From contig AF165818.4 of assembly GCA_000002975.1 (NCBI GenBank), positions 30,001 to 62,000 on the forward strand: a stretch of DNA of 32,000 nt, written 5' to 3'. The notes beneath the pieces were generated by a model, which worked only from the letters and a program-made list of their open reading frames with translations, did no database searches and was not told the DNA's origin. This stretch comes from Guillardia theta nucleomorph (lineage: Eukaryota > Protista > Cryptophyta). How positions within the stretch are numbered: position 1 is the stretch's first letter; every line of letters starts with the position of its first letter. Positions 1-32,000 of the stretch are shown here, piece after piece. The position numbers and the translations under genes were made by a program.

Positions 1-1
1 T

Positions 2-595
2 AGGTTACCGGTTCATTTATACGATACAATATCAGCGATTCGTAAAACTACAAGAAATTTAAATATCGAAATTGGAAGATCACCAACTGAAGAAGAAATT
101 GCAAAAAGAATGGATATGTCAGTTGAAAAACTTAGAAATGTATTACAAAGTGCTCAACCTACGCTCTCTCTCGAAAGACCTTTAAAAAACGACGACGATA
201 CTTCTCAGCTTTCTGATTTTATAGAGGCTGATCAAGAATCACCTGAAGAGCATGTAGAAAAATCAATGCTAAGAGATGATTTAGAAAATGTTATTAATAG
301 TTTGAGTCCTAGAGAAAGAGATGTAGTCCGTATGAGATATGGATTAGATGATGGGAGAATTAAGACGTTAGAAGAAATAGGTCAAATTTTTAGTGTTACA
401 CGTGAAAGAGTAAGGCAGATCGAAGCAAAAGCAATAAGAAAACTGAGACAACCATATAGAAGCTCTATATTAAGAGATTATGTTGCTTCTAATTCAAACG
501 AAAAAAGCTCTGCAATAAATACATCTTACATGACAAACTCTAAACAGATAATTAAAGGAATAAATAACACAAGAGTACTAAAGAAAAAATTTTAA
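2..595 (+). CDS. rpoD: Sigma-70 family RNA polymerase sigma factor (plastid-type), 5'-truncated by the window edge
   Basis: The frame is open from base 2 (RLPVHLYDTISAIRKTTRNLNIEIGRSPTEEEIAKRM), then has region 3 (LSLERPL) and the region 4.2 HTH (TLEEIGQIFSVTRERVRQIEAKAIRKLR). The ATG at 110 is internal. Confidence 0.95.
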   Translation, partial: RLPVHLYDTISAIRKTTRNLNIEIGRSPTEEEIAKRMDMSVEKLRNVLQSAQPTLSLERPLKNDDDTSQLSDFIEADQESPEEHVEKSMLRDDLENVINSLSPRERDVVRMRYGLDDGRIKTLEEIGQIFSVTRERVRQIEAKAIRKLRQPYRSSILRDYVASNSNEKSSAINTSYMTNSKQIIKGINNTRVLKKKF

Positions 596-632
596 TACGA
601 CACCGTGAGAATAGTGTCTGTATCCTTTAACC

Positions 633-2813
633 ATGTTTTTTATATTGCCGAAGCCTGCTCTTAGAGTTTACAAAAATTTTAAAAATATTGTTTTATATGA
701 TAAAAAGAACGTCCATAATTTAAGCAAAAATGGAAAATCAGTTCAAAAATATTACAATAATATTATTTATTTATATAAAAACATTAAAGTTAAAGAAAAA
801 TTTACCAATTTAAAAATAATTTTTTTTCTATTGCTGTTAGTCGACTTAACCATTGGTAATTCAGAAAAAATATTTTTAGATAAAAAAAAAATAAACCTTT
901 CAATGAATGATAATACAATTGTTAAAAATGAAAATGTAAAAAATTACGATATTAAAAATAATTCAAATTTATTATTCATAGATATAACTCCTTTAAATGT
1001 GATTAATGATAAGTTTTATGAAATAATTAAAGAAATGGATCATCATGTATCTAGACCAGTAAAGGACGCTTTAATATTGTTATTAGCAACCGTGTTTGTA
1101 GTGCCGTTAATGAGAAAATTTAACACATCGCCTATCTTGGGATTTTTAGCTGCAGGATTATTTCTTGGACCTAATGGATTTGGATTGGTTCATAGGATAG
1201 GAGCATCTAAAACTCTAGCTGAGTTTGGAGTTGTGTTTTTTCTTTTTGAAATGGGATTAGAATTATCACTTTCTAGATTAAAATCTCTAGGAATGGATGT
1301 GTTTGGTCTGGGGTATCTACAATGGTTAATTACAGGTTTTATCCTAGCGTTCATATCTCTTTGCAACAATGCTTCAATTGAAATTTCATTGGTGATTGGA
1401 TTTGGTTTAGCATTATCAAGCTCTGCTTTTGTCCTTCAATTGTTATCTGAAAGAGGAGAAGTCGGTACAAGATTCGGAAGGGCATCATTTGGAATTCTTT
1501 TATTTCAAGACCTTGCTGTTGTCCCACTTTTGGTTGTTGTCCCACTTTTAGCTACCGGTGGTGGTGATTTCACAAGTCTGATGAATGCTTTAATTCTAGC
1601 AGCAGGAAAAGCTGCAGTAGCCTTAGGTATAATTTTTCTTGGAGGTAGGACTTGTCTAGAACCTGTTTTTAGATTTGGTGCTTCAGCTAAATCTCCAGAA
1701 GCTTTTGTTGCAACAATATTGGTTACAGTCTTAGCTATGTCCACACTAACTGAATCACTGGGATTATCAGATACTTTGGGAGCTTTCTTGGCAGGTGTCC
1801 TCCTTGCGGAAACTAAATATAGACATCAAATCGAAGCTGATATAGCGCCATTTAGAGGCCTATTATTAGGGTTATTTTTCATAACAGTAGGTTTCGGAAT
1901 TGATATTTCTCTAATATCGGGTAACTTTCTTACTGTTATTACGATGCTCATCACATTACTAGTAATTAAAGCATCAATTATAACAACTTTAGGCTTTTTT
2001 TTTGGAATAAATTTTGCAAGTGCACAAAGAACAGGCTTGATTCTTGCTCAAGGAGGAGAATTTGCATTTGTCACTTTCGGTTTAGCTCAAAAAAGTAATC
2101 TAATGTCACCACAATTGTCTCAACTTTTATTTCTAATAGTTGCATTATCAATGGTTATGACACCCTTTCTTGCTACTACTGGATTCAAGATTGCCTCTTC
2201 GATTGAAAGCAAAAGAGGTTTAATGGGAGCAAGGAAAGAAGATATTGCTAACGCAAAAGATTATGTTGTAGTTGCTGGATTCGGAAGAGTTGGTCAATCT
2301 GTCTGTGACTTATTGAATGCTAGATTAATTAGATATATGGCATTCGATATGAATCCAGCTAGAGTTATTGAAGCCAGAAATAAAGGCCTACCAGTATTTT
2401 TTGGTGATGCATGTAGACCAGAAGTACTAAAAGCTGCAGGAATTAAAAACCCAAAAGCTGTAGTAGTAACTCTAGACGATAAAGACGGTGCTAGTAAAGC
2501 AGTAAATGCACTAAGAAGAGAGTACCCTTCTATTCAAATATTTGTAAGAGCTAAAGATGCTAAACATCAAAAGATGCTACAACTTGGTGGAGCTACAGCA
2601 ATCGTTCCAGAGTTATTAGAATCAAGTTTATTACTAGGCGGTGCAGTATTATTATCATACGGGACGCCAATAGAAGAAGTAAACTCATTAATCGAAGAAG
2701 CAAGAAAAAAAACATTAATTGATGCAGGCTTAGATGTGACAGGATTGACAAATTTTTCTTCTCATAACAAAAATGATGACAAAAAATCTGACAATGATTG
2801 TAACGAAAATTAA
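633..2813 (+). CDS. kea1: K+/H+ efflux antiporter (CPA2/KefC-KEA family) with C-terminal KTN/RCK domain and N-terminal presequence; KEA3-like residues
   Basis: Multi-TM core with FEMGLELS, LSSSAFVLQLL, FQDLAVVP and GGEFAFV; Rossmann motif GFGRVG and FFGDA in the KTN domain; about 130 aa N/K-rich N-terminal extension. Confidence 0.93.
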   Translation: MFFILPKPALRVYKNFKNIVLYDKKNVHNLSKNGKSVQKYYNNIIYLYKNIKVKEKFTNLKIIFFLLLLVDLTIGNSEKIFLDKKKINLSMNDNTIVKNENVKNYDIKNNSNLLFIDITPLNVINDKFYEIIKEMDHHVSRPVKDALILLLATVFVVPLMRKFNTSPILGFLAAGLFLGPNGFGLVHRIGASKTLAEFGVVFFLFEMGLELSLSRLKSLGMDVFGLGYLQWLITGFILAFISLCNNASIEISLVIGFGLALSSSAFVLQLLSERGEVGTRFGRASFGILLFQDLAVVPLLVVVPLLATGGGDFTSLMNALILAAGKAAVALGIIFLGGRTCLEPVFRFGASAKSPEAFVATILVTVLAMSTLTESLGLSDTLGAFLAGVLLAETKYRHQIEADIAPFRGLLLGLFFITVGFGIDISLISGNFLTVITMLITLLVIKASIITTLGFFFGINFASAQRTGLILAQGGEFAFVTFGLAQKSNLMSPQLSQLLFLIVALSMVMTPFLATTGFKIASSIESKRGLMGARKEDIANAKDYVVVAGFGRVGQSVCDLLNARLIRYMAFDMNPARVIEARNKGLPVFFGDACRPEVLKAAGIKNPKAVVVTLDDKDGASKAVNALRREYPSIQIFVRAKDAKHQKMLQLGGATAIVPELLESSLLLGGAVLLSYGTPIEEVNSLIEEARKKTLIDAGLDVTGLTNFSSHNKNDDKKSDNDCNEN

Positions 2814-2835
2814 ACATTTTTATAGAACTAGATTT

Positions 2836-2928
2836 GCTATGATGATTTGCTCCTCAACTGTTCGCTTATAAATTCTTGAAAAATTCTACTATAAGAATTA
2901 TTCGTAAGTAATCCTTGGATGTCTGAGC
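2836..2928 (+). ncRNA. U14: Box C/D snoRNA, U14 (snR128/SNORD14) type
   Basis: Box C ATGATGA at 2839-2845 and box D CTGA at 2923-2926. The guide TCCTTGGATGT (2912-2922) is the U14 domain B sequence, antisense to SSU rRNA ACAUCCAAGGA. A domain-A-like CAACTGTTCGCT lies at 2855-2866 and an internal stem at AATTCTT 2871-2877 / AAGAATT 2893-2899. It sits in a 131-bp intergenic gap. Confidence 0.85.
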
Positions 2929-2944
2929 TTTAATTGAATATTTA

Positions 2945-3970
2945 TTACAAAATTTCATACCATTTTCTTTTTTTTTTCAAATAATTACTATTCCAAACAG
3001 TTATATTTGATGGAGTTTTTATACCTTTAGACATTATTTTCCATTCAATAATTTTTTTTTTTTCATTTTTTTTTAATATTTCTTTTTCTTTTATAATAAA
3101 ATTTGATAAATGATTTTCATTATTTTTGTTCATTACAGCTGAATGATTATATATGAAATTATTAGAAGATAAATTTTTTTCATAGGATTTATTAAAATTA
3201 TCAAAAAAAGCTAAATTATATAAAAAAGATAAAATAATAATAACAAATAAAAAAGAATAATAATTTTGATCAGAAATATATTTTTGGAATATGCCAAATG
3301 AATTTAAGTTATTTACGAATATCAAGTTTTCAAAGTTTAATATATTATTTTTAATAAATATATTTTTTTTTCTTTTATAGAAGTATAAAAATGATATGAA
3401 ATAAAATATTCCAAATAAATTCTCTATTAAAATTCTGATTCTTTTTTTTAATTTATGCGGAATTATCAAATATTCTAATATTTTAATTTGATAGCTTATC
3501 TTGAATAAATGAATGAACAACAAAAATAGAAAAAAAAATAGTTGGAATAAGAAATCAAATGTCTTGAAATTTATTAATAATGCAAGAGATATGAAAATTG
3601 TTAAATCCATTAATAAGGATGATAAACTTATCCTAGTATTTACAATATATTTATTATTGACTTTAATTAACAAAATATAAATTAATATTGCTATAACAAC
3701 TTCAAATTCTATAAATAAACATCCTTTCATACATGATAAATTAACATTTTTGTGACTGTTTTTTAGAAAATATATTATAAAAACAAAATTTGTAAATGTT
3801 CTTAGATATATTATAGTGTTATTTTTATTTTGTTGAAGGTTATCATTGGATATTTTTTTTATACAATGAAATTTCGGAAATGTTTTAAGTTTTTGAGAGT
3901 TTCTACTTAAAATTTTGTTATAACTATTGTATCTTGATCTTAATGATGATAGATTGACATTCAATAACAT
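2945..3970 (-). CDS. Hypothetical multi-pass membrane protein (341 aa)
   Basis: Long ORF filling the gap between neighbours, with several hydrophobic stretches. No family recognised. Confidence 0.65.
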   Translation of the reverse strand: MLLNVNLSSLRSRYNSYNKILSRNSQKLKTFPKFHCIKKISNDNLQQNKNNTIIYLRTFTNFVFIIYFLKNSHKNVNLSCMKGCLFIEFEVVIAILIYILLIKVNNKYIVNTRISLSSLLMDLTIFISLALLINFKTFDFLFQLFFFLFLLFIHLFKISYQIKILEYLIIPHKLKKRIRILIENLFGIFYFISFLYFYKRKKNIFIKNNILNFENLIFVNNLNSFGIFQKYISDQNYYSFLFVIIILSFLYNLAFFDNFNKSYEKNLSSNNFIYNHSAVMNKNNENHLSNFIIKEKEILKKNEKKKIIEWKIMSKGIKTPSNITVWNSNYLKKKRKWYEIL

Positions 3971-3991
3971 ATTATAGCTTAATATAATTAT

Positions 3992-4597
3992 TTAATATAT
4001 TATACTTAACAACTTTTGTCCGCCATTTAATCTAGGATAGATTTCATTAAAAAAATAATAAAAATGACCTGCAATAACTCCCATTAAATCTAACTTTAAA
4101 GTCTTTTGTTTGAGTATCCAACTAGATAGCATTAAGATCATAGGCAAACTTGAACCTTTGATATGAATTAGATTAATAAGATTGATTTGTTGTTGAGCAT
4201 TTTTTTTTCCCCATAGATAAACCACCATAAATGTCATCCCTGGTCCTAAAAAGGTTGCTTCTCTACTAAATAATTTCAAAATAATAAGAAATGAATTGCC
4301 TAGTATCAAAATGTATAAATATTCATATGCTTTATTTTGGAAAGAAAAGCTTTCTAAAGCTTTAGAATATCTTGAAAAGAAAAACAGATAAAAAAAGGCC
4401 TTTAAACCGATTTGCCCAAAATAAAATAAATGAGTTACAATTCTCCACAACTGATTATGTTTAATTATTAATTCAAAATTAAATAATAAGTCTAATCCCG
4501 AAAAAAGTTTAGCAAAACTGGCGATATTAAATAAAATTGATATGATAACAAAGGTCCTTGTTACTGGTGGATAATTTTTGATACTATCGATATCCAT
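3992..4597 (-). CDS. der1: Derlin (Der1), rhomboid pseudoprotease; symbiont-specific ERAD-like (SELMA) component
   Basis: PPVTR near the N-terminus, QLWRIVT (WR motif), YSKALES, YLWGKKN, GVIAGHFYYF. Confidence 0.92.
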   Translation of the reverse strand: MDIDSIKNYPPVTRTFVIISILFNIASFAKLFSGLDLLFNFELIIKHNQLWRIVTHLFYFGQIGLKAFFYLFFFSRYSKALESFSFQNKAYEYLYILILGNSFLIILKLFSREATFLGPGMTFMVVYLWGKKNAQQQINLINLIHIKGSSLPMILMLSSWILKQKTLKLDLMGVIAGHFYYFFNEIYPRLNGGQKLLSIIY

Positions 4598-4692
4598 ATA
4601 AATACTTTAGATATATATTTTTAATATTAAAAAAAATACAAGGAATATAAATAAATATTATAATCAAATAGTGAACGTTATTTGGAAAGATA

Positions 4693-7600
4693 TTAAACTA
4701 TTAGTTTGAAAAATTTGAAAAAATTCAATTTTAATGAATTTGTAGAAAATTTTTGATAAAATATTTCAGATTTGCTATTAATATTTATAATATTTGTTGA
4801 AAATTCTGAATTTAATACATTACAACATTTCAAATTATTTTTGTATATTTTATGATCAATTAAGGTGATATTTGAGTCTGTTTTACCTCTGTTGATGTAA
4901 TATGTAAAAGGATCCAAAATACTAATTTTTAATTTTAGAAATGGAAATAAAACATTAGCTATACTGATCAGCTGTCTATGTTTACAATCAAGTTTTATTA
5001 TTTTAACTTCACCCCAGTTATTTGTAATGAATATATAATTTTTTAAGACATTAGCTCTTCTAAAGATTTGTCCTTGTAAATATAACATATTTTTGGTTTG
5101 AATTACCATGTTTTCAAGCTCTATAATTATTATTAAATTTTCGAAAAAAAACAAATATCGATTATCCAAAATTTTTTGAAATAATAATAAATTCTCACGT
5201 AAGCCTGTTATGAAAAGAAAATCGTAGTTCATAATCAAAGAAAAACTATACTCAAACAGTTTCCTCCCTCCAAAATACTTTTTGAAATTTAAAATTTTAT
5301 TAATACAAAAAATAAAAATTTTTGATGATATAGATAATTTTTCATCTACAAAAATTTTTCTGCATTTTTGAAAATAATTGTTATTATAATTAAAACATAG
5401 GGGAATTATAAAGAAATTTTTATTTATCATACAAAATTGGCTAAATATTGAAAATTTAAAATTTTTTTTCAATATTAATAAATCCATCAATGATAAATTA
5501 TTTGATTTTTTTTTGATATATAATTCTTTTTTAAAAACTAAAATTTTGAGATTAGTCCAAAACAATTTATTAGTAAATTCATAGTTAGGAAAAAGATCAG
5601 TGCAATCAAGATTTTTTGAACATATAGATCTAAAATATTGGATAAGAAAAATAAACATAGACTTTTGATCACTTTTTAATGAAAATTTTTTAATGAAAAT
5701 TATTTTTTCATTGGTTTTGATAATATTTTGTTCACTAAAAAAATATTTTCTTTTTTTGTAAATAAAAAGATTTGAACTCTTAAACAATATTAAAAATTTA
5801 CAATTAATTCCAAATTTATTTACATACTTTCTATAAAATATTTTTAATCTATATGGTTTAAATATGTCATTTACTTTCCAAACTTTTTTGCCAATCAAGA
5901 AAAATTCTTTAAAATTATCTTGGTTAAAATATACATCAAATTCTGATAAAAATATTTTTTTGAATTTTTTAATAGATAAATTTATATTATCAATAGTGGT
6001 AATACAAAAAAAACCATTTCCCAATTTAGACATAAAAAAATAGCTTGTTTTATTTGTAGAAATAATTAATGATTTTATTTTATTTTTCTGTGAAAATATC
6101 CTTTTTAACTTCAAATTTAAATCTTCATCAATATTAAAACATTTGACATATCTATCTTTTATTGAAAAAAAAAATAACAGTTTTCTTTTAAGCTCACTAT
6201 TTAAAATTGTAACTCCTTTAATATTGTATAAATAATTGTTTTTAATAATGTATTTTGTAAGCCAAACTAAATTTTCATGATTATCTATATTCAAACTAAC
6301 TAAAAAATAATTATTTAATAATAAGTAAATGTATGTTCCACTATTTTCATTTAAAAAATTACTTATAATTTTCACCGAATCATTACATATCCATTCCTTA
6401 ATAATAAAATATTTCTTGTTTAATATAAGTCTTACTCTATCAATAGTAATTTGAATTAAAAGTTTATAATTTTTTAATTCAATAATTTCTAGAGTTTTTT
6501 GATTATAAATTAATTGATTCAAATAAATTTTTTTAAACTTTTTGTTTTTAAGTAGAAAAGTTTTTATATTTTTATTATTAAAAAATATTGAAATTGAACA
6601 AGCGAACATTCTATTTCCAATGATGCTTAATTTTAAAGGACATCTATTAAAATTTTTTTTTGTCATACAAACATATACTCTATAAAATGAATAAAACTTT
6701 AAATAGAATAAATTTTGACATTTACATAAAATAAGAAAAAATTTTTTTTTCTTAAATTTTTTTACATATATTACTTTAAAATTAAAATATATTATTTTTA
6801 ATTTTTCAAGATTTTTTTCTTTTTCTATTTTATTTGTGCAATCTATTACTTTCGAAAATTTTCCAGTACATACCAATCTATATGTATAAGTTGGACCATT
6901 TTTTTTGTTTATGATTAAAAGACCATTAGGAAGAAACTTCGATTCAGTAGTTAGGATCGAAATTTTTTGTAAAAATTTAGCATTTATTTTAGATAAAAAT
7001 TCAAATCTATTTATTTTTGTAAAAAACAAAAATTTATCAAAGGAGATATAAATCAAAAATATAAATTTTTTTGATACTAGATATGTTAAATCGATAATTG
7101 AATTTTTTTGTATTTTTTTTTCTATTTTTTTACAAGGAAAATTAATAAAAATTTCAAACAAATTATAACAGTCAATCATGATTAAATTTATTTTTGAAAA
7201 AATACATAAAAATAATAGTAATTTCTTACAATTCACCTTCATAAGTTTGAAAGAAGAGTCTTGTAAATTCTTTTCTATTTTCTTTTGAATAATTTCTTTA
7301 AGGTTGATAAATTTATATGAAACCAATAATTTGAGATAAGGTTTACACCTGTGGCCTTCAATTGAAAAAATTCTCGTGTAACGTTGATAATTAACTAATA
7401 CGAGAGAATAATTGAATACAAATTTGTTTAAAATTAAAATATTCCTTTTGATTCTAGGTAAATAATAAAATTTGTCATTTTCGAAGATTGATAAAAATTT
7501 GTATTCTGAAAAATTACTTATTATCAATATTCTGTTTACAATATTTATTTTCATATTATTCAAATCTTTGATATCATTTAAAAACTCACAAATTAACCAA

Positions 7601-7878
7601 TATCTGAAGAAAAATTTATTTTTAATTAAATTAATACATAATAATTGATTTTTATTGTTAATTACTAAAAAATTTTTTTTTATATTACAATAAACAACAT
7701 CTATAATTCTATTTTCAAATTTAATTAATTTTTCAACAGCAAAGATAAATGAAGGTCTAAGTATAACTCGATCGATATAATTCTTTCTTATAAAAAAAAA
7801 ATCAATAATTTCTTTTTTTTCTCCTCTCAGAATCAATGTTTTTTGAATATTTTGTAGAATTTGAATATTTTTTTCCAT
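4693..7878 (-). CDS. Highly divergent SF3B3/Rse1-DDB1-CPSF1 family beta-propeller protein (tentative)
   Basis: 1061-aa beta-rich ORF of the expected size. KTLEII...LIQITIDRVRLI...IIKEW resembles the family motif LVQV.P.GIRHI...VNEW. Confidence 0.55.
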   Translation of the reverse strand: MEKNIQILQNIQKTLILRGEKKEIIDFFFIRKNYIDRVILRPSFIFAVEKLIKFENRIIDVVYCNIKKNFLVINNKNQLLCINLIKNKFFFRYWLICEFLNDIKDLNNMKINIVNRILIISNFSEYKFLSIFENDKFYYLPRIKRNILILNKFVFNYSLVLVNYQRYTRIFSIEGHRCKPYLKLLVSYKFINLKEIIQKKIEKNLQDSSFKLMKVNCKKLLLFLCIFSKINLIMIDCYNLFEIFINFPCKKIEKKIQKNSIIDLTYLVSKKFIFLIYISFDKFLFFTKINRFEFLSKINAKFLQKISILTTESKFLPNGLLIINKKNGPTYTYRLVCTGKFSKVIDCTNKIEKEKNLEKLKIIYFNFKVIYVKKFKKKKFFLILCKCQNLFYLKFYSFYRVYVCMTKKNFNRCPLKLSIIGNRMFACSISIFFNNKNIKTFLLKNKKFKKIYLNQLIYNQKTLEIIELKNYKLLIQITIDRVRLILNKKYFIIKEWICNDSVKIISNFLNENSGTYIYLLLNNYFLVSLNIDNHENLVWLTKYIIKNNYLYNIKGVTILNSELKRKLLFFFSIKDRYVKCFNIDEDLNLKLKRIFSQKNKIKSLIISTNKTSYFFMSKLGNGFFCITTIDNINLSIKKFKKIFLSEFDVYFNQDNFKEFFLIGKKVWKVNDIFKPYRLKIFYRKYVNKFGINCKFLILFKSSNLFIYKKRKYFFSEQNIIKTNEKIIFIKKFSLKSDQKSMFIFLIQYFRSICSKNLDCTDLFPNYEFTNKLFWTNLKILVFKKELYIKKKSNNLSLMDLLILKKNFKFSIFSQFCMINKNFFIIPLCFNYNNNYFQKCRKIFVDEKLSISSKIFIFCINKILNFKKYFGGRKLFEYSFSLIMNYDFLFITGLRENLLLFQKILDNRYLFFFENLIIIIELENMVIQTKNMLYLQGQIFRRANVLKNYIFITNNWGEVKIIKLDCKHRQLISIANVLFPFLKLKISILDPFTYYINRGKTDSNITLIDHKIYKNNLKCCNVLNSEFSTNIININSKSEIFYQKFSTNSLKLNFFKFFKLIV

Positions 7879-7938
7879 ATTTGTTAAAATTTTAAATAGT
7901 CAATATTCTTTAAATTTTAATAACATTAATTTATAAAA

Positions 7939-8415
7939 ATGGATCAAGAACAATATAATATAATCAATGACAATGGTGCATCAGAAACTACACCAATTAA
8001 GGCAGGTAATTGCAAAAAAGGAGGTTTGTTGGTAATAAAAGGGAATCCTTGTAAAATAATTGATATATCAACCTCAAAAACAGGTAAACATGGTCACGCT
8101 AAAGCCATAATTACTGCAGTCGATATTTTTACTGGAAAAAAATATCAAGAAAGTGCTCCTACGTCCCATAATTTAGATCAGCCTAATTTGACAAAGACAG
8201 AATATCAGCTTATTCATATTGAAGAAGATGGATTCGTATCATTAATGGATGAAGATGGAAATATAAGAGAGGACTTATCTTTAGATTTGAAAAATGATGA
8301 AATACATGTAAAAATTAAGAATGAATTTGATCAATCAAAAGAAATTGTTGTTACAGTAATGAAATGTTTACAAAAAGAAAAAATAATATCATTTAAAGAA
8401 AATAATAAAATATAA
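7939..8415 (+). CDS. eif5A: Translation factor eIF5A
   Basis: Hypusination motif STSKTGKHGHAK, plus DIFTGKK and PTSHN. Confidence 0.98.
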   Translation: MDQEQYNIINDNGASETTPIKAGNCKKGGLLVIKGNPCKIIDISTSKTGKHGHAKAIITAVDIFTGKKYQESAPTSHNLDQPNLTKTEYQLIHIEEDGFVSLMDEDGNIREDLSLDLKNDEIHVKIKNEFDQSKEIVVTVMKCLQKEKIISFKENNKI

Positions 8416-8419
8416 TATT

Positions 8420-8842
8420 TTAAACAATACAGCTGCACGCGGATGCAATCTTAGGCCAAATTTCAGACGCTTCTTTAGCAACCGGTCCTAATATTGTAGA
8501 ACCTTTAAGTTCTCCTTTCGGATTTGCAATAATTCCTGCGTTATCTTCGAATGAAATAAACACCCCATTTTTTCTTCTCCATGATTTTCTTTGTCTAACT
8601 ATGATAGCAGTGAGTACTTTTTTTCTTAAATCTGGTTTTCCTTTCTTTACAGTAGCAAGAACCAAATCACCGGGTCCTGCTGAGGGATAGCGATTTAATC
8701 TACCTTTAATTCTTTTAACAGCAATAATATATAAATCTTTAGCACCACTATTATCTGAGCAAGTTATAATAGCACCAACAGGTAAACCTAATGTAGTTCT
8801 GAATTTTCCTCCGATTGCATTCGTTCTATTATTTTTTGACAT
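8420..8842 (-). CDS. rpl23: 60S ribosomal protein L23 (uL14)
   Basis: [41 protein letters not shown]. The ATG is at 8842; the ORF track start at 8848 is a TTG. Confidence 0.97.
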
Positions 8843-8902
8843 TAACAATTAATATAAGTAATTCTTAACCACAATGAAATTATCTTACATTTTATTTCAG
8901 GA

Positions 8903-10462
8903 TCAAATCTGGATAGTACAAATATTTGATAACTCCCATGAATGTTTTATATTCTGAAATCTTTTTTTAATATTTGAACATCGATTTATTCTATTATTAG
9001 TAAAATTAGAAAATTTATATTTAATTGAAAAATAGACAGCTTGTTGATTTATTAAGGAAATATTATCGAAATGATTTTTGAATTTAGTTGTTTTGTCATT
9101 TGTTTTATAATTTGTTTTATTTCCCAAGAAAATATCTTTATCATTTATAATTTTTAGAAATTTAGATATTTTAAAAATTTTATCAATAAACTTCAAAAAT
9201 AATCTGATATCATTTTTTTTAAAAAATTCAAAACTAGAAAAAATTAATACATTAAAATATAAATATGGTTTTTTAAATTTAAATAATTGATTTTTGAAAA
9301 AATTATTAAAAAAGAAATTATTCTCTTTCTGATGTAGATTAGTAGGAATTGAGAAAATTCGTTTTTGAGTCAAAATATTGTAACTTTTTAATAAAAGAGT
9401 ATAATGTAGAATCTGAATGTTTGAAAACTGTAAAATTTTAGCTTTTGAATTCAAAAAAAATGGATAAATTAAATTTTTTTTATATTTTTTTTTCATTTGT
9501 ATAATAAAAATTGTATAAAAATACTTGCTAAAAATTATTAGTATAATGGGATTGAAAAATTTTTTTATGTTCAGGTAAAATTTTGTTTCGTTTTTGAAGA
9601 AATCAATTTTATTTTTTAAAAAATGAAATTTTAAAATTAAGATATCATTATAATATAATATATTATTTAAAATGATTTTTTTGCTCTTTAATAAATAATC
9701 AAATTTTTTATCGGAAAAACGTAAGCTTATGCTTTTTTTAAAATTAAATAAAAAATTAAAATTTTGCATATTTTTTTGGTAAATTTTTTCTTTTTTGAAT
9801 ATTTTTAAACTTTTTAGAAATGGATATTTCAATGGATAAAATAATAAATTACACAATGAAAATAACCGATTACTCTTTTTTAAACTTTGAATTGTGTAAA
9901 ATTTAAATATTAAATGTATTCCTAAGTTACAAAAAAAAAATAAAAACGGTTTTTTCAATAAAAATATTAACCTATTTTCTGAATTTTTTACAATTAAAGC
10001 AAAATTATATAAAAAAAGGGCAGCATCAGCTTTGAATTTGTTGTGGAAAAAAAAAAATTTTTCTATTTTAGATTTTAAATCATTTGCATTTTCCACCAAT
10101 TTTAAAATTGTATCATTATCTAAATTATATGTAAAAACCAAATGTAAATAATTCAACGCAAAAATTATATTTAAATTTCTATTTGAATTTATAAATAAAA
10201 AAAAATACTTTCTGAAATTCATGCATTTAAAATCAGATATATAAATATTATTAATTTGTTTAAATACTAATTTTTTTTTTTTCCCCTGAAATATTTCTTC
10301 AAAACAGTATTTTTTTTTATGTTTAAGATTTAATATAATCTGAAGTCTTAATATTAATAGTTTAAAGTTTGGTATACAACTTAAATTTCCGAAAATTCTG
10401 TAAAAATGTTTTAAATTATGTAACCTTATTAAATTATAAACAGAATTTATTTGATTAACCAT
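8903..10462 (-). CDS. Hypothetical protein (519 aa), F/I/K/N-biased ORFan
   Basis: A 1.56-kb stop-free frame in very AT-rich DNA, tightly filling the gap. No motif recognised. Confidence 0.7.
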   Translation of the reverse strand: MVNQINSVYNLIRLHNLKHFYRIFGNLSCIPNFKLLILRLQIILNLKHKKKYCFEEIFQGKKKKLVFKQINNIYISDFKCMNFRKYFFLFINSNRNLNIIFALNYLHLVFTYNLDNDTILKLVENANDLKSKIEKFFFFHNKFKADAALFLYNFALIVKNSENRLIFLLKKPFLFFFCNLGIHLIFKFYTIQSLKKSNRLFSLCNLLFYPLKYPFLKSLKIFKKEKIYQKNMQNFNFLFNFKKSISLRFSDKKFDYLLKSKKIILNNILYYNDILILKFHFLKNKIDFFKNETKFYLNIKKFFNPIILIIFSKYFYTIFIIQMKKKYKKNLIYPFFLNSKAKILQFSNIQILHYTLLLKSYNILTQKRIFSIPTNLHQKENNFFFNNFFKNQLFKFKKPYLYFNVLIFSSFEFFKKNDIRLFLKFIDKIFKISKFLKIINDKDIFLGNKTNYKTNDKTTKFKNHFDNISLINQQAVYFSIKYKFSNFTNNRINRCSNIKKRFQNIKHSWELSNICTIQI

Positions 10463-10486
10463 TATTAAGTTATATGAGTATTATTG

Positions 10487-13400
10487 TTAGAATTCACCAG
10501 GTATTAACCTAACTCCAACCGATAATGACATTAATTCTTGAATTAATAGTTTGAAAGCGTAAGGTATTCTTATAAATGATATCATCGATCTATTAGAACA
10601 ATTTCTACATTCAAAATTGTTTTGTTTTTTGTTTGAAACTACAATAAACCCACAAAAATCACAAACATAAATTCCAAATGGATCTGATTGATCAAACAAT
10701 CTGTCTTTTAAAAAGATTGCAGCTCCGTGTGAAATCATGCAATCTCTTTCCATTTCGCCAAATCTTAATCCACCTTCTCTTGACCTTCCTTCAACTGGTT
10801 GTCGAGTCAATATTTGAATAGGACCTCTTGCTCTTGAATGAATTTTGTCTTCTACCATATGTTTTAACTTTTGATAATAAGTAGGGCCCATGAAAATTAA
10901 TGATTTTATTCTTTTACCATTAAAACCATTATAGAGAATTTCCCATCCATTTTTGTCAAAATTATTTTTTTCTAAAAAATTCATGATATCTTCCATATTT
11001 TGTCTTTCAAAAGGAGTACCATCACCTTCTATGCCCTTCATTGAAACTGCCTTAGAAAGAAGGCATTCGAGAAGATGTCCAATTGTCATTCTTGAGGGAA
11101 TTGCATGAGGATTCATTATAATATCTGGACTTATACCTTGTTCAGAAAATGGCATATTTACTTGTCTATAAATCATTCCAATTATTCCTTTCTGACCATG
11201 CCTAGAAGCAAATTTATCTCCAATTTGTGGCAAACGGACAGATCTTATCCTAATTTTAACTAATCTAAAACCCTCATCACTTTTTGCCAAAATTACTTTA
11301 TCTACAACTCCTGTTTCGAAATTCTTTATAGAAGAACTACAATCAGTTTTAATTTTTAAATTTTTACCTAATAATCTTAAATCTTCATTATTATTATCAA
11401 ATAGATTTGTAGGACAAGTCTTTCCAATAATTATGTCATTAGAATTAACTTTTTTTCCTTCACCTATTAAACCGTCTAAATCAAGTTTTTCGTATGAATG
11501 TATTTTAATCCCATTGCACGATTTCCAATTTGGTATCTCAAAGGTTTCTTTTTTGCCACCAAATTTAATTTTTTCGACATCTTTATAATTTCTAAAAAAA
11601 AAGGATCTAAACAAACCTCTATCTATTGAATCTTGTGACATAATTATAGAGTCCTCTTGGTTATATCCTCCATAACATGCGATAGCTACAATTGCATTTA
11701 TACCGTTTGGAAAATCTTTGAATTTTATAAAATTCATAGACTTTGTGCAAACTAATGGTTTTTGTGGGTAATATAAAATATGGCACATCGTATCCATCCT
11801 AAAATCATAATTTGAAACATTAATACCAATAGCTTGTTTACCCATTGCAGCTTGATATGTATTTCTTGGTGACTGATTATGGTCACAAAAAGGAATCAAT
11901 GAGGCACAAACACCTAAGATGACCGAAGGATGAAGTTCACAATGAGTATATTTAATTTTTTGAGTATGAAGATTTTTAAGGTATTTAAAATTATAAAACA
12001 TCGATATTAAACAGGTTTCTTCTTCCTCTGGGTCCACATACTCAAGTATTCCTTCTTCTAATAATTGTTGAAAATTAGAATAAATACTTTGATCATCAGT
12101 TAAGTTATGTAGATATTTCTGTTTGTTATTTATTTTTATAATATTTTCCTCATTTATTATTAAAAGTGGTCTAATGACTCTTCCTGAATCAGAAAATATT
12201 TTAATTTCTTTATCATAATCGTCTAGAATAATTGAAATTTCTTCCGAAAATATATTTCTTCTTCTGTAAATTTTCATTTTACTGATGAGTGCAAATGGAT
12301 TTTTATGTGTTCCTATCCAACATCCATTGACAAAAACTTTGAAACTACTTTTTAATTTATCTGAATTATATTCTTCTAAACTTTCTAAACCTAAGTTTTC
12401 TAATTTTTCGATTATAAATAACGGTGAAGTTCCAATAGTAATCATAGCAGTTAGTGCTAAATTCTTAACCAATCCACATGAATGTCCCTCTGGTGTTTCT
12501 ACTGGACATATGTAACCCCAGTGAGAATTATGTAGATGTCTAGGTTTTGTTATTTTATTGCCTTTAGCGGATGGTGAATTAACTCTTCTTAAATGGCTTA
12601 AAGTAGAAGAATAAGATAATCTATTCAAAACTTGGCTTATCCCTGTTCTTAATGACTGCTTATCTGTTCCCCAGTTTCCGGTTGAAAGAGCATATTGAAT
12701 ACCAGTAGTTACATAATTAGATTTAAAAAAATCTTTTAATTCAAATTTTTTATCCAGCCTATGAATTTTTTTTTGAACATTAGTTTTAAATTCTTTTAAA
12801 ACTTTTCCCAGTAGTTGTCTGAAGAGTTGACTTAGTAGAGGACCAACTGTGTCTAATCTTTTGTATCCATAATGATCTCTATCATCCATTTTTCTTTTAC
12901 CTATTTGTGTGGAAATGAGTTTGTTAATAATATAACCGAAAAAATAACCTTTTCTCAATTCAAATCCTTGCCCGATTCCTATGTGTGGTAAAAATTCTTT
13001 TTGAAGTACTTCATACGCGAATTTAATTCTAATCCCTTGTGGGCCTTTTGACACGTGCTGGCCTATTGCTGCAAGTGCAGTTTCCTGGTCTAAAATCGGA
13101 CAAGATATTGAAAGTGAGTTTTGCGTTGATATTTTATCATCTTCAACAATATATCTTACAATAGAAATAAGATCTTCGTCCTGACTATCGTAACATATAT
13201 AATCTAAAATTTCAATTTCATTTTCAAATCCCAAAGCCTTGAAAATCCAAGTTATAGGAATATCTTTTTTAAAATAAGGCAACATCATCCTTAGATAAAA
13301 ACCGCCAGATAAAAAAATCTCAGGTGAATTAAATTTGAGATTTTTTTTGAAAATAGAAAATTTTTGATCTTTATATGGACATAGACAAACTTTAACAGTT

Positions 13401-14107
13401 AATAGAGATGGAGACCATTTTGAATAATCTGCGACTGATCTACATTCGGCAAAATATAAATATCCTTCAACTGTATAATTTTTAATTTTGATTGTATTTC
13501 TTAAATTTTCATTTTTTTGAAAAATATAGACTTTATTCCACGAAAGCTGTTCTTGAGCAACTATGACTTTTTCCGAGCCATTAACTATAAAATATCCACC
13601 TGGATCATCTGGACATTCTCCTAAATTTTTTAGACATTTGATATCTAGATTACTTAAAATACAAAATTTTGATTTTATCATTATTGGAATTCTACCTATC
13701 AATATTTTTTCAGAAAATTGTTTTAAGATATAATCTATAGACTTTTCATTTTTTATGATTGAAGTAGATATTTCACAGTATAAAGGAGACGAATAAGTCA
13801 AATTTCTTAATCTAGCTTCATTTGGCACCAAATTGTGAACTAAACCATCATCTTCAATATAAGTAGGCTTAGAAAGATGAAGTTGACCTAGTCTTATTAC
13901 CATTCTAATTTTTGATAATAGATCGTCGTTTCCTGGATCATTGTCTATGTAAACTGTTATAGGGGGCATATCATCGATTATATCCTGCATAGTATTTTGG
14001 ATGAAATTGTTAAACGAGTTAATTTGTTGGTCAACTAGACCTTTTTGGATAAAAAACAACTTTAGAATATGCCACAAAATATCTATATCAAAATTACTAT
14101 TATTCAT
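10487..14107 (-). CDS. rpb2: RNA polymerase II second-largest subunit
   Basis: PNEARLRNLTY, DPGGYFIVNGSEKV, CPVETPEG, GYNQEDS, GDKFASRHGQKG, MNPHAIPSRMTIG, GGLRFGEMERD and a C-terminal Zn ribbon. Confidence 0.98.
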   Translation of the reverse strand: MNNSNFDIDILWHILKLFFIQKGLVDQQINSFNNFIQNTMQDIIDDMPPITVYIDNDPGNDDLLSKIRMVIRLGQLHLSKPTYIEDDGLVHNLVPNEARLRNLTYSSPLYCEISTSIIKNEKSIDYILKQFSEKILIGRIPIMIKSKFCILSNLDIKCLKNLGECPDDPGGYFIVNGSEKVIVAQEQLSWNKVYIFQKNENLRNTIKIKNYTVEGYLYFAECRSVADYSKWSPSLLTVKVCLCPYKDQKFSIFKKNLKFNSPEIFLSGGFYLRMMLPYFKKDIPITWIFKALGFENEIEILDYICYDSQDEDLISIVRYIVEDDKISTQNSLSISCPILDQETALAAIGQHVSKGPQGIRIKFAYEVLQKEFLPHIGIGQGFELRKGYFFGYIINKLISTQIGKRKMDDRDHYGYKRLDTVGPLLSQLFRQLLGKVLKEFKTNVQKKIHRLDKKFELKDFFKSNYVTTGIQYALSTGNWGTDKQSLRTGISQVLNRLSYSSTLSHLRRVNSPSAKGNKITKPRHLHNSHWGYICPVETPEGHSCGLVKNLALTAMITIGTSPLFIIEKLENLGLESLEEYNSDKLKSSFKVFVNGCWIGTHKNPFALISKMKIYRRRNIFSEEISIILDDYDKEIKIFSDSGRVIRPLLIINEENIIKINNKQKYLHNLTDDQSIYSNFQQLLEEGILEYVDPEEEETCLISMFYNFKYLKNLHTQKIKYTHCELHPSVILGVCASLIPFCDHNQSPRNTYQAAMGKQAIGINVSNYDFRMDTMCHILYYPQKPLVCTKSMNFIKFKDFPNGINAIVAIACYGGYNQEDSIIMSQDSIDRGLFRSFFFRNYKDVEKIKFGGKKETFEIPNWKSCNGIKIHSYEKLDLDGLIGEGKKVNSNDIIIGKTCPTNLFDNNNEDLRLLGKNLKIKTDCSSSIKNFETGVVDKVILAKSDEGFRLVKIRIRSVRLPQIGDKFASRHGQKGIIGMIYRQVNMPFSEQGISPDIIMNPHAIPSRMTIGHLLECLLSKAVSMKGIEGDGTPFERQNMEDIMNFLEKNNFDKNGWEILYNGFNGKRIKSLIFMGPTYYQKLKHMVEDKIHSRARGPIQILTRQPVEGRSREGGLRFGEMERDCMISHGAAIFLKDRLFDQSDPFGIYVCDFCGFIVVSNKKQNNFECRNCSNRSMISFIRIPYAFKLLIQELMSLSVGVRLIPGEF

Positions 14108-14147
14108 TACGTTTTATTTAATATCATAATAATTATATTAAAATCAT

Positions 14148-14558
14148 TCAAAAAATCATCTCACCTCTAATTCGTCTTGCAAGATAAATATCTTTGGGCA
14201 TAATTGTTACTCTTTTAGCATGTATAGCACATAAATTTGTATCTTCAAATAAGTTGACTAAGTAGGATTCTGATGCTTCTTGTAAAGCCAAAACTGCGGA
14301 ATTTTGAAATCTAAGATCCGATTTGTAGTCTTGGGCAAGTTCCCTTACAAGTCTTTGGAAAGGTAGTTTTCTAATAAGTAAATTTGTACTTTTTTGATAC
14401 TTTCTGATTTCTCTTAGTGCTACTGTACCTGGTTTATATCTGTGCACTTTTTTCAGGTCTATATTTTTTGAATTGTCCGACTTTGCTCTTTTTTCAGAAA
14501 TTCTACTATTTATATCACCCCCAACAGTTTTTCTTGCTGTTTGTTTAGTTCGGGCCAT
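14148..14558 (-). CDS. H3: Histone H3 with divergent N-terminal tail
   Basis: ARTKQTARK start, then the histone fold [16 protein letters not shown]...[21 protein letters not shown]. Confidence 0.97.
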
Positions 14559-14598
14559 GTGTTTTTTGTGAGTGTTAGGATTATTTAAACTTTATATA
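14559..14598. promoter_or_regulatory. 40-bp divergent H3/H4 spacer, probable bidirectional promoter
   Basis: Head-to-head ATGs at 14558 (-) and 14599 (+); contains a TATA-like TTTATATAA immediately before H4. Confidence 0.5.
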
Positions 14599-14913
14599 AT
14601 GACTGTTGGCAAAGGCAAAGTAGGAAAAGGTTTAGGAAAAAGAGGTACTAAAAGACATAAAAAAGTGTTAAGAGATAGTATACAAGGGATAACAAAACCT
14701 GCTATAAGAAGATTAGCAAGAAGAGGAGGAGTAAAACGTATTTCTGGTCTTATATATGAAGAAACCAAAATTGTATTGAAATTATTCCTTGAAAATGTCG
14801 TCAAAGACGCAGTAACTTACACTGAACACGCTAGACGAAAAACTGTAACAGCAATGGATGTCATATATGCCCTAAAGAGACAAGGTAGAACAATTTATGG
14901 ATTTGGTTATTAA
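14599..14913 (+). CDS. H4: Histone H4
   Basis: [23 protein letters not shown] and [14 protein letters not shown]. The first ATG is at 14599; the ORF track start at 14572 is a GTG. Confidence 0.97.
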
Positions 14914-14942
14914 ATTTAAATTAATATTAATTTAGTAAATAA

Positions 14943-16541
14943 ATGAAAATAAAGAACATAATTAAAAATTTTGTCTTAAAACTTAAGTATGAAAGAACAT
15001 TTAGAAATTTTTTTATTATTAAAAATGTAATTCGGTTGGATTTAGATTTGTTATTAAATATAGATAAAAATCTTTTTGTTGTTTTCACCGAATCACCTAA
15101 ATTTACTATTAGTATGTTTAATTATTATATCTCATGTGAATTAGAAGATAAAATAACTTACAATATTATAGTTCTCTCCAAAAATTCAGTAGATTTATTA
15201 TTTTCAAATAAGAATAAATACCCAAAAACAAAACTTTGTAAAGTTATGGTAAGAATATTATATCTAAGTAAAATTATAATAATTGAAAAGCAATCAAAAT
15301 CTAAAAATAAGAATATTCATCTTATTAATATTCAAATAGCTAAATGTGAGATTATCCGAGAATTTAAAAATAAACTAGAAAATGAGAATATTTTTATAGA
15401 AATTTCAAAGCCATATTTAAATAAATTAAAAAACGGAGATCTAGTATTAATTCATGGTTATCTTGAATATTTTTTTCAAAAAAAAATATTTTATAACAGA
15501 TTGCAAAAAATTGATGAAATAAAGAAAATATTTAAAGTTTTGAGTTTTAAAAAATTAAAAAATAAAAATCTAATTTTAATTGCAAAAAATAAATTCTTTA
15601 AAAAAAAAATCATTAGATTAATAACTTCTATTGATATATTGAGTTGGATGAATAACTTTATCTTGGAAGATTTTAACTTCATCTCAGGACTAAAAAAGGG
15701 TTTATGTTCCTTTTTGTTTGCATTAAACTGTTACGATAGTTTTCGTTCTTATTCGAATGGAATAAACATAAGTATTGTTTTTAATAATGATTTTCTTTTG
15801 ACCAATGTTTCAAAACAACTAACAAACGATTTTTCGAAAGTAACTTATCAAACACTTCAACTGAAAGATTATGTTAAAGAAAATAAACTATTTTATGGTA
15901 TCAAAAATAAAATCAATAATTTTTTAAACTTGAGAGTCTATACAAACCAATATAGATATGGTTTTATTATCATTGAAACGTTAAATGATTTCAACTCTTT
16001 AGAAAAATTTTTCATTCGACACTTAATTAATTCAGGTGGTAACTTTATAATGAATGAATTTTATAGTATAATTGGATTAAAGAATATCTCGATAATCAGT
16101 TTTTCCAATGATTCCAAATTAAATATTTATCTTAAAGATAAACCGAACTCTTTAATCCACGATTTAATTTATTTCATAGATGAATATGCAACGTCAAAAA
16201 CAAAACTAAACATAATTTATAAAAAAAAAATTTTCTATAAAGAACATTCTCTAAGTTTACTTAAATTATTTATTTATTATAGTTCTACTATGAAAATGCC
16301 AAATTTTACCGAACTTTCGGCTAATTATCTTTTTAATATTTATATTTATATAAAATACATAAAAAAGGAAAAAAAAAATTTTATTAACATAGGAATACAT
16401 AATTTAGAAACATTAATTAAAATATCATCATCGATCTCTAAAACAAAAATTTCTAGTTTAATTACTAAGAATGATATCACACTTGCATTTAAAATTTTTA
16501 AAGATGGATATTTAGATTTTTTTTTGAAAAATTTGGAATAG
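14943..16541 (+). CDS. Degenerate MCM-family replicative helicase subunit
   Basis: OB-fold-like NKLKNGDLVLIHGYL (cf. DKxKPGDRVxxTG), KKGLCSFLF (cf. KKAIxxxLFG), INISIV (cf. INILLVGDP), and C-terminal NLETLIKISSSISKTKISSLITKNDITLAFKIF (cf. QLExLIRLSEAxAKxxLSxxVxxxDVxxAxRLF). Confidence 0.75.
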   Translation: MKIKNIIKNFVLKLKYERTFRNFFIIKNVIRLDLDLLLNIDKNLFVVFTESPKFTISMFNYYISCELEDKITYNIIVLSKNSVDLLFSNKNKYPKTKLCKVMVRILYLSKIIIIEKQSKSKNKNIHLINIQIAKCEIIREFKNKLENENIFIEISKPYLNKLKNGDLVLIHGYLEYFFQKKIFYNRLQKIDEIKKIFKVLSFKKLKNKNLILIAKNKFFKKKIIRLITSIDILSWMNNFILEDFNFISGLKKGLCSFLFALNCYDSFRSYSNGINISIVFNNDFLLTNVSKQLTNDFSKVTYQTLQLKDYVKENKLFYGIKNKINNFLNLRVYTNQYRYGFIIIETLNDFNSLEKFFIRHLINSGGNFIMNEFYSIIGLKNISIISFSNDSKLNIYLKDKPNSLIHDLIYFIDEYATSKTKLNIIYKKKIFYKEHSLSLLKLFIYYSSTMKMPNFTELSANYLFNIYIYIKYIKKEKKNFINIGIHNLETLIKISSSISKTKISSLITKNDITLAFKIFKDGYLDFFLKNLE

Positions 16542-16624
16542 GTGATAAATATTTATTTTTTTAAAAATCATAAAATTATAATACAAATTTTTAAATTTTT
16601 GATAATTCTAATTACATATATTCA

Positions 16625-17302
16625 ATGATCTATAAAATAGGATTAATTAAGGAATTTTGCATTAAATATAAATACAGATCTGAGATTTTTTTAACAACAA
16701 TTAAGACTTTAAAAACTTTAAAAAAATTTTTAGGTGGTAATTTTTTAAATTACCAACAATATAATAGAGATATAAAAGTTAGAAATAAATATAATACTTG
16801 GTGTGAACATAAAAGTATAGCATCTTTTTTCGAGCTGAATGTAAATAATCATCAATTTTTTAATGCATTATATTTTTTCAACAAAATTCCTCAAAGCATC
16901 TTTAGAGTTAGAATTTATAAAATAGAGTCAAATTTTCTATGTATAGATTTGTTTACTTCTTTGGTAATGAAAATTTATAAGTATAATGTTGAAAAAATAA
17001 TATTAAATAATACTAGAATGTATAATAAATCTTATCTTATCGAGAATTGCGATATATTTTGGTTTGGAAAATTAAAATTAGAAAGGAATGAAATTTTTTT
17101 TGTGGGTAAAATGTATAAAGATGGCTGTACATTATATTCTAATTTCGCGAATAATTTTATAATTGTTAAAGATGAATTGATAATTTCTAAGCGTTTTTTA
17201 CAAATTAACGATAGAGGTTTTGACTTTTTGGGAAATTATTTATATGGTTCATCTGATAATATTTCTTATGAAATGAAACATTTGAGAAGAATAGTTTTAT
17301 AG
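16625..17302 (+). CDS. CpcT/CpeT (T-type bilin lyase / CRUMPLED LEAF)-like protein
   Basis: GNFLNYQQ (cf. GxFxNxxQ), YFFNKIPQSIFRVRIY (cf. Y....P..PYRxRxY), and C-terminal INDRGFDFLGNYLYGS...YEM (cf. DRGxD..GxxVWG....YEF). Confidence 0.65.
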   Translation: MIYKIGLIKEFCIKYKYRSEIFLTTIKTLKTLKKFLGGNFLNYQQYNRDIKVRNKYNTWCEHKSIASFFELNVNNHQFFNALYFFNKIPQSIFRVRIYKIESNFLCIDLFTSLVMKIYKYNVEKIILNNTRMYNKSYLIENCDIFWFGKLKLERNEIFFVGKMYKDGCTLYSNFANNFIIVKDELIISKRFLQINDRGFDFLGNYLYGSSDNISYEMKHLRRIVL

Positions 17303-17332
17303 TATATTTCAATTTTTATTTTATTAAAAATA

Positions 17333-17680
17333 ATGTATTCTTGTATAATAGTCGAAATAACAGATTTGGATTTTATCAACAATCCTAATCGTTTGCAAAT
17401 TTTTAACATTTTTGGTATAGAAAAAGAAACTCCAATAGTTAGATTGGATAATTCTTTATTCTATGGTAAATGGACATATCTACATGATCAAAATTTTTCT
17501 AATTTGCGCAAATTTCTCGAAACATCAAAGTTGGATTCGAATAAAAAATACTTATTTAATAGTATAAACTATAATTCAAAAAAATATTTTAACTCTAAGA
17601 ATTGTTTTAACAAATTTAATTTTATAAAGAAATCTTACAAATACCTCAAGTTGTATAAGCTTCCTTTAATTTTAATATAA
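17333..17680 (+). CDS. TFIIIC subunit 6 (Sfc7/tau55 triple-barrel)-like small protein
   Basis: YSCIIVEI followed by IFGIEKETPIVRLDNSLFYGKW, which matches the family pattern lxGldtxxPilqixxxxfxGxw. Confidence 0.6.
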   Translation: MYSCIIVEITDLDFINNPNRLQIFNIFGIEKETPIVRLDNSLFYGKWTYLHDQNFSNLRKFLETSKLDSNKKYLFNSINYNSKKYFNSKNCFNKFNFIKKSYKYLKLYKLPLILI

Positions 17681-17711
17681 CAATATTTTAATTTATATTT
17701 AACTTTCATAA

Positions 17712-18422
17712 ATGTTTGTTAAAAATACCAAACAATTGTTAAATTCGAATTTCAGTAAAAATTTTTATAAGAATTTATACGTTGATGGAAAAATACACCA
17801 TGGATTTTTAAATCAATTTCATTTTTCAAGCGAATCCTTAATAAATCTGTCCTTTTTAATTCCATTGAGTTTAAAATATAAAATAATACTCAATATAATC
17901 ACAAAAATTTTCTATAGTTTGAATGTATTTAAATTGTTACTAAATAACAAAACATCTGAAAAATTTATTGGTATTCTTTTTCTATTCAATCCAAATTTTG
18001 AAATATTTTTATTAAATAATAAAAATGTTAAGAATTTAGAAATTGAAAATAATTTATTATCTAATTTGATTACAGTTTTTTCTTATTGCAATAATACCAA
18101 ATTATTTTTACAAATAATTAAAAGAAAATTCTCAAATAGCAAGTTCACAATCGCTATTGATTGCTCGATTTTCACAAAACTCAATTTTATATTCATCTAT
18201 TTCTATAAATTCACAATACTTTCTAACAGAAATTTATTAATTAAAATTATTAAAAATTTAAGAAAGTTACTAAAAAATGGAAAATTACGCCTTGTCATAT
18301 ATGAAATCCAACAAAATCCAAAAAATGATGGATTTTATGAATTTTTTCACTTTATAAATGACAATTCAATATTGAATAAATTGATGATCCTTTTGAGGAA
18401 TTTACCTAATAAAAACCTATAA
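17712..18422 (+). CDS. Hypothetical protein, possibly a degenerate RecA/Rad51-paralogue fold
   Basis: 236-aa ORF with segments colinear with the Rad51 core (see findings), but no P-loop. Confidence 0.4.
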   Translation: MFVKNTKQLLNSNFSKNFYKNLYVDGKIHHGFLNQFHFSSESLINLSFLIPLSLKYKIILNIITKIFYSLNVFKLLLNNKTSEKFIGILFLFNPNFEIFLLNNKNVKNLEIENNLLSNLITVFSYCNNTKLFLQIIKRKFSNSKFTIAIDCSIFTKLNFIFIYFYKFTILSNRNLLIKIIKNLRKLLKNGKLRLVIYEIQQNPKNDGFYEFFHFINDNSILNKLMILLRNLPNKNL

Positions 18423-18468
18423 TAACAAAAATCTAGCTAATTTATCTTAGTTAGTAATTTACTGGATT

Positions 18469-19062
18469 TTAAAATAATCCAAAAAATTTTTTTTTTTGTT
18501 TATTAATTTCATCACTTTTGATAGGGGTTAATGTTATTGGATCAAGAATAACTGGATTTCCGAATTTCTCTCTCGCATCAATTCTTCTTTTCTCTGCATT
18601 TAGGTTAGCTTCAATTGCAAAATTTTCATTATCTTCTGGATTTTCTAAAACTAATGTTACATAATCTCCAGATCTAATCTTTATTGATTTCAAAACTCTA
18701 TCTAATCCAATACCTCTTGTTGACCAAACTTCATCACCAAATGTTGCTGATACTGCAACAACCACATCACCAATTTTAATATCAAATCCTGATTTTGCAG
18801 CATTTCCAGCGGGATCAATTTTAGCTATACAAACCATACCATCTTCTTTTTCTTCCAGTATTAGACCTAGTGGTTTTTTCAGAATAGCATATCTATCACG
18901 CTGTGTAATAGTTCTTTTAGCTCTATTCTCTCCATCTAAAAATATATTATATTTGTATTCAGATTTGAGTGTATATACTATGGAAAATTTATTTTTTCTA
19001 TTTGCTAAACTGTTTATTGGATTTACTAGATTAAATGAAACTGACGGAACAAAATTTAACAT
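18469..19062 (-). CDS. Plastid-targeted PDZ-domain protein, similar to the MET1 PDZ domain
   Basis: LKKPLGLILEE (carboxylate-binding loop), GNAAKSG, IKIGDVVVAVSATFGDEVW (cf. plant MET1 SAVFGxEIW). The N-terminus MLNFVPS is transit-peptide-like. Confidence 0.75.
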   Translation of the reverse strand: MLNFVPSVSFNLVNPINSLANRKNKFSIVYTLKSEYKYNIFLDGENRAKRTITQRDRYAILKKPLGLILEEKEDGMVCIAKIDPAGNAAKSGFDIKIGDVVVAVSATFGDEVWSTRGIGLDRVLKSIKIRSGDYVTLVLENPEDNENFAIEANLNAEKRRIDAREKFGNPVILDPITLTPIKSDEINKQKKKFFGLF

Positions 19063-19117
19063 AACAGAAGTTTGTGAAAAAAGTTAAAGTCTATAATTTA
19101 CTTATTATTTGTCAAAT

Positions 19118-21754
19118 TCAATTAATTACAGAGTTAATAATGGATATTTTTGAAACTTTATCACCTTCAGTAAGTCTCTGTATTATAATGCCTTTAGAGT
19201 TTTTTTTTTGAACTGCTATATCTGAAATTTTTTGTTTAACTACATTACCATACGATGTACTTATTAATATCTCTTCATTTTCAATACAAAATCTCGAAGA
19301 AATCAAATAATCATTTACATTTTCTCTCAAACTAATTACTTTTATTCCTTTTTTTCCTCTTTTTTGTATTTTTAGCTCTGTAACTTTTATTCTTTTACCA
19401 TATCCCATTTCAGTTAGCAGGATAATAAAATTTGTTATTGCTTGACTAGGTATTATGTCAAAATCAGAGATTATATCATTTGAATCGAGATCAATCGATT
19501 TGATCCCCTTACTGGTTCGACCTGTAGATTTAAGTTCTTTTTGGGATGCATTAAAACGTAATAATTTACCCTTTTTAGTAGAAATAATAACTGAATCATC
19601 ATTATAACATTTTCTTACCCATTTTAAACTGTCATTTTCATCTAAAGTAAGTATTATTAAGCCTCTACTTGATATGTTGTTAAAATTAGAAATAGAAGTT
19701 CTTTTGATTAAACCTTTTTGCGTTAACAAAACTAAAAATTTTTCAGTTTCACAATTTGAAGTTGCTATAATAGATGAAATTTGATTATTTTCCAAACCTT
19801 TTAAAATTGATAAAATCGGTGTTCCTTTACTGTTTCTTTTTGAAATAGGAATTCTACTAACTTTAATTTTATAGGCTATTCCCCCAGATGATATTGCTAT
19901 CAAATCATCTCTATTATTGCATGAAAAAAAATGAGAAATTTCATCACCATCAGATATTATGAGGCCTCTTTTACCTTTTGTTCCCCTAGTTTGAGACTCA
20001 AAAGACTCGAGAAACATTTTTTTAATATAATACTGAGTAATCATTATTACAGATTCATAATTTTCAATAGTTTCTAATTCCTCAATTATATTTTCATTTA
20101 TCGAATTGATTAAAAGGGTTTTACGAGGGAAACCGTAAATTTCTGATATATTTTTTATTTGGTTTTTAATTATACCATCAATTAAAATATTGGAACTTAA
20201 GATACATTTTAATTCATTCAAGCTCGATTTTGTAATCTCAAAATCATTATCTATTTTTTTTGATTCCAATTTAGTCAACCTTCTAAGCTGAAGGTTCAAA
20301 ATAGCTTCAGATTGTTCCTGTGATAGTCCAAATTCCATTAAAATACACTTAGCTTCTAAATTATTTATTGATTTTTTTATCTTTTCAATTGTCAAATCAA
20401 TTTTTTCAAGCGAAATTGAAATTCCTTTTAAAATGTTTTTTTTTTTTAAAATATTTTTTAACTCAAATTTTATATTTTTTCTTATTATTTTTCTGCGAAA
20501 GTGTAAGAACAAAGATAAAATTTCTTTTAAGTTTACTAAAATAGGTTGTTTGTCTACAATACAAAGCATATAGCTACTAAAAGTTATCTGCAATGAGCTT
20601 TTTTTTAGGATAATTTTTACTATTTTTATCGGATCATAGTCTCTTTTTATTTCAATTACAATTCTTATACCTTTTCTATCACTTTCATCTCTAATATCGG
20701 AAATACCTTGTATGATTTTAGAGTTTACCAGATCAGCAAGTTTAGCAATTAGCATAGATTTGTTAATTTGAAAAGGAATTTCGGTAATAATAAGATTATA
20801 CTTAGACACCTTTTTTACACTTTTCGAAAATTCAACATTTATTTTACCTCTCAAAATAATACTAGATATTCCTTTTTCATAAAGATCTTTACATGAATTA
20901 TTTCCAATTATTAATCCTCCAGTTGGAAAATCTGGACAAGGTAAATATTTAATTAGTTCTTGATTTGTTATATTGTAATTATCAATCAATGCAAGGCATG
21001 ATCTAACAATTTCTCCTAAATTGTGAGGTGGAATTGATGTAGCCATGCCTACTGCAATTCCGCTGCTACCATTCAATAATATTGATGGAATCACCGATGG
21101 CATTATCGATGGTTCAATCGAACTACCATCAAAATTATAAACATATTCAACAGTTTTAAAATCTAATTCTTTTAATAATGTATCAACACTCAAGTTACTG
21201 AGTTTACATTCGGTATATCTCATCGCTGCAGGTGGATCATGATCTATAGAACCAAAATTTCCATGTCCAAGAATTAAAACTTTTCTCATAGAAAACTCTT
21301 GTGACATTCTTACTAAGGAATCGTAAACCGCCGTGTCTCCATGAGGATGATATTTTCCTAGAACTTCTCCTACCACTCTAGCACATTTCCTATAAGGTGC
21401 CTCTGGAACTAAATTTAACTCATACATTGCAAACAATATTCTCCTGTGAACAGGTTTTAAACCATCTCTGATATCAGGTAAAGCTCTTCCATAAATTACT
21501 GATAATGCATATTCCATATATGATTTTGCCATTTCATTTTGGAGCTCAGTATTTATAATCCTAGTTTTGTCATTGGTATATTTAACCTTTATAGATCCAT
21601 TATTTTCTGAAGAATAAGACGAGAAAATTAAAAACTTTGAAAATTTTACATTTCTATTAAATTTGTCCACAAAATTTTTGTTTTCTCCTAAGTTAAAAAT
21701 GAAGCCTTTTTTTAGAATACAATTGAAAAGTATTGATTGTACTCTAATCATCAA
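19118..21754 (-). CDS. gyrA: DNA gyrase subunit A, plastid-targeted
   Basis: [24 protein letters not shown], catalytic [28 protein letters not shown], GyrA-box QTRGTKG and beta-pinwheel repeats; about 65 aa presequence. Confidence 0.97.
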
Positions 21755-21789
21755 TTAATATCAATATTATTTTATAATTAATTTAACAT

Positions 21790-23349
21790 TTATATTATTA
21801 AAAATTCGTCAATTTTAAACATTTGTATTGCGAATTCTATGGAAAGGTTTAACATACTTGTAAAGACTAACAATGGGGAAATTATCCTTGAATCTAATGC
21901 ATTTACTATTTTATTTTTTCTAGCATCAATTCCATAGAATTTTTTTCCATTTTTATGAAATTCTTTTAATTTGGAAATTATCTGTATAGGTTCCATTCCT
22001 GAATTTTCAGACAAAACATACGGAATTGTTTCGATTGTTCTTCTAAAAGATTCTACACACATTACATCAATACCAGTTAGTGTTTTTTGAAACTGATTTA
22101 AGCAAGATGATATTTCAATTTCAACCGTACCTCCGCCTGGAATGAAATACCTTCTTCTTATAATTGACCTCATAACCGATAAAGCATCTATTAAGGAACG
22201 TTCAGCTTCATCAAGCAAAACAGCATTTGAAGCTCTAACCAGGATAGTATTTCTTAGACAATAAGATATTGAAATTTTTTTGAAGAAAATCAAACTTCCA
22301 TCCTCAAAGAATTTTTCTTCGACCAATCTGACTATTCCAAGTTTTTTTTCACTTATAGATTCAATATCAACTATTGGTATGCATCCAAGTGATTCTGAAA
22401 GATAAGAAATTTCATCTCTTTCTACGTCTTTTATTACTAGAATTTTCATGTTGGATAAAATTTCAAGAGCTTCCATACTTATCGATTCTTTCATAATTGA
22501 TTTCTGAATAATAATTAAATTGCAACCTGAACTTTTTATTTTATTACATATGCTAAGAATATGTTTTTTTTCTTCTCTTATTAACTTATCCATTGATGAA
22601 TAACTTCTAAGTATAATAGAATTGTCCAAATCTGTACTTAAATTTGAAATTGAAAATTGTATTATAGCAATTTTAGCATATTCTAATTTAATAGTTCCGT
22701 TAAATTTTTTATAGAAAGTATAATCGGTTACAATACCATTAATTAACTCAATAGAACTTAAGTTTTTTCCAATTTTCTTTATTATTCTAATGTTTTTAAT
22801 ATCAACATCATGAGAATCTTGATTATTCATAATTGATATAATAGAATCCACAGAAATAGGACAAATTGATTTCGAATAAGTAGAAACAAGTTTAGATTCT
22901 AATGCTACATGCACAATATCTTTAAGAAAACTTTTGTTGTTTAAATTAATGTTCATTGACATAATTGCGATAATTTTTTTAGATATTTTTAAAGAATGTT
23001 TGAAACTATTACTTATGTCCATAACTTTAATTCCATTTTTTATCAAAGAAACAGAATTACTTAAAAATTTACCTCCTAATAAAACTACAGAAGTTGTACC
23101 ATCACCAGCTTCAATATCTTGAGTTTTAGATAGATTCACGAGAATTTTTGCAACAGGATGATCAATTTTAATGCTTTTTAGTATCGTGGCACCATCATTA
23201 GTTATTAAATACCCCTTTTCATTCTGAATCATTTTATCCATGCCATGAGGACCAAAACTAGTTTTTATTGAATCTGATAATCCTCCGGCTACAATACAAT
23301 TAGTAAAAAATGTATTGTATTTATTTAACAGTATAGTATCAAATGTCAT
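21790..23349 (-). CDS. tcpD: Chaperonin CCT/TRiC subunit delta
   Basis: TSFGPHGMDKMI, ITNDGATILK, QDIEAGDGTTSVV, plus the delta-type motifs SGCNLIIIQKSI and VIKDVERDEI. Confidence 0.92.
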   Translation of the reverse strand: MTFDTILLNKYNTFFTNCIVAGGLSDSIKTSFGPHGMDKMIQNEKGYLITNDGATILKSIKIDHPVAKILVNLSKTQDIEAGDGTTSVVLLGGKFLSNSVSLIKNGIKVMDISNSFKHSLKISKKIIAIMSMNINLNNKSFLKDIVHVALESKLVSTYSKSICPISVDSIISIMNNQDSHDVDIKNIRIIKKIGKNLSSIELINGIVTDYTFYKKFNGTIKLEYAKIAIIQFSISNLSTDLDNSIILRSYSSMDKLIREEKKHILSICNKIKSSGCNLIIIQKSIMKESISMEALEILSNMKILVIKDVERDEISYLSESLGCIPIVDIESISEKKLGIVRLVEEKFFEDGSLIFFKKISISYCLRNTILVRASNAVLLDEAERSLIDALSVMRSIIRRRYFIPGGGTVEIEISSCLNQFQKTLTGIDVMCVESFRRTIETIPYVLSENSGMEPIQIISKLKEFHKNGKKFYGIDARKNKIVNALDSRIISPLLVFTSMLNLSIEFAIQMFKIDEFLII

Positions 23350-23415
23350 AACTAAACACTATTTTGTTTCGGGTAAAAATATTTATACATATATAATTTA
23401 TTAAATTTAAGGGAA

Positions 23416-26265
23416 TCATAATAACTTTTTTAGTTGCATTTTTATTTCTGGTAAATCATTTTTTAAAAATATTGATAACAATTTACTATAAATGGCTTTT
23501 AGATTTTTATTATTTTGATTATAATGATTTTTTAAATAATTTACTCCTAAACTTGTCAATTCAATACACATTCTTTTTAAGTAAATTAGCAGTAAATCTA
23601 AATTTGAATTTTTTAAAATTTTAACTATATGCCTATGAATTATAATCATAATACCAAAAATTTTTTTTTTTATAAATTTCTTAAATATAAGTTTATTTTC
23701 ATTACTATTTAATCTCAAAAAAGTTAGATTTATTAAATTTAATACATAGAATTTTTCTTTTTTTCTTCCAAGATGTATTATTTCTGTTAAAAGAATCAAA
23801 AAATCTTTAAATAATGATTTTTTAAAAATGCTTAGTATACTACATTTTTTAAGTATTATACTGCTTACGATAAGGAAATTTTTGAAAAAAAATACTCTTA
23901 ATTTTGAATCAAGAGAAAAGGATTTAAATTTTTTAAATCCTAAAATGATTGAATTGAAAATCAGTTTAATTTTGAATGATTTAGATGAGATTATTTTTCT
24001 TAATATGAAAATTAGATAAAGGAAAATACTAAGATCATTCAGAATTTGAAAAAAATTTTTTAATAATATAAATGAAACTCTTTCGAAAAAATTTTTATAA
24101 AAATTGATTTTATTTGAATTTAAAATTTTGATTTTATCATATTTAATTGTTAAAAATAATATTGATATAAAATTTTTCAACAAGATTACCAATAATTCAT
24201 CATAGACTATAGAAGATTTATTGTTAAATAAATCAGATCGAATATTATCAAACTTTATGAATCTGAATTCAATCTCTGAAAAGATTTTTTTTAGCGTTTC
24301 TAATGAATAATCAATATAAGAAGTTTTAAGTATTTTTAATACAACATAATTTTTCAAAATATAAATATTAAGAACTTTGAAATAATTCTTATAAGGATAT
24401 TTATCTATGGTATCAATCAAGATTTTTTCGGGTCTTATATTTATATAAATTTTTTCAATTGATTGTGTTCGAATAGAATAATTTTTTATGTTTTTTATTA
24501 AAATAGAAAAAGATTTTAAAAATAATATATCTTGTCTAAAATCTAGATATTTTTTTTTCTGAGAATATAGATAAACAATTGAATTCAAAAAATTTTGTTC
24601 AATTTCCTCATTCTTTAAAATTTTCATATAACATTTTCTACATATAGAATAAAAAACAAAGCTTATCATATCTCTTATTCCACTGAAAGATTCTTCAATA
24701 AATTCAAAAAGTTTAAGGATTACCGTTTTTAAAAATTTGATGTTGAAATTCAGGAAACGAGGAAAACTACCAATTATAATCATAATGTTAGACACTATAA
24801 TTGCTTTTTTATTTTTATTATTATAATTTTCACAAGAATTTAGTAGTAATTTCAATATATAAACTAAAAATGTCTTCTCTTCTTCCTGTGAAAAACAATT
24901 TACTAAAGATCCTATACACCAACAAATAGATTGAAACACTCTTTTTTCCAAATAGTTTTTATCTATATAATATTTTAGTTTAATGTTTAAAATGTCAATT
25001 AATTCTTTTTTAAAAATCAATTCAAGCTGATTAAAAATATTTTTTTCATAAATATAAACATTAGTAGAAAAGCTTGATTTTGTTATATTGTTAAATAAAA
25101 TGCCTATTTCATCATTTGTAATAGTTATTTCAATAGGTTTAGAAAACTTTGACATTAAAATTGTTGATAAATTGATTAGTATTTTATGAAAGAAAGTCGT
25201 AACAAAATTTTTTTTTATAAAATTATTTTTTAAAATTAAATTCCACCAACTCAAACACCTTAAGTGAACTTCCTTTATAAATACACAAGAAAGATATAAG
25301 ACAACTTGGTTCGTTAAAAGAAAATAACTGTTATATATCAAGTTATGAAATTTTTCTTTGAAATAAATCATTTTGAATATTTCAAGGAGCTCCAACCAAA
25401 TATGAAATTTGAAAGTTATTAAACTTGTTTTCGTTTTAAAATCAGAAAGAAAAAAAATTTCCTGTATCTGTAGTGTTAAGTTATCTATAATATACTTCAA
25501 ATTTTCTGTGTTTCTAATCCATCTTGATTTTATTAATAACTTTATGTAGTCTAAGGAAAAATATTGTAAATCATCTACTTTGTATAAAATAAGTATTGTA
25601 TTCAAAATATTTTTATTGACAAAAACTTTTTTACTTATTCTTAATATTTTTGATGTTATAGAAAAGAATATTTTAATTATTTTTTTATTAAAATAAAATA
25701 AAGATGCACTTTGGTTGAAAATAGAAGATAGTAAGTTTTTAAAAGCTTTTTTACACCTTTTTCCTTGAATTATTTTGAATATTTTAGAATCTTTTCTGGA
25801 AAATTTTTCCAAGATACAATCTACAATAAATAAATAATATTCTGAAAAAAAAAACTTCAAACTATTATCTAGTAAAAACTCAATTATAGAAGTAACAAAA
25901 AAATTTTTCATTTTTATAATTATATTAGATATGGAAATACATATTCTAAATGCCGCCGATTTAGAAATTTTATGATATTTACCAAGATTATGAAATAAAA
26001 TGTTTAAAAGTAAATATTTTTCTTCTTCAGAATTCAAATTTTTTGCAAATCTAATTTTCGAATCCAATAAATTCAAAACAATGAACAATATATTCAAATC
26101 ACTTATTTCAATTAATTTTTCAAAATTTTCCAACGAAAATAAATTTTCAAAATATCTTAATAATTTTTTTTCGACATTTCTTATATGTATATTGGAATTT
26201 GCATTATAGAAATTTTTAATTTCATTTTTAAAAGTATTTAAACATTCACTATTTGAATTATACAT
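23416..26265 (-). CDS. crm1: Exportin-1 (CRM1), divergent
   Basis: CWCIGSL...EEEKTFLVYILKLLLNSCE...KAIIVSNIMIIIGSFPRFL...KFLKTVILKLFEF matches the CRM1 NES-binding HEAT11-12 region. Confidence 0.9.
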   Translation of the reverse strand: MYNSNSECLNTFKNEIKNFYNANSNIHIRNVEKKLLRYFENLFSLENFEKLIEISDLNILFIVLNLLDSKIRFAKNLNSEEEKYLLLNILFHNLGKYHKISKSAAFRICISISNIIIKMKNFFVTSIIEFLLDNSLKFFFSEYYLFIVDCILEKFSRKDSKIFKIIQGKRCKKAFKNLLSSIFNQSASLFYFNKKIIKIFFSITSKILRISKKVFVNKNILNTILILYKVDDLQYFSLDYIKLLIKSRWIRNTENLKYIIDNLTLQIQEIFFLSDFKTKTSLITFKFHIWLELLEIFKMIYFKEKFHNLIYNSYFLLTNQVVLYLSCVFIKEVHLRCLSWWNLILKNNFIKKNFVTTFFHKILINLSTILMSKFSKPIEITITNDEIGILFNNITKSSFSTNVYIYEKNIFNQLELIFKKELIDILNIKLKYYIDKNYLEKRVFQSICWCIGSLVNCFSQEEEKTFLVYILKLLLNSCENYNNKNKKAIIVSNIMIIIGSFPRFLNFNIKFLKTVILKLFEFIEESFSGIRDMISFVFYSICRKCYMKILKNEEIEQNFLNSIVYLYSQKKKYLDFRQDILFLKSFSILIKNIKNYSIRTQSIEKIYINIRPEKILIDTIDKYPYKNYFKVLNIYILKNYVVLKILKTSYIDYSLETLKKIFSEIEFRFIKFDNIRSDLFNNKSSIVYDELLVILLKNFISILFLTIKYDKIKILNSNKINFYKNFFERVSFILLKNFFQILNDLSIFLYLIFILRKIISSKSFKIKLIFNSIILGFKKFKSFSLDSKLRVFFFKNFLIVSSIILKKCSILSIFKKSLFKDFLILLTEIIHLGRKKEKFYVLNLINLTFLRLNSNENKLIFKKFIKKKIFGIMIIIHRHIVKILKNSNLDLLLIYLKRMCIELTSLGVNYLKNHYNQNNKNLKAIYSKLLSIFLKNDLPEIKMQLKKLL

Positions 26266-26308
26266 TTTTTAATTTATCATTAGATGTATTATAATTTAAG
26301 TGTTCTCA

Positions 26309-26959
26309 ATGTGTAAAATTATAAATAATAAATGTAAATTGTACCTTCGACAATGGAAAGAAAAATACGAAGTATTAGACTTATATAGAGAAAATTCAGG
26401 TCATGTTAGTGTGCCCCAACGTTATCGATTTGATTTAGGATTAGGTTCTTGGGTAGGTAGACAAAGAATGAATTTTTCTTTGCAAAAAAACATTGAAATA
26501 AAATATGATTTTTTAAATTTGATTGGGTTTAAGTGGAAACTGACAAACAAAACTTTTTTTACTTTGAATTGGAAAAAAAAATATATAGAATTAAAATATT
26601 TTAAATTGAAATACGGGCATTGTACTGTACCATTTAACAATCAAAATTATAAAAAACTTTCATTCTGGGTCAAAAATCAAAGACAATTATTTAGGAATAA
26701 CAAATTAGGTAATTTAAAAAAATTTCTCCTTGACCAGCTTGGATTCTTGTGGAATGTCAAAAAACCTTCTAAAAGACTATCATGGATAATGCGTTTTAGA
26801 GAACTTACGGTGTATTTTCATGAAAATGGAAATTCTAATGTACCTCAGAGGAGGGGCCCTCTTGGAAAATGGGTACACAGGCAAAGAGAATTACACAAAA
26901 AAAATCATTTAAAAATTGAAAGAAAACATTTGCTTGATTCGATATTATTCAAATGGTAA
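26309..26959 (+). CDS. Stand-alone helicase-associated (HA) repeat protein, three repeats
   Basis: Three copies of W..(Y/F)..L..(Y/F)...G(H/N)..VP....L(G/S).WV..QR....L..(LG)F.W. The ATG is at 26309; the ORF track start at 26300 is a GTG. Confidence 0.85.
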   Translation: MCKIINNKCKLYLRQWKEKYEVLDLYRENSGHVSVPQRYRFDLGLGSWVGRQRMNFSLQKNIEIKYDFLNLIGFKWKLTNKTFFTLNWKKKYIELKYFKLKYGHCTVPFNNQNYKKLSFWVKNQRQLFRNNKLGNLKKFLLDQLGFLWNVKKPSKRLSWIMRFRELTVYFHENGNSNVPQRRGPLGKWVHRQRELHKKNHLKIERKHLLDSILFKW

Positions 26960-27065
26960 ACAATAAAAAGTTGATAATAAAAAATATATTAAATTTTCTA
27001 TAAAATTGTGAATAAGTTTTATATCAGGTTGTTTCGGAAGTAAATTTAATTTAGATATAAAGTCA

Positions 27066-27272
27066 ATGGTTATGAATAGTAAAAATAAAAACGAAAAAAA
27101 AATTAAAAAGAATTTAGAACAATATAACTTAGAAAAAATAGATGATATCAAATTTATAAGGATAAAAAAAAATAATGGGACTGATTTTATAATTAAATGT
27201 CCCGAAACTTTTTTAAACTGTAAAAATAAAAACTTCGTAATTTTCGGGGAAGCTAAGTTAGATGTCAATTAA
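27066..27272 (+). CDS. Nascent polypeptide-associated complex alpha, NAC domain only
   Basis: IKFIRIKKNNGTDFIIKCPETF...NFVIFGEAKLD (cf. NAC-alpha VTIRKSKNILFVIxxPDVF...TYIVFGEAKIED). Confidence 0.8.
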   Translation: MVMNSKNKNEKKIKKNLEQYNLEKIDDIKFIRIKKNNGTDFIIKCPETFLNCKNKNFVIFGEAKLDVN

Positions 27273-27330
27273 ATTTCTCTATAATCTTTTTGGGTGCAAG
27301 TTGTTTGTAAATTATTAAATATAATATTGT

Positions 27331-27420
27331 ATTCTTACGTAGAGGTATTCTTTTCAAGCGATAACTGATGAAAAGAGCTTTTGCATTTTGAAAACTTTAA
27401 TTTAGATAATTTTTTAAAAT
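27331..27420 (+). ncRNA. U4: Candidate miniaturised U4 spliceosomal snRNA
   Basis: The 5' ATTCTTACGTAGAGG resembles the U4/U6 stem II strand. An 8-bp stem TCTTTTCA 27349-27356 / TGAAAAGA 27369-27376 encloses AGC-GA-TAACT-GA (kink-turn/K-loop). TTGCATTTTGAAAACTTT at 27381-27398 resembles human UUGCUAAUUGAAAACUUU. An Sm-like AATTTTTTA lies at 27408-27416. The 3' end is approximate. Confidence 0.7.
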
Positions 27421-28334
27421 CACTTGGAACTATTAATTTTTTTTCCAAAGTACGGTTTTAATATTTGGAAACTGCAAACTAATAGTTTATCCACATTCAT
27501 AACTGCTCCTGCGTTACTGAATTCACCACAGTAATTAGGCGCTGAAAAAATTGTGACTAACATTCTGTTTGAAAAAAATTTATATCCTTTATCAACCACT
27601 TGATGAGCTCTACAAATTAGATCAAAATCAAATTTTTCTATGAATTCTTTGACAATATTATCTCCGTATGTATATGAAATTCCTCTATCACTTAAATTCC
27701 ACCCTTGCTTATCTTCATTTGGATCAGACCAAAGTAGATCACAGAGTAAACCCTTTTCTGGTATTTCTACTGGTCTGGCTATATCTTCGATTTGTTTGAT
27801 AGAATTTAAAAATGGCGATAAGCCTCCGTGTATGCAAAAGATTTTTTTTTCTATAATTGCTGCTAATGGAAGATAATTAAATGTTTCATTTATGATTTTC
27901 CAAATTTTAATATTATATTTTTTTTTACATTCATCATAAAAACCATAAATTCTATTAATTTTAGAAGATTCATGATTTCCACGAAGTATAAATATTTTAG
28001 TTGGATATCTTACCTTAAATGCAAATAATAAAGAAATAACTTCAATTGACTGCTTTCCTCTATCTACATAATCTCCAAGAAAAAGATACTTCTCTGTAGG
28101 AGGATAACCATTAAATTCAAATAACCTTAGTAAATCATAGAACTGCCCATGAATGTCACCACAAATCTTTATAGGAGAATTGAGATAGAGCATAGAATTT
28201 TCATTATTAAAAACCTTTCTAGATAAGTAACACAATTTTCCAATTTCTTTTTCTGTAAGAAAAATATTTTTAATCTTTTTGGATTGTGTAAGTTTTTTTA
28301 TAACTTCTTCCAAGAATTTAGTGTTTTCGTTCAT
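27420..28334 (-). CDS. PP1: Ser/Thr protein phosphatase 1 catalytic subunit
   Basis: [44 protein letters not shown]. Confidence 0.97.
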
Positions 28335-28409
28335 AAATTTATTCTATAATAATAATTAATTTATACTTTTATAATTTCTATATTTTTTCACAAGTAAATA
28401 GTTTATATA

Positions 28410-28940
28410 ATGATAATTCTTGTCAACAAATTGTGGATAGAAAAAACTAATTGTCAAATTAAAAGTTCATGTTACACAATGGATATTATATATCAAAACT
28501 ATCTATCAATAAATAAATTCAAAAAATTTTTTTCAATAAAGATAATTCAGGAAATATACATATTTAATGAAATAATTTCTTTTTTAAAATTTATTGATAA
28601 TTTTTCATTTAATTCTGGTTTATTTTCTTTTCAATTTAATATATTTAATTTATTTTATAACAAAACTGAAATAGAATTTTCAGAGATTGGAACATTTTAC
28701 GAAACATTTCTTTCACAAAAAAGAAGAAAAAGAAGAAAATTTGCAAATGAGGAAGAAAGAAGAATAGCTAGAATTCTTAAAAACAGGAAGACGGCAGAAG
28801 AATCTAGACAAAGAAGAATTAGGAAAATGAAAATACTTGAAAGTTTCGTTATAATTTCACAGGAAAGAGAAAAAAGACTTAGAAAAGAGCTTTATTTTTT
28901 ATCCAAAAATCTAATGTTTTTCATATCAAAGAAGAATTGA
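28410..28940 (+). CDS. bZIP transcription factor with Hac1-like basic region
   Basis: RRKFANEEERRIARILKNRKTAEESRQRR carries the N-x7-R basic motif, followed by a short zipper (L..x6..S..x6..L). Confidence 0.75.
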   Translation: MIILVNKLWIEKTNCQIKSSCYTMDIIYQNYLSINKFKKFFSIKIIQEIYIFNEIISFLKFIDNFSFNSGLFSFQFNIFNLFYNKTEIEFSEIGTFYETFLSQKRRKRRKFANEEERRIARILKNRKTAEESRQRRIRKMKILESFVIISQEREKRLRKELYFLSKNLMFFISKKN

Positions 28941-28961
28941 AGCCACAATATTTATTAACAA

Positions 28962-29723
28962 TTATGAATCTTCTACATTATTTACTAATAATTTGTAAAT
29001 ATTTACAAGATAATTAACATTCGTAATTTCGAGTGGTATAAATTTCATAAATGAAAAATCTTCGAGCAGTTTCAAGACAGAAAAATTTAGTTTTTTGTAA
29101 CTTTTCCCGTGTATAATGTTTAATTCAAAAAAAAAATCACTCATACATGGATTTAAATATTTATTGATTATTTCTTTTGGAAAGTTTTTTACATAATTTG
29201 CTTTACTTAGAATGTTATATTGAGTCTGATCATTAATAATCATACATATAAATGAAGTTAAAATTCCTCCAATATATTTACTAATATCAGATATAAATTG
29301 AGCATCCAATAAAAAAAATTTAAGTAGGCTTATTTCCAATTTTTTTTCTAATTCATAAATTAAATCATTCATATAGGAGTTGTTCATGATTATTTCAATC
29401 TGACCTGGAAAATCGAAAATTAAGAAATTAGTATTTCTGAAAAAACTAATTTCTTTGATAAGCCAATTAAGATTATCTAACAGGTATTCCATGCAGAATA
29501 ACAAAGAGCCATTTGGACCTAATCCCAATTCTTCTCCAACTTCATAGCATTTAATTAAATTTTTAATGTCTATTTCAGGTTCATATATTAGCTTTTCTGA
29601 AGCCGGGTCAAGATTTATAATAGCAACACTTTTTCTTTGAGATATAATTGTTTTTTTCAGCTCATTACAAAATGATGTTTTTCCTGAACCTGCAGGACCT
29701 ATTATAAATAATCCATTAACCAT
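28962..29723 (-). CDS. GPN-loop GTPase (GPN3-like), RNA polymerase assembly/import factor
   Basis: GPAGSGKT, NLDPA, LGPNG, DFPGQIE. Confidence 0.92.
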   Translation of the reverse strand: MVNGLFIIGPAGSGKTSFCNELKKTIISQRKSVAIINLDPASEKLIYEPEIDIKNLIKCYEVGEELGLGPNGSLLFCMEYLLDNLNWLIKEISFFRNTNFLIFDFPGQIEIIMNNSYMNDLIYELEKKLEISLLKFFLLDAQFISDISKYIGGILTSFICMIINDQTQYNILSKANYVKNFPKEIINKYLNPCMSDFFFELNIIHGKSYKKLNFSVLKLLEDFSFMKFIPLEITNVNYLVNIYKLLVNNVEDS

Positions 29724-29774
29724 ATAATTTAAAAATATTACTATTTTATAATGTTATTGTGAGATTCAGGATAT

Positions 29775-30101
29775 TTATATTTTTATAATTTGAATATTAG
29801 AGGGTTTTAATGGTACAAAAATGTTTGTTTTTTCGAATTTGTTTCTAAAGATATTGTCCACAAAAATTTTTTGTTGTTCTGGTTTTATTTGAATAACTTT
29901 GCCGGTTTTCCCCTTAAAATCTCCTCTTTTAACTTTTATTTCATAATTTTTTTTTAAGATAAGTGTTTTTTTTTTATGATATTTTTGCATTTCTTTGGAT
30001 AAATTAGTTTTAATAATATTAGAATTTTTTCTTTTTAAGTTCAAAAAACATCTTTTCCTGTTCTTCCTTCTTGAACAGGTAACGTGGTGTTTGTATTTCA
30101 T
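29775..30101 (-). CDS. rpl26: 60S ribosomal protein L26 (uL24), divergent and C-terminally shortened
   Basis: MKY...VTCSRRKNRKR, LSKEM, KOW-like VKRGDFKGKTGKVIQI, PSNIQI. Confidence 0.88.
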   Translation of the reverse strand: MKYKHHVTCSRRKNRKRCFLNLKRKNSNIIKTNLSKEMQKYHKKKTLILKKNYEIKVKRGDFKGKTGKVIQIKPEQQKIFVDNIFRNKFEKTNIFVPLKPSNIQIIKI

Positions 30102-30139
30102 TATATTATTGTCGGATTTGTAGTTCTTTATTTACTTAA

Positions 30140-30421
30140 ATGATAATTGAAAAAAGATACCGTAGAAAAATATATGAAGAATTATTCAAAGAAGGTGTTT
30201 ATATTGTAAAAGATGAAAGATTTAATTATAACTGTGAAAAATTCATAGCTTTAAAAATACTTAAAGGCCTCCTTTCAAAGGGTTTTGTCAATGAAATCTA
30301 TTCATGGAAGTATCATTATTTCGTTTTAAATCAAGAAGGACTCGAATATGTTAGAAAATTATTAAATTTACCTAATGGCGTAGTCCCAAATACCCATAAA
30401 ATTCCAAATGTATCTAATTAA
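30140..30421 (+). CDS. rps10: 40S ribosomal protein S10 (eS10), core domain only
   Basis: RRKIYEELFKEGV, LLSKGFVNEIYSWKYHYFVLNQEGLEYVRKLLNLPNGVVPNT. Confidence 0.92.
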   Translation: MIIEKRYRRKIYEELFKEGVYIVKDERFNYNCEKFIALKILKGLLSKGFVNEIYSWKYHYFVLNQEGLEYVRKLLNLPNGVVPNTHKIPNVSN

Positions 30422-30468
30422 AATAAATATTAAATAATAATATCAGTATCATAAATTTATTATTTATA

Positions 30469-31233
30469 ATGTGCTTACTTAATTTCATCAATGTCACCTA
30501 CTTAAGACAAAATCTAAATTTATACAACAAATCTCATTCCAAATATTATTTCAAAAAATTTAAGAAAAATTTTATAAGTTCGTTAAAACTAATGCAGACT
30601 GGTGCTCAAAATTACGATGGTGTTAGAATAGGACCACCGCCTGATTTACCATCTTTATTATTGCACAATAGAATCGTTTATTTAGGGATGCCATTGGTTC
30701 CTGCTGTGACTGAGTTGATTGTAGCTGAGTTTTTATATCTACAATATGAAAATTCAGAAAAACCCGTATACATGTATCTCAATTCTACCGGAACAAGCAA
30801 TCCTGATGGATCTTCAGCTGGTTTTGAAACTGAAGCGTTTGCAATAGCGGATACTATGAATTACATTAAACCACCAGTTCATACTATTTGCGTTGGCCAA
30901 GCGTTTGGAACATGTGCCATGTTATTATCATCAGGAGAACCTGGGCAAAGAGCAGCTTTACCAAATGCAACTATAATGATACACCAGCCAACTTCAAGAG
31001 CAAGAGGGCAAGCTTCTGATATCGCCATAAAAGCTAGAGAAGTTTTATATAACAGAAAACAATGTTTTGAAATACTAGCCGAAACATCCGGGCAATCCCT
31101 CGAAAAGGTTATGAAAGATGCAAGTAGAACTAAATATTTATCCCCAATGGAAGCAGTTGAATATGGAATTATCGATAGAATTTTAGATACTCAAAAGAAA
31201 AGTGATGGTAAACCAAGTTTCTTATTAATTTAG
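30469..31233 (+). CDS. clpR: Plastid Clp protease subunit, non-catalytic ClpR type
   Basis: PPPDLPSLLLHNRIVYLGMPL, a ClpR-type insertion (NSTGTSNPDGSSAGFETEAFAI), and GQAFGT in place of the catalytic G.AASM; N-terminal presequence. Confidence 0.88.
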   Translation: MCLLNFINVTYLRQNLNLYNKSHSKYYFKKFKKNFISSLKLMQTGAQNYDGVRIGPPPDLPSLLLHNRIVYLGMPLVPAVTELIVAEFLYLQYENSEKPVYMYLNSTGTSNPDGSSAGFETEAFAIADTMNYIKPPVHTICVGQAFGTCAMLLSSGEPGQRAALPNATIMIHQPTSRARGQASDIAIKAREVLYNRKQCFEILAETSGQSLEKVMKDASRTKYLSPMEAVEYGIIDRILDTQKKSDGKPSFLLI

Positions 31234-31252
31234 AATTAAATAAGTTTTTTCA

Positions 31253-31999
31253 TTAATATTTTTGAAAAAATCCAGCAATCATTCTTGAGGATGGATTAGT
31301 ATTTCGTTCTTTATTTAAAAACTCAAGAGATTTAGAGTTGGGAAAAAATCCAAACTTAGAAAACTCTATATTTCCAGAATCAATCAACGACAACATTTCA
31401 ATTAGATCTATAACTTTAATATTAGGTTTAACAGGTTGATCCGGATTGCGAACTTTCATTAATTCCCATGCATAATTAAAGTCTTCTAATGAAAAAAATA
31501 ATGGTGTAATTTCATCGTTTCCTCTATTAATTTTAACACTTTCGTTGTAAAATAAAGGTATTCCCCTAAATTTAGAAAATATGTTGATATTATTGATGAT
31601 ACCATTCGCATTTTTTATTTGTTTTTGATCTGGATAAAATTTAAATATCATTTTTAAATCCTGACCATAGTTATCTTTTAAACCACTAGAAGAGTTACCA
31701 GAAGAAACCATTTTATAAGCTTTATCAAATCCCATAATAGTTATTCGTGCATCCAATGACTGATGATTTTTCTTCATATTTTTAAGCAATTCAAGTGCAT
31801 CTTCGTGAGAAAAAAAAATTAAACCAATTTGATCACCATTGGAAGTATTAGCTAAATAAGGTTGCCCTGTTCCGTTTGTAACTGCAAATACAGGTATTTG
31901 AGTCATTTTTTGATGTAAATTTTTTTCACTATATTTGAACGCAGATGTTATTCTAGGAGAAAAAAAATTATTTTGAAAATCAAATAAAAAAAACGGAGA
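31253..31999 (-). CDS. tic22: Tic22 plastid envelope translocon component, 5'-truncated by the window edge
   Basis: IPVFAVTNGTGQPYL, FFSHEDA, GIPLF, TPLFFSLED. The frame stays open for 31 codons upstream of ATG 31906 to the window end (SPFFLFDFQNNFFSPRITSAFKYSEKNLHQK). Confidence 0.92.
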   Translation of the reverse strand, partial: SPFFLFDFQNNFFSPRITSAFKYSEKNLHQKMTQIPVFAVTNGTGQPYLANTSNGDQIGLIFFSHEDALELLKNMKKNHQSLDARITIMGFDKAYKMVSSGNSSSGLKDNYGQDLKMIFKFYPDQKQIKNANGIINNINIFSKFRGIPLFYNESVKINRGNDEITPLFFSLEDFNYAWELMKVRNPDQPVKPNIKVIDLIEMLSLIDSGNIEFSKFGFFPNSKSLEFLNKERNTNPSSRMIAGFFQKY

Positions 32000-32000
32000 T

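Follow-up and report, generated by a model that had tools for sequence, protein, structure and literature searches.

The question raised by this locus is what occupies a 147-bp gap between two protein-coding genes in the nucleomorph genome of Guillardia theta, and in particular whether the gap hosts the gene for the spliceosomal U4 snRNA. The window considered here, that is, the whole stretch of DNA that was analysed (32,000 nucleotides, positions 30,001 to 62,000 of the forward strand of contig AF165818.4), is very AT-rich (~25% G+C DNA) and densely filled with eukaryotic genes. In the G. theta nucleomorph, U6 alone was detected by Davila Lopez et al. (2008; PMC2396436); subsequently, Asman et al. 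(2019; Genome Biol Evol 11:1117, PMC6461891) described U1, U2 and U4 by combining small-RNA sequencing with Rfam-based covariance models (CM). The answer reached here is that positions 27331-27421 of the window, on the plus strand, constitute with a probability of roughly 93% the U4 snRNA gene of the nucleomorph, whose product is a discrete RNA of 91 nt. The assignment of U4 to the gap between NAC-alpha and PP1 is correct but not new: the sequence-only reading from which this analysis departs had suspected a previous report, and the same RNA is indeed listed as U4, under the name GtNM-R3, in the 2019 study. The features on which the argument rests are the following, in window coordinates.

27066 to 27272, plus strand: gene for a 68-aa NAC-domain protein, the upstream neighbour (Pfam PF01849, E 6.4e-10).
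27331 to 27421, plus strand: proposed U4 snRNA gene (GtNM-R3), 91 nt (RF00015 alignment, small-RNA contig, supplementary table 5 of PMC6461891).
27331 to 27345, plus strand: U4/U6 stem II strand, AUUCUUACGUAGAGG (pairing with the cognate U6, duplex energy, uniqueness in the genome).
27348 to 27377, plus strand: 5' stem-loop with a putative reduced kink-turn, or K-loop (sequence, minimum free energy fold, CM alignment, PMC6461891).
27382 to 27395, plus strand: stem I strand UGCAUUUU (27382-89), overlapping the conserved UUGAAAAC (27388-95) (CM alignment to the consensus UUGCUAGUUGAAAAC).
27408 to 27417, plus strand: candidate Sm-type site, AAUUUUUUAA, 4 nt from the 3' end of the RNA (sequence).
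27420 to 28334, minus strand: gene for a PP1-type Ser/Thr phosphatase of 304 aa, convergent and downstream (PF00149, Metallophos, E 8e-45; PF16891, STPPase_N).

The flanking genes had been named NAC-alpha and PP1 from the letters alone, and the Pfam profiles confirm a NAC domain on one side and a PP1-type phosphatase on the other. The PP1 stop codon overlaps the 3' end of the U4 gene by 2 nt. In this respect the span originally proposed, 27331-27420, has to be amended at one extremity only: its start is retained, whereas the RNA ends at 27421, which gives the length of 91 nt and the 2-nt overlap with PP1. On the upstream side, a 219-aa ORF (26300-26959 of the window, plus strand) carries three helicase-associated repeats (HA, PF03457) without a helicase domain.

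Within 27331-27421 the elements of a U4 follow one another in the order typical of this RNA, namely a strand complementary to U6, the K-loop hairpin, UGCAUUUUGAAAAC and AAUUUUUUAA. At gathering thresholds, a search of the whole window with Rfam returns no match, and U4 surfaces only when E-value thresholds are used. Under these settings, all 138 positions of the U4 model RF00015 are aligned to 27331-27458, with 22.4 bits and an E-value of 0.0031 in the window search. The first position of the model coincides with 27331, and restricting the alignment to the 5' part (27331-27408) lowers the score to 17.5 bits. When the search is extended to the 551,264-bp genome, composed of three contigs, the same site is the top match (22.4 bits, E 0.0013), 12.5 bits ahead of a runner-up that reaches just 9.9 bits (E 2.65). 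The model search, which the sequence-only reading had proposed as a check, therefore returns this site as the best of the genome, with a score that falls below the Rfam gathering cut-off for U4 (46 bits), and the better U4 elsewhere that would have spoken against that reading does not appear.

A score above the cut-off and the presence of central and 3' stem-loops are typical of U4 RNAs, not defining requirements. Divergent U4 RNAs of microsporidia were identified by dedicated searches and not by existing Rfam entries (PMC2396436), and the same applies to the U4 RNAs of chlorarachniophyte nucleomorphs (PMC6461891). A metagenome scan for relatives, based on the pattern CTTAYRYAGRGG N30-60 TTGAAAAC, yielded at least 120 chance matches, none of which is U4-like beyond the pattern itself, and Rfam detected no U4 in the five best of them.

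The pairing with U6 is the element that most directly connects this RNA to the spliceosome. The cognate U6 gene is located on contig C3 (127809-127905, minus strand; 72 bits) and reads ...ACAGAGAAGAUUAGCAUGGCCCCUGCGUAAGGAUGACA... in the region of interest. The first 15 nt of the U4 gene, ATTCTTACGTAGAGG in DNA letters (27331-27345), face the U6 segment CCCCUGCGUAAGGAU with 14 of 15 positions paired, 12 through Watson-Crick pairs and 2 through G.U pairs, the remaining position being an A.C. In human U4/U6, a U.C mismatch is found at the position corresponding to this A.C. Moreover, the duplex contains a compensatory change: where the U6 consensus has GCGC the nucleomorph U6 has GCGU (C-to-U), and the facing consensus G of U4 is replaced by A (G-to-A).

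Specifically, the stem II duplex has a predicted energy of -20.6 kcal/mol, to be compared with -5.5 +/- 2.1 kcal/mol for shuffled sequences, none of which (0 of 1000) reaches that value. Energy alone is not specific, because a second site of the window, at 26843, forms with U6 a duplex of -20.9 kcal/mol, equal to that of stem II, which is a mere GGGGCC/GGCCCC match within a coding region. Counting pairs along the 15-mer separates the sites, with 14 of 15 at the U4 site and 12 of 15 at the next best site of the window. In the 551-kb genome, a wobble-tolerant complement of the U6 stem II region with at most one mismatch occurs at two sites, the U4 site and the antisense of U6 itself, and the reversed control pattern gives no match in the same 551 kb. 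In addition, co-folding U4 with the nucleomorph U6, as had been suggested at the outset, recovers stem II together with the 5' stem-loop of U4. With regard to its surroundings, the U6 gene has a tRNA gene in divergent orientation (L005:1655-1732, plus strand) at a distance of ~60 bp, and one of the two Nop-domain genes of the genome at ~140 bp.

Downstream of the U6-complementary strand, positions 27348-27356 pair with 27369-27377 to form a 9-bp stem, made of eight Watson-Crick pairs and one U.G. The stem closes an AGC bulge (27357-59), followed by GA (27360-61), TAACT (27362-66) and a second GA (27367-68). Read as a kink-turn, this arrangement would provide tandem G.A/A.G pairs between 27360-61 and 27367-68, and a U.U between 27362 and 27366 enclosing an AAC loop. 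The hallmark of the U4 5' stem-loop, that is, a 3-nt bulge next to tandem sheared G.A pairs placed between the two U6-pairing strands, thus appears to be present in a reduced form: the non-canonical stem would consist only of the U.U closed by AAC, without any Watson-Crick pair, hence a K-loop. A kink-turn reduced in exactly this way had been claimed from the letters; it can be read in the sequence, is reproduced by the CM alignment and has been published likewise. The folding energy of the hairpin and of the whole RNA is not exceptional for AT-rich sequence (z -1.28).

By analogy with the established role of U4, the K-loop would be bound by the nucleomorph Snu13. A homologue of Snu13/15.5K is encoded in the nucleomorph genome by a 126-aa ORF of contig C2 (L013:1438-1818), with an E-value of 1.8e-34 to human 15.5K. 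The same genome contains only two Nop-domain genes (C2:40562-41248 and C3:128049-128741), presumably those of Nop56 and Nop58. Prp31, which would be a third Nop-domain protein, was not found in the nucleomorph genome, despite the presence of a U4 K-loop and of Snu13; the gene may have been lost or have diverged beyond detection, or the protein may be imported.

The same motif raises the question of whether the RNA could instead be a box C/D snoRNA, with CUGAUGA serving as box C. Rfam does report snoR09 over 27360-27421 with 22.6 bits (E 0.16-0.5), along with weaker matches to other C/D families, but scores of the snoR09 type are far under the 50-bit gathering cut-off, and some resemblance is expected, given that the kink-turn of U4 and box C/D carry the same Snu13-binding GA/GA motif. 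In other words, the weak box C/D matches arise because of the K-loop motif of U4, with its AGC bulge and GA/GA. In common with box C'/D' K-loops, the nucleomorph motif has a short loop immediately next to the tandem G.A pairs, with no Watson-Crick non-canonical stem in between, the letters UGAUGA and a presumed capacity to bind Snu13/L7Ae; unlike them, it has U6-pairing strands on either side and an Sm site further downstream, and it lacks both a box D and a guide region. The single CUGA of the RNA lies within the hairpin, where it overlaps the C-like box, and the 15 nt at the 5' end pair with U6 and not with rRNA. Furthermore, the 2019 study lists 11 C/D snoRNAs and classes this RNA as U4 (PMC6461891). 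The snoR09 assignment was rejected on the lack of a box D near the 3' end and of a terminal stem, and a snoRNA identity can be regarded as extremely improbable.

The second strand expected to contact U6 is less well preserved in the proposed U4. In human U4 the stem I strand is UGCUAAUU. Positions 27381-27398 of the window read TTGCATTTTGAAAACTTT, so that the stem I strand is UGCAUUUU in place of the human sequence, as had been pointed out from the letters, and it differs likewise from the Rfam consensus UGCUAGUU, with three central mismatches against an unchanged U6. Two explanations had been offered for this divergence, either a weak stem I or a U6 that has co-varied. The second has to be abandoned, since the nucleomorph U6 keeps the canonical GAUUAGCA opposite stem I, while the first agrees with the energies: the best stem I duplex (-5.6 kcal/mol) is no better than shuffled sequences (mean -6.3). 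In the canonical register, stem I is limited to 3 bp (UGC/GCA), a 3x3 mismatch and 2 bp, and the three central mismatches of U4 against the unchanged U6 leave the AGC triad of U6 with an unpaired A. An alternative register that bulges two U6 bases is about equal (-5.4 kcal/mol).

Stem I is weak at best and eroded to 3 + 2 pairs; therefore, the U4/U6 duplex probably rests mainly on stem II. A more radical proposal, that stem I is effectively lost and the di-snRNP is held by stem II and proteins alone, is conceivable but on the whole rather doubtful, and the published figure presents two helices (PMC6461891). If true, the loss of stem I would refine what is already published and add no new element.

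Toward the 3' end, the DNA reads AATTTTTTAA at 27408-27417, just ahead of the opposite-strand PP1 stop codon (27420-27422). As a sequence match, this U-run in the 3' part of the RNA qualifies as an Sm-type site, and a U-rich, Sm-like site close to that stop codon was among the elements originally noticed. By the same reasoning applied to Snu13, Sm proteins would bind AAUUUUUUAA in the nucleomorph U4.

Evidence for the RNA itself comes from a small-RNA run of 2019. Between 27150 and 27650, its reads assemble into a single contig of the plus strand, 27336-27422, with a mean depth of 1409 and 0 differences from the window; the contig then runs on into poly(A) and the adapter AGATCGGAAG, which represent the library tail. 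An abundant and discrete plus-strand RNA is thus observed, as the sequence-only reading had anticipated, with its 3' end at 27421/27422, base 27422 being an A and as such indistinguishable from the poly(A) tail of the library. The contig starts at 27336, so that the 5' end at 27331 is not fixed by these reads. This run does not represent independent support, because it probably belongs to the data published in PMC6461891.

In ordinary RNA-seq, both strands of 27150-27650, from NAC through U4 to PP1, are evenly covered at 10-20x, a pattern that is uninformative with respect to a small RNA and fits pervasive, overlapping read-through transcription. Three of its reads carry a non-templated A-run after 27394. 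Two further runs compared with the same interval contained no data for it.

The position of the 3' end bears on whether the gene is longer than proposed. According to this alternative, a canonical U4 of ~128 nt would extend to 27458, with a central hairpin at 27409-27432, an Sm site AAUUUUUUUU located inside the opposite-strand PP1 coding region and a short 3' hairpin, and the 91-nt species would be a processing product. The alignment of all the CM positions goes in this direction, and the extension adds ~5 bits (22.4 vs 17.5); a gain of this size from U-runs is, however, to be expected in DNA of ~25% G+C, and among the additional pairs several bear a non-standard mark in the CM alignment, the others being mostly A-U or G.U. 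The abundant small-RNA contig reaches no further than 27421/27422, where it passes into poly(A) and adapter, and the published RNA is 91 nt long (PMC6461891). The longer form was rejected on the end of the contig, and it can be considered quite unlikely.

Flat read-through coverage, together with a sub-threshold CM score, could also be taken to indicate a chance resemblance, in which a stable fragment of pervasive read-through, without a spliceosomal role, happens to look like U4. Against this stand the four U4 elements in correct order, a CM alignment that starts exactly at the first model position, a genome-wide unique complementarity to U6 that comprises a compensatory change, and a small-RNA contig that is deep, discrete and sharp at its 3' end. 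Taken together, these observations make a fortuitous origin highly improbable.

The reading that is retained, a U4 snRNA gene at 27331-27421, coincides with the published molecule. Asman et al. describe GtNM-R3 as a U4 snRNA of 91 nt with a 3' overlap of 2 nt, starting with AUUCUUACGUAGAGG and ending with AAAAUC, and endowed with a shortened K-turn whose stem II contains no Watson-Crick pairs (three non-Watson-Crick); the legend of their Fig. 1 states that every snRNA has its 3'-proximal Sm site marked by a box (PMC6461891). Length, overlap, start, AAAAUC end and K-turn all match the window, which identifies GtNM-R3 with the RNA discussed here. The same authors mention the Snu13 of the nucleomorph and, for Chroomonas mesostigmatica, a U4 of similar type, give GtNM-R3 read counts for six libraries and report reads in libraries treated to remove 5'-monophosphate RNAs (PMC6461891). 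When machine-read, the supplement string differs from the window by a U for A at nt 17 and by one extra U, amounting to 92 letters instead of the stated 91; these differences are taken as text errors because the read contig matches the window exactly. As for the other snRNAs of that work, the first 17 nt of the published U1, GtNM-R1 (supplementary table 5 of PMC6461891), occur at one site of the genome, C1:68313-68329 on the plus strand, 6313 bases past the end of the window.

The nucleomorph RNA shares with canonical U4 (RF00015; human ~145 nt) the stem II strand, a 5' stem-loop in which tandem sheared G.A pairs adjoin a bulge of 3 nt, the UUGAAAAC motif and an Sm site close to the 3' end. 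In contrast, it is ~50 nt shorter, ends 4 nt past the Sm site without the central and 3' stem-loops typical of U4, and its K-turn has a non-canonical stem limited to U.U and a 3-nt loop. The evidence supports a Guillardia nucleomorph U4 stripped to the stem II strand, the K-loop hairpin, the stem I/UUGAAAAC region and the Sm site, since the CM alignment, the pairing with the cognate U6 and the discrete plus-strand small RNA agree with one another. The proposal of a U4 reduced to its essentials is in this way upheld, with all the listed elements found where they had been placed.

In analogy with the established role of U4, this RNA would act as the chaperone of U6, which would enter the tri-snRNP duplexed with U4 and stay so until Brr2 unwinds the two RNAs. 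From a methodological point of view, reading the raw sequence recovered a highly divergent snRNA missed by the Rfam gathering threshold and placed its ends no more than 1 nt from those published. The nucleomorph U4 illustrates how far this RNA can shrink, to 91 nt with a K-loop in place of a full kink-turn, without a 3' domain and with stem I eroded, a point already made in 2019, and it helps to explain the splicing of 17 introns in one of the smallest eukaryotic genomes.
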